Assembly: GCA_963698975.1 (NCBI GenBank)
Contig: CAVOSV010000003.1
Coordinates: 591,199-655,198 of the forward strand
Direction: 5' to 3'
Length of the DNA: 64,000 nucleotides
Source: an uncultured Gemmatimonadales bacterium
GTDB lineage: Bacteria; Gemmatimonadota; Gemmatimonadetes; Gemmatimonadales; GWC2-71-9
Shown here: positions 1-64,000 of the stretch, piece after piece
Layout: each line of letters begins with the position of its first letter
How positions within the stretch are numbered: the first letter of the stretch is position 1
Position numbers and translations under genes: made by a program
The notes under the pieces: generated by a model
The model's database searches: none
The model's input: only the letters and a program-made list of their open reading frames with translations
Told to the model about the DNA's origin: nothing

Positions 1-129
1 GGAGCCGGCGGCGCCCGGGTGACGCTGACCGGTGACATTCGCGGCACATTGAGCACCGACGGCCAGGGCCGTCTGGTTCGGCTCGAGCTTCCCGAGTCTG
101 GCACCGTCGTCTCGCGCGCTCAGGATTAA
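1..129 (+). CDS. 3' end of an unidentified protein (partial, enters from outside the window)
   Basis: Frame 1 is open from base 1 to TAA at 127-129 with GC-rich third positions (..GARVTLTGDIRGTLSTDGQGRLVRLELPESGTVVSRAQD*). No family recognised. Confidence 0.3.
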   Translation, partial: GAGGARVTLTGDIRGTLSTDGQGRLVRLELPESGTVVSRAQD

Positions 130-287
130 CGGGCGACGCTCGGCTCTGCAATCTTCATCGTCCCAAGTTGAAACCAGCACGGCGGGGCTCGCGTACTACA
201 TCGGTCATGATCTCATCCCCAGACCACCATCCCGTCGCCGTGTTGGAAACCGCGGTTGGACGCTCGCTTAGTCACTAAGGAACAGAC

Positions 288-1571
288 ATGCTGCGAAGAA
301 CCCGGATCTGGCTCATTGCCGCAGTAGTGGTTCTGGCAATCGGCGGCGGGGTGGCGTTCCAAATTCACAAGAAGAAACACGCCGGTACCGAGGTGAGATT
401 GGAGCAGGTGAGCCGTCGGGACTTGGTGGCCTCAGTAACCGCCAGCGGCAAGATCGAGGCGAAGACCTCCGTTGACATCAGCGCGGATATCACCGGCCGG
501 ATCATCGATATCGCCGTGCGTGAGGGCGATCTGGTGAAACGCGGCCAGTTCCTGCTGCAGATCGATCCGGCGCAGTATCAAGCAGCGGTGGCGCGGGCCC
601 AGGGTGTGGTGTCCTCGACCGAGGCCACCCTGCTGCAGACCCGGGCAACCCGGGACCAGGCGCAGCGGGCCTGGGATCGTGCCCGGCAACTGAAGGAACT
701 GGGCGACAATCTGATTGCCCCGGAGACTGCGGAGCAGGCGCAAACCGCCCTCGACGTCGCCGAGGCTAACTACCAGGCCAGCAAAGCCCAGCTGGACCAG
801 GCTCGAGCCAGCCTGCAGGAGAGCAAGGACAATCTGTCGAAGACACGCCTGACTTCGCCCATATCAGGGCGAGTGGTGCGGCTGGCGGTCGAGGAAGGTG
901 AAGTGGCAGTGCCGGGAACCTTCTCCCGGGAAACCGGACTGCTGATGACCATCGCCGACCTGTCCGTGATTCTGGCGAAGGTTCAGGTGGACGAGACCGA
1001 TGTGGTGCGGCTGAGCTCGGACGACTCGGTGGAAGTCACCATCGACGCGTACCGGGACACCACCTTCTGGGGCCGGGTGAGCAAGATCAGTCACAGCGCC
1101 AAGTTGACGCCCACCGAAACCGCCTCGGGCTCGAGTGACCGGGCAGTGGATTTCGACGTGGAGATCACGCTGCGGAATCCTCCACCTGACATTCGTCCTG
1201 ATCTGAGCTGCACCGCCCGGATCATCACCGATACCCGCAACAACGCGCTGAGCATTCCGATCATCGCCCTTACGGTACGAGAGCACGAGAAGATCCCGAG
1301 CGAGGCTGAGGGAGCGCCGCAGGTCGACACACTCCGGGCCCGGTTCAGGAAGAGGGAGGCGGAAGGCGTATTCGTGGTGCGCAACGGGGTCGCCACTTTC
1401 CGACCGGTCAAGACGGGTGTTGCGGGAGACGACTATTTCGAGGTGCTAGATGGTGTAAGGGAGGGAGAAACTATCGTAGCGGGAACCTATCAGGCCATTC
1501 GGGACCTGAAAGACCAGGCCAAGGTCCGCCAGGCCGACACCACCAAGGCCCGGGAAACCAAGGCGTCCTAG
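288..1571 (+). CDS. HlyD/MacA-type efflux periplasmic adaptor subunit
   Basis: ATG preceded by AAGGAA. N-terminal TM (IWLIAAVVVLAIGGGVAF), long coiled-coil segments (QYQAAVARAQ.., ANYQASKAQLDQARASLQ), lipoyl-like LTSPISGRVV. Its stop overlaps the next gene's GTG by 1 nt (TAGTG). Confidence 0.85.
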   Translation: MLRRTRIWLIAAVVVLAIGGGVAFQIHKKKHAGTEVRLEQVSRRDLVASVTASGKIEAKTSVDISADITGRIIDIAVREGDLVKRGQFLLQIDPAQYQAAVARAQGVVSSTEATLLQTRATRDQAQRAWDRARQLKELGDNLIAPETAEQAQTALDVAEANYQASKAQLDQARASLQESKDNLSKTRLTSPISGRVVRLAVEEGEVAVPGTFSRETGLLMTIADLSVILAKVQVDETDVVRLSSDDSVEVTIDAYRDTTFWGRVSKISHSAKLTPTETASGSSDRAVDFDVEITLRNPPPDIRPDLSCTARIITDTRNNALSIPIIALTVREHEKIPSEAEGAPQVDTLRARFRKREAEGVFVVRNGVATFRPVKTGVAGDDYFEVLDGVREGETIVAGTYQAIRDLKDQAKVRQADTTKARETKAS

Positions 1572-2812
1572 TGCGTCTCCTGGAAGCTATCCGGATGGCG
1601 CTGCGCACTATCCGGGCCCAGAAGCTCAAGAGCTTCTTCTCGCTGGTTGGCGTGCTGATCGGCGTGACCTTCCTGATTGCGGTGGTCTCCATCGTTCAGG
1701 GCATGAACCGCTATATGGTGGACCGGTTCGCCAACACGTTGGTGGGGGCCAATACTTTTCACCTGCGCCAGCGACCCTCCATCACTACCGGCAACGTGCC
1801 GGAGGATGTGTGGCGGGGCTGGCTCAGGCGCCCGCGAATCACCTATGGCGATGCCGACTACGTCCGCGAGCGGATCAAGACCCCCGCCAGCTTCGCCAAG
1901 TTCTGTGAGGACCGGGTGGCAGTCCACTATGAGGGCAAGGTGGCCAAGGATATCGACCTGATTGGCACCGAGGAGAGTTATTTCAACATCAAGAACTATG
2001 TCATCACCCAAGGCCGTACCTTCACCACGCAGGAGGTGCGCACCGGTCTGCCGGTGCTGGTAGTCGGCTCTGAGCTTGCCCAGAAACTGCTGGCCGGGGT
2101 GGATCCCCTCGGCAAGCAGGTTGTCATCGGCGGCCTTCCCTACCGAGTGGTAGGCGTAGTGGAGAGACAGGGGAACCTCTTTGGGATCTCGCTGGATAAG
2201 TTCGCGATCATGCCGTTCAGCGCTCCAGGCCGCCGCCTGATCTGTCCCATCAACATCCTGGATGCCCTGATCGTGCAGACGGCCAACCCGACGGAGATGC
2301 AGAACGCCCTGGCGGAGGCCGAAGCACTGATGCGAAGCCGCCGGCAATTGAAACCGGAGCAGGAAAACAATTTCGCGTTTCAGACTGCGGAGGGCGCGCT
2401 GGGCGGCTGGCAGAAGATCTCTCGGGTGCTGTTCGTCGCCCTGCCCGGACTGGTGGCGATCTCCCTGGTTGTGGGCGGGATCGTGATCATGAATATCATG
2501 CTGATGGCCGTGAGCGAGCGCACCCGGGAAATCGGAATTCGGAAGGCGCTCGGCGCGAGGCGGCGGGACATCCTGGCCCAATTCGTGGTCGAGTCGGCCA
2601 CGCTCTCTGCCGTCGGGGCGGTGTTCGGGATCGGACTGGGCATCGCGCTGGCGTTCGTGGTCAAGGCGGTGACGCCGTTGCCGGCCGCGGTAGCCCCCTG
2701 GTCAATCCTGGTGGCGGTAGTCCTCGGGGTGAGCGTGGGCATTGCGGCCGGGGTGTATCCCGCAAGCCGGGCGTCGCGGCTGGATCCAATCGACGCGCTG
2801 AGGGCGGAATGA
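1571..2812 (+). CDS. ABC transporter permease, MacB/FtsX family
   Basis: N-terminal TM, large periplasmic domain, C-terminal FtsX-like 3-TM bundle with the signature ERTREIGIRKALGARRRDI. Confidence 0.85.
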   Translation: MRLLEAIRMALRTIRAQKLKSFFSLVGVLIGVTFLIAVVSIVQGMNRYMVDRFANTLVGANTFHLRQRPSITTGNVPEDVWRGWLRRPRITYGDADYVRERIKTPASFAKFCEDRVAVHYEGKVAKDIDLIGTEESYFNIKNYVITQGRTFTTQEVRTGLPVLVVGSELAQKLLAGVDPLGKQVVIGGLPYRVVGVVERQGNLFGISLDKFAIMPFSAPGRRLICPINILDALIVQTANPTEMQNALAEAEALMRSRRQLKPEQENNFAFQTAEGALGGWQKISRVLFVALPGLVAISLVVGGIVIMNIMLMAVSERTREIGIRKALGARRRDILAQFVVESATLSAVGAVFGIGLGIALAFVVKAVTPLPAAVAPWSILVAVVLGVSVGIAAGVYPASRASRLDPIDALRAE

Positions 2813-4071
2813 AGGGCCAGCGAAAGGGAGCCCTGCTTCCCCGCATGCTGGAAGGATCGGTCATCGCGCTGGACTCGATCCAGGCCAACAAGGTGCGGGC
2901 GGCCCTGACAATCCTGGGCGTAGCGATCGGGGTAACGGTCGTGATCGCCATGGCCTCGGCGATAACCGGGATCAACCAGAGCGTTACCAACATTCTCGAG
3001 TCGGCTGGGCCGAAGACGTTCTTTGTGTATCGCTACTTCTCCGGCGGGCTCGACGTTTCCGATGGTTCCGACGAGCTGTCCCCCTGGCGCCGGATGCCCT
3101 GGCTCACGGTGGATGAGGCAGAGCTGATCCGAAATCTGCCCGCCGTGCGGGACGTCAACATCGGCGAGTACACCAATGGGCCGGTGAGCTTCGAGGGGGT
3201 GGAGCTCAAGAGCGTGGCAATTGCGGGGATGAGTCCGAGCTGGAACCAGGTGAACGGCGGCGAGATTCTGGCGGGACGGAACTTTACTCCTATGGAGTAC
3301 GCGGCCGGTGCGCGGGTCGTGATCATCAACGACAAGCTGGCCGAATCACTCTTCCCCCGGCGCGATGCCATTGGGAAGCGGATCAAGATCTTCGGCGAAC
3401 CATTCGAGGTGATCGGGATGCACGCCGAAGCGGCATCGCTCTTCAGCAACGCCGACGAGCCCCGCCTGGCCATCCCGCATACCACCTTCACCAAAGTTAC
3501 GGACTACGAGAAGGGCTGGATGGATATCGCGGTGCTTCCCGCGGAGACCGCAACCATTCAGGAGGCGCAGGATCAGGTGGCGGCCGCCCTCCGGGTTAAG
3601 CGGGGACTCCGCCCGGGCCAGCCGGACAACTTTGCGGTGGTAACGCAAGACCGGGTACTTGACAGCTTCAACAAAATCACCGCGGCGTTCTTCGTAGTGA
3701 TGATCGCCCTTTCCAGCGTCGGACTGATGGTCGGGGGCGTGGGTGTGGTGGCCATCATGATGATCTCGGTTACCGAGCGCACCCGGGAGATCGGGGTCCG
3801 GAAGGCACTGGGCGCTACCCGGCGGGAGATCATGTTCCAGTTCCTGGTCGAGGCAGCAACGCTGACTCTGGTCGGCTGCATCGTGGGGATGGCGCTGGGT
3901 GCACTGATCGCGTGGGCGATACGGTCCTTTACCCCCATCCCCGCCGCGGTACCGCTGCTGTCGGTCGTGGCAGCGGTACTCGCGTCGATTCTCACCGGTG
4001 TGTTATTCGGCCTCTACCCGGCGAGCAAGGCGTCACGGATGGATCCAGTAGAGGCGTTGCGGTACGAATAG
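2809..4071 (+). CDS. ABC transporter permease, MacB/FtsX family (second paralogue)
   Basis: ATGA overlap with the previous gene. Same architecture, with the signature ERTREIGVRKALGATRREI. No cognate ATPase in the window. Confidence 0.85.
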   Translation: MKGQRKGALLPRMLEGSVIALDSIQANKVRAALTILGVAIGVTVVIAMASAITGINQSVTNILESAGPKTFFVYRYFSGGLDVSDGSDELSPWRRMPWLTVDEAELIRNLPAVRDVNIGEYTNGPVSFEGVELKSVAIAGMSPSWNQVNGGEILAGRNFTPMEYAAGARVVIINDKLAESLFPRRDAIGKRIKIFGEPFEVIGMHAEAASLFSNADEPRLAIPHTTFTKVTDYEKGWMDIAVLPAETATIQEAQDQVAAALRVKRGLRPGQPDNFAVVTQDRVLDSFNKITAAFFVVMIALSSVGLMVGGVGVVAIMMISVTERTREIGVRKALGATRREIMFQFLVEAATLTLVGCIVGMALGALIAWAIRSFTPIPAAVPLLSVVAAVLASILTGVLFGLYPASKASRMDPVEALRYE

Positions 4072-4113
4072 ACGGACAGGCGAGAGGCGGACGGGCGGAC
4101 GGAACAGCTCGAC

Positions 4114-4196
4114 TCTCCGACCCTCCGTGTCTCCGACCCTCCGACCTCCGACCGTCCGACCGTCCGACCCTCCGACCCTCCGACCCTCCGACCGTC
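4114..4196. repeat. About 10 tandem 8-bp units, (C/G)TCCGACC
   Basis: Reads ctccgacc ctccgtgt ctccgacc ctccgacc tccgacc gtccgacc gtccgacc ctccgacc ctccgacc ctccgacc gtc. Lies between convergent genes and abuts the stop of the minus-strand gene at 4195. The unit length is not a multiple of 3. Confidence 0.9.
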
Positions 4197-5088
4197 AGGC
4201 AGGCTTTCGATATTTCCGGCTCGCCAGAACCGCCGCCCATCCCACCATCACCGCCGGCACCACGAAACCGAGTGAGGCAATAACGCCGGCTACCAGGCCC
4301 ACGAAGTTCCGCCACGCTGTCTTGAACGCTTCGGCGATCGGGCTGCGGCCGGGCACCGAGGCAACCAGGGGCGCCGGCTCGTAAAGGTTTACCGACAGCG
4401 TGCTCAGCTGAGCGCTGGCCTTGAGGAAGCGCATCCGGCCTTCCATCCGCTCGATCTCCTCCCGCACCCGGGCGAGCTCGTGCTCGACCGAGAGAACATC
4501 CTGGAGCTTTCCTGTGCGGGTCCGGAGCAACTCGACCAGCCGCTCCTCCAGCCGTCGAGCATTCACCACCCGCGCGGTCAGGTCCACGAACTCTTCGCTC
4601 ACATCTTCCGCCGCCACGTTGACGAACTGCAAACGACCGAGCGGACGCAGCCCTTCCGTGAGATCATCGAATCGGGCGGCCGGCACTTTGAGTTGGAGGG
4701 TGGCCGACCGCACCTGATTCCGGCCACTCTGAATGGACGCGTCTGCCACGAAGCCGCCCACTCGTTGTGCCACGCGCCGCAGCTCGGCGATGGCCGTCTC
4801 GAGGGAATCGACCTCGATGCCGGCTTGGCCGGTCCGGACGATCAGACGGTCGCTCGCCTCGGACGCCGAATAACGGGACCAGGTATCACCGTCTTCACTT
4901 GCTTTGGGTGACTGAGCCTGTGAGGTTGGCCGGCCACCCACCACTCCCAGGGGGACGGGACTGGCTGACTTCGCATCGGCTTCGAGGTTCCGCTGGGCTT
5001 TCTCGGGTTCCGACTTGCTCAGGTGCCGGTCACACGCCGTCAGCAAGACCGCCTGCAGCAGGCCGGTGATGATGATCTGTGCTCGCAC
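4195..5088 (-). CDS. DUF4349-like lipoprotein with C-terminal TM anchor
   Basis: GTG at 5088 preceded by AAGGAGG (5093-5099). Lipobox LLTAC, central coiled-coil region (..EHELARVREEIERMEGRMRFLKASAQLSTLSVNLYEP) and a C-terminal TM, as in DUF4349 proteins. The ORF track's longer start at 5181 lacks an RBS. Confidence 0.6.
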   Translation of the reverse strand: MRAQIIITGLLQAVLLTACDRHLSKSEPEKAQRNLEADAKSASPVPLGVVGGRPTSQAQSPKASEDGDTWSRYSASEASDRLIVRTGQAGIEVDSLETAIAELRRVAQRVGGFVADASIQSGRNQVRSATLQLKVPAARFDDLTEGLRPLGRLQFVNVAAEDVSEEFVDLTARVVNARRLEERLVELLRTRTGKLQDVLSVEHELARVREEIERMEGRMRFLKASAQLSTLSVNLYEPAPLVASVPGRSPIAEAFKTAWRNFVGLVAGVIASLGFVVPAVMVGWAAVLASRKYRKPA

Positions 5089-5208
5089 AATGCCTCCTTG
5101 GGGAGCACAGGAGATGCGGGTCGTCGGAGGGCTTGCACATGCAGGGTGTAGCACCGGGCAATCGGCTGACCCTCCGCTCACCCCCTCCCATCTGCCCTAT
5201 ATTCCATC

Positions 5209-5925
5209 ATGCCCGTGGACATCCTGGCCCTCGCCGCCCACCGAGACGACGTCGAGCTCACCTGCGCGGGCACTCTATTGAAGGCCGTCGACGCCGGATA
5301 CAAGGTCGGGATCCTGGACCTTACCGCGGGAGAGACCGGGACCCGAGGAAGCGCATCGCTCCGAGCGGAGGAGGCGGAGAGGTCGGCCAGGATCCTGGGC
5401 GTATCTGAGCGGCGGAATGCTGGACTGCCGGATGCACACCTGCAGAACTCGGAGGAAACACGGCAGCTGGTGATCGAGCACATCCGCCACTTTGCGCCGC
5501 GCGTGGTCATTCTCCCCTTCCCCGTGGGACGTCATCCCGATCACCGCATTGCCTCAGAGCTGGGACGCGACGCCTGCTACCTGGCGGGCCTGGAGCGATA
5601 TCCTGCGGCGGGATCTGCGCATCGTCCTCACAAGCTGCTCTATGCTCTCTCGTATCGCGAGGACCCGGTCAAGCCGACCTTCGTGGTGGACATCAGCGCG
5701 CAGTTCGAACGCAAGCTGTCGGCCATCAAGTGCTACGCCAGTCAATTCGATGGCGCCAAGGCGGCCGGAGAGATCTTTCCCACCGGGCAGGACCTGTATT
5801 CGCTGGTTGAGACCCAGAACGCGCACTACGGCTCCCTCATACGGAAGCGCTACGGTGAGCCGTTCTTTACCCATGAAACGATGGAAGTCGATGACGTCCT
5901 GAAGTTGGGCGTTCGGAGCATCTGA
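5209..5925 (+). CDS. bshB1: PIG-L/LmbE family deacetylase, BshB1-like (bacillithiol biosynthesis)
   Basis: N-terminal DILALAAHRDDVELTCAGT, TAGETGTRGS and HPDH motifs typical of BshB1/LmbE. Confidence 0.75.
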   Translation: MPVDILALAAHRDDVELTCAGTLLKAVDAGYKVGILDLTAGETGTRGSASLRAEEAERSARILGVSERRNAGLPDAHLQNSEETRQLVIEHIRHFAPRVVILPFPVGRHPDHRIASELGRDACYLAGLERYPAAGSAHRPHKLLYALSYREDPVKPTFVVDISAQFERKLSAIKCYASQFDGAKAAGEIFPTGQDLYSLVETQNAHYGSLIRKRYGEPFFTHETMEVDDVLKLGVRSI

Positions 5926-5945
5926 ATAGGCGCTATCTTATCGAT

Positions 5946-7160
5946 ATGAAGCCGCCTGTCTACCTGGACCACGCCGCCACCACCCCGGTTCGCCCCGAGG
6001 TGCTGGAGGCCATGATGCCCTATCTCACCGACCAGTCCTTCGGAAACCCGTCCAGCGCGCATCGCTTTGGGCGCGCGGCCAGGGCCGGCATCGAGCAGGC
6101 TCGCCGACAGATAGCGGAATCGCTGGGCGCCGAGCCGGGCCAGGTGATCTTTACTTCCGGCGGCACCGAGGCGGACAACCTCAGCATCGTGGGGGCAGCC
6201 CTTGCTGCCCGGGACCGAGGTGCCCCGATGTGCGCCGCGGTGTCAGCGGTCGAGCACAAGGCGGTCCTGGCGGCGGCTCATGCCGTCTGTCACCTCGGCG
6301 GGCGAGAGGTGCTCCTGCCGGTAGACAGCGCGGGCATGCTCGAGCTGGAGGCGCTCGACCGCGCGCTGGCCGAAACGCCTTCGGTAGTTTCAGTGATGTG
6401 GGTCAATAACGAGGTCGGCGTCGTCCAGCCGGTGGCTCACATTGCTGAACGCTGCCGAGACGCGGGCGTCATCTTCCATACCGACGCGGTGCAGGCACTC
6501 GGCAAGCTGCAGATCTCACTCCAGAACCTCTGCTGCACCCTGCTTACCATATCTGGTCACAAGATCGGGGCGCCCAAGGGTATTGGCGCCCTGATCGTCC
6601 GGGACCGCAAGGCGGTGGAGGCAATTCTCCACGGCGGAGGCCAGCAGTATGGGATCCGTCCCGGCACCGAGAATGTGGCCGGCGCCGTGGCCTTGGGGCG
6701 AGCGGTGCAGCTGGCCACCGCGGAGAGAGAGACTCTGGCGCAGCGTCTTGCGGCGCTCCGGGACGAGCTAGCGCGGCGGCTCCAAGAGACGGTGCCCGAC
6801 CTCACGGTGAACGCCGAGGGCAGCGAGCGGGCGCCTCATCTTTTGAGCATCGCGGTAGAAGGTGCGGACAGCGAGGCGTTGCTGATGCACCTAGATCTTG
6901 CCGGGATCGCTGCCTCCAGCGGGTCGGCCTGTTCCACGGGTGCGGTGGAACCATCGCACGTACTGGTCGCCATGGGCGTTCCCCGAGAGCTGGCACTGGG
7001 CACCATCCGGTTCAGCTTTGGCCGGGAGAGCAGCATGAACGACGTGGAGCGGGCCGCGGAGGTTGTGCCGGGGGTGGTGGCAAAAGTGCGGAAGCTCGCA
7101 GGGGTGCTGGGACGGACCGGCGGAATGACGGAAAAGCGGAAGGAGTCGACCGCCCGATGA
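5946..7160 (+). CDS. Cysteine desulfurase (NifS/IscS class)
   Basis: PLP-lysine motif ISGHKIGAPKG and active-site loop SSGSACS. ATGA overlap with mnmA. Confidence 0.9.
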   Translation: MKPPVYLDHAATTPVRPEVLEAMMPYLTDQSFGNPSSAHRFGRAARAGIEQARRQIAESLGAEPGQVIFTSGGTEADNLSIVGAALAARDRGAPMCAAVSAVEHKAVLAAAHAVCHLGGREVLLPVDSAGMLELEALDRALAETPSVVSVMWVNNEVGVVQPVAHIAERCRDAGVIFHTDAVQALGKLQISLQNLCCTLLTISGHKIGAPKGIGALIVRDRKAVEAILHGGGQQYGIRPGTENVAGAVALGRAVQLATAERETLAQRLAALRDELARRLQETVPDLTVNAEGSERAPHLLSIAVEGADSEALLMHLDLAGIAASSGSACSTGAVEPSHVLVAMGVPRELALGTIRFSFGRESSMNDVERAAEVVPGVVAKVRKLAGVLGRTGGMTEKRKESTAR

Positions 7161-8212
7161 GCACCCGCGTCCTGGTCGCCATGTCCGGTGGAGTGGACAG
7201 CTCCGTTGCCGCGGCCCGCCTGGTTGAGCAGGGGTACGAGGTGGTGGGCGCTACCATGAAGCTCTTCTGCTACGGCGAAGAGGTCCCCGATCGGCCTTGC
7301 TGCTCGCTGGATTCCATCAACGATGCGCGGGACGTTGCCGCGGCATTGGGTATTGCCCACTACGTCCTCAACCTCGAGGACCGGTTCAATCTGCACGTGA
7401 TTCAGAACTTCGTGAGCGAGTACAGCAGGGGGCGGACACCCATTCCCTGCGTGCGCTGCAACTCCTTCACCAAGTTCCGCGACCTGCTGGCCCACGCCGA
7501 CGCACTGGACTGTGAATACATCGCAACCGGCCACTACGCCATCTCGCAGGATGGCGCGCTCTACCGGGGCGCGGATCCGGCCAAGGACCAGAGCTACTTC
7601 CTCTGGGGAATCGATCAGGCTGTGGTAGCGCGGATGCTGACGCCGGTCGGCGGTCTGAGCAAGTCAGAGACCCGGGCCTACGCCCGTCGGCTGGGGCTCA
7701 CCACGGCCGACAAGCAGGAGTCGGTTGAGATCTGCTTCGTGCCCAATGACGACTACGTCTCAGTGCTGGAACGGCATCTCCCGGCCGACGCCCCGGCGCT
7801 GCGCCCGGGACCTCTAGTTACCACCGGAGGCCAGATCATCGGCGAGCACCAGGGCTACGGCCGGTATACCATCGGCCAGCGGAAGGGGCTCCCCGGCGGC
7901 TCAGACGGTCCCCGCTATGTGGTAGAGATTCGCCCCGAGCGGCGTGAAGTTGTGGTGGGAGCTGCCGCCGACCTGGCCGGCTACAGAGTGACACTGGAGG
8001 AGGTGAACTGGCTGGCAGATCCGCTGGAAACCGGCGACCGCTGTCAGGTGCAACTCCGGTACAGGGCGCGCGCCGCTCAGGCCGTAGTGTTGGAAAAGAA
8101 TTCGGACCAACTTACCCTGACGTTGGAAACACCTGTCCGGGCCATTGCGCCTGGGCAATCGGGCGTACTCTATGAGCATGATCGGGTGCTGGGCGGAGGC
8201 GTGATCTCCTGA
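7157..8212 (+). CDS. mnmA: tRNA 2-thiouridine(34) synthase MnmA
   Basis: PP-loop VAMSGGVDSSVAA, conserved Cys pairs, length typical of the family. Confidence 0.9.
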   Translation: MSTRVLVAMSGGVDSSVAAARLVEQGYEVVGATMKLFCYGEEVPDRPCCSLDSINDARDVAAALGIAHYVLNLEDRFNLHVIQNFVSEYSRGRTPIPCVRCNSFTKFRDLLAHADALDCEYIATGHYAISQDGALYRGADPAKDQSYFLWGIDQAVVARMLTPVGGLSKSETRAYARRLGLTTADKQESVEICFVPNDDYVSVLERHLPADAPALRPGPLVTTGGQIIGEHQGYGRYTIGQRKGLPGGSDGPRYVVEIRPERREVVVGAAADLAGYRVTLEEVNWLADPLETGDRCQVQLRYRARAAQAVVLEKNSDQLTLTLETPVRAIAPGQSGVLYEHDRVLGGGVIS

Positions 8213-8244
8213 GGACGCCCGCGCGTTCCCTCCTGCTTCACTGG

Positions 8245-8631
8245 ATGCTGAATGCCGCGGCCCTCTGGATTGCCGCCGCCGTAGTTCCCGGCCTGAACTT
8301 CACCGGAGGGCCAGGCCGGCTACTTCTGGTAGCCGCGGTGTTCGGCGTCATCAACAGCACGCTCCGTCCCCTGCTCACCATCCTCACCTGCCCCCTGATC
8401 GTCGTTACCCTGGGCCTCTTCACTCTGGTGCTCAACGCGCTGATGCTGCTGGCCACAGGCCGCCTCTCAGAGAGCTGGAACCTCGGATTTACAGTGAGCG
8501 GGTTCTGGCCAGCTTTTTTCGGGGGGCTGGTGGTGGGGCTGGTGAGTATGGTTTTGTCATTGGGGATGGGGCGGAAGGAGCCACGAGTCAGGAGTCACGA
8601 GTCAGGAGTCGACCGGCCAGGCCGCCTCTAA
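8245..8631 (+). CDS. Phage-holin-family / DUF360 (YvlD-like) small membrane protein
   Basis: Four TM helices with an LNA.ALW.AA..VPG.. N-terminus. The family-conserved N-terminal residues (RSLLLHW) lie upstream of this ATG, so the true start is probably the CTG at 8209 (see findings). Confidence 0.7.
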   Translation: MLNAAALWIAAAVVPGLNFTGGPGRLLLVAAVFGVINSTLRPLLTILTCPLIVVTLGLFTLVLNALMLLATGRLSESWNLGFTVSGFWPAFFGGLVVGLVSMVLSLGMGRKEPRVRSHESGVDRPGRL

Positions 8632-8651
8632 AACCCTCGTGACTCGCGACT
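8582..8651. repeat. 14-bp tandem duplication (CACGAGTCAGGAGT x2) plus an inverted partial copy
   Basis: Perfect copies at 8582-8595 and 8596-8609. CTCGTGACTCGCGACT at 8636-8651 is the reverse complement (14/16) of AGTCACGAGTCAGGAG. Spans both stops of the convergent gene pair. Confidence 0.85.
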
Positions 8652-9756
8652 AGTATTTCAATCCCGCGGAATCCGCGAACTTCTTCAATAGCTCCTGCTG
8701 CTCCGGGCTCAGCTCGTCCGGGACTGTCACCTGCACTCCAACCAGCTGATCGCCGCGGCGTCCGTTCTTCTCAAGTCCCTGTCCCTTGATCCGGAACCGG
8801 CGTCCGGGCTGAGTACCCGGGGGGATTCGGAGGAGAACCTTCTTCCCATCCAGGGTCCGCACTCGGAGACGGGTGCCCAGCGCGGCCTGCGCCAGGTTGA
8901 TCGGAACGTCGGCCACGATGTCGAGACCTTCTCGCCGAAAGAACCGGTCAGGTTGGACTTGGAAGGTGACCACCAGATCCCCCGGCGCTGTGCCTTGACC
9001 GTTCCCCTGACCCTGCCCCCGCAGCATGACTCGGTCGCCATTATCAGTGGCGGGCGGAACGGTTATGGTGACCCGCCGCTCCGCCCTGATCTCCCCTGCC
9101 CCCCGGCAGGTTGGACACTTCTCCGAGGGAATGCGGCCCCGCCCCCGGCATTGAGGACAGGGCCGATTCACCGCGAAGTTTCCCTGACCAAAGGAGATGG
9201 TACCTCGGCCCTTGCACTCGGGACAGGTGGACCAGCTGGCGCCAGGCGCGCCACCACTTCCAGTGCAGGTTGGGCAGGCTTCGGTGACGGGCAGGGTGAC
9301 CGGAACCTTCCCGCCCAGCATGGCCACCCGGAAGGGAACCTCGACCACCGCCTCCAGAGTATCCCCCCTCCCTGAGTCCTCTCGCCTGCCCCGTCCGAAG
9401 ATGGAGGAGAAAATGTCACCCAGTCCGCCCATGTCCCCGAAATCAAAGCCTTGTCCGCTCACGTCCCCCGGATCCACTCCAGGCCCACCCCGGCTCGCGC
9501 CTGCTCCCTGGGGCCGGCGCGGCATGCCGTCGAAGGCGCCCAAGCGGCGCATCTGGTCGTACTGCTTCCGCTTCTCCGGATCAGACAGCGTACTATGCGC
9601 CTCGGAGACCTCCTTGAAGCGCTCGGCGGCCTTCGGATTGTTGGGGTTGGCATCCGGATGGTACTGCTTGGCCAGCTTACGGTAGGCCTTTTTTATGTCG
9701 CCCTGGCTGGCCGAATCGGGAACGCCCAGGACCTGGTAGAAGTCCTTGGCTGCCAC
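8650..9756 (-). CDS. dnaJ: Molecular chaperone DnaJ
   Basis: J-domain with HPD (QYHPDAN), G-rich linker, four CxxCxGxG zinc-finger repeats ([32 protein letters not shown]). Confidence 0.95.
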
Positions 9757-9757
9757 G

Positions 9758-10414
9758 TCAGCGCTGCGCCTGCTCGGAGTAGACCTGGACCCGGGCCGGA
9801 CGCACCAGAGTGCCCTTGAACCGGTAACCCGGCTGGAACGTGGCGCTCACCATCTGCTCCTGCGAGCGATCGGTAGCCGGCGTCGTGGAGACCGCCTCGT
9901 GCAGCGCGGGATCGAACGCGGTTCCCACCGGATCTATGCGCTCCACTCCGGCATCCTGCAGCTCCTTCCAGAGCTTCCGGTCCACCGCGCTGAGCCCTTC
10001 GCGCATGGTGGGAAGGGGAGTGGAGGGATCGCTGGCGACCAGGCGATCCAGATCGTCCAGGACATCGAGCAGCTTGGCCACGAAGCTGGCCTGGGCCCGG
10101 TCGGCCAGCTCAGCCCGCTCCCGGCTGCTGCGCTTGCGGTAGTTGTCGTACTCGGCCGCCAGCCGGAGATGGCGGTCCTTGAGCTCAGCAAGGTCGTCCT
10201 CCAGCCGCGTGTCCTGTCCTCCCAAGAACCGGGGCTGGGTGTCTTCAGTCCGGGAGGACGGCTCCGAGCTCATATCGGTCGAGGCGAGATCACCGCCTTC
10301 GGCGCTGCGGCCGGTATCGCTCTCCGGCTCAGCCATTCCCGCTGGAGTGTCGATGGGACGCCTGTTGCCGTCGATATTGCGTTCAAATCCACTCTGTTTT
10401 GCCACTTTACACAC
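9758..10414 (-). CDS. grpE: Nucleotide exchange factor GrpE
   Basis: [12 protein letters not shown] motif and C-terminal beta domain. Sits immediately upstream of dnaJ. The start is uncertain: GTG at 10414, or ATG at 10336. Confidence 0.85.
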
Positions 10415-10506
10415 TCACTCTCGAGACCCACCAAAGATAACATCTAGCCAACCTTCAAACCTTCCCATAACATTGACCCGCCCCCACCATAGTTCCCATC
10501 GAACCA

Positions 10507-11841
10507 ATGCACCCTTGCCTTACCGGCAGAGGGAGTCCGTCCGTGATTTGGCGCTCCACCCTAAGTTCGTGCCGCCTGTCGGGGGCTGCCATCATCCTTT
10601 TCCTGACTGCCGGCTGCTCGGATAGCCCGACCGAGCCGCATCAGGGCATGGTTCGCCCACTTACACCTCCGAGCTCTCACGCGCTGGTCTCGTACTTTCC
10701 GCCCTCCGAGCTGACTGGCGGGTGGCGAACAACAACCGACCCGCAAGCACTGGCCGGGTTGGGCATTAGCGCAACCGGGTTGGCAGATCTTGGGGCGTAC
10801 ACGATGTCCCTTCCCTGGGAGAACTATCGGGTCGGCGTAAGAGGGTACGACCCCAGCAATAAGGCCTCGCTGGTAATCAAGAATGGCTGGGTTGTGGGAG
10901 AGTGGTATAACCAGGCGTCAGCCCGGAACGGTATGTATTACCTGGCATCAAACGGGAAGACGTTTGCCATGATGCTGCTGGGCAGGCTGGTGTTGGACCA
11001 TCCCGAGCTGGGCATAGGCCTGAGCACGCCCCTGTACGACCCCCGCTGGTTGCCGCAGGGATTTCCCCTGACCGACCCCCGCAAGGCGTCCATCACGTTC
11101 GGACAGTTGCTCAAACACGTCTCGGGTATCATTCCTCAGGTTGAGGACCCGGTGGCAAACGTGAGCGTGCTGTCGGACCCGAGCTGGAACTTCGAGGCCT
11201 TCACCGTCGGAAAAGATCCGGACTTTCCGGTCACCGCACCGCTCTATTACACGCCAGGCGACCCATCCAGCTACGCCAAGGGAGACACCTACTCCAGCGT
11301 GGGATTCAATCATCTCAGTCTGATGTTCCGCAACGTGACCGGACTCGAAGCCAGCGTGTACCTCCGGCGAAAGATGCTTAACCCCATCGGGGTCGGAGCC
11401 ATGTCATACCGGTTGTCGTCAGGGATGGGCTCCTACAAGTGGGCCACGGCGGGGAACAACTTTGCCGGCGCCCGAGACTATGCGCGCCTGGCCTATCTCC
11501 TTCTACATGAGGGCAAATGGGAAGGGCGGCGGATCTTTACCGCCTCGTGGATTCGTCAGTTTACCACGGTTGCCGGCTATCCCAACATCAGTTCCAATGC
11601 TGAATGCGGCTGGGGAAATGCCTATCCCAAGGACATGTACCGGATCATCGGCTCCGGGGTAAATCTGGCCTTGGTGATCCCATCTCTCGATCTGGTGGCG
11701 ACATTGAACGGACGAATACCCAACTCGATGCGCGATCAGGTGACGGCCGAATTTCTCCGCCTATTGTTCGCCTCCATTACGCAGCAGTATGTGACTTGCG
11801 ATGGCCAGGTGATGAACGGCGGATCCACTACCGCTCCGTAG
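10507..11841 (+). CDS. Serine hydrolase, beta-lactamase/transpeptidase-like fold (lipoprotein)
   Basis: Lipobox LFLTAGC and a candidate SxxK motif (ASNGKTF). The 3' end overlaps the convergent cinA by 14 nt. Confidence 0.5.
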   Translation: MHPCLTGRGSPSVIWRSTLSSCRLSGAAIILFLTAGCSDSPTEPHQGMVRPLTPPSSHALVSYFPPSELTGGWRTTTDPQALAGLGISATGLADLGAYTMSLPWENYRVGVRGYDPSNKASLVIKNGWVVGEWYNQASARNGMYYLASNGKTFAMMLLGRLVLDHPELGIGLSTPLYDPRWLPQGFPLTDPRKASITFGQLLKHVSGIIPQVEDPVANVSVLSDPSWNFEAFTVGKDPDFPVTAPLYYTPGDPSSYAKGDTYSSVGFNHLSLMFRNVTGLEASVYLRRKMLNPIGVGAMSYRLSSGMGSYKWATAGNNFAGARDYARLAYLLLHEGKWEGRRIFTASWIRQFTTVAGYPNISSNAECGWGNAYPKDMYRIIGSGVNLALVIPSLDLVATLNGRIPNSMRDQVTAEFLRLLFASITQQYVTCDGQVMNGGSTTAP

Positions 11842-13075
11842 CTTCTCCGAGGAGCCGGAAGAGGAGATGTAGCGCCGCCTGAGCAGCCCGGGCCCGGACT
11901 TCGTGTCGGGAACCGGCAAACCGCACGTGCCTGGCGTGTACCTCGCCCCGTAGCGCGCATCCAATCCAGACTGTACCCACAGGCTTCTGCTCCGTGCCTC
12001 CCCCAGGTCCCGCAATGCCGGTAATCGCCAAAGCGGCGTCGACGCCAAACCGCTGGGCTGCACCCACCGCCATGGCGCGAGCCACCGGCTCGCTTACCGC
12101 GCCGTGCTCATCCAGCAGGGCCTGGGCGACACCCAAGGCCTTTACCTTGACCGCGTTGTCGTAGGCGATCACCCCGCCGACAAAGACGTCCGAGCTGCCG
12201 GGGATTTCCGTGAGCCGCCCGCCCAGCAATCCCCCCGTGCATGACTCGGCCACGGCAACCCGGATGCCGGCCGTTCGGGCCCGCTCCAAAACCAGGGCCG
12301 CCAAATCCGTATCATCCTCCCCATAGACCGGATCACCAGCCCGGGCCCGGATCAGCTCGATTGCCGAGCCAAGCAGCCGGTCTGCTTCTTCGGGCTGAAG
12401 GTTCCAGGCGGTGAGCCGCAGATCCACGCCTTCGTACCCGGGCAGGTAGGCCAGAGTGACGGGGGCGATCTTCTCCTCCACGTCCCCCAGCCGCTCGGCC
12501 AAGGTGGACTCGGGTATGCCACTGGTTCGAAGCTGGCGGGAACGAATGATCGCTCCCGAGGCTCTGGCCCGAAGGCGGGGCACCACCTCGTGCTGAAGCA
12601 GCTTTCGCATCTCCTGAGGAACACCAGGCAACATGATGGTGAGACCCGGCGCGCCTTCGAGCCACAGGCCAGGAGCCGTCCCCCAGCGGTTTCGCAGTAC
12701 TACGGCCCCCCGCGGCACCTCGGCCTGGCTCCGGTTGCTCTGGACCGGCTGTCGCTGTAGCCGGGCGAATCGCTCCAGCAAATTGGCCCAGACGCTTTCG
12801 TCGAACTCGAGTGGTGCCCGATAGAGCTCGGCTACCACCTTCTTACTCATGTCATCGCGGGTGGGCCCCAGGCCTCCGGTGGTCAGTACTACGCCGGTGC
12901 GCTGTAGGGCTTCGTCCACTGCCGCGCGAATGGCATCCGGGTGGTCGGCCACCGACACCCGGCGGACCACCTGCACGCCGTTGTCGGCCAGACTCCGGGC
13001 GATCTCGGCGCCGTTGGTATCTACCGTGAACCCCAGGAGGAGCTCAGTTCCAATGGTGACGAGCTCGATGTTCAT
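11828..13075 (-). CDS. cinA: Competence/damage-inducible protein CinA (MoCF-binding domain plus PncC-like NMN amidohydrolase domain)
   Basis: N-terminal MNIELVTIGTELLLG and C-terminal ESCTGGLL motifs. Confidence 0.9.
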   Translation of the reverse strand: MNIELVTIGTELLLGFTVDTNGAEIARSLADNGVQVVRRVSVADHPDAIRAAVDEALQRTGVVLTTGGLGPTRDDMSKKVVAELYRAPLEFDESVWANLLERFARLQRQPVQSNRSQAEVPRGAVVLRNRWGTAPGLWLEGAPGLTIMLPGVPQEMRKLLQHEVVPRLRARASGAIIRSRQLRTSGIPESTLAERLGDVEEKIAPVTLAYLPGYEGVDLRLTAWNLQPEEADRLLGSAIELIRARAGDPVYGEDDTDLAALVLERARTAGIRVAVAESCTGGLLGGRLTEIPGSSDVFVGGVIAYDNAVKVKALGVAQALLDEHGAVSEPVARAMAVGAAQRFGVDAALAITGIAGPGGGTEQKPVGTVWIGCALRGEVHARHVRFAGSRHEVRARAAQAALHLLFRLLGEATER

Positions 13076-13103
13076 GCGAGCTGGAAGCTAGGGACTAGGC
13101 GTC

Positions 13104-13187
13104 GGGAGCTAGGAGCTGGAGCGGAGAGGCCGCTCACGGAAGCTGGTCCAGAGGTTTGGCTCCCAGCTCCGACCTAGCTACCAGCTC
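13104..13187. repeat. Imperfect hairpin built from AGCT(A/G)GG-type short repeats
   Basis: GGGAGCTAGGAGCTGGAGC at 13104-13122 faces GCTCCCAGCTCCGACCTAGCT at 13159-13179 (complementary with bulges). Lies between the pgsA stop and the cinA start. Confidence 0.7.
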
Positions 13188-13815
13188 TGTCGGAAAAGAG
13201 TCGCCGATTGCGGTAGAGATAGAGCACAAAGGAGTAGACGGTGAGCGCTGCCGCAACAGCCAGGGTGACGGCGACAAAGCCCCCGTGGAATTCGTTCCAG
13301 TACTGCGCGTATTGATTGTGCTCCCAACCCATGGGCTTGCGCGCGTCGCGGAAGGCAAACCAGAGGATAACGGCACCAACAAAAACATTCTGAATTGCGG
13401 TCTTCAACTTGCCGGCGCCGGCAGCAGGAATCACCACCCCTTTCTTGCTGGCCCACCAACGAAAAAGGGTCATGGCCAGTTCCCGCCCGATCAACAACAG
13501 GCATACCCAGAGGGGAATGCTGCCCCAGATGGGTATGTCGTAGAGGTCGTGGCGCCAGCGGGAGATGAAGTAGATCGGAATCAGCGTGGCGAAAAGCAGC
13601 AGCTTGTCGGCGATGGGATCGAGCAGCTTGCCCAGGTCGGTGACTTCATTCCGGCTCCGGGCAAGATGCCCGTCGTAGACGTCGCTTACCGCGGCAATGA
13701 TGAAGATGACGAACGCGATCAGCTTGGGCCAGTATCCCTCGATGAACGGAAGCAGCGCGATCACGGGGGTGAAGCAGATGCGAACCAGGGTAATGATATT
13801 GGGCAGGGTCCACAT
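13174..13815 (-). CDS. pgsA: CDP-diacylglycerol--glycerol-3-phosphate 3-phosphatidyltransferase
   Basis: CDP-alcohol phosphatidyltransferase motif DGHLAR..G..LDPIADK. Multi-TM protein. Confidence 0.9.
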   Translation of the reverse strand: MWTLPNIITLVRICFTPVIALLPFIEGYWPKLIAFVIFIIAAVSDVYDGHLARSRNEVTDLGKLLDPIADKLLLFATLIPIYFISRWRHDLYDIPIWGSIPLWVCLLLIGRELAMTLFRWWASKKGVVIPAAGAGKLKTAIQNVFVGAVILWFAFRDARKPMGWEHNQYAQYWNEFHGGFVAVTLAVAAALTVYSFVLYLYRNRRLFSDRAGS

Positions 13816-13820
13816 GGTAC

Positions 13821-14495
13821 CTACCCCAAGGTTTTGACGACGTTCTTGCTGATGGCTTTAAGGGTGTCGAACACTCCTTCACCGGTCAGCGCGACGGCTT
13901 CGAAGTAGGGCGCCCGCTCGATCCACTGGCCGTCCTCCTGCTGTACGAGAAACTCGGAATCGTGATACGGGTCGGGCGTGATCCGCTGCTTGCCGGTGTC
14001 GGTTACCGGCCACCCCGGATTGAGGGCTGACTGCAACTCGGTGATGGGGGCGGCATTGGGCAGATCGCGCTTGTTGTACTGAATGGCAAAGGGAATCTTG
14101 GTGACGTCGTACCCATGCTGGGTCATGTTCTCGTACAGGTTCTGCATGGCCTCGATGTTCGCATCCATGCGCTCGATCTGGCTGTCGGCCACGAACACCA
14201 CGCCGTCGACCCCTTTCAGGATCAACTTGCGAGAGGCGTTGTAATACACCTGACCAGGAACGGTGTAGAGGTGAAACTTGACCTTGAAGCCCCGAATGTT
14301 ACCAAGGTCGACCGGCAGGAAGTCGAAGAAGAGGGTTCGCTCGGTCTCCGTGGCGAGAGAGATCATCTTTCCCCGGGAGCCGGGTGCCACCTTGTTGTAG
14401 ACGTGCTCCAAATTGGTAGTCTTGCCACCGAGTCCGGGCCCGTAATACACCAATTTGCAGTTGATCTCGCGCGAGGCGTAGTTGATCATCGACAT
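13821..14495 (-). CDS. mglA: Ras-like GTPase MglA
   Basis: [29 protein letters not shown]-loop, TVPGQ switch II and NKRD. Near-collinear with Myxococcus MglA except for an insertion of about 30 aa after NKRD. Confidence 0.9.
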
Positions 14496-14507
14496 TGGGC
14501 TGCTTCC

Positions 14508-14999
14508 TCAGGAGCCGAAGAGTTTGTCGATCTCGTCTTCCGCCTCGCCCAGAAACTCCGATTCTACCCCGGGCGCGCTGGTACCGTCGCGATTGAACAT
14601 GTCTGTGAACACCTGATTCAGCTGGACCACCGCCGTTTTTACCCGGAGCTTGACCAGTCCCAGTGTAGTTCGGTTGTCAAACAGCACCACCAGGATCACG
14701 CGGCGAGCAATATCCGCCAGGTACATCGATTCCCGCTCGCCCTGGTGAAACAGGGCGCCGAACTCGGACTCGCCCAGCATCCGGGCCAGCTGGTCATTTG
14801 CGCTGAAGTCGGCGGCGGTGAGCGACGCGAAGGCTGTGGCATCGAACGCCGGAGCCTCACCGGCGGTGGAGACCATCTGGCCGGTTCGGTCGACGATCAG
14901 CGCGGTGCGCGCATTCGATTCGCTGAGGAAGCCGCTGAGGATTGTCTGAATCTTTCGGGCGTCGTCTTCCCGAAACGACCAGCTCGAAGCGCCGCTCAC
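14508..14999 (-). CDS. mglB: Roadblock/LC7 domain protein MglB (GAP of MglA)
   Basis: Roadblock/LC7-like sequence (..ALIVDRTGQMVSTAG..VILVVLFD..). GTG at 14999, 10 nt after the upstream stop, gives 163 aa. The ORF-track start at 15227 would overlap the upstream gene. Confidence 0.8.
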   Translation of the reverse strand: MSGASSWSFREDDARKIQTILSGFLSESNARTALIVDRTGQMVSTAGEAPAFDATAFASLTAADFSANDQLARMLGESEFGALFHQGERESMYLADIARRVILVVLFDNRTTLGLVKLRVKTAVVQLNQVFTDMFNRDGTSAPGVESEFLGEAEDEIDKLFGS

Positions 15000-15009
15000 C
15001 GGCTCGGTC

Positions 15010-15279
15010 TCATGCCAGAGTCGCCTCCATACGCCGTACAATGGCCTCGGCCCGTCTTCGAAGCATCGGCTGCCGTTCCCAGGCAAGGTAGTCCCGCAAC
15101 AAACGCACGGTTTCCACCTCGTTCTGTCCTGCCAGAAAGCCCAGCGCGGCCAGTCGCCGGAGCGGCCGAGGGCTGAAGAGATCCCGCCGGTGGTAGGTGA
15201 GCCGCTGCTGGGCAAGGAGCCAGCCACCGGTTATACCCAGCACCACTCCCCCGGCAAACACCCAGGCGCGCGACCGCAT
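15010..15279 (-). CDS. Small membrane-anchored protein with a HEAT-like helical repeat (hypothetical)
   Basis: One N-terminal TM (AWVFAGGVVLGITGGWLLA). Its ATG shares a base with the recR stop (TGATG), suggesting translational coupling. Good GC3 bias. Confidence 0.55.
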   Translation of the reverse strand: MRSRAWVFAGGVVLGITGGWLLAQQRLTYHRRDLFSPRPLRRLAALGFLAGQNEVETVRLLRDYLAWERQPMLRRRAEAIVRRMEATLA

Positions 15280-15869
15280 CAGCCAACGTCCTGCCGGGCA
15301 ACCAGAGCGTGCGCCAGCGTGACGCCATCGATGTATTCCAGGTCTCCACCCATGGGAAGCCCTCGCGCCAAACGGGTAACTCTGACCCCCATGCCGGACA
15401 GCAGTTGCTGAATGTAGGTGGCGGTGACCTCGCCTTCCATCGACGGATTGGTCGCCAGAATCACTTCTCGCACCCCGCCATGGCGGACCCGTTGCACCAG
15501 GCTATCCAGCCGAAGCGACTCCGGCCCGATTCCGTCGAGCGGGGACAAATGCCCGCCCAGAACGTGGTAGTGGCCGCGGAAGTCGGTCGAGCGATCTACC
15601 ACGCCCACCGTCGAGGGCTCCTCCACCACACAGACCACTCCGGCATCTCGCCGCGGATCCTGGCAGATGGCACAGGGTTGGTCCTCAGTGAGGTTGCCAC
15701 ACTCACTGCAGGGCCGGACCCGTTCGGTCACGGAAGCGAGCGCCGAGGCGAGCCGCCCGACCTGTTCCGGTGGTTGCTGAAGAAGATGAAAGGTGAGCCG
15801 CTGCGCCGTCTTCCGCCCGATTCCGGGAAGCCTGGCAAGCTCGGTGATCAGCTCGTCGATCGCGCTCAC
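15279..15869 (-). CDS. recR: Recombination protein RecR
   Basis: HhH N-terminus, C4 zinc finger CSECGNLTEDQPCAIC, Toprim domain. Confidence 0.95.
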   Translation of the reverse strand: MSAIDELITELARLPGIGRKTAQRLTFHLLQQPPEQVGRLASALASVTERVRPCSECGNLTEDQPCAICQDPRRDAGVVCVVEEPSTVGVVDRSTDFRGHYHVLGGHLSPLDGIGPESLRLDSLVQRVRHGGVREVILATNPSMEGEVTATYIQQLLSGMGVRVTRLARGLPMGGDLEYIDGVTLAHALVARQDVG

Positions 15870-15872
15870 CGG

Positions 15873-16202
15873 TCAGAAAGGAGAGCCAAATGGCAGCGAG
15901 GGCACCTTCCGCATTTCGCTCTGGAGCATTTCGGCTGCCCGGCGCTGAGCCTCGGCCACCGCGGTCAGCACGAGATCGCTGAGAAATTCGGCGTCATGAT
16001 CCTGAAATACGGCCGGATCGATCCACACTGCGCGTACTGTGCCACGGCCATCGGCGGTGATCTTCACCATGCCGCCGCCCGAGGAGGTCTCGATGGTACG
16101 GTTTGCCAGCTCCGTCTGGAGCTGCTGCAGCCGGCCCTGCATCTGCTGGCCCAGCTGAAAGAGTTGCTGAAGATCTGCCATGCCGTCTGGTAATCCAGCC
16201 AT
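15873..16202 (-). CDS. ybaB: YbaB/EbfC nucleoid-associated protein
   Basis: Typical sequence of about 109 aa (MQGRLQQLQTEL....SSGGGMVKITADG). Conserved dnaX-ybaB-recR order. Confidence 0.9.
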   Translation of the reverse strand: MAGLPDGMADLQQLFQLGQQMQGRLQQLQTELANRTIETSSGGGMVKITADGRGTVRAVWIDPAVFQDHDAEFLSDLVLTAVAEAQRRAAEMLQSEMRKVPSLPFGSPF

Positions 16203-16251
16203 TGGGGGAAGTGTGGAGTCTAAGGTCGAGTTCAGACTGTCTTTACGCGCA

Positions 16252-16848
16252 TCAGTCTACGATCTCCAAATCTAACGCATCGGCCGCCGTGTCGAGGGCG
16301 GGGTCCTTGGCCCGGAACTCCCGCAGGCGGTCAGCTTTGATGCTCGAATCGGACATTCGGCGGGGCTTCGGCTGGGGGGCCTCCGACTGTTCCGGATTGG
16401 GCACCAGCCGCAAGCGGATGGGCTGGCCGAGGCTGCGGGTGAGGATCTCCTCCACCTTTGGGGCCTCCTGCTCCAGCCGCTCGGCGAACAACTGGTTGGG
16501 CTCGCTGAGTGCCACATTGAGGTAAGGCAGAATCAGGGCCACCGGCTCGACCGAAGCCAGGAGCTCGCCCAGCAACCGGCTCTGCACCCGGGCAGCGACG
16601 ATTATCGCGGGCCAGCCGGCACGAATGGCCTCGATCGAGGGGGCCAGTTTGGCGGTGGGCGGGGCCGCAGGGCCGCGGGGCTGTTCGGCAGATTCCGCCG
16701 GAGGACGGGCTGTTGCAGCTGCAGGGGTAGGATCCGGCCTCGATTCCACGCCACCCATCTGACCCGCGGATTCCTGGGGCGCTGCCCCGCTGCCGCGCTG
16801 CCCCACCGACTTCTGCCCCACTGCCCCGCCGCCCCGCTGTCCTTCCTG
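16252..16848 (-). CDS. dnaX: DnaX tau linker and C-terminal domain, encoded in the +1 frame relative to the dnaX N-terminal part
   Basis: Frame is open from the TAG at 16849-16851. Encodes ..PSIEAIRAGWPAIIVAARVQSRLLGELLASVEPVALILPYLNVALSEPNQLFAERLEQEAPKVEEIL....ALDLEIVD, typical of the tau C-terminus. Confidence 0.7.
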   Translation of the reverse strand, partial: QEGQRGGGAVGQKSVGQRGSGAAPQESAGQMGGVESRPDPTPAAATARPPAESAEQPRGPAAPPTAKLAPSIEAIRAGWPAIIVAARVQSRLLGELLASVEPVALILPYLNVALSEPNQLFAERLEQEAPKVEEILTRSLGQPIRLRLVPNPEQSEAPQPKPRRMSDSSIKADRLREFRAKDPALDTAADALDLEIVD

Positions 16849-17965
16849 CTAAAACCTTCTCCAGATCCACCACTCGGTCCATCAACGACCAGCGCAGCAG
16901 CAGGGTCTCGACCGCGAGGCGCGGATTGACGCTGCGGCGGATGTTGTTCTCGTCCTCCGCCAGTAAGCGCAGCATTCGGAGCACGTCGCCCGGCTGCAAA
17001 CGGCTCCGGTACTCCTCCAGCCGTGCGCGGACCGCCTCGGTGAGCCCGTCCGGCTCGGCACCGACCTGGAGCATCAGCAAGGCCCGGAGCACGTCGGCAG
17101 CGCCGGACATGAATTCCGAGAGGTCGACCCCTGCGTCACACAGCCGGTCCACGAGCGGGAAAACTGCGCCGGGTTCCCGCTCAGCCACCGACCGCAGCAG
17201 CTCTCCGAAAAGCTCATCATCGGCCAGCCCCAAGACCTCCCGGACCCGTTCCGCCGTCACTACCCCTTCCCCGAAGCTCAGGCACTGATCCAGAATCGAA
17301 AGCGCGTCCCGCATTCCGCCATCGGCGTGGCGGGCGATCAGCGTGAGCGCATCGTCCTCGGCTTGGAACCCCTCCGCCGCGAGCACCTGCTTGAGCCGGT
17401 CCCGAATGGCGCCGGGACCGATTCGGCGGAAATCGAACCGCTGGAGGCGGGACATCACCGGGGCTGCCGTGGCCGCGATCTTCTGGGGCTCGGTAGTGGC
17501 AAAGACGAAGATTACCCCTGGCGGCGGCTCTTCCAGGATTTTCAAGAGCGCGTTCCACGCCTCGCGGGTCAACATGTGCGCTTCGTCGATGATGTAGACC
17601 TTCGAGTGGCCCTCGCGCGAGGCGGCGTACATGGCCCGCTCCCGCAAGTCCCGAGCATCTTCCACGCCCCGGTTGCTGGCAGCGTCGATCTCGATCACGT
17701 CGAGATTGGCCGAGCCGTTCCAGATGCGGAGGCAATTCTCGCAATCGCCGCAGGGATCACCTGACGGCTCTCGCTGGGCGCAGTTCAGGGCCATGGCAAG
17801 GATGCGGGCGGCAGTGGTCTTCCCGACCCCCCGGGGACCGGTCAGCAGATACCCATGCCCTACGCGACCCCGGGAAACGGCGCCGCGGAGCACGGCCGCG
17901 ACGTGGTCTTGCACCAGGAGGTCGGAAAAGCGCTTGGGACGATATCGGCGAGCGAGGGAGATCAT
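16331..17965 (-). CDS. dnaX: DNA polymerase III subunit gamma/tau (frame-0 reading; only the part upstream of about 16850 looks authentic)
   Basis: Starts MISLARRYRPKRFSDLLVQ at ATG 17965. Walker A GPRGVGKTT, DEAHML, Zn module CAQREPSGDPCGDCENC. Downstream of about 16850 frame 0 gives Arg/Gly/Pro-rich text unlike DnaX. The ORF-track start at 18019 runs into the SRP RNA. Confidence 0.85.
   Translation of the reverse strand: MISLARRYRPKRFSDLLVQDHVAAVLRGAVSRGRVGHGYLLTGPRGVGKTTAARILAMALNCAQREPSGDPCGDCENCLRIWNGSANLDVIEIDAASNRGVEDARDLRERAMYAASREGHSKVYIIDEAHMLTREAWNALLKILEEPPPGVIFVFATTEPQKIAATAAPVMSRLQRFDFRRIGPGAIRDRLKQVLAAEGFQAEDDALTLIARHADGGMRDALSILDQCLSFGEGVVTAERVREVLGLADDELFGELLRSVAEREPGAVFPLVDRLCDAGVDLSEFMSGAADVLRALLMLQVGAEPDGLTEAVRARLEEYRSRLQPGDVLRMLRLLAEDENNIRRSVNPRLAVETLLLRWSLMDRVVDLEKVLAGRTAGRRGSGAEVGGAARQRGSAPGIRGSDGWRGIEAGSYPCSCNSPSSGGICRTAPRPCGPAHRQTGPLDRGHSCRLARDNRRCPGAEPVAGRAPGFGRAGGPDSALPQCGTQRAQPVVRRAAGAGGPKGGGDPHPQPRPAHPLAAGAQSGTVGGPPAEAPPNVRFEHQS
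16781..16842. repeat. About 7 tandem 8-bp units (GCTGCCCC-like) inside dnaX
   Basis: Reads gctgcccc gctgccgc gctgcccc accgactt ctgcccca ctgccccg ccgccccg ctgtcc. Contains the dispersed motif GCGGGGCAGCG (minus strand). Confidence 0.85.
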
Positions 17966-17984
17966 ATCAGCGGGCCAAAAAGAG

Positions 17985-18090
17985 AAGTGCCTCAGGCACC
18001 CCGAAGCGACACCGGACATCGCTTAGCGCTGCTACCGGCGAGGTCCTGACGCGGTTCGCGCGCCGGCGCCCTTCGGACCTGAGGCATCAG
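17985..18090 (-). ncRNA. ffs: Small (4.5S-type) signal recognition particle RNA
   Basis: Minus-strand hairpin of about 100 nt closed by UGCCUCAGG (18086-18078) and CCUGAGGCA (17996-17988). Its core, GCGUCAGGACC-UCGCC-GGUAGCAGCGCUAAGCGAUG, matches the helix-8 consensus GUCAGGUCC-GGAA-GGAAGCAGC..AAG..GAUG. TATATT lies 6 nt upstream of the 5' arm and a U-tract follows (CUUCUCUUUUU). The position directly upstream of dnaX matches the conserved scr-dnaX-yaaK-recR synteny. Confidence 0.65.
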
Positions 18091-18118
18091 TAATATAACC
18101 CGCCCCGAACGGGGTGGG
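18091..18118 (-). terminator. Intrinsic terminator of the SnoaL-like gene
   Basis: Minus strand CCCACCCC-GUUC-GGGGCGGG followed by UUAUAUUA, 12 nt after the stop at 18130. Confidence 0.6.
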
Positions 18119-18129
18119 AATTGCGATGG

Positions 18130-18651
18130 CTAGTGCTGTGGAGCGAGGTTCGAGCTGTACATATCTACTACGTACTTCCAGCTGCCGTCCGGCTGCTTCT
18201 TCAGAATTTCCAGGAACTTCCCTTCGTCTGCCACGCCGGGATTGGCTTTGGCTTTGGGCACCGCGGTGAAGCGGTAATGCCCCATGTTGTAGGCCAGATC
18301 ACCCCGCCCTTCCAGGACGTCGGAGTTGATCTCCATACGAACCGTGTAGGCCTCGAAGAATCCCCCCCAGAAGGCACGGATCGCAGTGCGGCCCTTTTGC
18401 GGAGGCAGATTAGGAGGAAGCAGAGCCGCGTTGGTTGCATACACGCCAGCAATCGAGTCGGCACTGCCCGCGTTGGCGGCTGCCGCAAATGACGAGTCCA
18501 CGGCTCGAATGGCCTCAAGGTCGGCGTCTGATAGCTCTGTAGCCGGTTTGCCGCCGGCAGAATCGGAAACCTTTCCCGCTGTTTTGCAGCCGGCACAGAA
18601 TGCCAACCCGACAGCCACCACCATTACGGCACGACCCATGGGTTGCGACAC
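18130..18651 (-). CDS. SnoaL-like/DUF4440 (NTF2 fold) lipoprotein
   Basis: Lipobox LAFCAGC. A DUF4440-like core (IRAVDSSFAAAANAGSADSIAGVYATNAALLPP......GKFLEILKKQPDGSWKYVVDM). Confidence 0.65.
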   Translation of the reverse strand: MSQPMGRAVMVVAVGLAFCAGCKTAGKVSDSAGGKPATELSDADLEAIRAVDSSFAAAANAGSADSIAGVYATNAALLPPNLPPQKGRTAIRAFWGGFFEAYTVRMEINSDVLEGRGDLAYNMGHYRFTAVPKAKANPGVADEGKFLEILKKQPDGSWKYVVDMYSSNLAPQH

Positions 18652-18677
18652 GTGAATCCTCCCCAGTGTGGAAACGA

Positions 18678-19460
18678 TCAGCCCAGAATAGCCCGCTGGC
18701 GGTCGAGCATTTTTTTCAACTCCCAGGTCTCGGCCACCACAGCGCCCAGCAGAAACACAATTGCCGTGTAGTAGACCCAGAGAATGAACAGCACTATTGC
18801 CCCCAGATTGGCATCGCCGCCAAGCCCCTCGAAGGAGGCGAAGTTGGTGAGGTACAGAGCATAGAGCCGCTTGGCCACCTCGAACAGCAGCGCGGTGAAG
18901 GTGGCGGCGAGCAGCGCGGTTTTCCAGGGGAGCCGCCGGACCGACGCATAGCTGTAGGTGACGTAGAACAAGGAAACCGAGAAACTGAAGGCAAGGAGCT
19001 CCGCGAGGTAACGCCCCAACGTGGACACGAAGAACCCGAGCTGGGGCACCGTTTCGGCCCCGCGTGCCTCCAGGATGGCCAGCCCCGTCGTCAGCAACGT
19101 ATTCGCCAAGAACAAAATTACCGTGCCCACAACCATGGCCGCGTCCCGCAGCTTGGCCATGAGAAACAGCGTAATCGCAGCCCGGTGCCGAGTCGGCCGG
19201 AGTGAAACGTCATAAATGTCATTCAGGGCGGTGCGAACACCGGCAAAGAGCCGGGTGCTGAACCAGAGGAAGGTGGGGACAGCGTAAAGCGAAAGCTCTC
19301 CCCGCTTCTCGGTGATGCCCGTCAGCAGCCGCTCGATAATGGCGAAGGGATCGTGGTCCGGAAGGGTCGAATGTGGCGGCAGGAACCGATGGAACAGCTC
19401 CATGGTGTCGACTTCCGGACCAGTCACGGCTTGCGCCAGATGGGTCAGGCCGATCAGCAA
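18678..19460 (-). CDS. YihY/BrkB family inner-membrane protein
   Basis: Multi-TM YihY-like sequence. The conserved N-terminal segment (FLRRTLQAADEDNIPFLASALTFDALLAAVPFILLL) is encoded upstream of this TTG, so the true start is probably the CTG at 19610 (see findings). Confidence 0.75.
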   Translation of the reverse strand: MLIGLTHLAQAVTGPEVDTMELFHRFLPPHSTLPDHDPFAIIERLLTGITEKRGELSLYAVPTFLWFSTRLFAGVRTALNDIYDVSLRPTRHRAAITLFLMAKLRDAAMVVGTVILFLANTLLTTGLAILEARGAETVPQLGFFVSTLGRYLAELLAFSFSVSLFYVTYSYASVRRLPWKTALLAATFTALLFEVAKRLYALYLTNFASFEGLGGDANLGAIVLFILWVYYTAIVFLLGAVVAETWELKKMLDRQRAILG

Positions 19461-19606
19461 AAGCAGGATAAACGGAACGGCGGCCAGCAGCGCGTCGAAG
19501 GTCAGTGCGCTGGCGAGAAATGGAATGTTGTCTTCATCAGCGGCTTGGAGGGTCCGGCGCAGGAAGCCGGCGGGCGAACGATGCCACCCGCCGGGCCTGG
19601 ACCGAC

Positions 19607-20005
19607 TCAGGCGAGCGGCTCCTCGAGATCAGCGGGTGAGCGGCGCCGAGCCCGAGCGTCGGCCAGACGGCGTTCCAGCTCCTCCCGGGGCGACGGCCTC
19701 GAGCTTCGCCCGAACCGATCCGGGCTGTCGTCTTCCTCGAGCTCGTCTTCCTCGTCCTCCAGCATCCCCTGAAAGGACTCCTTGGCACCACCGAACTGTT
19801 GGGTGATCTCGTCCAGCTTCTCCTCTGTCATCGCCCGGAACTTCCACAGCTTCCGCTGCAGATTACGCCGGGTTTCCTCGCCACTGCTCGGCGCGTATAA
19901 CAGGGCCACCCCCGCGCCCAACAGCGCACCCCAGAAGAGCCACTTGGCGGAGGAGTCACCTCCCCGCTCAACGTACACCACCTCGCGGTGCTGCTTGCGA
20001 CGCAT
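19607..20005 (-). CDS. YtxH domain-containing protein
   Basis: LFWGALLGAGVALLYAPSSGEETRRNL is the YtxH signature. Acidic C-terminal tail. Confidence 0.75.
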   Translation of the reverse strand: MRRKQHREVVYVERGGDSSAKWLFWGALLGAGVALLYAPSSGEETRRNLQRKLWKFRAMTEEKLDEITQQFGGAKESFQGMLEDEEDELEEDDSPDRFGRSSRPSPREELERRLADARARRRSPADLEEPLA

Positions 20006-20014
20006 TCGAGCCTC

Positions 20015-21430
20015 CTATTCCCCGGCGTCGGGGTCGTCGGCCGCCGCAACCAGCACCGGCTTGAGTGCCGCGTGATGCTGGATGGGAGCCTGGATGAACC
20101 GGTTGACCTGATCCTGAGTACCGTTCACGTTCAGCTGCTCGAACAGAAATGCGAACGTTTTCTCGAGGTCGCCGGCAATTGCGCCACGGATGTCCTCGGG
20201 CAAAGACCAGAGGGCCTGCTTGAAGGGGCCGATCGCCTTCTTCCGTGCCTTGTAGTAGAACTGCTCGTTGGTGTCGCCGCTCTTCCGTTCACCGGCCGCG
20301 TTCTCGTCCACCCAGCTGCGCAGCCGCTGCCGCAGCTCAGCTGGAAGGCGAGGGTGATCGAAGATGATATTCTGAAAGTTCGTTGCGAGATGGATCTCAG
20401 CCGTTTCAATCCGGGGGAAGTTGCCGAAGGCGTTTGACGGGAGGGTGCTGGCCCCGTGCTGCACCGCACCGGCAAGGCCGTACTCCTCACGCGCCACCTC
20501 GGAGAGTGCCGCGAGCGCCTGAAGGTCCAGCTTGACGTCGGCGATCGAGCCGTCGGCCAGGACCACGCCGCCATGTGAGGTACCGGTTTGCACCGAGATC
20601 TTGCTGATGCCCACGGGAGCCCCCAAGGCGGCCAGCGCCTTGTTGTAGCCCTGCATGAAGGCGTGGAGCTCCTCCACCGTGCTGTTCTTCATGCCGACTT
20701 CGCCGATTTCGGCCCCCACCGAGACGGTGATCCCCTGCGGTTCCTGGTGCCGGATGAAGGCGGTGATCTCGGCGGCGCGCTCGTAGTTGAGCCGCTGCTG
20801 CTCGCTGAGCGATGACTTCGAGAGGTCGACCAGCGTGGATGTATCCACGTCGATGTTGTAGAACCCGGCTCCAACCTCCTCCGCGATCAGCTTCTTGACC
20901 TCGCCGATTTCACCCTCGGGATCGGCCTGGTATTTCTTCTGGTTGACCTGACAGTGGTCGCCCTGAATGAAGAGCGGCAGAGCATAGCCTTCCCGCAGGG
21001 CCGCCGCAATCATGACGGAGACGTATTCGGCTGGACGCTGCTCAGTGTAGGCAATCTCGGAGCGCGCAATCTCCAAAATTATGGCACCGGCTTTTCCCGA
21101 ACGCGCCGCACGAAAGATGGCTCGGGCCGTGTCATAGGCCATCATGCGCACGTTGATGGCGGGCACGGTGAAACCGCCACACTCCCCGCGGCCACGAGCG
21201 AGATAGAGATCGTTGATCGAGGCCGGGCGAGACCCGGTTACCTGACCTAACTCCCAGATCAGCCAGCGTGCGGCCTCCCGGTCCTCCGCGGATCCAAACA
21301 CCGCTTGCCAGGCCAGCCGGTCGGTTGCCGCTGAGCGCAGCTTTGCCTGGTCACGGATCTTTACCCCTCCGGGAACCTGAATCACCGCGCCTTGATACAG
21401 ATCCAGCGCCCGCTGTGTTGCATCAGCCAT
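20015..21430 (-). CDS. fba: Class II fructose-bisphosphate aldolase family protein (long form)
   Basis: FTVPAINV, QGDHC and VQHGASTLP motifs of class II aldolases. Neighbours pgi and pyk. Confidence 0.75.
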   Translation of the reverse strand: MADATQRALDLYQGAVIQVPGGVKIRDQAKLRSAATDRLAWQAVFGSAEDREAARWLIWELGQVTGSRPASINDLYLARGRGECGGFTVPAINVRMMAYDTARAIFRAARSGKAGAIILEIARSEIAYTEQRPAEYVSVMIAAALREGYALPLFIQGDHCQVNQKKYQADPEGEIGEVKKLIAEEVGAGFYNIDVDTSTLVDLSKSSLSEQQRLNYERAAEITAFIRHQEPQGITVSVGAEIGEVGMKNSTVEELHAFMQGYNKALAALGAPVGISKISVQTGTSHGGVVLADGSIADVKLDLQALAALSEVAREEYGLAGAVQHGASTLPSNAFGNFPRIETAEIHLATNFQNIIFDHPRLPAELRQRLRSWVDENAAGERKSGDTNEQFYYKARKKAIGPFKQALWSLPEDIRGAIAGDLEKTFAFLFEQLNVNGTQDQVNRFIQAPIQHHAALKPVLVAAADDPDAGE

Positions 21431-21528
21431 GCAGGTCTATCCTCTTGTAAGCAGTATCCATGCACTCTGGGCAAAGGTAGGACGGGAATGGACGACCCGC
21501 AACGCGCCGCGGCAGAGAACGCGCCTGG

Positions 21529-22929
21529 TCAAGCCTCGTCCGCAGCAGACACCGCTTCTTGCGGTGCGGGGTCGTAACCGGGCCGCCCCATGGCTGCATA
21601 AGTCAGGCGCTTTCCGAGCTCGACGCCGGGCTGGTCGAACGGGTCGATCCCGTACCATACCCCGGCGTATCCGGTGGCGAGCTGAAAGAACATGATGGTC
21701 TCGCCAACGGTGGCGGCGCTCAGGTCCGGAAGGCGAAGGGTGCAGTTCATTCGGCCCATCTGCGCCAGCGCAGCGGAAGTTGCCTCGTATTCGGCCTGCA
21801 GGAGCTCTCCCAGCGTGTGTCCCGGCAAGTACGCCAGGTCGGCCGGCAAAGCCGGCGCGCCGCCGGAGGCCGAAGGGCCGGGAATTTTCACCTCCACCCC
21901 GAAATCTTCTACGGTCACAAACGTGATCGCCTTGTCATAGGGGCCTTCCATGAACAGCTGGACCTGACTGTGCTGATCGGTGGCGCCTACAGCACCGACC
22001 GGGGTGGGGCCGGCATGCACCGTCTTTCCCTGTCGATCCCTTCGTTTGCCCAGGCTCTCGGCCCAGAGCTGCCGGTACCACTCCGCCAGCTCGCGCAAAC
22101 GGTCGGTATACGGCATGAGAACATGGATATGAGCTGCATGACTCAGGTCCGCCTCATGGTGGAGAGCGGCGTAGAGCGCAGCCGGGTTCCGCAGGAGATC
22201 GTTCTCTTCGGCCCGCTCCAACGCCAGGCGAGCGCCCTGGAGCAAACCTTCGATGTCGATCCCCACCAGAGCGGCCGGCAGCAGCCCTACCGGAGAGAGC
22301 ACACTGAACCGTCCCCCCACATCAGGCGGCACGTCGAGAGTGGCGATATGATCGCGCTGCGCCAGTTCCCGGAGGGCACCGCGGCTGGGATCGGTGGTAA
22401 AGACGAGATGGCGGTAGGCTGCGGCTCCGAGCGCATCCTCGAGCCAGGCGCGCACCACGAGATACTGGGCCATGGTCTCCGCGGTTCCGCCTGACTTACT
22501 GATGACGTTCACAAGAACCCGGCGGGGATCGATCCGTTGCAGGGCCGCTGCTACGGAAGTTGGGTCGACATTCTCCAGCACCGTGAGCCGGGGAAAGAAC
22601 TCCCGCGCCTCATCGTCCAGCTCGTTCCAGGCCGGTGCACGGAGTGCATTCAAGAGGGCCTTGGCTCCAAGGGCCGAGCCCCCGATTCCCAGCACCAGCA
22701 CATGATCGTGTGCCTGACCCAATCCCTCGGCAAAGGTTCTAATCGCCCGGACTGTGGGTCCCTGCTCCACCAGCTTGTAGAACCCGTACTCTCCAGCCTG
22801 GCGCCAGCGGCGTACTTCGGCTTGCACTGACGGAAAATCGTCGGAGAGCTTTTGCAACCGAGCCCGGTCCAGCCCATGCACCCGGTCCAGATTCTCCTGC
22901 AGCATTCGCCCGTACAGCAATTTGATCAC
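21529..22929 (-). CDS. pgi: Glucose-6-phosphate isomerase
   Basis: SIS-domain GIGGSALG and the DQHSQVQL motif. Confidence 0.9.
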   Translation of the reverse strand: MIKLLYGRMLQENLDRVHGLDRARLQKLSDDFPSVQAEVRRWRQAGEYGFYKLVEQGPTVRAIRTFAEGLGQAHDHVLVLGIGGSALGAKALLNALRAPAWNELDDEAREFFPRLTVLENVDPTSVAAALQRIDPRRVLVNVISKSGGTAETMAQYLVVRAWLEDALGAAAYRHLVFTTDPSRGALRELAQRDHIATLDVPPDVGGRFSVLSPVGLLPAALVGIDIEGLLQGARLALERAEENDLLRNPAALYAALHHEADLSHAAHIHVLMPYTDRLRELAEWYRQLWAESLGKRRDRQGKTVHAGPTPVGAVGATDQHSQVQLFMEGPYDKAITFVTVEDFGVEVKIPGPSASGGAPALPADLAYLPGHTLGELLQAEYEATSAALAQMGRMNCTLRLPDLSAATVGETIMFFQLATGYAGVWYGIDPFDQPGVELGKRLTYAAMGRPGYDPAPQEAVSAADEA

Positions 22930-23702
22930 GCCACCTCCACCGTCAGTCCGTCGTAGGCCGGAAAGATTCCCTCGGGCAAGCTGCTCGCGAGATCCGAGTG
23001 TCCGGTTTCGTGAGTCAGATGGGTGAGATAAGTCCGACGCGCCCCCAACTCCCGCGCAGTGGTGATCGCCTCAGAGATGCTGAGGTGAGTAGGATGCGGC
23101 CGCCACCACAATGCGTTCAACACCAGCACGTCCAGGCCCCGGAGCTGTTCACGTTCTGCTTGAGGTATCACCTTGATGTCGGTGATGTAGGCCAAGTTAG
23201 TGAATCGATAACCGAACACACGCAGATGGCCGTGCTGGAAGGCCAAGGGAAGCGTATCGACCCCCGCAACGCTGACCATTTCTCCGGGTGTCACCGGATG
23301 CAAGGTGAGACGAGGCTTCGAGGTGCCCTCATAGGGGCGTACCAAGTCATCGAAAATGTAGTTGAACGACGAGCGCAGCCGCTCCAGGGTCTCTTGCGGA
23401 CCGAACAACGGGAGCGGCTTTCGCTGCCGGACCGAGAAAATACGGAGATCGTCGATGCCGTTGATGTGGTCAGCATGCTCATGGGTGTAGACCACCGCGT
23501 CGACATGCGAGAGACCGGCGGTGATCAACTGCAGCCGAAGCTCAGGCGGGGTGTCGATCAGAATGGTAGCTCCGGCCGCCTGAAGCACGGCGCCCGACCG
23601 CGTGCGCTTGTCACGGGGATCGGTCGAGTGGCACACGGCGCAGTCGCAGCCGATCTGGGGCACGCCGAAGGACGTGCCGGTACCCAGAAAGGTCAAACGC
23701 AT
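22926..23702 (-). CDS. MBL-fold metallo-hydrolase (PhnP/GPmetallo-like)
   Basis: YTHEHADHINGI (HxHxDH) motif. ATGA overlap with pgi. Confidence 0.8.
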   Translation of the reverse strand: MRLTFLGTGTSFGVPQIGCDCAVCHSTDPRDKRTRSGAVLQAAGATILIDTPPELRLQLITAGLSHVDAVVYTHEHADHINGIDDLRIFSVRQRKPLPLFGPQETLERLRSSFNYIFDDLVRPYEGTSKPRLTLHPVTPGEMVSVAGVDTLPLAFQHGHLRVFGYRFTNLAYITDIKVIPQAEREQLRGLDVLVLNALWWRPHPTHLSISEAITTARELGARRTYLTHLTHETGHSDLASSLPEGIFPAYDGLTVEVA

Positions 23703-23705
23703 CCG

Positions 23706-25169
23706 CTACACGGCTTCGACTTTGAGGAAGTTGGTCGTGCCCGGCATGTCGAAAGGAACTCCCGCAGTCACCACCACCCGCTCCCCAGGCTGCGCCAGCT
23801 TGCGGTCCAGGATCTGCTGCCGGGCTGCCTTGAGCATTACGTCATAATCATTGGAGTGCGCCGTGAGCACGGGCGTTACCCCCCATACCAGGGCGAGCTG
23901 ACGAAAGGTCTCGGGCTCAGGCGTGCAGGCGAAGACCGGAACCGTGGGCCGGCAGGTGGCGACCTTCCGGGCGGTAAAACCGCTGCTGGTAAAGCAGACG
24001 ATCAGCGGGGCGGAGAGCATCTCTGCGGCAGCACAGACTGCCACGGCGATGGCATCTTCCGTCCGGATTGGGCCGCCAGGAGCAGACTGATGGTGCCGCA
24101 GTGCTCCCTGCTCGGCTGATCGCCGACCAAGCGCGGCGTCGATGCTGGCTCCCCGCGACTGGCGCTGGCTCTCCATCTCCCGAGCGATGCGATCCATGGC
24201 CTGTACTGCCTCCAGCGGATAATTCCCCACCGCGGTTTCGGCGGACAACATCACGGCGTCGGTACCATCCAGGATGGCGTTTGCCACGTCCGATGTCTCT
24301 GCTCGTGTGGGCCGGGGAGCATGCACCATCGACTCGAGCATCTGCGTAGCGGTAATAACGGGCTTCCCGTGCAGACTCGCCTCTCGGATGATCTGCTTCT
24401 GAATCAGAGGCACTTCCTCGAAGGGCAACTCGACTCCCAGATCGCCCCGGGCGACCATGATGGCATCCGAGCTGTCGAGAATCCCGCACAGGTTTGTGAT
24501 CGCGGTGTCCTTCTCGATTTTGGCAATCAGCTTTACTCCCCGGGGCACCAGACCGCGAAGCTGCTCGATGTCCTCCGGGCGGCGCACGAAGGAGAGCGCG
24601 ATGTAATCGACTCCCAGGGAGCCGACCTCCTTTACATCCTCGATGTCTTTTTCGGTCAACGCCGGGGCGCTCACCTCGATGCCCGGGAGATTCATTCCCT
24701 TGTGGGCCTTCAGCTCACCGCCGTAGTGAACTACCGCTTCCACCCGCTGCTCCCGCACACCTCTCACCTCCAAAGCCAGAAGACCATCGTCCAGCAGTAT
24801 GCGAGCGCCGATCCGAACGTCGCGCGCGAGATCGTCATACGTCGTGGGAATCTCGTCGGGCTGAGCAATGTCCTCAGGAGCGAACACCACCTTCTGTCCG
24901 GGCTCGAGCCGAGTGGGCTTGGAGAGATCGCCGATCCGTATGCGGGGCCCCTGTAGATCGAGCAACACAGCGGCAGCTTCGCGCCTCCCCTGAAGGACCG
25001 TGCGGAGTTCGTGAATCCATCGGGCACGTGTCTCCGATGTGCCGTGGGAAGCGTTGATTCGGACGACATCCACCCCTGCATCCAGGAGGGAAGTCATCTT
25101 CGGCGGAGTATCCCAGGCGGGTCCCAGGGTGGCAACGATTTTGGTTCGGCGGAGAGCGGTACGCGGCAT
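23706..25169 (-). CDS. pyk: Pyruvate kinase
   Basis: RRTKIVATLGPA N-terminus and the MVARGDLGVE motif. 487 aa. Confidence 0.95.
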   Translation of the reverse strand: MPRTALRRTKIVATLGPAWDTPPKMTSLLDAGVDVVRINASHGTSETRARWIHELRTVLQGRREAAAVLLDLQGPRIRIGDLSKPTRLEPGQKVVFAPEDIAQPDEIPTTYDDLARDVRIGARILLDDGLLALEVRGVREQRVEAVVHYGGELKAHKGMNLPGIEVSAPALTEKDIEDVKEVGSLGVDYIALSFVRRPEDIEQLRGLVPRGVKLIAKIEKDTAITNLCGILDSSDAIMVARGDLGVELPFEEVPLIQKQIIREASLHGKPVITATQMLESMVHAPRPTRAETSDVANAILDGTDAVMLSAETAVGNYPLEAVQAMDRIAREMESQRQSRGASIDAALGRRSAEQGALRHHQSAPGGPIRTEDAIAVAVCAAAEMLSAPLIVCFTSSGFTARKVATCRPTVPVFACTPEPETFRQLALVWGVTPVLTAHSNDYDVMLKAARQQILDRKLAQPGERVVVTAGVPFDMPGTTNFLKVEAV

Positions 25170-25258
25170 GGCAGGAGTCTAATGCAGACCAGTCACCCCT
25201 GCATCACGAGATCAGTCTCGATCGTATTGAAGACCGGGCAAGAGCCCTCGAAACCCAA

Positions 25259-25274
25259 TTTCCACATGTGGAAA
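25259..25274. promoter_or_regulatory. Perfect 16-bp palindrome TTTCCACATGTGGAAA (candidate operator)
   Basis: Perfect dyad 90-105 nt upstream of the pyk ATG, inside an AT-richer non-coding gap. Confidence 0.4.
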
Positions 25275-25668
25275 AGCCCAGGAAGTGAATATCTTATTAG
25301 CGTGTGAAACCTCATAATTCGCTTTATCCACCGACCAGAGCAGTGCATTGCTATGGCGCCTAAGTTGGCCTCTGTCAATGGCTTGGAGAGGCAGGCTAAA
25401 CCAGTAGGTGCGAATGGCGACAGTGTCGTCTGAGCCCAATTAATTATGCAGAGATTCTAATTATGAACACTTTCGACATCGGGTTTGGGCTGGAGTTGCC
25501 TGATGGCCGAAATCATGGCTGAAGGATGGTTCGGAGAGACCTGAAAATGCGGTAGACGGACGGAGAAGGCGAAAAAGCGAAGAGGGTGGGAGCGCGGACG
25601 AGCGAAGGAAATCTACTTGAGATGTGGGGCGTGGAAAGCAAAAAGTCCAGGTGCGAACTACCGCTGAT

Positions 25669-26487
25669 TTATCGCAGAAACTGGAGCTCCCCCGCCCCAC
25701 CGCGGTACAGCGGCCCGACGAACCGGATCGGCGATCCCTTCAACCACTTTGTGAGGTCGCCCTTCCCCTGCACCGTGAGAGATCCGACCAGCCCACGGGT
25801 CCACACCGGATGGAAGCTGAACCGAACCGACCAGGGGCCGGTGCGGGTACCGGTAACCGAAGACCAGGATTCCTCGATAGGCCGGTCGACCCGGGTACTG
25901 TCGCCGGCCGGGTGCCCGCGCCAGATCAGTGAAGTCCGCTCCAGCTTGATGCTGTCGATATCGGTACCGGTGTCGGCGCTGTCCAGCACAGAGACCTGAG
26001 CTTCCCGCAACTTCACCCCGGCGGTTTCGGCAGCTCGAATCAGATTACCCCGACCTGAGTAGATACCCAATACCGCATCCCGCCGAGCTCCTGATGATTC
26101 TTCCTGCGTAGGGAGCGTCCAGACCGCAAGCATCTGCCGGTTCCGGGGATTCTTTTCCGCTACCCGGTGGCTGCCGACCTGTACCGCATCACTGAAGTAG
26201 AAGCAGACGTTGGACGCGGACCAGGAGGCGAACTCGGGCTGATAGCGGACCAACTGTTGAATGGAAGGATGAAGCTTGGGATCCTGACTGGCAGGAATGG
26301 GGCGAAAACCGGACTTGACCTCTTTTGCCGCGGCGCGCGGCTCGACCAGAAAGCGGACACAATAGCCTTCCCTCAGCCCTTGCAGGCTCCACGCCTGGAC
26401 TCCCTTCTCACCGGTGGGATGCTGGGCCCGCAGCACGGTGGGAACACAGCAGGCGAAAGCCACGCTGATGGCGAGAGGCTTCAGCAT
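25669..26487 (-). CDS. Secreted hypothetical protein
   Basis: ATG with GAGGA upstream and a signal peptide MLKPLAISVAFACCVPTVLRA. GC3-biased. No family recognised. Confidence 0.6.
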   Translation of the reverse strand: MLKPLAISVAFACCVPTVLRAQHPTGEKGVQAWSLQGLREGYCVRFLVEPRAAAKEVKSGFRPIPASQDPKLHPSIQQLVRYQPEFASWSASNVCFYFSDAVQVGSHRVAEKNPRNRQMLAVWTLPTQEESSGARRDAVLGIYSGRGNLIRAAETAGVKLREAQVSVLDSADTGTDIDSIKLERTSLIWRGHPAGDSTRVDRPIEESWSSVTGTRTGPWSVRFSFHPVWTRGLVGSLTVQGKGDLTKWLKGSPIRFVGPLYRGGAGELQFLR

Positions 26488-26514
26488 ACGTCCTCAGGGG
26501 GAATGAGCGCTCGT

Positions 26515-27096
26515 TCAGGTTCCGCGGGTACTGCTTCTCACTGCGGCGCGCAGCTCGGCGAAGTCGCTGGAATCCAGGGCATTGAAGTTCAGATTCCGAA
26601 ATTTGACCCGGCCATCTGGCCCCACCACATACACGGTGCGCCGATTATAGCCGTCAGGATCCTTGCTGGCGTACTGCTTCGATACCCGTTGCTCCGGATC
26701 GCTCAGCAGCCGAAACGGGAGGCCCAAGCTGGCTGCGAACCGGTTGTGAGTGGTGACGGAATCCGCGCTGATCCCGACCACCACCACATTGGGCCCGAAC
26801 AAACTGTCGTACTGTTCGGCAAAAGTGCGCAGCTGGGCGGTGCACCCCTTGGTGAAATCCCGGGGATAGAAGGCAACCACCACGGTCTTGCCGCGGTCGC
26901 TGGCGAGCTGGTAGGGCGATTCGACGGGGCCTACCCCGTCCCGGTTGGCCCAGGGCAACGAAAAATCCGGCGCGCGCTGGCCCACATCCGGTCCACTCTG
27001 GAGTACGGCTTTGACCGTTCCAGGATGGTTCTGAGCCGTCGCGGCAGGTACAAGGGCCAGACCGATGAGTGCCAGTGAGAGGCGGGAAACGCGCAT
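26515..27096 (-). CDS. Exported peroxiredoxin (Bcp/AhpC-TSA family)
   Basis: Signal peptide plus the YPRDFTKGCTAQ peroxidatic-Cys motif. Confidence 0.85.
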   Translation of the reverse strand: MRVSRLSLALIGLALVPAATAQNHPGTVKAVLQSGPDVGQRAPDFSLPWANRDGVGPVESPYQLASDRGKTVVVAFYPRDFTKGCTAQLRTFAEQYDSLFGPNVVVVGISADSVTTHNRFAASLGLPFRLLSDPEQRVSKQYASKDPDGYNRRTVYVVGPDGRVKFRNLNFNALDSSDFAELRAAVRSSTRGT

Positions 27097-27117
27097 TATT
27101 CGATCCTTCCTGAGAGT

Positions 27118-27618
27118 TCAGTCCTGGGTGACCCCGCGCAGAACCTTGTCGAGATCCTGAGTGCCGCCGGTACCGGTATACGCCACCTTTCCCGCCCGAT
27201 CCACCACCACCACATACGAGGTGGTGGGCACCTTGTATGCCCGAATGCTGGTGCCCTGATCGTCGTACAACGTGCGGAACCCAGGCTGGTGCGTGTCCAC
27301 ATACCGGCGAACCCGCTCAGGCGTCTGATTGACGGTGACGTTGACGCCGATGAACTCGACTTTCGAGCCATACGCTGTGTGGGCCGCGCGTACCCGGGGA
27401 AGCAGCTCTTCGCACAGCTCACACCAAGTGGCCCAGAACTCGAGGAGCACGGGCTGCTTTCCGATATACTGACCGAGGTCGACCGGCTTTCCGTCGAGAT
27501 CGTTCACCTTGACCGCCGGCGCCTTGCTTCCGACTGAAATGCCTGATTCCTGAGCAGCAAGCCGGCTGCCCCCCAGCACGAGCAGAGCAACAAACCCGCC
27601 TCTCAGCAGCGTCTTCAT
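27118..27618 (-). CDS. TlpA/ResA-family periplasmic thiol:disulfide oxidoreductase
   Basis: Starts at MKTLLRGGFVALLVLGG (ATG 27618, ATGA overlap with the ccdA stop). Thioredoxin motif WATWCELC. The ORF-track start at 27945 lies inside ccdA. Confidence 0.85.
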   Translation of the reverse strand: MKTLLRGGFVALLVLGGSRLAAQESGISVGSKAPAVKVNDLDGKPVDLGQYIGKQPVLLEFWATWCELCEELLPRVRAAHTAYGSKVEFIGVNVTVNQTPERVRRYVDTHQPGFRTLYDDQGTSIRAYKVPTTSYVVVVDRAGKVAYTGTGGTQDLDKVLRGVTQD

Positions 27619-28220
27619 AGTACAGTCCCCGCTCTTACGAGATAGTATTCCGCCATTCCCACCAGCAATATGCCGCCCACGCGCTTGACAGTCAGGGTCC
27701 AGCGGCCGGCTCGCGGCAACGCGGCCACGACTCCGCTGAATAGTCCTACCGCAACCAGGAGCGCGGTCAGGCCGAGGGAGAATACAAAGAGATAGAGAAA
27801 CCCCAACCAGGCGCTTCCGGTGGTACTGACGAATGTGAGAACCGCCGCGAATGCCGGAGCCCCGCAGGGGGCAGCCACTAGCCCCGATGTTGCACCCAGC
27901 ACGAAGACGCCGGCAACCGAATTGCCGCCGATGCGGCCGGCCCACGCGGCAACTCGACTGGGGACGCCGAAGTTAAAGACGTCCAACATGCCCAGGCCAA
28001 ACACGAGGAGCAGATTGGCCATAATCAGGAGTGCCCAGGGACTCGAGCTGACGCTCCCAAACAGAGTGCCGGAGAGACCAGCCAGCAGGCCGAGCACCGA
28101 GTACACCAGTGCCAAGCCCAGGACGTATACCAGCGTGAGCGCGAGAGTGCGCCCGCGCGAGCGTCCAGTTGCACCCGCCCCACCCAGGATGCCGGCGGTA
28201 ATGGGAATCATCGGATACAC
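27615..28220 (-). CDS. ccdA: Cytochrome c biogenesis/thiol-reductant transporter CcdA (DsbD family)
   Basis: CVYPMIP and APCGAP motifs. The first essential Cys is the codon immediately upstream of this GTG, so the real start must be further upstream, probably the CTG at 28313 (see findings). Confidence 0.8.
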   Translation of the reverse strand: MYPMIPITAGILGGAGATGRSRGRTLALTLVYVLGLALVYSVLGLLAGLSGTLFGSVSSSPWALLIMANLLLVFGLGMLDVFNFGVPSRVAAWAGRIGGNSVAGVFVLGATSGLVAAPCGAPAFAAVLTFVSTTGSAWLGFLYLFVFSLGLTALLVAVGLFSGVVAALPRAGRWTLTVKRVGGILLVGMAEYYLVRAGTVL

Positions 28221-28309
28221 GCAGGGAGTAAGACTGGTGGCCAGGCCGGCTACGAACAGGGCGAGACTTGCAGCCAGCGGCTGATCGCGGAGCGTTGCCT
28301 CGAGACCGA

Positions 28310-29542
28310 TCAGACCCGCTCCGCGGCTCCGACGCCGTACCGCGAGGAGACATACTCCTCGAGGATCCCCAGAAACTCGGCCACGATGTCGTCCCCACGC
28401 AGCGTCACCAAAAGACGGCCATCCACATATACCGGGGCCTTGGGCTCCTCGAAGGTGCCCGGGAGCGAGATTCCGATATTGGCGTGCTTCGATTCACCGG
28501 GGCCATTCACCACACAGCCCATAACAGCCACCTTCATCTCCTCGACCCCGGGATGCTCGCTCCGCCACACCGGCATCTTGACCCGCAGGTAGTCCTGAAT
28601 GTCCTGTGCCATCTGCTGAAAGAAGGTGCTGGTGGTCCGGCCGCAACCGGGACAGGCGGTGACCTGCGGATTGAAGCTGCGGAGTCCGAGCGATTGCAGA
28701 ATCTGCTGCGCGACGCGAACCTCCTCACTGCGGTCTCCACCGGGCTCGGGCGTCAGCGATACCCGGATGGTGTCGCCGATGCCTTCCTGCAGGAGAATGC
28801 TGAGGCCGGCGGTGCTGGCGATGATGCCCTTGGCGCCGAGTCCGGCCTCAGTCAATCCGAGATGCAGCGGAAAGTCGCATCGGGCCGCGAGCATACGATA
28901 CACGTCGACCAGATCCTGCACCCCGGACACTTTGGCGCTGAGCACAATGCGGTCGTGGCCCAGACCCGTGGCCTCCGCGAGCGCCGCCGATTGGAGGGCA
29001 CTTTCCACCATCGCCTCCAGGACTACGAGCCGGGTGTCCCGTGGGGCCGGCCGGCGCGCGTTGGCGTCCATCATTGCGGTGAGCAGGGTCTGGTCAAGGG
29101 AGCCCCAATTCACCCCGATCCGCACCGGCTTGTCGTATGCCAGCGCAACCTCAACTATGGACCGGAAGTTTTCATCCCGCCGCTTCCCTCCCACGTTTCC
29201 GGGATTGATCCGATACTTGGCCAGAGCCCGGGCGCATTCCGGATACCTGGTGAGGAGCAGATGACCGTTGTAGTGAAAGTCTCCGATGATGGGAACGCTC
29301 ACATCCATCCGCGCCAGCGCGTCCACCACCGCCGGCACCGCCTGGGCCGAAGCCTCATTGTTGACCGTGACCCGAACCAGCTCGCTTCCGGCCTGCGCGA
29401 GCTCCGCAATCTGACCCGCCGTGGCGGCGATATCGGCAGTGTCGGTGTTGGTCATCGACTGGATGACGATCGGATGAGCGGATCCAATCAAGACCCCGCC
29501 GATGTTGGCGGAAATGGTGCTCCGGCGAGTGACGAAGGGCAT
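28310..29542 (-). CDS. ispG: 4-hydroxy-3-methylbut-2-enyl diphosphate synthase IspG
   Basis: [12 protein letters not shown]-terminal motif and the ACPGCGRT Fe-S cysteines. Confidence 0.95.
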
Positions 29543-29595
29543 CGCGGAAATATAAGACGCTTGCGGCCGGTTCGCGGTCAGGCAGAGATTCGGGC

Positions 29596-30600
29596 ATGGT
29601 AGAACCGCACTCTGAGCCGCGCCGAGCCGCGATCACCGGCGTTGCGGTCTACTTGCCGGAACGCGTACTCAGCAACGCGGAGCTGGCGCAGAGTCTCGAT
29701 ACCTCTGACGAGTGGATCATCACCCGCACCGGAATCCGAGAGCGAAGGATCGGCGCTCCCGGCGAGACCACCTCTACAATGGGCGCCGAAGCCGTTCGCC
29801 GGCTCATGGCCGATCGCCAACTCGGGCCGGAGGACGTCGACGCCATCATCGTGGCAACCGTCACCCCCGACATGCTCTTCCCCGCAACCGCCTGTCTCAT
29901 CCAGGATCAGCTCGGCCTTAGCCGGGCTTGGGGCTTCGATCTTTCAGCCGCATGTTCCGGCTTTCTTTACGCACTGACCGCAGGTGCGCAGATGGTTGCC
30001 AGCGGCGCGCATCAGCGGGTGGTTGTAGTCGGTGCAGATCTCATGAGCTCGATCATCGATCCACTGGACCGCACTACGGCGGTCCTCTTTGGCGACGGTG
30101 CGGGTGCGGTGCTGCTGGAACCGGCCGAACCGACGTTCGGGATCCTGGACTTTCATCATCGGGTAGATGGCAGCGGACGAAACGACCTGCTCATGCCGGC
30201 AGGCGGATCACTGCATCCACCCAGCCTGGAGACGGTTTCCGGGCGTCAGCACTTCCTCAAACAGAACGGCAAGGTGGTGTTCAAATTTGCCGTGTCTCAG
30301 ATGGTGGAAAGCGTGCAGATGGTCCTGCAGCGCAACGGTCTCACTCCGGCTGATGTGGCACTGCTGGTTCCGCACCAGGCCAATCAGAGGATTCTGGATG
30401 CCGTGGGCGAGCGTTTGGGGCTGTCGTCCGAAAGAGTCGCGTCAGTCCTGGCCTGCTATGGCAACACCACCGGCGCCACGCTCCCTCTGGCGCTCGAGGC
30501 TGCAGTCAGAAAAGGCCAGCTCAAGCGGGGCGATATGTTGGTATTCGCCGCGGTAGGCGCCGGGTTTACTGCAGGGGCAACGCTGGTGCGCTGGGCGTGA
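29596..30600 (+). CDS. fabH: Beta-ketoacyl-ACP synthase III
   Basis: Active-site [10 protein letters not shown], plus HQAN and GNTTGA motifs. Confidence 0.95.
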
Positions 30601-31479
30601 TCAGGCGCGGGAGAAATCTGCAGTAGTGATGGCCGACAGGTCGGCCGAGGAAAGCGTGATCCCGGCCGCTGTAGTGCTGTCGACCGCATGCTCCACCGTT
30701 CGGGCGCTAGGGATCACGATTATGCCCGGCGATCTTGCCAACACCCAGGCGAGAACCAGCCCGTGAGGGGTGACGCCGAGTCTGCTCGCCATGGGGCGGA
30801 GCACGGGATGCGCGGGCAATTTGCGATTGAGTCTGCCGCCTCCGATCGGGCTGTACGCCAGGAAACCAATGCCGTGGTCGGTGCAGTACTGCACCACGCC
30901 CTCCTCCAGCGCCTCCCGAAAGAACGGATTCAATCGGTTCTGCACCGAAGTAACCTCGACGACCTTCTCGGCCTCCTGGATCTCGGAGACCGAGACGTTC
31001 GATAATCCGACCCAGCGGATTTTTCCTTCCCGCTGAAGATCGGCAAGTGCTCCAACGCTATCGACCAAGGGAACGGACGGGTCTGGCGTGTGAAGCTGGT
31101 ACAGATCGATCTGGTTCACTCCGAGCGCCTTGAGTGAACGCTCGCAGGCTGCCTTGAGCTGCTCCGGACGACCCGCCATGACCCAGCGTCCGCCCGGTCG
31201 GGCCATTCCGCCCTTGGTGGCAACGACCACTTGGTCCCGACTTCCCCGATAGGTCCGCAGAGCCAGAGCGATCAGCCGTTCATTGTGCCCGATCTCGCCA
31301 TCGTCCAGGCAGTACACGTCGGCGGTGTCAATCAGAGTTACACCCGCGTCGAGGGCAGCATGAATCACCCGAACGCCCTGCTCTTCGGGGGGCCGCTCCT
31401 GAATCGACAGGTGCATCCCTCCGTATCCGACAGGCGAAACCTGAGGGGCGTTGCGACCGAGCTTGCGGCGGGGAATCAC
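30601..31479 (-). CDS. Aldo/keto reductase
   Basis: AKR pattern (LIDTADVY, GKIRWVGLSN). GTGA overlap with the upstream hydrolase gene. Its stop abuts the fabH stop with zero spacer. Confidence 0.85.
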   Translation of the reverse strand: MIPRRKLGRNAPQVSPVGYGGMHLSIQERPPEEQGVRVIHAALDAGVTLIDTADVYCLDDGEIGHNERLIALALRTYRGSRDQVVVATKGGMARPGGRWVMAGRPEQLKAACERSLKALGVNQIDLYQLHTPDPSVPLVDSVGALADLQREGKIRWVGLSNVSVSEIQEAEKVVEVTSVQNRLNPFFREALEEGVVQYCTDHGIGFLAYSPIGGGRLNRKLPAHPVLRPMASRLGVTPHGLVLAWVLARSPGIIVIPSARTVEHAVDSTTAAGITLSSADLSAITTADFSRA

Positions 31480-32198
31480 TGGACGCCGAGCACAGGCAGC
31501 AGGAACTGAAGCAGATCGTCCCGCACGTCGAAGTAGATGGCCATGGCATGCGCGGAACCGGGGATGAGCCGTCCGGTCACGTGGGAAAGTCCCTCACTCC
31601 AACGGGTGACATTCCCGCCGCCGTCGAATGGATCCTCCCGAGAGGAAGCCAGCAAACAGGGTACCCTGGTCCTCTCCAGATTGGCCCTGATACGATCGGC
31701 AGCGTCATCGCTGATGGCCGGGGCACCGGCGGCACCCACCGTCGCCACAGCACGGAGGCCGGGAATCGTGCTCTGGGCCAGCAGGACACCGCTGCCCCCA
31801 ATGCTGGCTCCAACCAATCCCAGGCGATCGGCATCGATGAAGTTCTGGTTAACCCCCCAGGACACCACCCTCAGAATGTCGTTGTCGAGGCGGGAGAAAC
31901 CGACCTTGCCGGCACTGCTCATGAACGCCTGGCCGAATGCCTCGAGGGTAAGGCCTTCCGGCGTGTCTATCACCAGCGGGCCCTTGGGCGAAATAATGGA
32001 AGCTCCATGCCCGCGCAGATCGAAGGCCAGCGTGGCCACACCGCTATCGAGCAGGTCGCCAATCAGAGGCGAGTAGCTATCCCGGGTGGCGGGATACTGG
32101 TGGGCCAGCACGGCGAGGGGGAAGGCCGCGCCTGCGTACTCATCCGGATATGTCAGAGTGCCCTTCAACACCAGTCCGTCCCCGGCGGGAACGGACAT
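31476..32198 (-). CDS. Alpha/beta hydrolase (dienelactone-hydrolase-like)
   Basis: Nucleophile elbow GASIGGS. ATG 32198 is preferred over TTG 32252, which would overlap the upstream small gene. Confidence 0.7.
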   Translation of the reverse strand: MSVPAGDGLVLKGTLTYPDEYAGAAFPLAVLAHQYPATRDSYSPLIGDLLDSGVATLAFDLRGHGASIISPKGPLVIDTPEGLTLEAFGQAFMSSAGKVGFSRLDNDILRVVSWGVNQNFIDADRLGLVGASIGGSGVLLAQSTIPGLRAVATVGAAGAPAISDDAADRIRANLERTRVPCLLASSREDPFDGGGNVTRWSEGLSHVTGRLIPGSAHAMAIYFDVRDDLLQFLLPVLGVQ

Positions 32199-32215
32199 GT
32201 CCAGCGGCGCCAGGC

Positions 32216-32488
32216 TCACGCCAATCCCAGCTGCCGGGTCAGCCGATGCCAATCGGTGGGAGAGATCACCCCTTGATCCCGCAGTGGCGTAAGGGTACCA
32301 AGAATCTCGGCCCGCGATCCATCGATCCGCCGCTCGCGCAGCTCCGTGATCATGCGAGAGAACCGGTGCTCGTATTCATCGGGGGCCAGTTTGCCCTCCT
32401 TACGCTGGCTGCTGAGTTTCGTGAGCTCTTCCGCTACCCGGGCGGGCGACACCGGCTTGAGTGCGCCCCCCTGCTGGTCTGCCGCCAT
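32216..32488 (-). CDS. Small hypothetical protein (90 aa) with two SHOCT-like helical repeats
   Basis: ATG at 32488 preceded by AGAGAGGGA. The pattern ..L..L...G.I(S/A)..(D/E)(W/Y) occurs twice. The enclosing 321-aa ORF is otherwise Arg/Pro-rich noise antisense to or out of frame with DinB. Confidence 0.5.
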   Translation of the reverse strand: MAADQQGGALKPVSPARVAEELTKLSSQRKEGKLAPDEYEHRFSRMITELRERRIDGSRAEILGTLTPLRDQGVISPTDWHRLTRQLGLA

Positions 32489-32532
32489 GGATCCCTCTCT
32501 TCGAAGCCGTGGATGATTACTCCTATCCTGCA

Positions 32533-33114
32533 TTATGTCCCTGCCCGGCGCGCGGCGTCCAGAGTGTTGGTGGGATCCGCTCCAGTCCAGCTGACGTCGG
32601 CAGTAGGTCCGTAGGTTGGGGGTACCCGGTCTTCCAGCAGCCGAAGGCATATGCCGACCTGGGCTCGATGGTGGGCCGTGTGCAGCACCCGTCGCCAGAA
32701 AACCCAGATCCGCTGCCGGCTCACGTCGAAGAACGGGACCTCGGCCAGCCAGTATTTCTCGTCGGCCCGGGCGAGGACGGGCAGACGGGCGCGGGCCAAC
32801 GCGACGACACGATCCACGTAAGCCTGGACTGGAGGTCGATCTCCGGTGGGCAGCAGCGACTCGACCGGAGGCTCTTCCAACCCGATGAACTCCGCAAAGA
32901 ACCTTCGTTCGGAAAGAATCTGGTGGATAAGGATCTGCCGGATCGAACTGCTTCGGGCATGCGGACGAAACTCGAGCTGGTGGTCCTTCAACTCGCTCCA
33001 GACCGACCCGAGCTTGTTGGTCTCTGAGACATAAGTGTCCGGCAGATGCTGCAGCAGCGGGTCGACGGCCCTTGGGACCTCCAGCGAGGCAATGAATTCT
33101 CGAACGTACTCCAT
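32533..33114 (-). CDS. DinB-family (DinB_2) metal-dependent four-helix-bundle protein
   Basis: ATG at 33114 preceded by AGAGGAG. His-containing DinB pattern (ILIHQI...VLHTAHHRAQ). Confidence 0.7.
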   Translation of the reverse strand: MEYVREFIASLEVPRAVDPLLQHLPDTYVSETNKLGSVWSELKDHQLEFRPHARSSSIRQILIHQILSERRFFAEFIGLEEPPVESLLPTGDRPPVQAYVDRVVALARARLPVLARADEKYWLAEVPFFDVSRQRIWVFWRRVLHTAHHRAQVGICLRLLEDRVPPTYGPTADVSWTGADPTNTLDAARRAGT

Positions 33115-33208
33115 TGACCACTCCTCTCTGACAAAGACCAACGCCCGCCGGCCTTTCGGCCGACGGGCGCTGTCGTGTCACGACTTGGCTACTCGTGGAT
33201 GACCACGA

Positions 33209-35731
33209 TCACCCACATTCGCTGAAGCCGCACACGTGGCACTTCATGCAGCCCTCGGCAAACTCGAGCTGGGATCCGCAGTCCGGACAGGCACCCGACA
33301 GCATTTCCTGCATCCCGCCAAATATCATCTGTTCTCCCCGGGCCCCCGATTGGCCTATGGGCTGGTTCACCACCGGAGCAAGCTCGGCCTGAGGACCGGT
33401 CTTGCTTCCGGGCAGGAGCTCCTGCTGGATGCCCTGCTTCTCCTGCATCCACCGTTCGATGGCAATACCGACGGCGTCTGGGACCGAAAGAATTTTGTTC
33501 GGCCCCAAACCGATCACGCGATCCGAGCTGATGCCGCGGAGCTGACGATAGATCTCTTTGATGGGGATTCCCGAGCGCAATGCCAGACTGATCAGACGCC
33601 CCAGCGACTCCACGTCGGCCATCAGGGCACCGCCGGCCTTGCCCAATGTCATGAAGACCTCGAAGGGCTGGCCCCTGTCGTCTTCCGTGATGGTGACGTA
33701 GAGCGTTCCGAGCGGCGTCTCAACCCGCCGGGTGGTGCCGCGCAGGACCTCGGGCCGGGAGCGCTTCTGCCGCCGCTGGAGGTTTTCCGACTCCAGCTCG
33801 AGCACAATCCTCTGAAGCCGCTCGTTTTCAGCCCGCAACTCCGCGATCTCACCGTGCAGATCAGCAGTGCCGGTGATTTCTTGCGTCACTTTTCCGACTT
33901 TCCCGTCCTTCCCGACCTGCTCCGTCACCTTCTTGGCGGTAGACCCGGCCGATAGAACCTGCATGTCCCGACTGCCATCACGGTAGACGGTTACGCCCTT
34001 GCAGTTGAGCCGGTAGGCCAGCCGGTAGATCTCCTCGACGTATTCCTCGGACGCGTCATGGGCGAAGTTGCAGGTCTTCGAGATGGCGCTGTCGTTGTAC
34101 TCCTGAAACGCAGCCTGCATCCGGATGTGCCACTCGGGCTTGATGGCGTTGGCGGTGACGAAGACTCGCTGCCACTTGGCCGGCACCTCGGGGAAATCGA
34201 TGTGGCCGGTCTCGGCGATCTTCCGCATGAGCTCGTCCGAGTACCAGCCCTCCGCCTTGGCGATGGCGATGAAATCCTCATTCACGTCGGGCATCAGGAC
34301 TCCGGCCTGATTGCGCATGAATGCGACGGCAAAGAGGGGCTCAATGCCGGAACTGCACCCGGCGATGATAGAAATCGTGCCGGTGGGGGCCACAGTGGTG
34401 ACGTTGCAGTTCCGGAGCCGCCGCATGGGTCGAACCCGTTCGCCCTGAGCGTTGCGAGCGCAGGTCTCATCGGGACCCCAGATGCTTCGCTCCCATTCGG
34501 GAAACGTTCCCCGCTGGGCGGCGAGCCGCTCGGATTCCTGCTTACCCTCCTCATCCACGAACCGCTGGATCTTGCGGCCGAGGGCTACTCCTTCGTCTGA
34601 ATCGTAGGGCACGCCCAGCTTCACGAAGACGTCGGCGAGGCCCATGACTCCCAGCCCAATCCGGCGGATCCTCTGGGCCAAGTCGGTGATCTCCGGCAGC
34701 GGATATTGATTGGCGTCGATCACGTTCTCCAGGAAGTGGGTGGAGAGGTGCACCACGCGCCGGAGCTCATCCCAATCAATCTCCTTCCCGTTCTTCTTCC
34801 CGTCCTCTTTAACAAACGCGCCCAGGTTGATCGATCCGAGATTGCAGACGTCGTAGGGCAGCAGCGGTTGCTCCCCGCAGGGGTTGGTAGCCTCGTAGGC
34901 ACCCAGATGGGGAACCGGGTTGTAGTCGTTGGCGCGATCAATAAAGAACACGCCGGGCTCGCCCGTCTTCCAGGCACCGTGGATGATGAGCTGCCACACT
35001 TCGCGAGCCTTGAGCTGGCCGGTGACTTGGCCGGTCTTGGGATGGATCAAATCGTAGAGCCCGTCGGCTTCTACCGCAGCCATGAATGCATCGGTGACGG
35101 CAACCGAGATGTTGAAGTTGGTGATCTTGGTTGTGTCGTCCTTGCAGGTGATGAACTCCAGAATGTCCGGGTGGTCGACCCGGAGAATGCCCATGTTGGC
35201 GCCCCGACGGGTGCCGCCCTGCTTGACCACATCGGTCGATGCGTCGAACAGCGACATGAAGGACACCGGCCCGGAGGCCACGCCCATGGTGGAGCGCACG
35301 ATGTCGTTTTTGGGCCGAAGGCGGGAGAAGCTGAAGCCGGTGCCACCTCCCGACTGGTGGACCAGCGCCATGGCCCGCAGGGTGTCATAGATGCCGCTCT
35401 TGCCGTTGGAGAGCGCATCATCCACCGGAAGCACGAAGCAGGCGGAGAGCTGGCCCAGAGGGCGGCCCGCGTTCATCAAGGTGGGGGAGTTGGGCACAAA
35501 GAGGCGGTTGGCCATGAGCCCGAAGAAGTCGGCGGCCACCTGCTCAACCTGTTCGGACGATGCACCATAGCGGGCCTCGGCCTCGGCTACAGTTCGGGCC
35601 ACCCGCCGGAACAGGTCACTCGGACTTTCGACTGGCGTCCCGGTCTCGTCTTTCAGCAGATAGCGCTTCTCGAGCACCGTGATCGCATTGGGCGAAAGTC
35701 GGACCGCGTCCCGTGGGGTGGACGATTTCAT
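33209..35731 (-). CDS. nrdJ: Adenosylcobalamin-dependent (class II) ribonucleotide reductase
   Basis: ATNPCGEQPLLPYDVCNLGSINL active-site region and a C-terminal Cys4 zinc ribbon CPDCGSQLEFAEGCMKCHVCG. 840 aa. Confidence 0.9.
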   Translation of the reverse strand: MKSSTPRDAVRLSPNAITVLEKRYLLKDETGTPVESPSDLFRRVARTVAEAEARYGASSEQVEQVAADFFGLMANRLFVPNSPTLMNAGRPLGQLSACFVLPVDDALSNGKSGIYDTLRAMALVHQSGGGTGFSFSRLRPKNDIVRSTMGVASGPVSFMSLFDASTDVVKQGGTRRGANMGILRVDHPDILEFITCKDDTTKITNFNISVAVTDAFMAAVEADGLYDLIHPKTGQVTGQLKAREVWQLIIHGAWKTGEPGVFFIDRANDYNPVPHLGAYEATNPCGEQPLLPYDVCNLGSINLGAFVKEDGKKNGKEIDWDELRRVVHLSTHFLENVIDANQYPLPEITDLAQRIRRIGLGVMGLADVFVKLGVPYDSDEGVALGRKIQRFVDEEGKQESERLAAQRGTFPEWERSIWGPDETCARNAQGERVRPMRRLRNCNVTTVAPTGTISIIAGCSSGIEPLFAVAFMRNQAGVLMPDVNEDFIAIAKAEGWYSDELMRKIAETGHIDFPEVPAKWQRVFVTANAIKPEWHIRMQAAFQEYNDSAISKTCNFAHDASEEYVEEIYRLAYRLNCKGVTVYRDGSRDMQVLSAGSTAKKVTEQVGKDGKVGKVTQEITGTADLHGEIAELRAENERLQRIVLELESENLQRRQKRSRPEVLRGTTRRVETPLGTLYVTITEDDRGQPFEVFMTLGKAGGALMADVESLGRLISLALRSGIPIKEIYRQLRGISSDRVIGLGPNKILSVPDAVGIAIERWMQEKQGIQQELLPGSKTGPQAELAPVVNQPIGQSGARGEQMIFGGMQEMLSGACPDCGSQLEFAEGCMKCHVCGFSECG

Positions 35732-35906
35732 GAACTCCCCGCCTGGTAAGGGTAGCGTCTCAGAAGGCCGGCCCTGAGGTCCAGCCGAAAACGGAAGGCC
35801 AAGCTAGGACCCGAGACCAACCGAGACAATACCTGAGGAAATGCCCGACAATACGGGCGATCCTGCTGTTCACATCACAAATATAAAGCCGATGTAGACA
35901 AGTGGA

Positions 35907-36494
35907 TTAGGGTGAATTGGTGGGGAGAAAAAGGAGGGGATACCGGCCGGCCTTGTGAGCCCGGGCTTCCTCGACGTAGTGCTTCCAGGTGGCGGCAATC
36001 CGCTCTGCCAGAGCGGCATCCACCTGACGGACGATGCGTCCCGGAACACCCATGACGAGGGACCGGGGTGGAATCTCCATTCCCTCAGGCACCACAGCTC
36101 CCGCGGCCACCACGCTTCCATTCCCAATGCTGACCCCGTTGAGCAGTACGCTCCCCATGGCAATGAGGCAGTCATCCCCTACCGTGCAGCCATGGAGGAC
36201 GACTCGGTGGCCAACGCCGACCCGCGCTCCCACGGTGCAAGGCACGCCCTCGTCCACGTGGACCACCGTACCATCCTGGATGTTGGATTGAGCGCCGATG
36301 ACGATCGGAGCCATGTCGCCCCGCACCACGGCGTGGTACCAGATGCTGGCGCTTTCGCCCAGAGTCACGTCGCCCATCACGGCAGCGGTGGGCGCGACGA
36401 AGGCGGAGGGATGGATCCTGGTCAGCGAGAGTCCTTTACTGTTGCTGGGCCGGAGGGAACAGCATCTGGGTCCAACCCTCGACCGGAGCCCCAT
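35907..36494 (-). CDS. Gamma-carbonic-anhydrase-like hexapeptide-repeat protein (YrdA/PaaY family)
   Basis: IHPSAFVAPTAAVMGDVTLGESASIWYHAVVRGD and left-handed beta-helix repeats. The start at 36494 overlaps the kinase 3' end by 59 nt. Confidence 0.8.
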   Translation of the reverse strand: MGLRSRVGPRCCSLRPSNSKGLSLTRIHPSAFVAPTAAVMGDVTLGESASIWYHAVVRGDMAPIVIGAQSNIQDGTVVHVDEGVPCTVGARVGVGHRVVLHGCTVGDDCLIAMGSVLLNGVSIGNGSVVAAGAVVPEGMEIPPRSLVMGVPGRIVRQVDAALAERIAATWKHYVEEARAHKAGRYPLLFLPTNSP

Positions 36495-38472
36495 CCTTCA
36501 GCGCCGGGTGCCAGGTAACCGTCCACACGAAATTGCGAACGGCCCGTTCGAAGGCTGGATCGTTTGAGGGATGGAGCCGCATGATGTCCACCGTCCTCCC
36601 TTCGGCGGAGACTTTGACCCACAGAAGAGATGGACGCGGTGAAGACTGCGCATCCGGGGGGAGTGCGACAAAGGGAGGGTTGACCGGTTTGGGCCGCTCC
36701 TCATAGCAGGAGCCATCGGCGTTGTAGCCCGGACCCGGCACACAGCCCGGTTCGGCTTGGCGGCGCGCCTCGGGCTTGGCGGTCAGCGGAGCCCCGATCT
36801 GGGTGAGCTGCGGGGTAAGCTCCTCGACCGCCCCCGGGCGCACCACGATGGTATCAGAGTAGAAATTGTAGCGCGGCGCCGAGATGGCGAGCGCATGGGG
36901 GCCCGGCGCAAGCTTGGTAAGCGCCTGCGTGATCGGTTGCTCATCGATCATGACCGTAGATCCGCGCGGCAGACCGGACAGGCGGATGCCGCCGCTGTCC
37001 ACCGGTCCAACTACGTCATTGGGTGCGGCCGACCGGGCAGCCGATGAATCCCGGAACCGCTTGCCGGCCGCGGAGTCCGGCAGAAGGGGCGAGGAGGCTT
37101 TGGGTGAGGCGGCGGTGTCCCGCGGAGGAGTGAGAGTCTGAACTGCCGTGGTATCGATCCGCTGGCCGGTGTCACCCGCAGCCTTCAGGGAATCCGCCGG
37201 CTTCGCGGCAACCCCCACCGGGGCGAATCCGTGGACCGCGAAGTAGTAGAGGGCACCGCCCACGCCGCCCAACACCGCCAGCAGAATCCAGAGCCAGGCC
37301 CAGGACGACGAACTGCTGCGCATGGCCACTGAGCGGTCTGCTACCCGCCGGGGCACCTCGCGACGTTCCCGGGGCGTCATTCGCCGGTTGACCAGCGGAG
37401 AATCGAGCGGGGTGGTGGGTTGACTCACTATGGGTGGAAACGGCCCGCCACTCGCCACCGAGCCCATACCCGAGCCGGCAGCGGCCGCGGCGGGAACCAC
37501 GTTCGCCATGCTGGTGCGCACCGCTCCGGTTGCCGCGATGGGGTGACCCTGAAATGAGGCGATCAATTCCTCGCAGGTCTGATATCGATCAAACGGGTCC
37601 TTCATCAGCATCCGCTTGATGATTTCGAAGAGACGGCGCTCGTCCGCGGTGACCAAGCTGGGCGTGGGGATCGGCTCGGTGATGTGCTTATATCCGATCG
37701 AGAAGCTGTCCTCGCCATCGTAGGGCACGCTGCCGGTAAGGCACTGATAGGCGACAATGCCAAGGCTGTAGATGTCGCTCCGGCCGTCGATCGGCTGGGC
37801 CCGGGCCTGTTCCGGACTCATGTAGTGCGGAGTTCCGATGGACATGCCGGTCCCGGTGAGCTTCTGTCCGGACGCTGCCTTGGCGATGCCGAAATCGGTC
37901 AGCACGCTCTGCCCGAACTCGTCGAACATGATGTTGTCGGGCTTGATGTCGCGGTGTACGATGCCGCGCTGGGCCGCATAGCCCAGAGCACTCCCAGCCT
38001 CCAGCAGGAGCCGCCTAATCTCGGGCGGGGTCAGCTTCTTCCGGTGCCCCAGGATTCCAGACAGTGAGCCGCCCCGAAGAAATTTCATCACGAAGTAGAT
38101 GACCCGGTCAGAGCGGCCGACCCGGTAAATCGGAATGATGTTGGGGTGCTCCAGCTGAGCCGCCGTGCGCGCCTCCCGCTGGAAACGCTCCACGAATTCG
38201 GAGTCGAAGGCCAGGGAAAACGGCAGAACCTTGACCGCAACCTCCCGCTCCAGCTGCCGATCCTTGGCCCGGTAGACCATTGCCATCCCGCCCCGACCCA
38301 GCTCCTCGATGATGTCGTATTCGGCGGCGAGCGACTCCCGCACCAGGTCAAGCTCCTGCAGGACCCCCGTGGCAATGGCATGCACCGGAGTGGTGGCCAT
38401 CAGGTCCAAGCCGCAGGAGGGACAGAACTTCGATTTTCCGGTGATTTCGCTGCCACAGCGGGAGCAGAACAT
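36436..38472 (-). CDS. Ser/Thr protein kinase with N-terminal zinc ribbon, TM, PEGA-like and TonB-C-like extracytoplasmic domains
   Basis: Starts MFCSRCGSEITGKSKFCPSCG at ATG 38472. Kinase motifs VAVKVL, HRDIKPDN, DFGIAK, SPEQ. One TM (WAWLWILLAVLGGVGGALYYF). C-terminal ..WVKVSAEGRTVDI......PALKDGAPVEGW resembles the TonB C-terminal fold. Confidence 0.85.
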   Translation of the reverse strand: MFCSRCGSEITGKSKFCPSCGLDLMATTPVHAIATGVLQELDLVRESLAAEYDIIEELGRGGMAMVYRAKDRQLEREVAVKVLPFSLAFDSEFVERFQREARTAAQLEHPNIIPIYRVGRSDRVIYFVMKFLRGGSLSGILGHRKKLTPPEIRRLLLEAGSALGYAAQRGIVHRDIKPDNIMFDEFGQSVLTDFGIAKAASGQKLTGTGMSIGTPHYMSPEQARAQPIDGRSDIYSLGIVAYQCLTGSVPYDGEDSFSIGYKHITEPIPTPSLVTADERRLFEIIKRMLMKDPFDRYQTCEELIASFQGHPIAATGAVRTSMANVVPAAAAAGSGMGSVASGGPFPPIVSQPTTPLDSPLVNRRMTPRERREVPRRVADRSVAMRSSSSSWAWLWILLAVLGGVGGALYYFAVHGFAPVGVAAKPADSLKAAGDTGQRIDTTAVQTLTPPRDTAASPKASSPLLPDSAAGKRFRDSSAARSAAPNDVVGPVDSGGIRLSGLPRGSTVMIDEQPITQALTKLAPGPHALAISAPRYNFYSDTIVVRPGAVEELTPQLTQIGAPLTAKPEARRQAEPGCVPGPGYNADGSCYEERPKPVNPPFVALPPDAQSSPRPSLLWVKVSAEGRTVDIMRLHPSNDPAFERAVRNFVWTVTWHPALKDGAPVEGWTQMLFPPAQQQ

Positions 38473-38546
38473 AGCGCGCAAGCTACGCGGTGGCTTTGCT
38501 GAGTCAAGCGGAATCGCGTGGCGTATCGCGAGATGCTTTGCACTAA

Positions 38547-38656
38547 GCGGGGCAGCGGGATGGCTCGGCAGCGAGGGCGATTCGGCCTTGAAATTCGACT
38601 CCACTGCAAGATGGGAGGTAATTGCTGGACACTGACCTGCTGCCCCGCTGCCCCGC
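38547..38656. repeat. Perfect 13-bp inverted repeat, GCGGGGCAGCGGG / CCCGCTGCCCCGC, with an 84-nt spacer
   Basis: Arms at 38547-38559 and 38644-38656, in the divergent region between the kinase and the 150-aa gene. Shares the GCGGGGCAGCG motif with the dnaX repeat. Confidence 0.85.
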
Positions 38657-38750
38657 CACCATTGGCACGTAGAATGCAGCCAACCCGACCGGTGGTCCGG
38701 CTCCCCCCAGCCTCGGGACCCCCGCTTCCCGCCATCATTCTGGAGAACCT

Positions 38751-39203
38751 GTGGTCCCGTATCACACGATTGCCTTCAGCCAACAGAAGCTCCGGGCGGC
38801 TCTGCGCCGCGCTGCTGGTCAGGACCCGGCCTTCAACTATGGCTTCGTGGTACACTCGCGGCGGCAGCATGAGCGCCCCACCCTGGGGTTGATTACCCTG
38901 CACGGGGAGAGCCTGGCGTTTAACGAGCGGCTGTTGAAGTCGCTGGACGGGCTGCCCCTCTGGCTATTCGGTCACGCCCGGATAACCCTGATACCCGGGG
39001 TGGCCGTGGCACCGGCAGAGGGCGGTAGGACCAAGCAGGCCGACCGTCCCCTGGCCTCCATGCTCATGAACATCGCCACCTTCGACACCAGCACCGGGGT
39101 CACCCAGCATCTGGTTCAAGTGGAGGCGGTGGTCAAGGCGGAAAGCCTGGTTCAACCCCTGCTGATTCTCACGCCGTCGCGTCCCGCCGCCTGGCCGATG
39201 TGA
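38751..39203 (+). CDS. Hypothetical protein (150 aa)
   Basis: GTG start with GGAGAA upstream. Strong GC3 bias throughout. No family recognised. Confidence 0.5.
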   Translation: MVPYHTIAFSQQKLRAALRRAAGQDPAFNYGFVVHSRRQHERPTLGLITLHGESLAFNERLLKSLDGLPLWLFGHARITLIPGVAVAPAEGGRTKQADRPLASMLMNIATFDTSTGVTQHLVQVEAVVKAESLVQPLLILTPSRPAAWPM

Positions 39204-39216
39204 GGTAAGCGAGGAT

Positions 39217-39248
39217 GCGGGGAAGTGAGAAAGCGGGGAAGTGAGAAC
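39217..39248. repeat. 16-bp tandem duplication, GCGGGGAAGTGAGAA(A/C) x2
   Basis: Copies at 39217-39232 and 39233-39248 (15/16 identical). A C-rich inverted counterpart (CTTCCCAGCGTCCCCGCCTTCCCGCTTC) lies at 39330-39357. Confidence 0.85.
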
Positions 39249-39262
39249 CCGGCGAGCGATCC

Positions 39263-39308
39263 AAAGAAAAACACCTCCAGTTGTCAGTTTCTGGAGGTGT
39301 TCTTTTTT
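39263..39308. terminator. Bidirectional intrinsic terminator
   Basis: AAAGAAAA-AACACCTCCAG-ttgtcagttt-CTGGAGGTGTT-CTTTTTT: an 11-bp perfect stem with an A-tract on one side and a T-tract on the other. Lies between convergent genes. Confidence 0.85.
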
Positions 39309-39326
39309 CAGTTGGATTCTTACCTC

Positions 39327-41618
39327 CTACTTCCCAGCGTCCCCGCCTTCCCGCTTCGCGGCGTCTTTATCGTCGACCACCTGAAATTCCTGCGCTCGGT
39401 GATCGCGGCGCCCAGTCGCATCCACTACCAGGAGATCGAGCACGTAGTTCCCGGGCTTGAGCCGGCCGAGCTGAAGCCGTCGATGGGTACTCACCCGCGG
39501 ACTGGTGGCCTGTTCCTCGAACTTTAGTCGAATGGCTGCTCCGCCCCCGCCAAAAATCTTTCTGAAGATCCCACCGCCGGAGCCCTTCTTCTTAACGGTA
39601 AGCTCCACAGTATAAGGACTGGGCTTGAGCCCCTCGATCTCGTAATACAGCTCCACCTCGTCGCTGCGGCGATAGATCCGGAGCGGATTGAAAAGCACCG
39701 TATCATCGGGCGCACGGTGCCACGTCAGATTGGTGCTCCGGTTCCCCAGCACCAGATCGCTGAGATTCAGTCCGGCGGGCTGAGTTGGTCCGACCCGCAC
39801 CGAGTCGGTAGGTAGGGTAACCCCGGCAGCCTCTCCCTGTTGAATTGCCAGCCGGTAGTGCAGTGGGCCAGCAGGAACCGTGGTTTCCGCCCGTCCAACC
39901 AGATGCTCGTTGGGCGGCACCGGCGCCGGCGCCACGAAGTGACGAGTGGTATCCAGCGATGCGACCACCTGGTTCCGGCTGTCGAGTGCGACGAACCTGA
40001 GCCTGACGCTGTAGAGAAAGCCGCGGGTCACCGGAACCGGTTCGAGACTGGAGCCCGCAATGGCATAGGCGATCTGCACCTTGGGCCCGCTGGAATCGCG
40101 GCCGACGGCCAGCACTTCCGAGTGGGCCTTTAGCCGTTGAGGAAAGCGCAGCTCGTAGCTGTCGCTGCTGGTCCCTATGGCGATGCTCTCCTGGCCAACC
40201 CGGCGCTCCTGGCTTTGATAACGCCCGGTACTGCCGCGGTTGGCGCTCTGCAGCCGGCGGTATATTGGAGACAGCTCCTCCCGCGACAGCATCAGCTGCT
40301 CGGCCACCGCGTTGTCGGAGGCGTTGGCCTCTCCCTGCAGCTGTACTGCATTGCCGAATCCCAGCACATCGAAGAGGCTCTCGACCAGCTTGAAATCCTG
40401 CACGTCCTCCCGCGCGATAAAATGAAAAATCAGATCGCCGTCGGGCCGGGCGTAGCGCCAGGATTCGTTTGGCTCGAGTCCGGGTGCGGCGTAGCTGGCG
40501 CGGCTGGAAGGCTCGCCGTGGCGAATGTAGATGATTCCCCGATCGTCAAAATCCCGGCTCCCGGAACGATACCGCTCGACGATGTCGTAATGCCGGTTGT
40601 TGGTAGTCAGCTGGAAATTCTTGCGGGCGTAGAAGAGCCGGCGGTAATGCTCGCGAAGTCGTTCGCCGTCGGCGCGCAGCTCGGCTCGGTCCCGCTGACT
40701 CCAGAACCGCCGTAGATAGCGCGCCCGTTGCTCGCCCCGTTGCTGATCGAACTCACGCAGGACGCTGTCCGGGGCAATGGTGGCAAGATCGGCGCGATAG
40801 CCCGCCACCGTGGCCGAGTCGTCAGACGCCGCACCCTCGAAATACGGTGTGACACCGTCGAAACGGCCCATCAGGAAATCGGTGCGGGCGACCTCCAGGA
40901 GGCCGAGACCCCTGTTCTCGCCACGATCGAGGTAAGCGTTGAAAGCGGCCAGGGCGGAATCACCGTCTCCAACTTCCCGTTCCACCCGTCCCCGGGCGAG
41001 GAGAACCTCGGGCACGGCTTCAGCCGGGGTCTTCCCCGCCCGGCGCAGCGCTTCCAAGGCCACACCAAGCTTGATGTTCACTCGCTGTCGCAACGCGGTG
41101 TTGGCCAGATCGACCAGCCCGCGGGCGAAGGACGGGTCTACCTCGGCTGACTTGGCAAACGCCACCGCCGAGCGGGTCAATGCGTCCTTCCCCAGCATCG
41201 TCTTGAGCCCGGTCACGAAAGAAATTTGGGAGTCGCCCACCCCGTACTCCGCCAGTCCCATTCCGTACCAGGCGTAGGGCCAGGAAGGTTGAAGATCGAT
41301 GGCCCACTGGAACTCCGAGGCCGCATCGTCATAGTGGGAGTGACCACCCAAGTCGCCCAGTCGAAGCGAAAGGAACCCCAGCTTCAGATGCTGGACGCCA
41401 TCGTTGCGATGGACCTTGGCGGAATCGATCAGGTGCTTTTCGAGGGCGAGAAGTCCGATGGAATCGGAGGTGGATGCGAGGGAGTCGCGGAAGCGTTCCA
41501 GCTCGGCTCGATCGGGTGGGGCCTGAGCCCTGATCGAGCGGGGAAACAATGCCAGGATGACGAGGGCGAGAAGGCCGCAGTGCGACTGAAATTTCGATTG
41601 AGAACTGAATTGCAACAT
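39327..41618 (-). CDS. TPR plus GWxTD-family domain protein (secreted)
   Basis: Signal peptide and N-terminal TPR-like helices. Central ..RRFWSQRD....HYRRLFYARKNF....SRDFDDRGIIYIRHGEP....ESWRY...GDLIFHF matches the GWxTD-domain pattern, with a degenerate GWxTD motif. 13 nt downstream of the amidase gene. Confidence 0.55.
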   Translation of the reverse strand: MLQFSSQSKFQSHCGLLALVILALFPRSIRAQAPPDRAELERFRDSLASTSDSIGLLALEKHLIDSAKVHRNDGVQHLKLGFLSLRLGDLGGHSHYDDAASEFQWAIDLQPSWPYAWYGMGLAEYGVGDSQISFVTGLKTMLGKDALTRSAVAFAKSAEVDPSFARGLVDLANTALRQRVNIKLGVALEALRRAGKTPAEAVPEVLLARGRVEREVGDGDSALAAFNAYLDRGENRGLGLLEVARTDFLMGRFDGVTPYFEGAASDDSATVAGYRADLATIAPDSVLREFDQQRGEQRARYLRRFWSQRDRAELRADGERLREHYRRLFYARKNFQLTTNNRHYDIVERYRSGSRDFDDRGIIYIRHGEPSSRASYAAPGLEPNESWRYARPDGDLIFHFIAREDVQDFKLVESLFDVLGFGNAVQLQGEANASDNAVAEQLMLSREELSPIYRRLQSANRGSTGRYQSQERRVGQESIAIGTSSDSYELRFPQRLKAHSEVLAVGRDSSGPKVQIAYAIAGSSLEPVPVTRGFLYSVRLRFVALDSRNQVVASLDTTRHFVAPAPVPPNEHLVGRAETTVPAGPLHYRLAIQQGEAAGVTLPTDSVRVGPTQPAGLNLSDLVLGNRSTNLTWHRAPDDTVLFNPLRIYRRSDEVELYYEIEGLKPSPYTVELTVKKKGSGGGIFRKIFGGGGAAIRLKFEEQATSPRVSTHRRLQLGRLKPGNYVLDLLVVDATGRRDHRAQEFQVVDDKDAAKREGGDAGK

Positions 41619-41631
41619 CAGCCAGACCTCA

Positions 41632-43707
41632 TTACTCCACGCGCTTACTAAGGAGCTGCGCTTCCGACCTGCTGCTGCCGGCGGAGGCGCGGGGGGATGG
41701 ATTTGTTTGCGCCTTAGGAGACGCTGCTGGTCCTAGCCGGCCCACATCGCGTGAGCGCGGGGTCCGGGCTCGTCCCCGAAGGAAATTCTGGATGCCATCG
41801 AGCACACCTTGGGCATAAAGCCGCTGCCCCGAAACTGACCGAAGCCGGGCCTCCTGATCCGGCAGGATCACGAACATTCCCTCACTCAGCGCTGCCGGCA
41901 TCCAGGTGGGACGGACCAGCGCCAGGTCCGCCCGACCTATGCCGAGATCGGGGAGCCGGAGCCGCCGCACCAGCGCCCGCTGGATTTCGGCCGCCAACGG
42001 CAGGCTGCGGGGCTGATTGTAGAATACGGTGGTCCCGTTATTGGTGAAGGGGTTCACGCCATCCGGGAGCGCGTTGTTATGGATGGACACGAGGAGCTCC
42101 GCCCCACTGGTATCGGCCACGGTCACCCTGGACCAGAGGTCCACCGCGGTGTCGGCGGTACGGGTCATGATCACGTGAGCTCCCGCCCGTTGCAGCAGCG
42201 CGCGAAGCCGCAGGGCCACCGCCAGGTTGGCGTCGGCCTCCCGTAATCCGGTGGGACCAGTCGCACCAAGAGGCGGGTGGCCTGGGTCGATGGCGATGCG
42301 GCGTCCCCGCAGAGGATGGCTGGACGAGATGGAGGGAGGCCGCCGTATCTCCAGCAGGAGATCGTTTCGGTCCCATCGGGTGCGGTAGCCCCAGACCGGC
42401 TGGGTTAGCTCTACGTTGAAGCTCAGCTCGTCAGTGCCGCTCTGACTCCATCCAAGCCGCTGGATCAGCGTGTCTTTTCCGTACCGAATCCAATCCACAT
42501 CGGCGACGGCGCTGTAAAACCTGAGCGCGAGGGCTTGGTCGCTCTCGACCACCTGGAAGGGGACCCTTTGGGTGAGCGGTATCCGGAGGGCGACTCGGTC
42601 CGGCAGACTGCTCAGCGTCACCGAGCCAACTACGGCACTCGGGGCGGGAATTCCGCTTGGCAGAGGCCTGGCATCGGATGCCGGGACCCACGCCACCGCT
42701 TCGGGCGAGAGCCGTACGCGAACGTCCTCGTTGAGTCGCGCCGTCACCTGGGCTCGTGTACCCGTAGGAAAGAACCATTGATAAGGACCACCGGGTGTAG
42801 CTCTTCCTGGCGTGAGACTATCCGTCTTTCCCGTACCCGTCGTGTCGTCGTCAAACTCGGTCACCAGCGGGAGCGTATCCAGCAACGATATTTGCAAGGG
42901 CCAGCGGACTCGAACGGTATCCCGATCGACCGCCGCCTCCACGGTTGCCCAACCTGAATCGGGAGACAGGAGATCGGCGTAGGGGGTGGGACAGGAAGCC
43001 CCGGTGACGCAGCGCCACACGGCCCGGCCGAGTACTTGAATGAGGGCCGGCGAGGGGCCCCGGAGGACGGGGCCGGGGTTTGGGCCCAAAGCCTGACCCC
43101 GGACCACGCCAACAAACCTGACTTCATCCGGAGTCCGCAGCTTGGCGGTATCGTGCTCGAAAGCCCGAATGGCGGGGAGGACTTCCTCCGGCTGGCGTTG
43201 GGGACGCAGCTGGAGGCTGGAACCATCGAGCAGATGGAGCCGAACGTCGGCTCCCTCCGCAGCGCGGACGGACAGCGTGACATACTCGTCCCGGCTGATC
43301 CATGCCTGTCCCCGAGGAGTCAGCGACATGGTATCGATCCAGGCCCTGCCCGACCTCACCTCACCGGGCACGAAGCGCGGATCGCGGCGGACGAGGTAGT
43401 TGATTACGCTGGAGTCCCGCCCTCGGAAAGCCTCGATCCTGAACTGCATCACGCTGTCCGGCGGAAACGGGAGCCAGGCCAGCCACGCGCCATTGTCCGC
43501 CACCCGAACCAGGCTTCCATTGATACTCAGTCGCACGTCGGGCCCGGATACCGATCCGAACAGAAAGCTCGAGTCCCGAACCCGAACTCGGTCCTCCGCA
43601 GCGGGATAGACGACGCGAAGCGCGATGGGGGGTGCTTGCGGCAGAACAGCGGCTGGGGCGGTGCAAAGCAGCCACAGGACCCAAAACAGCCCTCGCTGGA
43701 ACGGCAT
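41632..43707 (-). CDS. N-acetylmuramoyl-L-alanine amidase (Amidase_3) with a large N-terminal domain of unknown function
   Basis: Starts MPFQRGLFWVLWLLCTAPAAV (ATG 43707, signal peptide). C-terminal IAIDPGHPPLGATG...LVSIHNNA. ORF-track residues upstream of 43707 are antisense to the PP2C gene. Confidence 0.8.
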   Translation of the reverse strand: MPFQRGLFWVLWLLCTAPAAVLPQAPPIALRVVYPAAEDRVRVRDSSFLFGSVSGPDVRLSINGSLVRVADNGAWLAWLPFPPDSVMQFRIEAFRGRDSSVINYLVRRDPRFVPGEVRSGRAWIDTMSLTPRGQAWISRDEYVTLSVRAAEGADVRLHLLDGSSLQLRPQRQPEEVLPAIRAFEHDTAKLRTPDEVRFVGVVRGQALGPNPGPVLRGPSPALIQVLGRAVWRCVTGASCPTPYADLLSPDSGWATVEAAVDRDTVRVRWPLQISLLDTLPLVTEFDDDTTGTGKTDSLTPGRATPGGPYQWFFPTGTRAQVTARLNEDVRVRLSPEAVAWVPASDARPLPSGIPAPSAVVGSVTLSSLPDRVALRIPLTQRVPFQVVESDQALALRFYSAVADVDWIRYGKDTLIQRLGWSQSGTDELSFNVELTQPVWGYRTRWDRNDLLLEIRRPPSISSSHPLRGRRIAIDPGHPPLGATGPTGLREADANLAVALRLRALLQRAGAHVIMTRTADTAVDLWSRVTVADTSGAELLVSIHNNALPDGVNPFTNNGTTVFYNQPRSLPLAAEIQRALVRRLRLPDLGIGRADLALVRPTWMPAALSEGMFVILPDQEARLRSVSGQRLYAQGVLDGIQNFLRGRARTPRSRDVGRLGPAASPKAQTNPSPRASAGSSRSEAQLLSKRVE

Positions 43708-43821
43708 GCTGCAAGGTAAACGTTGACTAGGACTTACGCCAAGGCAGCGTTGACGCGTTTCATACCATTCCCTAGATTCGTCAGACCTCGAACGCCTGAC
43801 GGATGGAAGGGACTGCGTGCG

Positions 43822-44844
43822 ATGACCAACGGCTCGGTACGCGTCTCCGTCTTCGGCAAGACCGACCTGGGCCGGACCCGCGAGCACAACGAGGACACCT
43901 TCCTCGTTGCCGACCTCAGCACTGGCAACGCCAGCCTTCAGCCTGAAGTTCGCAATCATCAGATCGGCCCCCGGGGCTCCCTGTTCATGGTAGCCGACGG
44001 AATGGGCGGCGCGGCCGCCGGGGAGCTCGCCAGCGCCATGGCGGCCGACGTCATCCATCGGCATATGGCCCTGGCGTGGGGCCAAGACGGCAACCCCGTA
44101 GCTTCCCGGTTTGCTTTTCGGATGAGGGAGGCGGTCGAGCTTGCCAACGCAGAGATCTACGCCTACGCCCGGGAGCACCCCGAGGTGCGAGGGATGGGCA
44201 CGACTGTGACTGCCGCCGGCATTTTCAACAGTGATCTCTACCTGGCGCAGATCGGCGACAGCCGAGCCTACCTGATCCGGGGCAACGAGGCGATTCAACT
44301 GACCAAGGATCAGAGTCTGATGCAGCGCCTGGTGGACGCGGGCGAGCTGACCGAGACAGAGGCCGAACAGAGCGAGCGGCGCAACATCATCCTGCAAGCC
44401 CTCGGTCCCGACCCGCGGGTGAAGGTGGATCTCACGCATCAACCAGTGCGGCGCGGTGACACCCTGATACTGTGCTCCGATGGACTCTCCGGGTTGGTCC
44501 GGCGGGAAGAGTTTGCCGGTATGACCCAGCAGCATAGAGATCCGCAGGCCCTCTGCGCGGCGCTCATCGATCTTGCGAATGAGCGGGGCGGGCCCGACAA
44601 CATCACTGTCATCACTGCGCGGTTCGAGGGGGAAGGCTTGGCGGAAGCCGGCGGCGAAGACGGCGTAGGTTACCAGAGTTACCGGATTTCCGCGCCCACC
44701 AACCAGCAGGACTCCGACAACGCCGCTGACACCTCTACCTCATCCACTGATGCCGGCACCATCGCGCTGGACCGGCTGCGCAATCTTGGTCTCATCATGC
44801 TGCTGGTTGGCGTCGTCATGCTTCTGCTTGCAGTGTGGCGATAG
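43822..44844 (+). CDS. PP2C-family Ser/Thr phosphatase with C-terminal TM anchor
   Basis: Starts MTNGSVRVSVFGKTDLGRTREHNED. Motifs MVADGMGGAAAGE, LCSDGLSG, GGPDNITVI. C-terminal TM LGLIMLLVGVVMLLLAV. Confidence 0.85.
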   Translation: MTNGSVRVSVFGKTDLGRTREHNEDTFLVADLSTGNASLQPEVRNHQIGPRGSLFMVADGMGGAAAGELASAMAADVIHRHMALAWGQDGNPVASRFAFRMREAVELANAEIYAYAREHPEVRGMGTTVTAAGIFNSDLYLAQIGDSRAYLIRGNEAIQLTKDQSLMQRLVDAGELTETEAEQSERRNIILQALGPDPRVKVDLTHQPVRRGDTLILCSDGLSGLVRREEFAGMTQQHRDPQALCAALIDLANERGGPDNITVITARFEGEGLAEAGGEDGVGYQSYRISAPTNQQDSDNAADTSTSSTDAGTIALDRLRNLGLIMLLVGVVMLLLAVWR

Positions 44845-44847
44845 GAT

Positions 44848-46095
44848 TTGACCACCCTCTCGAGCGAGCCCGCCGAGTCAGCCTTCACCTCTCCACTACA
44901 TCGTCGTCTTTCCTGGATAGCCGCACTCGCCTTTGCTTCCGGGTTTCCCTTTGGTCTGGTCAACGAAACAGTCCCCATTTACCTGCGCAGCAGCGGGGCG
45001 AGCCTGGTGGAGATCGGGCACCTGGCCAAGCTCAGTTTGCCCTGGAGTCTCAAGTGGCTTTGGGCTCCGCTGGTAGACCGGCACGGCAGCAGGCGGCGAT
45101 GGATCACAGCGTGCCTGCTTGGGCTGGCCGGCCTGAGCTTCGCGCTAGGAACCTTCCCGGCAGGACGCCTGAATGCGCTTTTCTGGATTGTACTCACCGG
45201 CATCGTCGTGCTCTCGGCAACGCAGGACATCGCGATCGACGCATACACGATTCAGTCCACAACCACGCGCGAGCTGGGCGTGGCAAACTCCGTTCGAATC
45301 ACCCTGTACCGGGTGGGCATGTTGTGCGCGGGAGGATTCCTGGTTTGGCTGGCGGGTCGGATCGGCTGGTCGTCGAGCATCAAGGTCGGAGCGGGTGTGC
45401 TCGCCGGGTTGGCGCTATGTGCCTCGTTTCTGCCGCCAATCGATCGCGCCAGCGGACATGCTCACACCGTGTGGGAACCGATCCGGGAGCTCTTTGCCAG
45501 GCCGGGCATCGGCGCCGTGATCCTGTTTGCCTTGATTTTCAAGTTCGACATAGCGGCGCTGGAGCCGATGATGCGCCCGTTCTGGGTCGACAGCGGGCTG
45601 ACGCTGGAACAGATCGGCGCTGTGATCACCTCGGGTCGACTGGTGGCGACCATCGCCGGTGCAGCGCTCGGGGGTGTGTTCACCACGCGCTATGGCATCT
45701 TTACCGGCCTCTGGGTGCTGGGATTGGTTCAGGCCCTCTCCGGTCTGATCTACTGGGGCACCGCCGTCGGGGTGCAACAGCATCTGTTGGCCGATACCGC
45801 TGGAGTTGGTGGCAAGGGGCTGATAATTGGTGCAGCGTACTTCGAGAGTTTTGCCGCGGGACTGGGGACCTCGGCCTACTTAGCGTTTCTGATGTCGGTT
45901 TGCGAGAAGCGGTATGCCGCAACTCAGTTCGCGGTTCTCTCCGCACTGCTGGCGCTCACTCGCTGGATTGCCGGTGACCTTTCGGGTGAGCTGGCCGAGC
46001 GATTGGGGTATGCCAGCTACTTCCTGGTCACTTTTTTTCTAGGCTTACCTGCGTTCGCCTTGATTCCCCGCTTGAGGCACGCGAGTCGAGCATGA
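44848..46095 (+). CDS. ampG: AmpG-family muropeptide MFS permease
   Basis: TTG start 3 nt after the PP2C stop. FPFGLVNETVPIYLR...LPWSLKWLWAPLVDR is the AmpG signature. 12-TM pattern. Confidence 0.8.
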   Translation: MTTLSSEPAESAFTSPLHRRLSWIAALAFASGFPFGLVNETVPIYLRSSGASLVEIGHLAKLSLPWSLKWLWAPLVDRHGSRRRWITACLLGLAGLSFALGTFPAGRLNALFWIVLTGIVVLSATQDIAIDAYTIQSTTTRELGVANSVRITLYRVGMLCAGGFLVWLAGRIGWSSSIKVGAGVLAGLALCASFLPPIDRASGHAHTVWEPIRELFARPGIGAVILFALIFKFDIAALEPMMRPFWVDSGLTLEQIGAVITSGRLVATIAGAALGGVFTTRYGIFTGLWVLGLVQALSGLIYWGTAVGVQQHLLADTAGVGGKGLIIGAAYFESFAAGLGTSAYLAFLMSVCEKRYAATQFAVLSALLALTRWIAGDLSGELAERLGYASYFLVTFFLGLPAFALIPRLRHASRA

Positions 46096-46099
46096 GGAG

Positions 46100-47551
46100 T
46101 CAGTTGCGCGGCTTCGTGAATCGTTGCCCGAGCCAGCGTGCCACCGCCTCCTGCATTAGCCGCTGGCGGTGCCAGGCCAGCAACACCGGAGCGCGATTGG
46201 GCAGCTCACTCAGGATCCGAGGGTGGCCAAAGAGGATCAGGAGATCGGCCCCGGTAGCATAGTGAGCGAGCGCCTCACGGGAGGCGGACCCCAAGCCGGA
46301 CCGTCCCTTCCAGGCACGCGGCTCGGCAAAAACCATGACCACTCGCGATCCACCGGAGTAGCGCCCGATCAACTCGGGGCCAAGCGCGCGTTGCACGTAA
46401 TCAGTGGAGCTCGGCGGATACGGACCGCCCACATCATCGTCGACCACCACCAGATCCAGAGGTCCTACCAGCGTTGGAGGCGCGCCTCGCACCATCCCCT
46501 CTTTCAGCAGTGTGTCCGCCAGGGCGTCGGCCGAATCAAAGGGCCCTCGGGTTACCGGCGGGGTCGGGGCAGTCGCAGCCGTGAGCGCGCGATCATAGCG
46601 GATGAGTGACTCCTCCAACCGTTCCCGGCTCAGATTGCCGCTGGCCAGCGCTGCCTCCAGGGCGTCCCGCACCCGTCTGGGATCGTTGGGATAGAGCAGC
46701 AGATCAGCCCCGGCCTGTACGGCCTGTACCGCGGCGTCGGACTCGCGGCGGCCCGACAACGCTCCGTCCATTATCAGGGCGTCGGTAACCACGAGGCCAT
46801 CGAACCGAGACTTGCCCCGAAGCTCCCCCAGCAGAGTGCGGGACAGGGTGGCCGGGAGTTGAGAGTCGTCCAGGGACGGATAAGCCACGTGCGCGGTCAT
46901 GATGGAAGCGACACCGCTTTCGATAGCCACGGTAAACGGCAACAGATCCGCACTGCGCAAAGCCGCGGCCGGCGCTTCCACTACCGGCAAGGTGATATGC
47001 GAGTCAACGGTGGTCCTGCCGTGCCCCGGATAATGCTTGGCACAGGCCAAGGCTCCGGCGGACTGACATCCCTCGATCCACTGCCGCACGCAGGTAGCCA
47101 CGTCATTGGGATCGGCGCCGAACGCCCGCGTTTGCACGATAGGATTCTCCGGTAAAACGTCGAGATCTGCTACCGGAGCAAAGATCCAATTGATTCCTAC
47201 CGCCCGAGCCTCCTGAGCCGTCACCGATGCCGCCCAACGGACCACCGCAGGATCTCCCAACGACGCCAGTGCCATGGGTGGAGGAAATTCAGTAAGCCCC
47301 ACAATCTGCTGTCCTGCTCCCCGCTCCAGGTCCGCGGCCAGCAACAGTGGCCGCCCGGCCCGGCGCAAGAGGTCGGCGGTCAGACGGCGTACGCTTTCCG
47401 CGGTCCCTCCGAAGATGATGAAGCCTCCTACACCGATCTCCAGCGCGTCGGCGATCCTCCCGGCCTCGTGGGCAAAGCCGCTGAGCGCCTCCGAGCGCAA
47501 AGCCGGAAGAATCAGCCGGGCGGGGATCCGATTGCTTGGGTCCGGGGTCAT
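46100..47551 (-). CDS. nagZ: Beta-N-acetylhexosaminidase NagZ (GH3) with C-terminal extension
   Basis: GH3 motif AKHYPGHGRT. ATGA overlap with anmK. Confidence 0.85.
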   Translation of the reverse strand: MTPDPSNRIPARLILPALRSEALSGFAHEAGRIADALEIGVGGFIIFGGTAESVRRLTADLLRRAGRPLLLAADLERGAGQQIVGLTEFPPPMALASLGDPAVVRWAASVTAQEARAVGINWIFAPVADLDVLPENPIVQTRAFGADPNDVATCVRQWIEGCQSAGALACAKHYPGHGRTTVDSHITLPVVEAPAAALRSADLLPFTVAIESGVASIMTAHVAYPSLDDSQLPATLSRTLLGELRGKSRFDGLVVTDALIMDGALSGRRESDAAVQAVQAGADLLLYPNDPRRVRDALEAALASGNLSRERLEESLIRYDRALTAATAPTPPVTRGPFDSADALADTLLKEGMVRGAPPTLVGPLDLVVVDDDVGGPYPPSSTDYVQRALGPELIGRYSGGSRVVMVFAEPRAWKGRSGLGSASREALAHYATGADLLILFGHPRILSELPNRAPVLLAWHRQRLMQEAVARWLGQRFTKPRN

Positions 47552-48660
47552 GCCGGTGTCACCGTGCCAAGCACGCGAGGACCACCTGCCCCAGTAGCCG
47601 CAGGAAGATTTCCGGGCTGCCCGTGCAGTGTCAGGTACCCGAGCAGGGCAAATGCCACCGCTTCCTTGGCATCGCCGGCAAAGAACAGATCGTCGAACCG
47701 TCGGAGCTGATGCTCACCTCGGCGCATCAAGGAACGGGTCAGGGCGGTCATGAGGCCGGGGTGATGGCACCCCCCACCGGACGCCACCACCTCTACATGG
47801 GGTGGAGTCCACCGGCCGATCGCGTCGGAAACGCTGCGAGCTGTCAGCTCGACCGCCGTCGCGACAGCGTCCGCGCCCGGAAGCCGCCGGTACAATGCCT
47901 CCGCATACGCGTCTCCGAACCGCTCGCGGCCGGTGCTTTTCGGCGGAGGGGCGGCAAAGAAATCGTCCTCGAGCAGCTCTCCCAAGACCCGCTCATCGAT
48001 ATGTCCCCGCGCCGCAATCTTGCCGTCACGATCATAGCTGCAGTTTCGGTCCGCCAGACGGGCTGTGGCATCGATCAGCGCCATACCTGGACCAGTGTCA
48101 AAGGCCAGCACACCCTGGTCCAACGCGCGCTGCTCGACATAGGTGAGGTTGGCCATGCCGCCAAGATTCAGGAGAATGCGGGGGGCGTCTACTGCGGCAA
48201 AGAGTAGCACGTCAGCCATCGGCACCAGGGGTGCCCCCTGACCTCCCGCTGCCACATCGCGGGCGCGAAAGCCGCTGATAACGCGGACGCCAAACCTCTC
48301 CGCGAGGATGGCGGGCTCACCCAGCTGCCAGGAGACCACCGGCGGCTCGTGCCAGATGGTCTGTCCCGGGAAGGCGATCAGGGAAAGCTCAGAGGCTGGT
48401 ACGTTGCTGTGCTCGAGCAACGTCTGCACGGCCTCTGATGCCCACTCAGCCAGCTGCACATGAAGGCGAGCCAGGGTGGCCGCCGTAGCGCCATTCAGCG
48501 CCTGCCGAAGCTGGGCTCTTTCATCGTCGGTATATGAACGGGTAACGAAGTCCAGCAGTGTCGCGTGGGTGGGACCCTGGAACCGGACCAGTGCCGCATC
48601 CATGCCATCCAGGGAGGTGCCCGACATGAGGCCAATGGCCAGCGTGGGACGCTCGGTCAT
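47548..48660 (-). CDS. anmK: Anhydro-N-acetylmuramic acid kinase
   Basis: N-terminal GLMSGTSLDGMDAALV motif. ATGA overlap with murQ. Confidence 0.9.
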   Translation of the reverse strand: MTERPTLAIGLMSGTSLDGMDAALVRFQGPTHATLLDFVTRSYTDDERAQLRQALNGATAATLARLHVQLAEWASEAVQTLLEHSNVPASELSLIAFPGQTIWHEPPVVSWQLGEPAILAERFGVRVISGFRARDVAAGGQGAPLVPMADVLLFAAVDAPRILLNLGGMANLTYVEQRALDQGVLAFDTGPGMALIDATARLADRNCSYDRDGKIAARGHIDERVLGELLEDDFFAAPPPKSTGRERFGDAYAEALYRRLPGADAVATAVELTARSVSDAIGRWTPPHVEVVASGGGCHHPGLMTALTRSLMRRGEHQLRRFDDLFFAGDAKEAVAFALLGYLTLHGQPGNLPAATGAGGPRVLGTVTPA

Positions 48661-49583
48661 TGGGAGCGCACCGGCGGGGGATCCCCGACCACGGGACGGA
48701 GGCGGCCCTCATGCTGGGCCAGCAACTGTTCGGCCTCTCCCTTACTCACGCTGCGTCGAGCCATCACGATTGCCGTCTTGACACTGCCCTCGGCCGCGTC
48801 AATGACGGCGCGAGCGGCGCCCCGATCCAGTCCCGTGGTTTCCATGACAATGCGTTGACTCCGGTCGATGAGTTTGTCGTTCCAGGCGCGGAGATCGACC
48901 ATCAGATTGCCGTAAATCTTTCCCAGCCGGATCATCGCTCCGGTCGTCAGCGTATTGAGCACCAGCTTGGTGGCGGTTCCAGCCTTCATCCGGGTAGAGC
49001 CGGTGACGATCTCGGGCCCGACCAGCACTGTGATTAAGACCTCGCAAACCCTGGTCAGCTGCGAGGGGGCTTCCGAGCAGGAGACCAGCACGGTACGGGC
49101 GCCAAGAGTGTGGGCGCGAATCAGGCCGGCACTCACATAGGGAGTCGTGCCACTCGCCGCGATTCCGACCACCACATCGTTGGAGCCGATCCGCAGCGAA
49201 TCGATGGCCGCCTCAGCCGTGCCGGTGTCGTCTTCTGCTCCCTCGACCGACCGCACGAGCGCGGCAGATCCCCCCGCGATCAATCCCACGACCATCTCGG
49301 GGGAAGTTCCGAAGGTGGGCGGGCACTCCGCCGCGTCAAGCACGCCGAGGCGTCCGCTGGTTCCCGCGCCGACGTACACGAGTCTGCCGCCGGCGCGAAA
49401 CGCGGCCTCGAGAAGATCGATTGCCTTGGCGATATGGACGCGAGCCCGGGCGACGGCGCCGGGAACGGTGGCGTCTTCGGCGCCGATGAGATCAACAATC
49501 TCGAGCGCGGAGGCGGTATCGATGGCAATGCTGCGAGGATTACGCCGTTCGGTCAGGCGTGTGTCGAGGTAGTCTTCAGCCAC
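48657..49583 (-). CDS. murQ: N-acetylmuramic acid 6-phosphate etherase
   Basis: SIS-domain VYVGAGTSGRLG motif. Typical 308 aa. Confidence 0.9.
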   Translation of the reverse strand: MAEDYLDTRLTERRNPRSIAIDTASALEIVDLIGAEDATVPGAVARARVHIAKAIDLLEAAFRAGGRLVYVGAGTSGRLGVLDAAECPPTFGTSPEMVVGLIAGGSAALVRSVEGAEDDTGTAEAAIDSLRIGSNDVVVGIAASGTTPYVSAGLIRAHTLGARTVLVSCSEAPSQLTRVCEVLITVLVGPEIVTGSTRMKAGTATKLVLNTLTTGAMIRLGKIYGNLMVDLRAWNDKLIDRSQRIVMETTGLDRGAARAVIDAAEGSVKTAIVMARRSVSKGEAEQLLAQHEGRLRPVVGDPPPVRSQ

Positions 49584-49642
49584 GCAAGCTAAGGATGGGG
49601 AGTATCCAGCCGTCAGCGTCGAGCTAAATTAGGACCACTCGG

Positions 49643-51403
49643 ATGTTCGGGGCAACTCTCTTATATCAGGACACTTACTCCGGAGCCAGTGTGCGAGTTC
49701 CCGCTGCCCTGCTGATCCTGTCATTCACCCTGGCCTGCGGTCGTCCTTCCTCCACTCCTGACGCATCACCGGTGTCGGGTGTGGCCGCGGACTGGCCGTA
49801 TTCGGGAAAGGCGCGGGTGACCACCTCGCGACAAGCGATGGTGGTGTCCGGAAGTCCGATCGCGAGCGAGGTGGGCCGGAGCATTCTGCAGCAGGGCGGA
49901 AACGCGGTGGACGCGGCGGTTGCAGTTGGCTTCGCCCTGGCGGTGGTGCATCCCGAGGCCGGGAATATTGGCGGCGGTGGCTTCATGATCATCCGCCCCC
50001 GCGAGGGCAAGGTGCAGGCGCTCGACTATCGGGAGATAGCGCCGGGCCTGGCTACCCGGGACATGTACCGCTCGGCAGGTGAGGACGGCAGTGTAACGGG
50101 ACACCTCTCAGCCGGGGTGCCGGGGGCTGTGGCCGGTTTGACTGAAGCACATCGGCGCTACGGTCGGCTTCCACTGGCCGCCGTGATCCAGCCGGCTATC
50201 CGACTCGCGCTCGAAGGATTTACGGTGGATGACTACCGGAGTCGCTCCATTGGTGAGGACAGCGCTCGGTTGGTCCTCTTCCCTGCCTCACGCACCACCT
50301 TCCTGCCGGCGGACCGTCCGCCTCAGCCGGGCTCGACCTTTCGTCAGCCGGAGCTGGGCGCGACACTCGAGGCCATTCACGACAGCGGCGCGGCCGGCTT
50401 CTATAGCGGGCGAGTGGCCGAGCTGCTGGTGGCAGAGATGAAGCGAGGAGGTGGGATCATCAGCCTCAAAGATCTGGCCGGCTATCGGGCCGTCTGGCGC
50501 AGCCCCATCGAAATCACGTATCGCGGCTACACCATCTATTCCATGCCACCCGCTTCATCCGGCGGGGTGACGATGGGAGAGATTCTGAACATCATGGAAG
50601 GTTTCAGCCCGCTGCCACGATTCGGCTCAGCCGCTCTCATCCATCGCGAGGCTGAAGCGATGCGGCGCGCCTTCACCGATCGGAACACCTACCTGGGCGA
50701 CCCGGCGTTCGTGCGCAACCCGATAGATCGGCTGCTGTCCAAACAATACGCCGCTGATCTCCGGCGCCAGATCGGAGAGCGCGCCTCTCCCACTCCCGTG
50801 TTCGAGCCCGCGCCGGCTGGAGGATCCTCGACCACCCACTACTCGGTAGTCGATGCCGAAGGAAATGCCGTCAGCTGCACCACTACATTGAACAACAGCT
50901 ATGGCAGCGCAGTGACGGTGACCGGGGCGGGTTTCCTGCTGAATGATGAAATGGACGACTTCGCCACTTCACCGGGCGAGCCAAACATGTACGGCCTGGT
51001 CCAGGGCGAGGCGAACGCCATCGCGCCGGGAAAGCGAATGCTTTCAGCCATGACCCCGAGCATCGTGCTGAACCCGGAGAAGCAACTCTACCTCGTCGTG
51101 GGAACGCCGGGCGGTCCGCGCATCATCACGATGGTATATCACGTGATCTCCAACGTCATCGACCACCGGATGACTCTGGCCGACGCGGTCACGGCCCCCC
51201 GGATGCACCACCAGGGCTTGCCCGACACTCTCATGGTAGAGACCAACGGGTTCCCGCCTCAGACGCTCGACAGTCTGCGGAGTCGCGGGCACGCGGTGCT
51301 CGAAGATGGGAAGTGGGGCGACGTCGAAGGGATTATTCGTACCACCCAGGGGTGGGAGGGGGTGAGCGATCCCAGGCTGGGTGGAGGTGGCGCGGGGTAC
51401 TGA
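49643..51403 (+). CDS. ggt: Gamma-glutamyltransferase
   Basis: Lipoprotein-type signal (LSFTLACG) and the autoprocessing nucleophile region GGSSTTHYSVVD. Confidence 0.9.
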   Translation: MFGATLLYQDTYSGASVRVPAALLILSFTLACGRPSSTPDASPVSGVAADWPYSGKARVTTSRQAMVVSGSPIASEVGRSILQQGGNAVDAAVAVGFALAVVHPEAGNIGGGGFMIIRPREGKVQALDYREIAPGLATRDMYRSAGEDGSVTGHLSAGVPGAVAGLTEAHRRYGRLPLAAVIQPAIRLALEGFTVDDYRSRSIGEDSARLVLFPASRTTFLPADRPPQPGSTFRQPELGATLEAIHDSGAAGFYSGRVAELLVAEMKRGGGIISLKDLAGYRAVWRSPIEITYRGYTIYSMPPASSGGVTMGEILNIMEGFSPLPRFGSAALIHREAEAMRRAFTDRNTYLGDPAFVRNPIDRLLSKQYAADLRRQIGERASPTPVFEPAPAGGSSTTHYSVVDAEGNAVSCTTTLNNSYGSAVTVTGAGFLLNDEMDDFATSPGEPNMYGLVQGEANAIAPGKRMLSAMTPSIVLNPEKQLYLVVGTPGGPRIITMVYHVISNVIDHRMTLADAVTAPRMHHQGLPDTLMVETNGFPPQTLDSLRSRGHAVLEDGKWGDVEGIIRTTQGWEGVSDPRLGGGGAGY

Positions 51404-51408
51404 TTAAA

Positions 51409-51444
51409 GCGTAAGCGGGAGCAGAAAGCAGTTCCCGCTTACGC
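51409..51444. terminator. Stem-loop between convergent genes (12-bp perfect stem)
   Basis: GCGTAAGCGGGA-12 nt loop-TCCCGCTTACGC, followed by CTTTCCGTT. Confidence 0.65.
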
Positions 51445-51452
51445 CTTTCCGT

Positions 51453-52274
51453 TCAGCTCTTCCGGAAGCTTTCGTCCAGAACGAGTGTCACCGAGGTTCC
51501 GGCGGGCACCACTACGTCGCGGTCCTTGGTTTCCACGGCACGCTGGGTTCCCACTGCTCCACCGATCACGCCGCCAATGATGGCTCCCTTCGCGCTGCCA
51601 CCGATGACCCGACCCAGAATCGCACCCGCCGCTGCCCCACCGCCCACCTTGGCGATGTCACCAGCGCTGGTCTTCCGGCCCTCGAGTTTGCTGCCAACGT
51701 GCTCGATTCTGGCGGCGATGGGATATGACTGACCGTTGATGGTCACTGAAGTCGGCTGCAGGGTCAGCGTACCGGTCGTGTCGCTCTTGTTCTCCGATTC
51801 CTTGATCGCGGTCACCTTCAGGGCTACCTCGGAACCGGCGGGAATCACCACGCGGCCTGCGTTGTCTTTCACGTCATTGGCGATCTTGGCCATGACCGTA
51901 TCGCCGACCTTGTTCTTGTTGGAACGGATCTCAGCTATGGTGGCAGCGGTCAGACTGGTGCCGGCCGCCAGACTCGCGGCCGAGCTGCTAGTAGTGGAAG
52001 GCGCCGGAGCCGGCGTGGTAGGCCTCGATGCGGTCGCCGGAGGAGTGCTCGGTGAGGTGGTCGCTGGCCGGCTGGGCTTCGTGGGTGTTCTCGGAGCCGG
52101 CGCCGGAGTGGAGGTGCTCGCCGTGGGGCGATCGTTCAACTCCGCCGTGGTGTCGACCGGCGCAAGCTGAAGGTCACGGCTGAGACTGTCCGCGGTGGTG
52201 GCCTGCTCCCGGTCACCCCGGCCGCAGGCAGCGAGAGCGGCCAACGTCAGCGCTGCAATCATGGTTCTCAACAT
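51453..52274 (-). CDS. Lipoprotein with a Pro/Thr/Ser-rich linker and a C-terminal glycine-zipper region
   Basis: ATG at 52274 preceded by AAGGAGG. Lipobox LAALAACG. GGGAAAGAILGRVIGGSAKGAIIGGVIGGAVG glycine zipper. The ORF-track start at 52502 is antisense overlap. Confidence 0.7.
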   Translation of the reverse strand: MLRTMIAALTLAALAACGRGDREQATTADSLSRDLQLAPVDTTAELNDRPTASTSTPAPAPRTPTKPSRPATTSPSTPPATASRPTTPAPAPSTTSSSAASLAAGTSLTAATIAEIRSNKNKVGDTVMAKIANDVKDNAGRVVIPAGSEVALKVTAIKESENKSDTTGTLTLQPTSVTINGQSYPIAARIEHVGSKLEGRKTSAGDIAKVGGGAAAGAILGRVIGGSAKGAIIGGVIGGAVGTQRAVETKDRDVVVPAGTSVTLVLDESFRKS

Positions 52275-52334
52275 CGAAGCCTCCTTGATGTGACTTGCTC
52301 GGGTTCCGCGGCCCGGTGACATTCCAGCTCTGTT

Positions 52335-54101
52335 ATGCGTGAGCTGCGGACCCTCCTCCCTTATCTCAAGCCATACCGCCGAGCCTACCTTGTCGGGTTG
52401 ACGCTCGTGGTCGTGTCGAACTTCTTCGCGACCCTCGGTCCCCGTTTTCTCCAACAGGGCATCGACGCCCTCCGAGCCGGGGGGGAGTTTCGCGACGTTC
52501 AAACGGCCGTGGTGCTGCTGCTCGCCGTTGCCCTGGCAGGCGGTGTGGCTCGTTACGGAATGCGCGAGCTGCTCAACAGCGGCAGCCGTCGCGTTGAGAC
52601 CGATTTACGAGACCAACTGTACGTCCACCTGCAGCGAATGTCGGCCGAATTTTACGACCGGTATCCTACCGGTGATGTGATGGCCCGCACAACCAACGAT
52701 CTGCTCGCGGTGCGCATGGTAGCGGGTCCCGCTCTAATGTACCTGGTCGATACTACTATCCGCGCCCTGCTGGTTGCGCCGGCGATGCTCACGATCAGTC
52801 CCCGGCTGACCCTGCTCGCCCTGATACCGCTCCTGGGTCTTCCGGTCGCGATGGTCTCCCTGGGCCGCATGATTCACGTTCGATCCCAGGCGATTCAGGC
52901 AGAGTTCAGTGAGCTCACTACTCACGCGCACGAGAACCTCTCCGGCGTCCGCGTAGTCCGGGCCTATCGGCAGGAAGGCGCTGAAATCGAGCATTTTCGC
53001 CAGTTGAGCGACGAGTACATGCAGCGTAATCTCGGGCTCGCCCGGGTGCAGGGAGCGTTCTACCCTCTGCTTACCCTGCTGGGTGGCGCCAGCGGTTTGG
53101 TCGTGCTGTATGCCGGCGGGAGGCTGGTGATGGCGGGCTCGGTTTCGGACGGCGAGTTCGTAGCCTTCGGAGTGTATCTCGCAATGCTGGTCTGGCCGAT
53201 GATTGCGCTGGGCTGGGCCGTTAATCTGGTGCAGCGAGGAGCTGCCTCCATGGGGCGGATCAATCAGCTCTTTCGGGAGGAGCCCGCCATCACCAGCCCT
53301 GTCTCAGCCACTCTCCTACCTCCTGCAGAGAGGGCTCGGGCTGTGGAGTTTCGCGATGTCTGGTTCCGTTACCCTGGCGCGAAAGAGCGGGGTTGGGTCC
53401 TGCAGGAGATCTCCTTTAGCGTGCGGCCTGGAGCGTCGCTGGCTGTCGTCGGGGCGACCGGCTCGGGCAAGTCAACTCTGGTCGATCTCCTGGTCCGGGC
53501 CTACGACCCTGACCGGGGCTCGGTGCTGATCGATGGCATCGACATCCGACGGCTGACCCTGGAAGACCTTCGACGCGCTGTCGGGTTCGTGCCCCAGGAG
53601 ACCTTTCTTTTCGGTGAGACCCTGCGACGCAATATCCTTCTCGGCGCGCCGGACGATGGGCGGCTGGACGAAGTGGCACGTGTGGCGCAGCTGACAGAGG
53701 CCCTACCCGCATTACCGGACGGATACGAGACCCTGATCGGTGAACGAGGCATCAATCTCTCCGGAGGTCAGAAACAGCGAGCGGCCATAGCGCGGGCGCT
53801 GGCACAAGACCCGCCGATTTTCGTGCTGGACGACGCATTGAGCGCGGTAGACGCGCATACCGAGGCTCGCATCCTGGCGGGGCTTCGGAGCGCGCTAGCC
53901 GGACGGACCAGCATTATCGTCTCCCACCGCCTCGCCGCGGTTCGAGATGCCGATTGGATCCTGGTGCTGGATGGCGGCCGCATTGTGGAACAGGGAATCC
54001 ACGCTGAGCTACTGGTCGCAGGCGGTCGCTACTGGGAGCTGCTTCGCCGGCAGCAGATGGAGGAGGAGCTGGAGGAGGAAAGCGTGAACACTGAACAGTG
54101 A
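52335..54101 (+). CDS. ABC exporter, fused permease/ATPase (MsbA/multidrug type)
   Basis: Six-TM N-domain. Walker A GATGSGKST, signature LSGGQKQR, Walker B IFVLDDALS. Confidence 0.9.
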   Translation: MRELRTLLPYLKPYRRAYLVGLTLVVVSNFFATLGPRFLQQGIDALRAGGEFRDVQTAVVLLLAVALAGGVARYGMRELLNSGSRRVETDLRDQLYVHLQRMSAEFYDRYPTGDVMARTTNDLLAVRMVAGPALMYLVDTTIRALLVAPAMLTISPRLTLLALIPLLGLPVAMVSLGRMIHVRSQAIQAEFSELTTHAHENLSGVRVVRAYRQEGAEIEHFRQLSDEYMQRNLGLARVQGAFYPLLTLLGGASGLVVLYAGGRLVMAGSVSDGEFVAFGVYLAMLVWPMIALGWAVNLVQRGAASMGRINQLFREEPAITSPVSATLLPPAERARAVEFRDVWFRYPGAKERGWVLQEISFSVRPGASLAVVGATGSGKSTLVDLLVRAYDPDRGSVLIDGIDIRRLTLEDLRRAVGFVPQETFLFGETLRRNILLGAPDDGRLDEVARVAQLTEALPALPDGYETLIGERGINLSGGQKQRAAIARALAQDPPIFVLDDALSAVDAHTEARILAGLRSALAGRTSIIVSHRLAAVRDADWILVLDGGRIVEQGIHAELLVAGGRYWELLRRQQMEEELEEESVNTEQ

Positions 54102-54153
54102 AGGGTCAACCGGACGCGCAGTATTATCTGTTCACCGTTCACCATTCACATTC
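54084..54153. repeat. Hairpin built from GTGAAC x3 facing GTTCAC x3
   Basis: gtgaaca ctgaaca gtgaagg (54084-54104) faces ctgttcac cgttcac cattcac (54128-54149). Spans both stops of a convergent gene pair. Confidence 0.8.
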
Positions 54154-54882
54154 CTAGAGGTTCGACCTGAGAAAGGCCGGCGTGAGGTCCTGCAGCCAGG
54201 CGGCGAGCCGGGTGAATTGTCCTGTCATCAGCAACACACCGACTACCACCAACAGCGCGCCACTGATCCGCATTACCCAGGGAAGCAGCGGCCTGAAACG
54301 CTGAAACCAGCGGAGAAACCACTCGACAGCCAGAGCCGCCACGATGAAGGGTAAGGCCAAGCCCGCCGAATAAACCGCCAGGAGCAAAACGCCCCGGTGT
54401 ACGTCGCCCGCGCTCGCAGCCAGACTGAGAATGCCACCCAGAACCGGGCCGATGCAGGGCGTCCATCCCGCCGCAAACACCATCCCGACCAGCGCTGAGC
54501 CCAGGTATCCCACGGGCTTGTGCTCCAGCTGCAGCCGACGCTCCTGGTATAGCATCGGGCTCCGGATTACACCCAGGCAGATCAGGCCAAATCCAACGAT
54601 GAGCGCGCCACCAATGCGCTGAACCCAGACCTGGTAGTAGTTGAGCGTGCGGCCAAGCGCGGTGGCGGTGGCACCCAGCAGAATAAATACGAGAGAAAAC
54701 CCAGCGACGAACAGTGTGGCGTGGACCAAAGCAACCCGGCGGCGCTGCTCCACCTCGGGCAGCGTCATGCCGGTGAGAAATCCCAGATAGCTGGGCACCA
54801 GGGGAAGCACGCAGGGGGACAGAAAGCTCAGGAGTCCTGCGGCAAAAGCGACAAGAAGCCCCAGGGCAGCAGGCTCGTTCAC
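54154..54882 (-). CDS. ccdA: Cytochrome c biogenesis/thiol-reductant transporter CcdA (second copy)
   Basis: LSFLSPCVLPLVPSYL and GWTPCIGPVLG motifs. GTGA overlap with the Fur-family gene. Confidence 0.9.
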   Translation of the reverse strand: MNEPAALGLLVAFAAGLLSFLSPCVLPLVPSYLGFLTGMTLPEVEQRRRVALVHATLFVAGFSLVFILLGATATALGRTLNYYQVWVQRIGGALIVGFGLICLGVIRSPMLYQERRLQLEHKPVGYLGSALVGMVFAAGWTPCIGPVLGGILSLAASAGDVHRGVLLLAVYSAGLALPFIVAALAVEWFLRWFQRFRPLLPWVMRISGALLVVVGVLLMTGQFTRLAAWLQDLTPAFLRSNL

Positions 54883-55349
54883 AAGGGACCCAACTCACGC
54901 TGCCGGCAAGAACGGCACACGCCGTAGATCTCCACCCGATGCCGCCGGTGTTGGAACCCCTGCTCGTCGGCAAGGACGGGGAGCATCCGCTCGAGGCGCT
55001 CATTGGCGAACTCCACCACCTTGCCGCACTGCTCGCAGATCAGATGTTCGTGATCGGCCTGAGCTGCCCTGGGCTCGAAGCGCTGGAAGCCTTCACCGAA
55101 CTCATGAGCCCGAACCAATCCACTCTCGACCAGGAGGTCGAGGGTACGGTATACGGTGGCAAGGCCGACCCGCTCGCCGCGCTCAGTGAGCTGGCGTCGG
55201 ATGCCCTCTACCGAGAGATGATCGTTAGAATGAAAGACGATCTGTGCCACCAGATCCCGCTGGCGGGTGATCGGCTGATGGTGCTCCCGAAGGTGACGGC
55301 GGAACCGTTCGAGAAGGGCCGCTCCGTCCGCCTTATCCAAACGAGCCAT
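54879..55349 (-). CDS. Fur-family transcriptional repressor (Fur/PerR/Zur class not resolvable)
   Basis: Winged-helix N-domain and a metal-site region DHEHLICEQCGKVVEF....YGVCRSC. Confidence 0.85.
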   Translation of the reverse strand: MARLDKADGAALLERFRRHLREHHQPITRQRDLVAQIVFHSNDHLSVEGIRRQLTERGERVGLATVYRTLDLLVESGLVRAHEFGEGFQRFEPRAAQADHEHLICEQCGKVVEFANERLERMLPVLADEQGFQHRRHRVEIYGVCRSCRQRELGPL

Positions 55350-55734
55350 GGTGAGCGCCGCCGGGAGAGGCGCTGGCGGAGAACCACGACTCCGGTGCTA
55401 TCGCGACCGGCGGATGTTCGTCGTCCAGTCGGGCTTGAGCCTCCTGCAACACTCGCGCTAACGCCTCCAACGGGCCGGTGCCAACCTCGAGGATGGTAGA
55501 CTCGAACTTGCCCCGCTCCTTGCCCTTGATTACCAGAACGTAGCCGGCCGTGTAGATCCGGCGGCGCTCTCCATCCACCCGAGACAGCACAGCCGTGCCC
55601 CACTCGCGGGTGTCGCGGCGAACCGGGTCGAAGATCCACACACCATCGACTTCATCCGCTGGAAGGGCCTGTGACACGGCTTCCGCCAGGCGCTCCCACC
55701 CCGATCCGGTCGAGGTCAGACCTTTAGCCGTCAT
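55333..55734 (-). CDS. Hypothetical protein (133 aa)
   Basis: ATG at 55734 overlaps the upstream stop by 11 nt, and its 3' end overlaps the Fur-family start by 17 nt. GC3-biased. No family recognised. Confidence 0.45.
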   Translation of the reverse strand: MTAKGLTSTGSGWERLAEAVSQALPADEVDGVWIFDPVRRDTREWGTAVLSRVDGERRRIYTAGYVLVIKGKERGKFESTILEVGTGPLEALARVLQEAQARLDDEHPPVAIAPESWFSASASPGGAHHGSFG

Positions 55735-56851
55735 GCTGCGCCTGCTCCCAGCGCTCAGTGTAAAACCGGAAGACGTGCATGAAATCCTGGGCATTGGTGA
55801 CCACACCATAGGCCTGGTGTGTTCCGCGATCGCGCAGCTTGTTGACCACAAATTCGGTCTGGTCGACGCAGATGGTCATCAGCGGCAGGGGAGCGGCGTC
55901 ACAGAGGTAAAACGCGGGCAGCATGTTCCCGACAGCAATGGCATGGAGGGCGGTGGCCACAAAGATTGCCCCGGTAGCTTTGACCGTGTGCTCCCGCATG
56001 GCGTCCTGCGCCGCAAGGTTGTCGCTGTAGACGCCGGGGAGAGGTCCGTCATCTCGAATGGAGCCGGCGAGCACGTAGGGAATCCGCTTGGTTACCAGCG
56101 CGTGCATGATCCCGCTCTTGATCAGGCCGGTCTCCACCGCGCGCTCGATAGACCCCGCCGCGCGCACCCGATTGATGGCGCGCATATGCAACCCATGACC
56201 GCCTTCGGTGGGCTGGCCGGTGTTGCTCATTCCCAGGGTGGTCCCAAAGATAGCGGCCTCGATGTCGTGCACGGCGACGGCGTTACCAGCCAGCACCGCC
56301 TGCACGTAGCCGTTCCGGATGAACCACTCGAAATCGGTCCGCGCCCGTGAGTGCACGAGTGCCGGTCCGACCACCCACACCAGATAGCCACCCCGGCGCT
56401 TTTCCTCCCCTATTCTCGCCGCCAGCTCCTCATAGTTGACCGGGCGCTCCCGGCTGACTTCGGTTGCCATGAAGCGAAACTCGTTGGCCCCGTGGCCGCC
56501 GCCGAGAAAACCTTGGGCGTGGACTACGATGCCTTCGGTGCCATCCTCCGCCTCGCCCATGGCGATCAGCTCACCCCGTTTGAGCCGCCGGGGTTCGATG
56601 GTCTCCAGCCCCCCACTTCGTTTCACCACCACGCAATCCATCCGGGGTCGCGTGGGAGCGAGCCAGGTTCCATTTACCCGGATGTACGTTGGCAGGTTGG
56701 AAGTGGAGAAAAAGCCCTCCGGCAATACGCCGTCGGCCGGTAGGGCTGCGAACCGCGCCTCCGGCGCACCGGCGAAGGGCGGTTGGCTGAAATCCGGCAT
56801 TGTTCCGGGAGCGGGAGGCGCATGCATACGCGGCTGAAGGTAGGGGGGCAT
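55724..56851 (-). CDS. TIGR00300/LOR-SDH-conserved-region-like protein (deoxyhypusine-synthase-like fold; relatives include an archaeal ornithine cyclodeaminase and the ArgZ C-domain)
   Basis: Recalled resemblance of ..YLVWVVGPALVHSRARTDFEWFIRNGYVQAVLAGNAVAVHDIE..LAGSIRDDGPLPGV.. to TIGR00300 proteins. Not verified by a search. Confidence 0.45.
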   Translation of the reverse strand: MPPYLQPRMHAPPAPGTMPDFSQPPFAGAPEARFAALPADGVLPEGFFSTSNLPTYIRVNGTWLAPTRPRMDCVVVKRSGGLETIEPRRLKRGELIAMGEAEDGTEGIVVHAQGFLGGGHGANEFRFMATEVSRERPVNYEELAARIGEEKRRGGYLVWVVGPALVHSRARTDFEWFIRNGYVQAVLAGNAVAVHDIEAAIFGTTLGMSNTGQPTEGGHGLHMRAINRVRAAGSIERAVETGLIKSGIMHALVTKRIPYVLAGSIRDDGPLPGVYSDNLAAQDAMREHTVKATGAIFVATALHAIAVGNMLPAFYLCDAAPLPLMTICVDQTEFVVNKLRDRGTHQAYGVVTNAQDFMHVFRFYTERWEQAQHDG

Positions 56852-56918
56852 ACGGGGGTATTCAAGCGTGTCTCACCGAATGGAAGAGTGTAGTTTTCCG
56901 GCAGACGAGGAGACTTGC

Positions 56919-59042
56919 ATGCCGCAATGGAAAGTGTGGGCGTTTGGGCTCGGCCTTCGCCTTTTGACATCGACCTCTGTGGTTCTGGCGCAGGAACCGA
57001 CCGCGCCCGACACAGTGTACCGTGATTCCCTACCCGTCCGCGAACTTCCCGAGATCACCGTAACTCGAGCGCCGGAGCCGCTGGACCGGGTGCCGTACGC
57101 CGTCGGGGTTCTGGACCGGAACGCGTTACAACGGGGCCAGCAAACGATCGGAGTGGACGAGGCGCTCAATAACCTGCCTGGGGTGGTGGTCTCCAACCGA
57201 TACAACTACTCGCTGGACCAGCGGATCTCGATTCGCGGGTTTGGCAGCCGGTCGAACTTCGGCGTAAGGGGCCTCAAGATCCTTTTGGACGGGGTCCCAC
57301 AAACCCTGCCAGACGGGCAGAGCCAGCTGACGAATATCGACTTTGCCAACATCGACCGGGCCGAAGTGTTGCGGGGGGCCAGTTCCTCTCTCTATGGGAA
57401 TGCCTCGGGCGGGGTGATCTCGTTCCAGACGGAGCAAGCGGCGCCGGGGCCTTTTGCCCAGCGAGTGAGAGTGCAGGGGGGAAGTGGGAAGGGCGAGGAG
57501 GACAATTTCTATAAGTGGCAGAGCTGGACTTCGGGCCGCAGCGGAAGCATCAGCGGTACGCTCTCACTTTCCCAATTCAAGGCGGACGGATTTCGTCAGC
57601 ATAGTGCGGCCGAGTTCCGTCAGCTGAACGGCGGAGCAGATTATGCCATCAGCGGCTCCACCCTGGCCACCCTGCGCCTGAGCCTGGCCGACAACCCGGA
57701 AGCGGAGAATCCGGGAGCTCTTACCGGCTCAGAATACGCAGCCAATCCAGACTCCGCGGCGGCCAGCAACATCCGTCGGGGTGCGGACAAGGATGCTCAG
57801 CAGTACCAACTGGCGCTCGGGCTCAAGCATTTCGACGCCGGAGGCAACGAGTACCAGGCAACAGTTTTCGGAGTCCTGCGTGATCTGGCGAACCCGCTGG
57901 CCGCGCCGCCGTTCAGTGGCGCTCCGCCAACGGCCGGTACCTACGTCGCCATAGACCGGGCAGTCGGCGGAGCCAGAGGCAACCTGAGCCACCGGCTCGG
58001 TCAGGGTGAACGCGCCCCTCGCCTCACCGCGGGGGCCGACCTGCAGAAGATGCGAGACGACCGGCAGAATTTCGTCTCAGATGCGGGTCAGCAAACTTCG
58101 GCCGTTCTGCTGGACCAGCGGGAGCAGGTTACCGAGCTGGGTCCGTTTGCCCAGCTCCAGTGGGATCCACAACAGGAACTGCTGCTCAGCACCGGGCTCC
58201 GGTATGACTGGGTGAAATTCACCGTTGACGATCGGTTCATCGCCGATGGCGACGATAGCGGCGATCGAACCATGGCGGCCGCCAGTGGAAACATCGGCCT
58301 CAGCTGGACTCCGAACGAGCAGTTCGTGCCCTACCTCAATGTCTCCACCTCGTTCGAGACGCCGACCACCACCGAACTGGTGAACAAGCCGGACGGAACC
58401 GGCGGGCTCAACCCCGATCTCGGTCCCCAGCGCGCGGTCAATTACGAGATCGGGGCGCGGGGGAAGCCATCGTCCATGCTGACCTATTCCGTTGCGCTGT
58501 TCCTGGGCCGGATCACCGATGCCATTGTGCAAGGCCCCGAAGTGGGCGGGAGAGCTTTCTTCCGCAATGCAGGCAAGACGCATAACGATGGGGCCGAGGT
58601 GGGCCTCTCTTTTTCACCGCTCAAGGCGCTGACCTTGAACGGAGCCTACACCTACGCCCGATACCGCTTTGCTTCAGGCGATTCTCTCGACGGCAACCGG
58701 CTGCCGGGCGTCCCCGAGCATTTCTGGCGTTTCGGTCTTCGGACCAACCTGCCGGCCGACTTCTATGTCGATGCGGACCACACCATCAACACTTCGATCG
58801 CCGCGGACGATGCGAACACACCCTCACTCTTCATCCCCTCGTACTCGGTAACCAACGCCCGGCTGGGGTGGGACGGTCAAGCGGGATCCATGCAAATCGG
58901 ACCCTTCATAGGGGTCAACAATCTGCTCGACCGGAGGTACATCGGATCGGTTACCCTGAACGGCGTGGGTGGACGGGTCTACGAGCCGGCCCCGCTGCGG
59001 GTCATTTATGTCGGAGCGGAGATTGGGTACGCGGCGCGGTGA
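56919..59042 (+). CDS. TonB-dependent outer-membrane receptor
   Basis: Starts MPQWKVWAFGLGLRLL.. (signal peptide). Plug-domain motifs (DEALNNLPGVVV, IRGFGSRSNFGVRGLKILLDGVPQT) and a beta-barrel of about 600 aa. Confidence 0.85.
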   Translation: MPQWKVWAFGLGLRLLTSTSVVLAQEPTAPDTVYRDSLPVRELPEITVTRAPEPLDRVPYAVGVLDRNALQRGQQTIGVDEALNNLPGVVVSNRYNYSLDQRISIRGFGSRSNFGVRGLKILLDGVPQTLPDGQSQLTNIDFANIDRAEVLRGASSSLYGNASGGVISFQTEQAAPGPFAQRVRVQGGSGKGEEDNFYKWQSWTSGRSGSISGTLSLSQFKADGFRQHSAAEFRQLNGGADYAISGSTLATLRLSLADNPEAENPGALTGSEYAANPDSAAASNIRRGADKDAQQYQLALGLKHFDAGGNEYQATVFGVLRDLANPLAAPPFSGAPPTAGTYVAIDRAVGGARGNLSHRLGQGERAPRLTAGADLQKMRDDRQNFVSDAGQQTSAVLLDQREQVTELGPFAQLQWDPQQELLLSTGLRYDWVKFTVDDRFIADGDDSGDRTMAAASGNIGLSWTPNEQFVPYLNVSTSFETPTTTELVNKPDGTGGLNPDLGPQRAVNYEIGARGKPSSMLTYSVALFLGRITDAIVQGPEVGGRAFFRNAGKTHNDGAEVGLSFSPLKALTLNGAYTYARYRFASGDSLDGNRLPGVPEHFWRFGLRTNLPADFYVDADHTINTSIAADDANTPSLFIPSYSVTNARLGWDGQAGSMQIGPFIGVNNLLDRRYIGSVTLNGVGGRVYEPAPLRVIYVGAEIGYAAR

Positions 59043-59045
59043 GCC

Positions 59046-61463
59046 TTACAGCAAGCTCACCGGATCGCGATCGATCACCAGTCTGACATTGGCTTCCCGC
59101 TTGAGACGCCGAGCAGCGTAGCGAACCACCCGCCCGAGCGCGGGGGAAGGACCCTTCAGCAACACGTGCCAGCGCCAACGCTCCTTGATCCGAACCAGGG
59201 GACATGGCGCCGGACCAAGCACGCTGATGGGGAGCTGATAACGGCCAATCAAGCTGTTGCACCAATCTGCCAGTCCCGCAGCTTTCCGCCCCACCTCTCG
59301 CTCGTCACTTCCGGAGTAGATGAGATTCACCAGGTGAACCGCCGGGGGATAGGGGGGAACCTCCCGAAGGGCTCGCTCCTCATCGAGAAAGCCTTGCGCG
59401 TCGTGCTGCGCCGCTCGGATTAGCGCGTGATGCTGAGGATGGCGGGTTTGCACCAGCACACGGCCACCCTTGGGGCCTCGACCGGCCCGGCCGGCCACCT
59501 GAGCCAGCAACTGAAAGGTTCGCTCCGCCGAGCGAAAGTCGGGGAGGTACAGCCCGGTGTCGGCATCAACCACACCGACCAGCGTGACATTCGGAAAGTC
59601 CAGACCTTTAGCAATCATCTGGGTCCCGATGAGCAGATCGATCTCGCCCTTTTCCACCGCGGACAGTATGCGCTGGTGCGACCACTTGGTGCTGGTGGTA
59701 TCCAGATCCATGCGGGCAATTCGCGCATCGGGATAGCGCTCCACCAGCATGCGCTCGAGCTGTTGGGTCCCGACCCCGCGCATCTGCTGGACGGGGTTGG
59801 CACACATCCGGCAGGTAAAGGGCAGCGGCTCCTCATGGCCGCAGTAGTGGCAGCGAAGGGCTGCCGGTGTCTGGTGCACGGTGAGTGAGATGCTGCAACG
59901 GGGACACTGCCACACCTCGCCACAGTCGGGACATTGGAGGAAGGCGGCGAATCCCCGGCGATTCAGCAGGAGCAGGGCCTGTTCTCTCCGCGCCAGAGTA
60001 GCGGTGATGGCGGAGTCGAGCGCCACCGACCAGGGTACAGGCCCGGTGCCGTCAACCTTTGGAGCAGCCCTGAGATCGATCATCTCGACCGGCGGCATGG
60101 GCCGCGAGCCGATCCGTTCCGGCAACCGCAGCAAGCCGAATTCATCCTCCGTCCGAGCCAGCGTTTCCAGAGAGGGCGTGGCGCTCCCCAGTAGCAGGCG
60201 AGCTCCCTCCAGTCGGGCACGAACAACGGCGACGTCCCGGGTGTGATACCGCGGGGTCTCGCCGTTCTTGTAGCTGGCCTCGTGCTCCTCGTCGATCACA
60301 ATCAGGCCAAGATCGGAAATGGGAGCGAACACCGCCGACCTCGCTCCTACAGCTACCCGGCGGTCCCCCCGCCGCAGCAATCGCCAGGCATCGGCTCGCT
60401 CTCCGTCTGACAGTCCGCTGTGCAGCACAGCCACATTGTCGCCGAAGGCTCCCCGGAAACGACTCACCGTCTGCGGAGTCAGGCCGATCTCCGGAACCAG
60501 GACGATCGCACCCTGTCCCCGCTCCAGCACTCGCCGCACTGCCTCGAGGTACACCAGCGTCTTGCCGCTGCCGGTCACGCCGAAGAGCAGGGCTCCGGCG
60601 CCCGCCGGCAGAGCTTCGATCTGGGTAAGCGCTGTCCGCTGGTCCGGCGTGAGCGTGGGGGGTGGAGCAACGGCCGGGCTGCCGGCGAAAGGATCGCGCA
60701 CCAGCTCCGCCTCCCCCACCCGGGCCAGGCCGCTCTTGATCAGCCCCCGAACCACGGCATCGGTGAACCCCATCTGCTCCGAGAGATGGCGCATCGAGGT
60801 CCGGCCTCCCAACGATTCCAACGCCTCGTACAACTGCCGTTGCTTGGGCCGGCGCTTGAACAACGCATCGCGTTCGATGAGAGTTGGCCGTTCACCAGCC
60901 AGCGCAAGCGTGCGTTCGGTCAGGCGAGCCGCCTCGGTATCCGGGGGTTGAACCCGGAGAGTGACGGCCTGCACCCGGCTGAGCCGCTCGACCACGTCCC
61001 AGAGGGGCCGACGGAACGCTCGGGCGGCGGTCTGGACCGGACTTTCTCCGCCGCGCTGCTCCAGCCAGGCCACCACCTCACCGGCCAGACCGCCGAAGCT
61101 GTGACTGCCATTCTTCCGGAGCGAGACGATGACCTGGGATTCGCCCCACATGCCGGCGGGCAAAACGGACTTGAGCGTCAGGCCCAGCGGTGCTCCGTAG
61201 TACCCGGCCATCCATTCGGCAGTAGCGAGGAGTGCTGGTGACAGAGCCGGCTCGGGATCGGGAACTGCCAATATCTCTTTCAGCTGCTGGCTGGGGACCT
61301 CGCTCTCCAACCGCACGACCACACCGATCAACTCCCGGCGGCGGACCGGGACCACCACGCGCGCTCCCGCGACAACCCGGTCGCCCAGGGCTTCTGGAAT
61401 GCGGTAGGTGTACGGAGTGGCGAGCGGGAGAGGGAGAGCGACCAGGGCAAACCGCGCGGTCAT
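59046..61463 (-). CDS. priA: Primosomal protein N' (replication restart helicase PriA)
   Basis: Starts MTARFALVALPLPL (ATGA overlap with the upstream gene). Walker A GVTGSGKT, DEEH, Cys-rich zinc region CPDCGEVWQCPRCSISLTVH...CHYCGH...CRMC. ORF-track residues upstream of 61463 are spurious. Confidence 0.9.
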   Translation of the reverse strand: MTARFALVALPLPLATPYTYRIPEALGDRVVAGARVVVPVRRRELIGVVVRLESEVPSQQLKEILAVPDPEPALSPALLATAEWMAGYYGAPLGLTLKSVLPAGMWGESQVIVSLRKNGSHSFGGLAGEVVAWLEQRGGESPVQTAARAFRRPLWDVVERLSRVQAVTLRVQPPDTEAARLTERTLALAGERPTLIERDALFKRRPKQRQLYEALESLGGRTSMRHLSEQMGFTDAVVRGLIKSGLARVGEAELVRDPFAGSPAVAPPPTLTPDQRTALTQIEALPAGAGALLFGVTGSGKTLVYLEAVRRVLERGQGAIVLVPEIGLTPQTVSRFRGAFGDNVAVLHSGLSDGERADAWRLLRRGDRRVAVGARSAVFAPISDLGLIVIDEEHEASYKNGETPRYHTRDVAVVRARLEGARLLLGSATPSLETLARTEDEFGLLRLPERIGSRPMPPVEMIDLRAAPKVDGTGPVPWSVALDSAITATLARREQALLLLNRRGFAAFLQCPDCGEVWQCPRCSISLTVHQTPAALRCHYCGHEEPLPFTCRMCANPVQQMRGVGTQQLERMLVERYPDARIARMDLDTTSTKWSHQRILSAVEKGEIDLLIGTQMIAKGLDFPNVTLVGVVDADTGLYLPDFRSAERTFQLLAQVAGRAGRGPKGGRVLVQTRHPQHHALIRAAQHDAQGFLDEERALREVPPYPPAVHLVNLIYSGSDEREVGRKAAGLADWCNSLIGRYQLPISVLGPAPCPLVRIKERWRWHVLLKGPSPALGRVVRYAARRLKREANVRLVIDRDPVSLL

Positions 61464-62485
61464 CGCCGCCTGACGCCCAGACCCGGTCCGGTGGGAAGCG
61501 TCACTTGTCCCCCGTCTATCCCTGCGCCGGTGAAAGGATCTTCGGCAAGGAGTGCGGCGCCATCCAGATCGACGATATCGACCAGGGGAGTGAAATGCGC
61601 GGCGGCGGTGATGCCCAATGAACTCTCGATCATGCAACCGACCATGACCATGAGGCCATGAGCGCGCGCCACGGTGATCATCCGAAGCGCCTCCCGGAGC
61701 CCGCCACACTTGGCGAGCTTGATGTTGATCCCATCGACCTTTCCCACCAGCGGGGGAATATCGACTGTGGTCAGGCAGCTCTCGTCGGCGATCACGGGGA
61801 TCTCGGCCTGTGCCGTGATGGCGGCGAGACCGTCGTGCTCGTGGGGCGGGAGCGGCTGTTCCAAAACGGTGACACCGTGTTCCTCGAGCACCGGAAGCAT
61901 GCGAATCGCTTGCTTCACAGTCCAACCGCAGTTGGCGTCTACCCGGAGCTCCTTGTCGGTAGCACTACGGATGGCTTGCAGGATCTCCAGATCACGGTCG
62001 GTCCCCAGCTTCACCTTGAGAATGGGGAACTGCTCCGCTTCCCGCACCTTGGCCTTGATGCGTTCGGGCGTATCCAGGCCAATGGTGAAAGTCGACTTGG
62101 GGGCCTGGCAGGGATCCAGCCCCCACAACCGGTAGAGCGGAATCTGCAGCCGCTTTCCCACCAGATCGTGCAGCGCAGCCGAGAGTGCCGCGCGGGCGGC
62201 CGCATTGCCCCGCATCTTTTCTTCCCACCGACGCTCCGCGTCCTCCAGCGCAAACGGATCCTCCGGAAGCACTCCTCCGTAAACCCGTAGCGCGGCCGCC
62301 ACGGACTCGGCGGTCTCGCCGTAGAACCTGCTGGGCGCCGCCTCCCCCCAGCCTTCCACTCCGTCCCCATCGGTGAGACGAACCCATACGGTCCGATAGT
62401 CGCTCTGGCCCCCGCGAGCGATGATGAACGGGTGCCTGGTGCGAAGGTTCAATACCTCGACATCCATGCGGAGTGGCTTGGGCAC
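61460..62485 (-). CDS. Dipeptide (L-Ala-D/L-Glu-type) epimerase, enolase superfamily
   Basis: KVKLG, DANCGW, LEQP, IADES and NIKLAKCGG catalytic-residue context of the MR/MLE dipeptide epimerases. Confidence 0.75.
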   Translation of the reverse strand: MPKPLRMDVEVLNLRTRHPFIIARGGQSDYRTVWVRLTDGDGVEGWGEAAPSRFYGETAESVAAALRVYGGVLPEDPFALEDAERRWEEKMRGNAAARAALSAALHDLVGKRLQIPLYRLWGLDPCQAPKSTFTIGLDTPERIKAKVREAEQFPILKVKLGTDRDLEILQAIRSATDKELRVDANCGWTVKQAIRMLPVLEEHGVTVLEQPLPPHEHDGLAAITAQAEIPVIADESCLTTVDIPPLVGKVDGINIKLAKCGGLREALRMITVARAHGLMVMVGCMIESSLGITAAAHFTPLVDIVDLDGAALLAEDPFTGAGIDGGQVTLPTGPGLGVRRR

Positions 62486-62564
62486 GAGCGATCCCTCGAC
62501 GGCAGCTGGACGGAAGTGAGTTCGGTGGATTATAGGGCTCGGCCGGAAGTGGCAACAGGCCGGA

Positions 62565-63470
62565 TCATTGAAGAGCGCGTAGATGCGCTACTGCGCCCTC
62601 TGCTATGCGATGGGGAACATAGCCGCCTTCCAGCAGGCCCACGATAGGCACCGCGGGCAGCCGAGTTCTGAGCCGGTGGGTAAGATCAGTGTAGTGTTCC
62701 GGCTCGAGAGTGAACCCACCGAGCGGATCACCCGCCATGGCGTCGAATCCAGCCGATACCAGTACTAGCTGCGGACTCCACTGAGCGGTTGCAGCTTCGA
62801 TTGCCGACCAGAGATCGCTCACATACAAGTTCGGCGGTTTGCCCGGCCCTCTGGGCACGTTGAAGATGTTCCCTACTCCCCGCTCGCTGGCGGCTCCGGT
62901 TCCCGGGTACCACGGGTGCTGATGCAACGAGACGTAGCGCATCGACGCGTCGGATTCGACCAGCGCCTGAGTTCCATTTCCGTGGTGCACGTCCCAATCG
63001 ATGATCAAAACTCGCTCGGCCCCGGCCCGCTGGGCATGGCGGGCGCCAATTACAACGTGGTTCACCAGACAAAAACCCATTCCGCGCCCGGCGAGCGCGT
63101 GATGTCCGGGCGGGCGAATCGCGGCGAATGCATGGTGGGTACGACTGATTGCCGAATCGACCGCGGCCAGCACTGAGCCTGAGGCGCCCAGCGCGGCGGC
63201 CCAGCTGTCCCGATTCAGAATGGTGTCCAGGAAAAGCGCACCCCCGCCCCGCGCACTCATCGCCTCCAGTGAGCTGAGGTATTGGTCGGGATGCACGGCA
63301 AGGAGCTCACGGCGATCCGCGGGCAAGGCTTCGCGCAGCTCGAGACCCCGCTCCTGCCGGAGCCGAGCCAAGAGGACACTCAGGCGAGCCGGCGTCTCTG
63401 GGTGATCAGGACCGGGATCGTGCTGAAGGCATGCGGGGTGGGTGAAAACCGGAATGCTCGAACTGCTCAC
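62565..63470 (-). CDS. Histone-deacetylase-family (acetoin utilisation/acetylpolyamine amidohydrolase-like) protein
   Basis: RPPGHHA, DWDVHHGNGTQ and SAGFDAMAGDPLG motifs. Confidence 0.85.
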   Translation of the reverse strand: MSSSSIPVFTHPACLQHDPGPDHPETPARLSVLLARLRQERGLELREALPADRRELLAVHPDQYLSSLEAMSARGGGALFLDTILNRDSWAAALGASGSVLAAVDSAISRTHHAFAAIRPPGHHALAGRGMGFCLVNHVVIGARHAQRAGAERVLIIDWDVHHGNGTQALVESDASMRYVSLHQHPWYPGTGAASERGVGNIFNVPRGPGKPPNLYVSDLWSAIEAATAQWSPQLVLVSAGFDAMAGDPLGGFTLEPEHYTDLTHRLRTRLPAVPIVGLLEGGYVPHRIAEGAVAHLRALQ

Positions 63471-63473
63471 CGC

Positions 63474-63731
63474 TCACTTCTCACGCAGAAAGCTTTGCAG
63501 TTCTCTGGCTTCATCAGCGAGACCCTGGCGCAGGGCTGCGATGTCCTGCAGCCGCCGCCGATACCAGCGCCAGGAGAGAACAACCAGGCCGGTGGAGACA
63601 AAACAGATAACCCCGAGCAGAACCAGTATTGGCCGGCTGCTCCACCATCCGAAGACTGCCAGCGCGGTGCCATCGAAGGCTAGAACGACAGCCGCTATGA
63701 CGGTCAGCAGCCGCGACATCCCGGGCTTCAC
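63474..63731 (-). CDS. Small two-TM membrane protein with a C-terminal amphipathic helix (hypothetical)
   Basis: 85 aa, two hydrophobic helices, spaced 3 nt from both neighbouring genes. GC3-biased. Confidence 0.5.
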   Translation of the reverse strand: MKPGMSRLLTVIAAVVLAFDGTALAVFGWWSSRPILVLLGVICFVSTGLVVLSWRWYRRRLQDIAALRQGLADEARELQSFLREK

Positions 63732-63734
63732 CGG

Positions 63735-63995
63735 CTAGCGCACCGGGCGCCGGCGTCGGGCTAGAACAATCAGGGCGCCGTTGGGTACCAGTCCCCAGTC
63801 AGCTGCAGAGCGGGATTCGTCGGACAGCTCTGCGCCACGAAACTTGACCACGTAGTTGGCGGGATCCCGGGTTACGCGGCTGGCAGCCAGCGCCTGGCGC
63901 TTGATCTCGCCTACTGGGGTGCTGGCTGGTAGCTCCAGCATCACTTCGTTCCATACCTCTTCAACCATGACCCGGAGGGGGAGAACTGCCGTCAT
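63735..63995 (-). CDS. Small protein with a ubiquitin-like (beta-grasp) sequence pattern (hypothetical)
   Basis: 86 aa. LRVMVEE..EVMLELPASTPVGEIKRQA.......VVKFRGAELSDESRSAADWGLVPNGALIVL follows the ubiquitin-fold pattern. It ends RRRRPVR, with no GG tail. Confidence 0.45.
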   Translation of the reverse strand: MTAVLPLRVMVEEVWNEVMLELPASTPVGEIKRQALAASRVTRDPANYVVKFRGAELSDESRSAADWGLVPNGALIVLARRRRPVR

Positions 63996-64000
63996 GCTAC

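Follow-up and report, generated by a model that had tools for sequence, protein, structure and literature searches.

The dnaX gene of Escherichia coli undergoes a -1 frameshift at A_AAA_AAG, with a Shine-Dalgarno-like element upstream and a stem-loop downstream, and gamma ends one codon past the shift. In Thermus thermophilus, transcriptional slippage in dnaX requires a run of about nine A or T residues. Tau, which binds the Pol III alpha subunit and DnaB through its C-terminal domains, is essential in the bacteria studied so far. The zero frame of E. coli dnaX encodes tau, and the shift leads to the short gamma (PMC5009743). "Reversed" dnaX candidates with a frameshift-derived tau have also been described, for example in Chlorobium phaeobacteroides (PMC5009743). 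Metagenome-assembled genomes (MAGs) of the Microflora Danica set were built from Nanopore reads only, by Flye assembly and one round of Medaka polishing (PMC12313526).

Here, we analyzed a dnaX locus in a 64-kb stretch of DNA from a soil bacterium of the Gemmatimonadales (the window) in which domains I to III are encoded on the minus strand in frame 0 to about position 16850, while the remainder of tau lies in the +1 frame. If real, this frameshift would give an essential replication gene a new route to tau and gamma, through +1/-2 recoding or phase variation. According to the evidence, it is not real. The apparent frameshift is very likely a one-base insertion in a long-read consensus that does not exist in the cells, and dnaX is probably an ordinary single-ORF gene here, encoding a tau of about 570 amino acids (aa).

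Reading frames of the dnaX locus

The features of the locus are as follows.

17986 to 18085, minus strand: small SRP RNA (ffs), directly upstream of dnaX (Rfam RF00169)
16841 to 17965, minus strand: frame-0 part of dnaX, ATPase domains I and II, Zn module, and domain III (375 aa)
16840 to 16849, minus strand: likeliest site of the one-base excess (GCAGGAAGGA, flanked by the Leu codon TTA and CAG CGG GGC GGC GGG)
16780 to 16839, minus strand: tandem array of imperfect 8-bp units, resembling GCGGGGCA on the coding strand (Tandem Repeats Finder)
16331 to 16840, minus strand: spurious frame-0 tail, Arg/Gly/Pro-rich, about 170 to 172 codons, with codon usage unlike coding sequence
16252 to 16839, minus strand: +1-frame segment, linker and C-terminal domain of tau (195 aa, QRGGGAVGQK...ALDLEIVD)
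15873 to 16202, minus strand: ybaB, downstream of dnaX (ORF; Pfam YbaB_DNA_bd on the identical products of L083 and L151)
15279 to 15869, minus strand: recR, downstream of ybaB (ORF; Pfam RecR domains on the identical products of L083 and L151)

The order ffs-dnaX-ybaB-recR is the usual neighborhood. The true start of dnaX was placed at ATG 17965 rather than at 18019 because the SRP RNA, a full-length match to RF00169 (46 bits against a gathering score of 40, E = 6.7e-8), covers 17986 to 18085. From this start, the frame-0 product runs from MISLARRYRP... to ...DLEKVLAGR and carries GPRGVGKTT, IIDEAHML, and the Cys4 module in a single frame by translation. It thus has the N-terminal architecture of DnaX: an AAA+ clamp-loader module with Walker A and DEAH-type Walker B motifs, a Zn module, a lid, and domain III. 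Pfam models DNA_pol3_delta2 (PF13177), DNAX_ATPase_lid (PF22608), and DNA_pol3_gamma3 (PF12169) match frame 0 up to about aa 379, and NCBIfam dnaX_nterm (TIGR02397) matches it with an E value of 3.5e-114 (381.8 bits, cut-off 250). These motifs and matches confirm the original prediction, made from the sequence of the window, that the clamp-loader part runs in frame 0 to about 16850, and a codon-usage scan assigned coding potential in this frame to 16853 to 17944.

In the +1 frame, no stop interrupts the sequence between the TAG at 16851-16849 and the TGA at 16254-16252, and the tau linker and C-terminal domain lie within 16848 to 16252. This segment matched positions 396 to 570 of NCBIfam PRK14965 (E = 1.7e-7) and, weakly, Pfam DnaX_C (16 to 17 bits, under the cut-off of 26.2), a model matched by four of the seven aligned relatives (best E = 6.4e-7). 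A database search gave 260 homologues of the +1-frame segment, the best with E = 3e-72; many carry the name DNA polymerase III gamma/tau, and in 100 short-read relatives this tau-specific C-terminal domain is in one ORF with domain III. The assignment of the tau linker and C-terminal domain to the +1 frame, up to the stop at 16252, is borne out by these results.

Frame 0 stays open to 16331, as had been noted, and has no DnaX character there. Over 16639 to 16252, the codon score is +34 in the +1 frame versus -43 in frame 0, and GC3 in frame 0 over the C-terminal part is 0.44. The tail without coding character extends for 519 nucleotides (nt), the longest for any high-scoring ORF of the 64-kb window, and the 562-aa frame-0 product is a singleton cluster, recorded from one contig. 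Judged by codon usage, the frame-0 tail past the junction is not a real coding frame. The same scan found no second frameshifted gene in the 64-kb window, which indicates that the contig is not generally noisy. Overlapping stop-to-stop ORFs at 279 to 4071 and 5895 to 8212 were considered as broken genes, and Pfam shows that they are separate intact genes (HlyD, two MacB-type permeases, an aminotransferase, and MnmA).

Position of the frame change

The original prediction placed the frame change exactly inside an array of about seven 8-bp units. Such an array is present (period 8, 7.6 copies, score 57), but it is imperfect, with 69% matches. It encodes a G-Q-R-G-S-G-A-A type beginning of the tau linker, its double-octamer pattern occurs 6 times in the window versus 0.31 expected by chance, and every octamer unit contains GCWGC. 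Many relatives have the same octamer arrays in frame, among them L005, L006, L013, L014, L021, L026, L032, and L068. Because an octamer array gives an identical 8-aa peptide in all three frames, peptide similarity cannot place the shift within the array, and we relied on alignment of the DNA with that of short-read relatives.

The sequence CAG CGG GGC GGC GGG downstream of the junction also occurs in seven short-read relatives (L006, L084, L086, L094, L022, L126, and L096). In all seven, the distance from the Leu codon to this sequence is exactly 9 nt, compared to 10 nt (GCAGGAAGGA) in the window. The difference suggests a single surplus base immediately before the array, at 16840 to 16849, and not a unit gained or lost within it, so that a frame change exactly inside the repeat is not supported. 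The strict bounds of the frame change are 16816 to 16849, and 16840 to 16849 is the most parsimonious placement by DNA comparison with the relatives. The window junction carrying the extra base reads GCAGGAAGGACAG; taking one A out of 16840 to 16849 yields VLAGRQRGGG or VLAGGQRGGG, and an in-frame 9-nt version between TTA and CAGCGG would read, for example, GCAGGAGGA or GCAGGAAGG. Homology to the same-species contig L151 ends at 16843, and the rare codons AGG and ACA (3.6 per 1000 each) fall in frame 0 at 16840 to 16849. The arithmetic of the original prediction, that 8 = 2 mod 3 and that the fused tau would have about 570 aa, is right.

Junction state in short-read and Nanopore assemblies

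We compared 125 related Gemmatimonadales loci, comprising 101 from assemblies classed as short read by contig naming (k141_, k127_, NODE_, Ga...) rather than by metadata and 24 from Nanopore-only Microflora Danica MAGs. The junction between domain III and the C terminus was intact in 100 of the 101 short-read assemblies and broken in 9 of the 24 Nanopore-only MAGs. Among GTDB species representatives, 49 short-read assemblies were intact and 1 was broken, while the Microflora Danica "contig_N" MAGs included 15 intact and 10 broken junctions (9 distinct). All 49 JGI metagenome contigs were intact. Across the GTDB and JGI sets, the break is associated with how the assemblies were sequenced (Fisher P = 9e-7) rather than with phylogeny.

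The intact relatives include two short-read contigs of the same species (96 to 98% DNA identity): L151 (13.3 kb, 96 to 97% identity over 6.5 kb) encodes one 587-aa dnaX product, and the linker of L153 (97%) is read through in frame. Contigs that are 96 to 98% identical in their flanks carry three different linker alleles. The same-species alleles are in frame, and they differ by wholesale replacement of the linker, not by unit number.

Frame changes in the Nanopore loci are not confined to the linker. Conserved flanking genes contain 21 in about 80 kb of Nanopore loci versus 0 in about 142 kb of short-read loci, and the linker is an approximately 7-fold hot spot within the Nanopore loci (1.8 versus 0.25 per kb, Poisson P = 7e-6). 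L003 requires about three shifts inside one linker. The shift is +1 in the window, L029, L042, and L055 and +2 in L001, L027, L039, L067, and L078; with amounts that differ in this way, there is no conserved signal. Four of the species with broken Nanopore linkers (L029, L039, L042, and L055) have no octamer units at all. The lone broken short-read MAG, L033, has its linker defect at a G8 run.

A split dnaX throughout the lineage had been suggested by a first protein search, which returned mostly ORFs of 110 to 200 aa, even on contigs of 170 to 400 kb. We rejected this reading on the DNA evidence: the contigs in question come from Nanopore assemblies, in which recR, ybaB, and the dnaX N terminus are frameshifted too. 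An exact 21-mer of the domain III end had 0 matches among metagenome contigs, and a homologue search with the repaired junction peptide, made in search of a linker from the same strain, found no near-identical linker. The best match to that peptide, P0167 (77%), comes from a noisy assembly in which the frame shifts inside the C-terminal domain instead.

The contig that encodes the 562-aa product is 672,745 bp long, from which we infer that the window very probably derives from a long-read MAG as well; the contig is on record from NCBI and ENA, as are the Microflora Danica MAGs. In Nanopore-only MAGs, frameshifts recur in the Gemmatimonadales dnaX linker (about 9 of 24 species representatives), and split dnaX calls in such genomes, along with "hypothetical" ORFs of 110 to 200 aa that are really tau C termini, should be treated as assembly errors rather than as biology.

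Origin of the extra base and comparison with known systems

Of the three explanations offered by the original prediction, assembly error is supported and recoding and slipped-strand polymorphism are argued against. Intact dnaX genes in 100 of 101 short-read relatives, including the two of the same species, make a long-read consensus error most likely and leave no call for a new recoding mechanism. In the reading that we propose, tau has its usual layout, with domains I to III followed by a Gly/Gln/Arg/Pro-rich linker and then the C-terminal domain of tau. The extra base would sit at the linker edge, introduced in the consensus sequence of a metagenome-assembled contig that is most likely Nanopore only. 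The linker is GC-rich, built of octamers, and different between strains of one species. Where co-occurring strains have conserved flanks in common, reads probably pile up inconsistently at the linker, which would yield a wrong polished consensus. The extra base is most likely absent from the cells.

Three observations sit less easily with a consensus error: there is no other frameshifted gene in the window, homopolymers of at least 5 are absent from the junction, and the short-read assembly L033 is also broken. Together with the fast evolution of the linker seen in its three alleles, they favor a genuine one-base insertion, either a recent inactivation or a minority allele in a hypermutable linker. 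Cells with such an insertion would be dying unless a second dnaX copy or in-frame siblings rescued them. We consider this unlikely, given that tau is established to be essential, that the short-read relatives are intact with a single exception, and that the surplus of broken linkers tracks technology. Still less probable is slipped-strand variation in octamer copy number that toggles dnaX between tau-producing and gamma-like states in a phase-variable manner. In its favor, a unit of 8 bp is not divisible by 3, a subclade conserves octamer arrays where the linker starts, and one added unit would restore the frame with a plausible linker, VLAGRTAGRRGSGAVGQKSVGQRGSGAAPQE (compare VLAGKRGSGEAGKESAGQRGSGATGQK in L005); a perfect array would also give the same peptide in every frame, so peptide similarity cannot discriminate. 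Against this, an array with 69% matches suppresses slippage, DNA alignment sets the surplus base upstream of the first unit, and the same-species alleles are in frame. Moreover, no short-read relative is in an OFF state save L033, which is broken at its G8 run, Nanopore linkers break without octamer units, and dnaX is essential.

Programmed recoding, by +1/-2 ribosomal frameshifting or transcriptional slippage, would make tau from the shifted frame and a gamma-like product from frame 0. A few bacteria are reported to have a reversed dnaX with a frameshift-derived tau (PMC5009743), the clustered rare codons TTA, AGG, and ACA in frame 0 could pause ribosomes at the junction, and the downstream G-tracts might in principle form a G-quadruplex. 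No slippery heptamer (X_XXY_YYZ) was found in any register of 16960 to 16640, however, and there is no zero-frame stop near the junction, frame 0 continuing for 172 codons. The longest run in 16860 to 16780 is 4 (TTTT and GGGG), well short of the run of about 8 to 9 or more A or T residues for transcriptional slippage. The downstream region (16852 to 16760) is predicted to fold no more stably than shuffled sequence (minimum free energy of -33.0 kcal/mol versus a shuffle mean of -34.6, z = +0.47). After a +1 slip on GGA-AGG-A, base-pairing rules predict that the Gly or Arg tRNA would re-pair poorly. The split is not kept even within the species, and no conserved split or shift site was found among the relatives, the broken Nanopore relatives varying in both the direction and the position of the shift. 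Programmed recoding is therefore very improbable. A variant in which the extra base is real and tau arises by low-level +1 decoding at the rare codons of GGA-AGG-ACA, beside the G-tract octamer array that may be prone to form a G-quadruplex, seems equally improbable; if it were true, the dnaX linkers of Gemmatimonadales would more broadly carry octamer arrays that serve as switches of mutation or decoding, with gamma-like, truncated clamp-loader subunits as the outcome.

The window shares with E. coli the gene and the rough position, at the end of domain III and start of the linker, but its zero frame leads to a junk tail and its +1 frame to the tau C terminus, with no heptamer, close stop, or stimulatory structure. 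The T. thermophilus locus is alike in the gene and in giving two products from one locus, and it differs in that the longest homopolymer at the window junction is 4. Reversed dnaX candidates also have the tau C terminus in another frame than the N-terminal part; they use a -1 shift with E. coli-like signals and a zero-frame stop directly after it, presumably conserved, none of which is present in the window, and the same-species contigs of the window are unsplit. Simple sequence repeat contingency loci, which phase vary by slipped-strand mispairing, likewise have a tandem repeat in a coding region with a unit that is not a multiple of 3. Here, the repeat is imperfect, the gene is an essential housekeeping gene, the excess base is outside the array, and short-read relatives are never OFF at the array. 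The indels of Nanopore-only MAGs (PMC12313526) differ in that the window has no homopolymer of at least 5 at the junction, unlike the classic Nanopore homopolymer error, and the hot spot is instead a GC-rich, strain-variable octamer linker in a contig whose technology we infer. As in those assemblies, a single-base indel splits a conserved gene. Close relatives from the Microflora Danica catalogue are broken in the same linker and in neighboring genes, and the very long contig (672,745 bp) would suit an assembly of this type.

Reading frames of dnaX across the junction

The clamp-loader part of the minus-strand dnaX lies in frame 0 to about 16850, as in the original prediction, and DnaX-like sequence ends there with ...MDRVVDLEKVLAG. 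Walker A (GPRGVGKTT), IIDEAHML, the Cys4 Zn module, the lid, and domain III are all in this frame. Beyond the junction, frame 0 stays open for 172 more codons with no DnaX character, also as predicted; a codon-usage model, with the genes of the window as its training set, ends the coding segment at 16853, leaving a 519-nt tail without a coding look, the longest among high-scoring ORFs of the 64 kb. The tau linker and C-terminal domain were recovered in the +1 frame, which contains no stop between the TAG at 16851-16849 and the TGA at 16254-16252 and has a codon score over 16639-16252 of +34, versus -43 for frame 0. Profile searches of both frames divided as anticipated: frame 0 matched N-terminal models (Pfam PF13177, PF22608, and PF12169; NCBIfam TIGR02397, 381.8 bits), and the +1 frame matched NCBIfam PRK14965 (positions 396-570, E 1.7e-7) and gave a weak match to Pfam DnaX_C, which was found in four of seven aligned relatives (best E 6.4e-7). 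A protein search with the +1-frame part returned 260 homologues (E down to 3e-72). The repaired protein has 375 + 195 = 570 aa.

17986-18085, minus strand: SRP RNA (Rfam RF00169, 46 bits)

This RNA overlaps ATG 18019, the head of the mechanically listed 562-aa ORF, so the true start is ATG 17965 (MISLARRYRP...). The 'MSGVASGCLRHFSFWPAD' extension, conserved in relatives, is translated SRP RNA. The window's dnaX is an ordinary gene in the usual ffs-dnaX-ybaB-recR context. Downstream of recR (below 15279, minus strand, and in the related loci L001 and L151), a conserved set comprises an 89-aa ORF, a Roadblock/LC7 protein, a small Arf/Ras-like GTPase (together an MglB/MglA-like pair), and a CDP-alcohol phosphatidyltransferase.

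The octamer array and the position of the shift

16780-16839, dnaX linker: 8-bp tandem array (Tandem Repeats Finder: 7.6 copies, 69% matches, score 57)

The predicted array at the junction is thus present. Translated in any of the three frames, a perfect octamer array gives one and the same 8-aa peptide (G-A-A-G-Q-R-G-S), so a shift inside it can be placed by DNA alignment but not by peptide similarity. From AAG TCG GTG GGG CAG (16815 and below), the in-frame relatives L005 and L006 give a gapless alignment with the window in its +1 phase. In the seven short-read relatives that have the window's motif CAG CGG GGC GGC GGG, exactly 9 nt lie between the Leu codon and the motif (7/7), versus 10 nt in the window (GCAGGAAGGA at 16849-16840), where frame 0 uses the rare codons AGG and ACA (3.6 per 1000 each). 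Removal of one A yields the junction VLAGRQRGGGAVGQK (compare VLAARQRGGGAVGQQ in the relative P0002) or, alternatively, VLAGGQRGGGAVGQK (compare VLRGGQRDGGAGGQE in L086). Most parsimoniously, the shift would come from one additional base immediately before the first octamer unit. Gain of one 8-bp unit, one of the repairs proposed originally, is arithmetically possible and would also give a plausible linker, so the strict bound of the shift is 16816-16849. This bound overlaps the array, within which the switch had been placed, but the best-fitting site does not.

With 6 hits for the double octamer in the window versus 0.31 expected, the octamer seems to be favored in this genome. An exact GCGGGGCAGCGGGGCA, the same octamer, lies at 38633-38656 (-), near the 5' end of a Ser/Thr kinase ORF (36436-38775). 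A second, cleaner 8-bp array, CCGACCCT, at 4110-4193 (+) (10.6 copies, 85% matches, score 119) lies in the gap between two genes that converge on it, one for a MacB-type permease with its end at 4071 and the other on the minus strand with its end at about 4195. Since GGACGG-type units just upstream (4075-4100) are partly its reverse complement, the array may be a repeat-built hairpin or terminator.

The junction and linker in relatives

A lineage-wide split dnaX was suggested by C-terminal homologues that are mostly 110-200-aa ORFs, even on 170-400 kb contigs. It was ruled out by the DNA of L001 (92% identity to the window) and the more distant L002, both shifted +2, versus +1 in the window; L002 has further frameshifts in recR and the dnaX N terminus. 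The survey covered 80 loci of GTDB species-representative genomes and 66 of JGI metagenomes; a locus was scored as intact when the domain III end and tau C-terminal domain shared one frame with no stop between.

State of the dnaX junction in relatives
GTDB, short-read contigs, judged by MEGAHIT- or SPAdes-type names: 49 intact, 1 broken (L033)
GTDB, 'MFD....contig_N' Microflora Danica MAGs: 15 intact, 10 broken (9 distinct)
JGI metagenome contigs: 49 intact, 0 broken

The junction was thus unsplit in nearly all short-read loci and split in 9/24 from Microflora Danica (versus 1/99; Fisher p = 9e-7), whose MAGs derive from Nanopore reads only, Flye in metagenome mode, and one Medaka polishing round (PMC12313526). 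In conserved flanking genes (dnaX N terminus, ybaB, recR, SnoaL-like gene, and BrkB-like gene), frame changes numbered 0 in about 142 kb of short-read sequence versus 21 in about 80 kb of Nanopore sequence. Nanopore linkers had 1.8 events per kb versus 0.25 per kb in flanks (Poisson P = 7e-6). About three shifts are needed within one linker of L003 (Nanopore), P0167 (another assembly) has its linker in frame and a shift inside the C-terminal domain, and shift size and place vary among broken loci, all of which indicates error, not signal.

The only broken short-read relative, L033 (MEGAHIT contig, coverage 11), has a G8 homopolymer at the linker start (about 2790-2800). In L084, a short-read scaffold, an in-frame TGA in domain III (about 2365-2370) replaces a Cys codon of relatives (VDRL*EAGVDL versus VDRLCDAGVDL) and splits the gene call into 306 + 286 aa; either a substitution error or a true nonsense allele could account for it.

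L151 (JGI, 13.3 kb), which shares 96-97% identity with the window over 6.5 kb, encodes a single 587-aa DnaX with the linker read through; the linker is also in frame in L153 (97%), a Logan assembly from a public sequencing run. Short-read contigs carry the YbaB protein of the window unchanged. Homology to L151 is lost exactly across 16843-16664, and between flanks of 96-98% identity there are three unrelated linker alleles, one each in the window, L151, and L153, which suggests that the linker is replaced wholesale. Judged from these alleles, it is highly variable between strains of one species.

In a Gemmatimonadales subclade (L005, L006, L013, L014, L021, L026, L032, L068, and others), in-frame tandem GCGGGG(C/A)A octamers, usually 3-6 units, are conserved at the linker start (first ~60 nt) and encode G(K/Q)RGSG(E/A)A repeats. 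Their DNA period of 8, not 24, suggests that they arise through slippage at the DNA level in a disordered linker that tolerates it. GCWGC is present in each unit, and the G4-N4 spacing resembles that of a G-quadruplex.

Origin of the apparent frameshift

For the 562-aa frame-0 product, the record lists one contig, of 672,745 bp, with NCBI and ENA as sources, as for Microflora Danica MAGs such as L002. In a soil Gemmatimonadales, a contig this long suggests assembly from long reads, and the apparent +1 frameshift is most likely an error of one base in the consensus of a long-read MAG. The assembly error foreseen originally is favored in this form, not as a collapsed repeat unit. Because the linker varies strongly between strains, mixed strains with different linkers could plausibly lead the long-read consensus astray there. 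A genuine strain-level mutation or heterogeneity is unlikely, same-species L151 and L153 being in frame. Unit slippage in the array could draw on the possible one-unit gain, but the excess base most parsimoniously lies upstream of the first unit and several broken relatives (L029, L039, L042, and L055) have no octamer units, which makes it highly improbable. A useful warning results: Nanopore-only MAGs have a recurrent hot spot of frameshifts in the Gemmatimonadales dnaX linker, which carries octamer repeats and differs between strains.

To programmed recoding, also raised originally, we assign hardly any probability. Conservation is expected of a programmed site, and the window's split is absent even within the species. 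At the junction, a slippery-site scan found no X_XXY_YYZ heptamer and no homopolymer of >4, no zero-frame stop lies near the shift site, and the downstream RNA fold has no extra stability over shuffled sequence (z = +0.47). The window fits no known form of dnaX recoding. Caulobacter uses proteolysis, and E. coli shifts -1 at A_AAA_AAG with a stop one codon later (PMC5009743), whereas the window has neither such a heptamer nor a near stop. Thermus relies on transcriptional slippage on an A-run (PMC5009743); the longest homopolymer in the window's junction is 4. A few "reversed" candidates make tau via a -1 shift with a zero-frame stop directly after (PMC5009743), in contrast to the +1 displacement and long open zero frame of the window.

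Follow-up and report, generated by a model that had tools for sequence, protein, structure and literature searches.

The ispG-ccdA junction and its gene cluster

The window, that is, the whole 64-kb stretch of DNA analysed, derives from a soil Gemmatimonadales bacterium. On its reverse strand it carries ispG, a ccdA gene that probably begins on the ispG stop codon, and two further genes of the same cluster. The features, in 5' to 3' order on that strand, are as follows.

28310..29542, (-): ispG (GcpE), 410 amino acids
28319..28322, (-): Shine-Dalgarno-like GGAG within the ispG 3' end, 5 nt from the CTG and 8 nt from the ATC given below
28311..28313, (-): CTG, candidate ccdA initiation codon, in a CTGA overlap with the ispG stop
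28308..28310, (-): ATC, alternative candidate ccdA initiation codon, in a TGATC overlap with the ispG stop
27615..28313, (-): ccdA, a thiol-disulfide electron transporter of the DsbD_TM family; counted from the CTG, it has 232 codons and a stop
28221..28223, (-): TGC encoding Cys31, the TM1 active-site cysteine, directly 5' of the first canonical codon (GTG 28220)
27118..27618, (-): TlpA/ResA-like protein of the thioredoxin fold, with a signal peptide and a WCELC motif; start ATG in an ATGA overlap with the ccdA stop
26515..27096, (-): AhpC/Prx-like peroxiredoxin, which closes the cluster

The identity of ispG is clear (Pfam GcpE, E = 1.4e-114), and its orthologues have the same end; the gene closes with GAG CGG GTC TGA, the stop lying at 28312-28310. 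The ccdA frame opens right after an in-frame TGA at 28496-28494, and the first ATG, GTG or TTG that follows is the GTG at 28220, which encodes the V of TPCVYPMIP; there is no canonical start between the upstream in-frame stop and the residues that need to be translated. A sequence-only reading of this DNA had already placed the TM1 cysteine codon upstream of every canonical start, and it was exact to the nucleotide; its 232-amino-acid product from CTG 28313, in CTGA overlap with the ispG TGA, was obtained again on recomputation. That CTG had also been taken for the sole in-frame candidate, which is wrong: the ATC at 28310-28308 is the very next codon and is nearly as plausible. Further in-frame near-cognate codons are found at 28277, 28259, and 28244 (CTG), 28430 (ATA), and 28493 (ATC). 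Whether the overlap is CTGA or TGATC, the ispG stop and the ccdA start lie within the distance associated with termination-reinitiation coupling. Elsewhere in the window, where ATGA and GTGA couplings had been described, we counted five and two such stop/start overlaps, respectively.

The protein matches PF02683 DsbD_TM (E = 1.9e-45, with residues 17-225 covering positions 6-215 of the 219-position profile) and Thermus thermophilus CcdA (PDB 5VKV; E = 3.7e-10, residues 17-220 aligned). In the alignment the 5VKV cysteines pair with Cys31 (TPCVYP), which is the TM1 active-site cysteine, and with Cys150 (APCGAP), and CcdA has both PCxxP cysteines, in TM1 and TM4, only if translation begins upstream of 28223. 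Of the six transmembrane helices looked for, a Kyte-Doolittle scan gave five as clear hydrophobic segments, the C-terminal one staying under the threshold. The DsbD_TM match, the TM1 and TM4 PCxxP motifs, and a thioredoxin-like partner encoded downstream are all shared with Thermus 5VKV and the DsbD transmembrane domain; the TPCVYPM motif is nearer to the DsbD/ScsB type than to the SPCVLPL type. Unlike Thermus CcdA, the protein here has ~11 more N-terminal residues, and its gene is without a canonical start codon. The thioredoxin-fold partner is the ATGA-coupled TlpA-like gene 3' of ccdA, after which comes the AhpC/Prx-like gene. A second CcdA (DsbD_TM gene) is located at 54154-54882, and no tRNA genes were found within the 64-kb window.

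Conservation and origin of the junction

Six independent assemblies, obtained from differing samples by Illumina and Nanopore sequencing, agree at every base of the junction GGAGCGGGTCTGATC; GGAGCGGGTCTGATCGGTCTCGAG is likewise identical in the window, L001, L286, and three JGI metagenome contigs (L081, L082, and L083). The sequence-only reading had raised the possibility of a miscalled base, but in none of the six is a canonical codon restored; resequencing would therefore not be expected to produce an ATG, and sequencing error was rejected as the cause of the missing start. Upstream of the CTG, 24 of the 29 sites that vary among the six assemblies are ispG third positions, whereas downstream of it 85 of 109 are ccdA third positions: frame-specific constraint switches from ispG to ccdA exactly at the junction that all six have in common. 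Within the first 31 ccdA codons six sites vary, each of them a third position. From -9 to +17 of the junction, ten consecutive sites capable of synonymous change are invariant, compared with variation at ~36% of third positions elsewhere in ccdA, and the GGAG motif is also invariant. Between the window and L001, dN/dS for ccdA is 0.018/0.229 (~0.08, at a dS of ~0.23), and there are no stops or frameshifts in any of the six sequences. By these comparisons ccdA, its N-terminal 31 codons included, is under purifying selection, and the gene appears to be functional.

Alignment with orthologues, which had been suggested from the sequence alone, proved informative: in relatives an ATG, GTG, or TTG occupies the position in question or lies close to it, and in several of them it overlaps ispG as NTGA or TGATG. 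The junction reads cTGAtg in L016, L026, and L027, with ATG where the window has ATC; others read gTGAtg (L023), tTGAtc (L020), and gTGAtc (L021), and in L002, L003, and L006 the TGA is followed by 6 nt and then by a GTG or ATG for ccdA. It appears that one Gemmatimonadales clade lost the canonical ccdA start through a ~25-nt deletion at the ispG-ccdA junction, and that the same clade gained the GGAG Shine-Dalgarno-like motif, which arose by GAC -> GAG relative to the L002 group. The canonical start was independently lost in L036 (Gemmatimonas), which has TGA CCG ATC with GGAG 9 nt upstream and in which an internal CTG remains. At the ccdA-tlpA junction, which served as a control, the first base of NTGA varies freely, with 22 ATGA and 28 GTGA accounting for 50 of 74 relatives.

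Initiation of ccdA and competing explanations

Because there is no canonical start and ccdA has nevertheless been kept by selection, translation would have to begin on a rare CTG or ATC at the ispG stop. We consider it probable that ccdA is functional and is translated from a near-cognate codon lying on that stop, the canonical start having been deleted. Shine-Dalgarno-assisted initiation or reinitiation on such a codon would best explain the observations: the GGAG 5-8 nt upstream may hold ribosomes that are finishing ispG, or 30S subunits recruited there, and the ribosomes so held would set fMet-tRNA on the near-cognate codon of ccdA. The outcome would be a low, ispG-coupled amount of a 231-232-amino-acid CcdA in which TM1 and the essential cysteine are retained. 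We infer the codon used, methionine as the first CcdA residue, and the dependence on ispG translation. The efficiency of CUG and AUC as start codons in E. coli is only 1-2% of that of AUG, or 0.02-3% depending on the construct (bioRxiv 10.1101/063800).

Of the two codons, we favour CUG 28313 in its CUGA overlap, at roughly an even chance; AUC 28310-28308, which has one base in common with the ispG stop (UGAUC), is a credible competitor that falls short of that. In favour of ATC, the cTGAtg relatives have their ATG in exactly its place; GGAG lies 8 nt from it, in line with the 8-9 nt at the CTG junctions of yihY and DUF360 described below, but 5 nt from CTG; L036, in which the canonical start disappeared independently, retains both an ATC and a GGAG 9 nt upstream; and Deinococcus dnaA has a proven ATC start. 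However, in L020 and L021 the NTG must be the start and ATC is merely codon 2, and the CTGA starts of the same genome precede codons that are not starts (AGT at yihY 19610, AGG at DUF360 8209). Sequence variation does not separate CTG from ATC, as each is invariant in all six sequences. The CTGA overlap at ccdA has the same geometry as the conserved CTGA start of yihY.

Translation might instead begin inside the gene, at an internal CTG (28277, 28259, or 28244), at GTG 28220, or at ATG 28211, leaving CcdA shortened or without its cysteine and the 5' stretch untranslated. CTG 28277 would put the cysteine at residue 19, close to the approximate residue 20 at which the Thermus CcdA cysteine aligns, and public gene callers do give CcdA versions of ~198 amino acids. 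Yet both variable sites from 28313 to 28277 are synonymous third positions, as are 6/6 before the Cys codon, and GLEATLRDQPL is conserved as protein in relatives that start further upstream; these two observations disfavour CTG 28277, before which, as before GTG 28220, a Shine-Dalgarno-like motif is absent. A start at 28220 would furthermore lose TM1 and the catalytic cysteine, although their codons show purifying selection. Overall, we regard an internal start as improbable. Nor is a pseudogene at all likely, even though the start codon was lost through a deletion and a second DsbD_TM gene in the window could have made ccdA redundant and free to decay. A dN/dS of 0.08 accumulated over a dS of 0.23 since the start was lost, together with frames intact in all six sequences, led us to reject decay, and ccdA is still coupled by ATGA to the thioredoxin-like gene that follows it.

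An equally remote explanation is that the missing start is due to a mistake in sequencing or assembly, or to a -1 frameshift fusing IspG to CcdA (whether programmed or the product of a GGG/GGGG miscall). The ccdA frame does stay open for 61 codons inside ispG; one additional G in a GGG run would join the two frames; among the relatives are Nanopore MAGs in which indels are evident; and a single formal X XXY YYZ heptamer (C CCG GGC, 28463) occurs in the ispG frame. CCCGGGC is not known to be an efficient slippery site. This heptamer is the only one, L082 and L083 close the ccdA frame ~25 codons upstream of the junction and 3' of the heptamer position, and the pattern of variation upstream of the junction is that of the ispG frame alone, with no sign of ccdA-frame constraint. 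The last two observations equally reject a fusion protein and starts at the upstream ATA 28430 or ATC 28493. In all relatives, ispG and ccdA are separate genes with a stop between them, and the agreement among six assemblies, the three JGI contigs among them, speaks against an error. Near-cognate initiation at the ispG stop remains our preferred reading.

Other CTGA junctions and their significance

The sequence-only reading had noted the same pattern at two other junctions, 19610 and 8209, whose features are listed here.

19607..20005, (-): YtxH-like gene, its stop TGA (19609-19607) overlapping the yihY CTG
19619..19624, (-): Shine-Dalgarno-like GAGGAG, at 8 nt from the yihY CTG and nearly invariant across orthologues
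18678..19610, (-): yihY/BrkB-family membrane protein, 310 amino acids with CTG 19610-19608 as start
8209..8631, (+): DUF360/Phage_holin_4_2-family membrane protein, its CTG (8209-8211) overlapping the mnmA stop (8210-8212)

Recurrence at 19610 was strongly borne out. We fetched 85 orthologous loci in two overlapping scans, covering roughly 80 species, and 83 of them have CTGA at the ytxH-yihY junction without a canonical start being available; in the single exception, L282, the CTG is out of frame and a GTG start takes its place. In the window the first canonical yihY start, TTG 19460, would cut off 50 residues, 25 of them in the Pfam domain. The same lineage that carries the altered ccdA junction maintains a CUGA start in yihY. 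Selection for weakness is suggested by the invariant C of that CTGA, where each of the other three bases would be silent in the upstream gene and would make a canonical start. Recurrence at 8209 stood only in part: the CTG/stop overlap is present, with GGAGG at 8195-8199, 9 nt before the CTG, but the choice of start is ambiguous in this genome because the canonical ATG at 8245 may be the working one. An exact-sequence look-up in public records found the DUF360 protein only as its ATG version, and found no CTG, ATC, GTG, or TTG version of ccdA or yihY.

The tetranucleotide itself is no signal, as half of the TGA stops in the window (14 of 28) have a C before them; the significance of these junctions rests on the missing canonical start and on conservation. 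CTGA at 5922 (iscS-like) was judged a chance match, having a canonical ATG (5946) just downstream, as was that at 18681 (lipoprotein), where GTG 18651 with GGGGAGG follows closely. Ten stop-to-stop ORFs whose upstream part is open over a long distance were scanned with Pfam, which revealed no more start-less genes. A Shine-Dalgarno-like motif lies at 5-9 nt from all three CTG codons (GGAG at ccdA, GAGGAG at yihY, and GGAGG at DUF360), whereas the corresponding share is 27% for crude gene starts and 11% for random positions; reported use of such motifs in Gemmatimonadetes is ~22% (PMC10783764).

A near-cognate start at ccdA is a known kind of event, having been shown earlier in Deinococcus, where CTG and ATC starts were verified proteomically (rpsL CTG, dnaA ATC, Deide_03051 CTG; Baudet et al. 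2010, PMC2830850). There, as here, conserved genes have no canonical start before conserved residues, relatives share the CTG or ATC, and automatic annotation truncates the gene or misplaces its start. The Deinococcus starts were established by N-terminal mass spectrometry, whereas those of Gemmatimonadales are proposed from sequence comparison; moreover, the CTG here overlaps an upstream stop as CTGA and is preceded by an intragenic Shine-Dalgarno-like motif, and the Deinococcus feature is ancient, whereas the ccdA start loss is recent and clade-specific. Termination-reinitiation coupling has been described at 4-nt (ATGA) and 1-nt (TGATG) overlaps, with the Shine-Dalgarno motif inside the upstream gene being important in four of five E. 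coli pairs (Huber et al. 2019, PMC6728339). Our junctions resemble those pairs in being formed by same-strand operon genes with equal stop/start overlap geometry and a Shine-Dalgarno motif within the upstream gene, but the overlaps studied there use ATG, and CTGA, GTGA, and TTGA are unmentioned in that paper. The AUU start of infC offers a further parallel to yihY, as a weak near-cognate start conserved over long evolutionary distances. A feedback loop through IF3 acts on infC, whereas no regulator is inferred for the Gemmatimonadales CTG starts.

Switches to CUG have been estimated in other bacteria at ~3 per 100,000 AUG starts (PMC5622118); two or three candidate CUG starts among the ~55 genes of this 64-kb window are therefore far above expectation. 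We tentatively suggest that CUG is a regularly used and actively maintained (re)initiation codon at CUGA overlaps in Gemmatimonadales, an idea that we hold to be possible rather than probable. If it is true, either start-codon discrimination in reinitiation would be relaxed throughout the lineage, or there would be selection for a fixed, very low coupling ratio, and gene callers that admit only ATG, GTG, and TTG would have mis-started, across thousands of Gemmatimonadota MAGs, a few genes in every hundred. Public gene calls give a CcdA of 198 amino acids that is without TM1 and the catalytic cysteine, and a YihY of 241-260 instead of 310 amino acids; functional or structural inference from those models would be wrong, and mis-annotation of this type probably extends across many Gemmatimonadales genomes. 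By sequence comparison, the three genes appear to represent three evolutionary depths: recent in ccdA, intermediate and partly reverted to ATG in DUF360, and ancient and invariant in yihY. As a series in which a start is lost, a Shine-Dalgarno motif arises, and a near-cognate codon takes over, they could be used to study how weak initiation is tolerated and tuned at overlapping genes.

The ispG-ccdA junction

Window positions are used for the features at this junction.

29542-28310, minus strand: ispG (Pfam GcpE, E = 1.4e-114), with the 3' end GAG CGG GTC TGA
downstream of ispG, minus strand: ccdA, a thiol-disulfide transporter gene (Pfam DsbD_TM, E = 1.9e-45; also matches Thermus CcdA, PDB 5VKV)
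28313-28311, minus strand: CTG, candidate ccdA start, in a CTGA overlap with the ispG stop; product 232 aa
28310-28308, minus strand: ATC, candidate ccdA start, the next codon after the CTG, in a TGATC overlap with the ispG stop

The open ccdA frame is limited on its 5' side by an in-frame TGA at 28496, and ATG, GTG and TTG are absent from that frame between this stop and the GTG at 28220, which encodes the Val directly after the TM1 cysteine codon (28223-28221). The sequence-only reading had placed every ispG and ccdA coordinate correctly, but it took CTG 28313 to be the sole in-frame candidate and thereby overlooked the ATC, also a recognised near-cognate start. Further in-frame near-cognates are CTG at 28277, 28259 and 28244, ATA at 28430, and ATC at 28493.

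Six assemblies were compared: the window, which is from a Gemmatimonadales bacterium; a metagenome-assembled genome (L001; 97% amino acid identity to the window); the contigs L081, L082, and L083 from JGI metagenomes; and L286, a contig from ENA. The junction GGAGCGGGTCTGATCGGTCTCGAG is the same in all six, and none carries a base that would restore a canonical start, the miscall the earlier reading had considered. In L286 (contig_131955; 96.8% identical), ispG, pyruvate kinase, and PGI are each broken into two gene calls, and its alignment to the window has 62 gaps in a pattern typical of long-read indel errors; its gene models are thus unreliable, although its ccdA junction nonetheless agrees.

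Between the window and L001, dS and dN are 0.229 and 0.018 for ccdA, and 0.261 and 0.013 for ispG. Across the six sequences, the 150 nt ahead of the CTG contain 29 variable sites, of which 24 are third positions of ispG codons; of the 109 that lie downstream, 85 are third positions of ccdA codons, and the 31 codons preceding the cysteine vary at six sites, every one a third position. The junction is thus the exact point at which constraint passes from the ispG frame to that of ccdA. From -9 to +17, ten successive sites capable of synonymous change show no variation, against ~36% of third positions varying elsewhere, so that the junction is also conserved at the nucleotide level. Judged by these substitution patterns, ccdA is a functional gene. 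Together, the switch and the conserved junction exclude that the missing start is a sequencing error, that ccdA is a pseudogene, or that translation begins far upstream within ispG or no earlier than Val32; a programmed IspG-CcdA frameshift fusion is unsupported.

Loss of the canonical start and the choice of codon

Among 80 orthologous ispG-ccdA loci, the positions of the window's CTG and ATC are both occupied by canonical ccdA starts in relatives. In the nearest relatives whose ccdA starts normally (L002, L003, L006), the ispG TGA is followed by 6 nt and then GTG or ATG, and ccdA has ~8 additional N-terminal codons; the window's clade lacks ~25 nt at that site. The alignment indicates that a ~25-nt deletion took away the ccdA start and joined GLEATLRDQPL to the ispG stop. 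A change from GAC (in L002) to GAG in the window's clade makes GGAG, 5 nt before the CTG and 8 nt before the ATC. More distant relatives couple the two genes by cTGAtg (L016, L026, L027), gTGAtg (L023), tTGAtc (L020), or gTGAtc (L021). A Gemmatimonas MAG (L036:2995-3010) has independently lost its canonical ccdA start; its junction is TGA CCG ATC, with GGAG 9 nt upstream, and that ATC and one internal CTG are the only available starts.

In the reading with most support, initiation of ccdA would be assisted by a Shine-Dalgarno (SD) motif, on a near-cognate codon at the ispG stop, probably by ribosomes terminating on ispG; CcdA would then be expected at a low level linked to translation of ispG. 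In E. coli, CUG and AUC initiate at ~1-2% of AUG (bioRxiv 10.1101/063800), and an SD motif is important for reinitiation in the majority of gene pairs tested (PMC6728339); CTG and ATC starts in Deinococcus have been verified by mass spectrometry (PMC2830850). We favour CUG as the probable ccdA start because the same lineage maintains CUGA starts, with AUC a strong alternative to which the SD spacing is suited and for which the TGATG-type relatives also speak. All the support is comparative: which codon is used, what the first residue is, and whether CcdA synthesis depends on that of IspG are inferences.

CTGA junctions elsewhere in the window

The sequence-only reading had claimed the same pattern at 8209 and 19610.

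8195-8247, plus strand: junction of a DUF360/Phage_holin_4_2 ORF; CTG overlaps the mnmA stop, with GGAGG 9 nt upstream
18678-19624, minus strand: yihY/BrkB gene with a CTG start, which overlaps the ytxH stop (GAGGAGCCGCTCGC-CTGA)

Recurrence is clear at 19610. The YtxH-like gene ends GAG GAG CCG CTC GCC TGA, and the overlapping CTG opens the yihY/BrkB ORF. Counted from that CTG, the Pfam BrkB domain starts at residue 26, whereas the first canonical start (TTG 19460) comes only at residue 51. From Gemmatimonadales genomes, 85 orthologous loci were retrieved (L084-L125 and L206-L285; 53-98% identity), which represent roughly 80 species since the two scans overlap; CTGA occupies the same position in 83 of them. 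The orthologues almost invariably have GAGGAG 8 nt upstream of the CTG, and those with CTGA have no canonical start ahead of the conserved domain. In L282, one of the two exceptions, the CTGA is not in frame and a GTG 12 nt downstream provides the start; the other, L268, is frameshifted. The first base of this CTG doubles as the third position of the upstream Ala codon; it is invariably C, although each of the other three bases would leave that Ala unchanged and produce ATG, GTG, or TTG. At the control NTGA junction between ccdA and tlpA, the thioredoxin-fold gene next downstream, N changes freely (22 ATGA vs 28 GTGA). Just ahead of the yihY CTG, substitutions are silent in ytxH but would change amino acids in the yihY frame; yihY translation thus does not begin further upstream.

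At 8209 the case is ambiguous in the window. Among the DUF360 relatives compared (L126-L144 and L183), L126, L127, and L144 share the mnmA-CTG arrangement and have ATC or ATA in place of the window's ATG 8245, leaving them without a canonical start, but the window itself has that ATG, and its working start may be either CTG 8209 or ATG 8245. In L129-L132 the window's GCG codon (8221) is a GTG, and GGCGG replaces GGAGG; in the closest relative, L183, the CTG is out of frame, GGAGG is absent, and the ATG is retained. The comparison indicates that an ancestral GTG start was lost while GGAGG and an in-frame CTGA were gained, and that ATG 8245 arose later in the window genome and its closest relative; that relative subsequently lost both the CTG frame and GGAGG. 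The 3' tail of the gene (8575-8612, plus strand) contains a short tandem duplication, cacgagtcaggagt, in two copies, encoding a repeated RVRSHESG-like stretch.

C precedes 14 of the 28 TGA stops in the window, so CTGA by itself is uninformative. Two further CTGA junctions were judged chance matches: at 5922 (5922-5946, plus strand) a cysteine-desulfurase-like gene starts at ATG 5946, and at 18681 (18651-18681, minus strand) GTG 18651, preceded by GGGGAGG, is the start of a lipoprotein gene. An SD-like motif precedes all three CTG junctions, whereas the frequency is 14/52 among crude gene starts and 11% at random positions; SD use in Gemmatimonadetes is ~22% (PMC10783764). In no other window gene was a domain found to reach upstream of the first canonical start.

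Annotation and frequency of candidate CUG starts

Both CcdA and YihY are shortened in public gene calls, YihY to 241-260 aa. A second DsbD_TM gene (54154-54882, minus strand), more CcdA-like, has the motif SPCVLPLVP and an ordinary GTG start; the genome thus has two thiol-disulfide transporters. A bacterial small SRP RNA (17986-18085, minus strand; Rfam RF00169, 46 bits) sits immediately 5' of dnaX and overlaps the first ATG (18019) of the mechanical dnaX ORF, so translation of dnaX probably begins at a later codon.

Neither near-cognate starts nor stop/start coupling is new. CTGA is unmentioned in a study of termination-reinitiation (PMC6728339). In other bacteria, switches to CUG affect ~3 in 100,000 AUG starts (PMC5622118); a yihY CTGA start that is invariant across the order, and two or three genes of this kind within 64 kb, are well above that rate.
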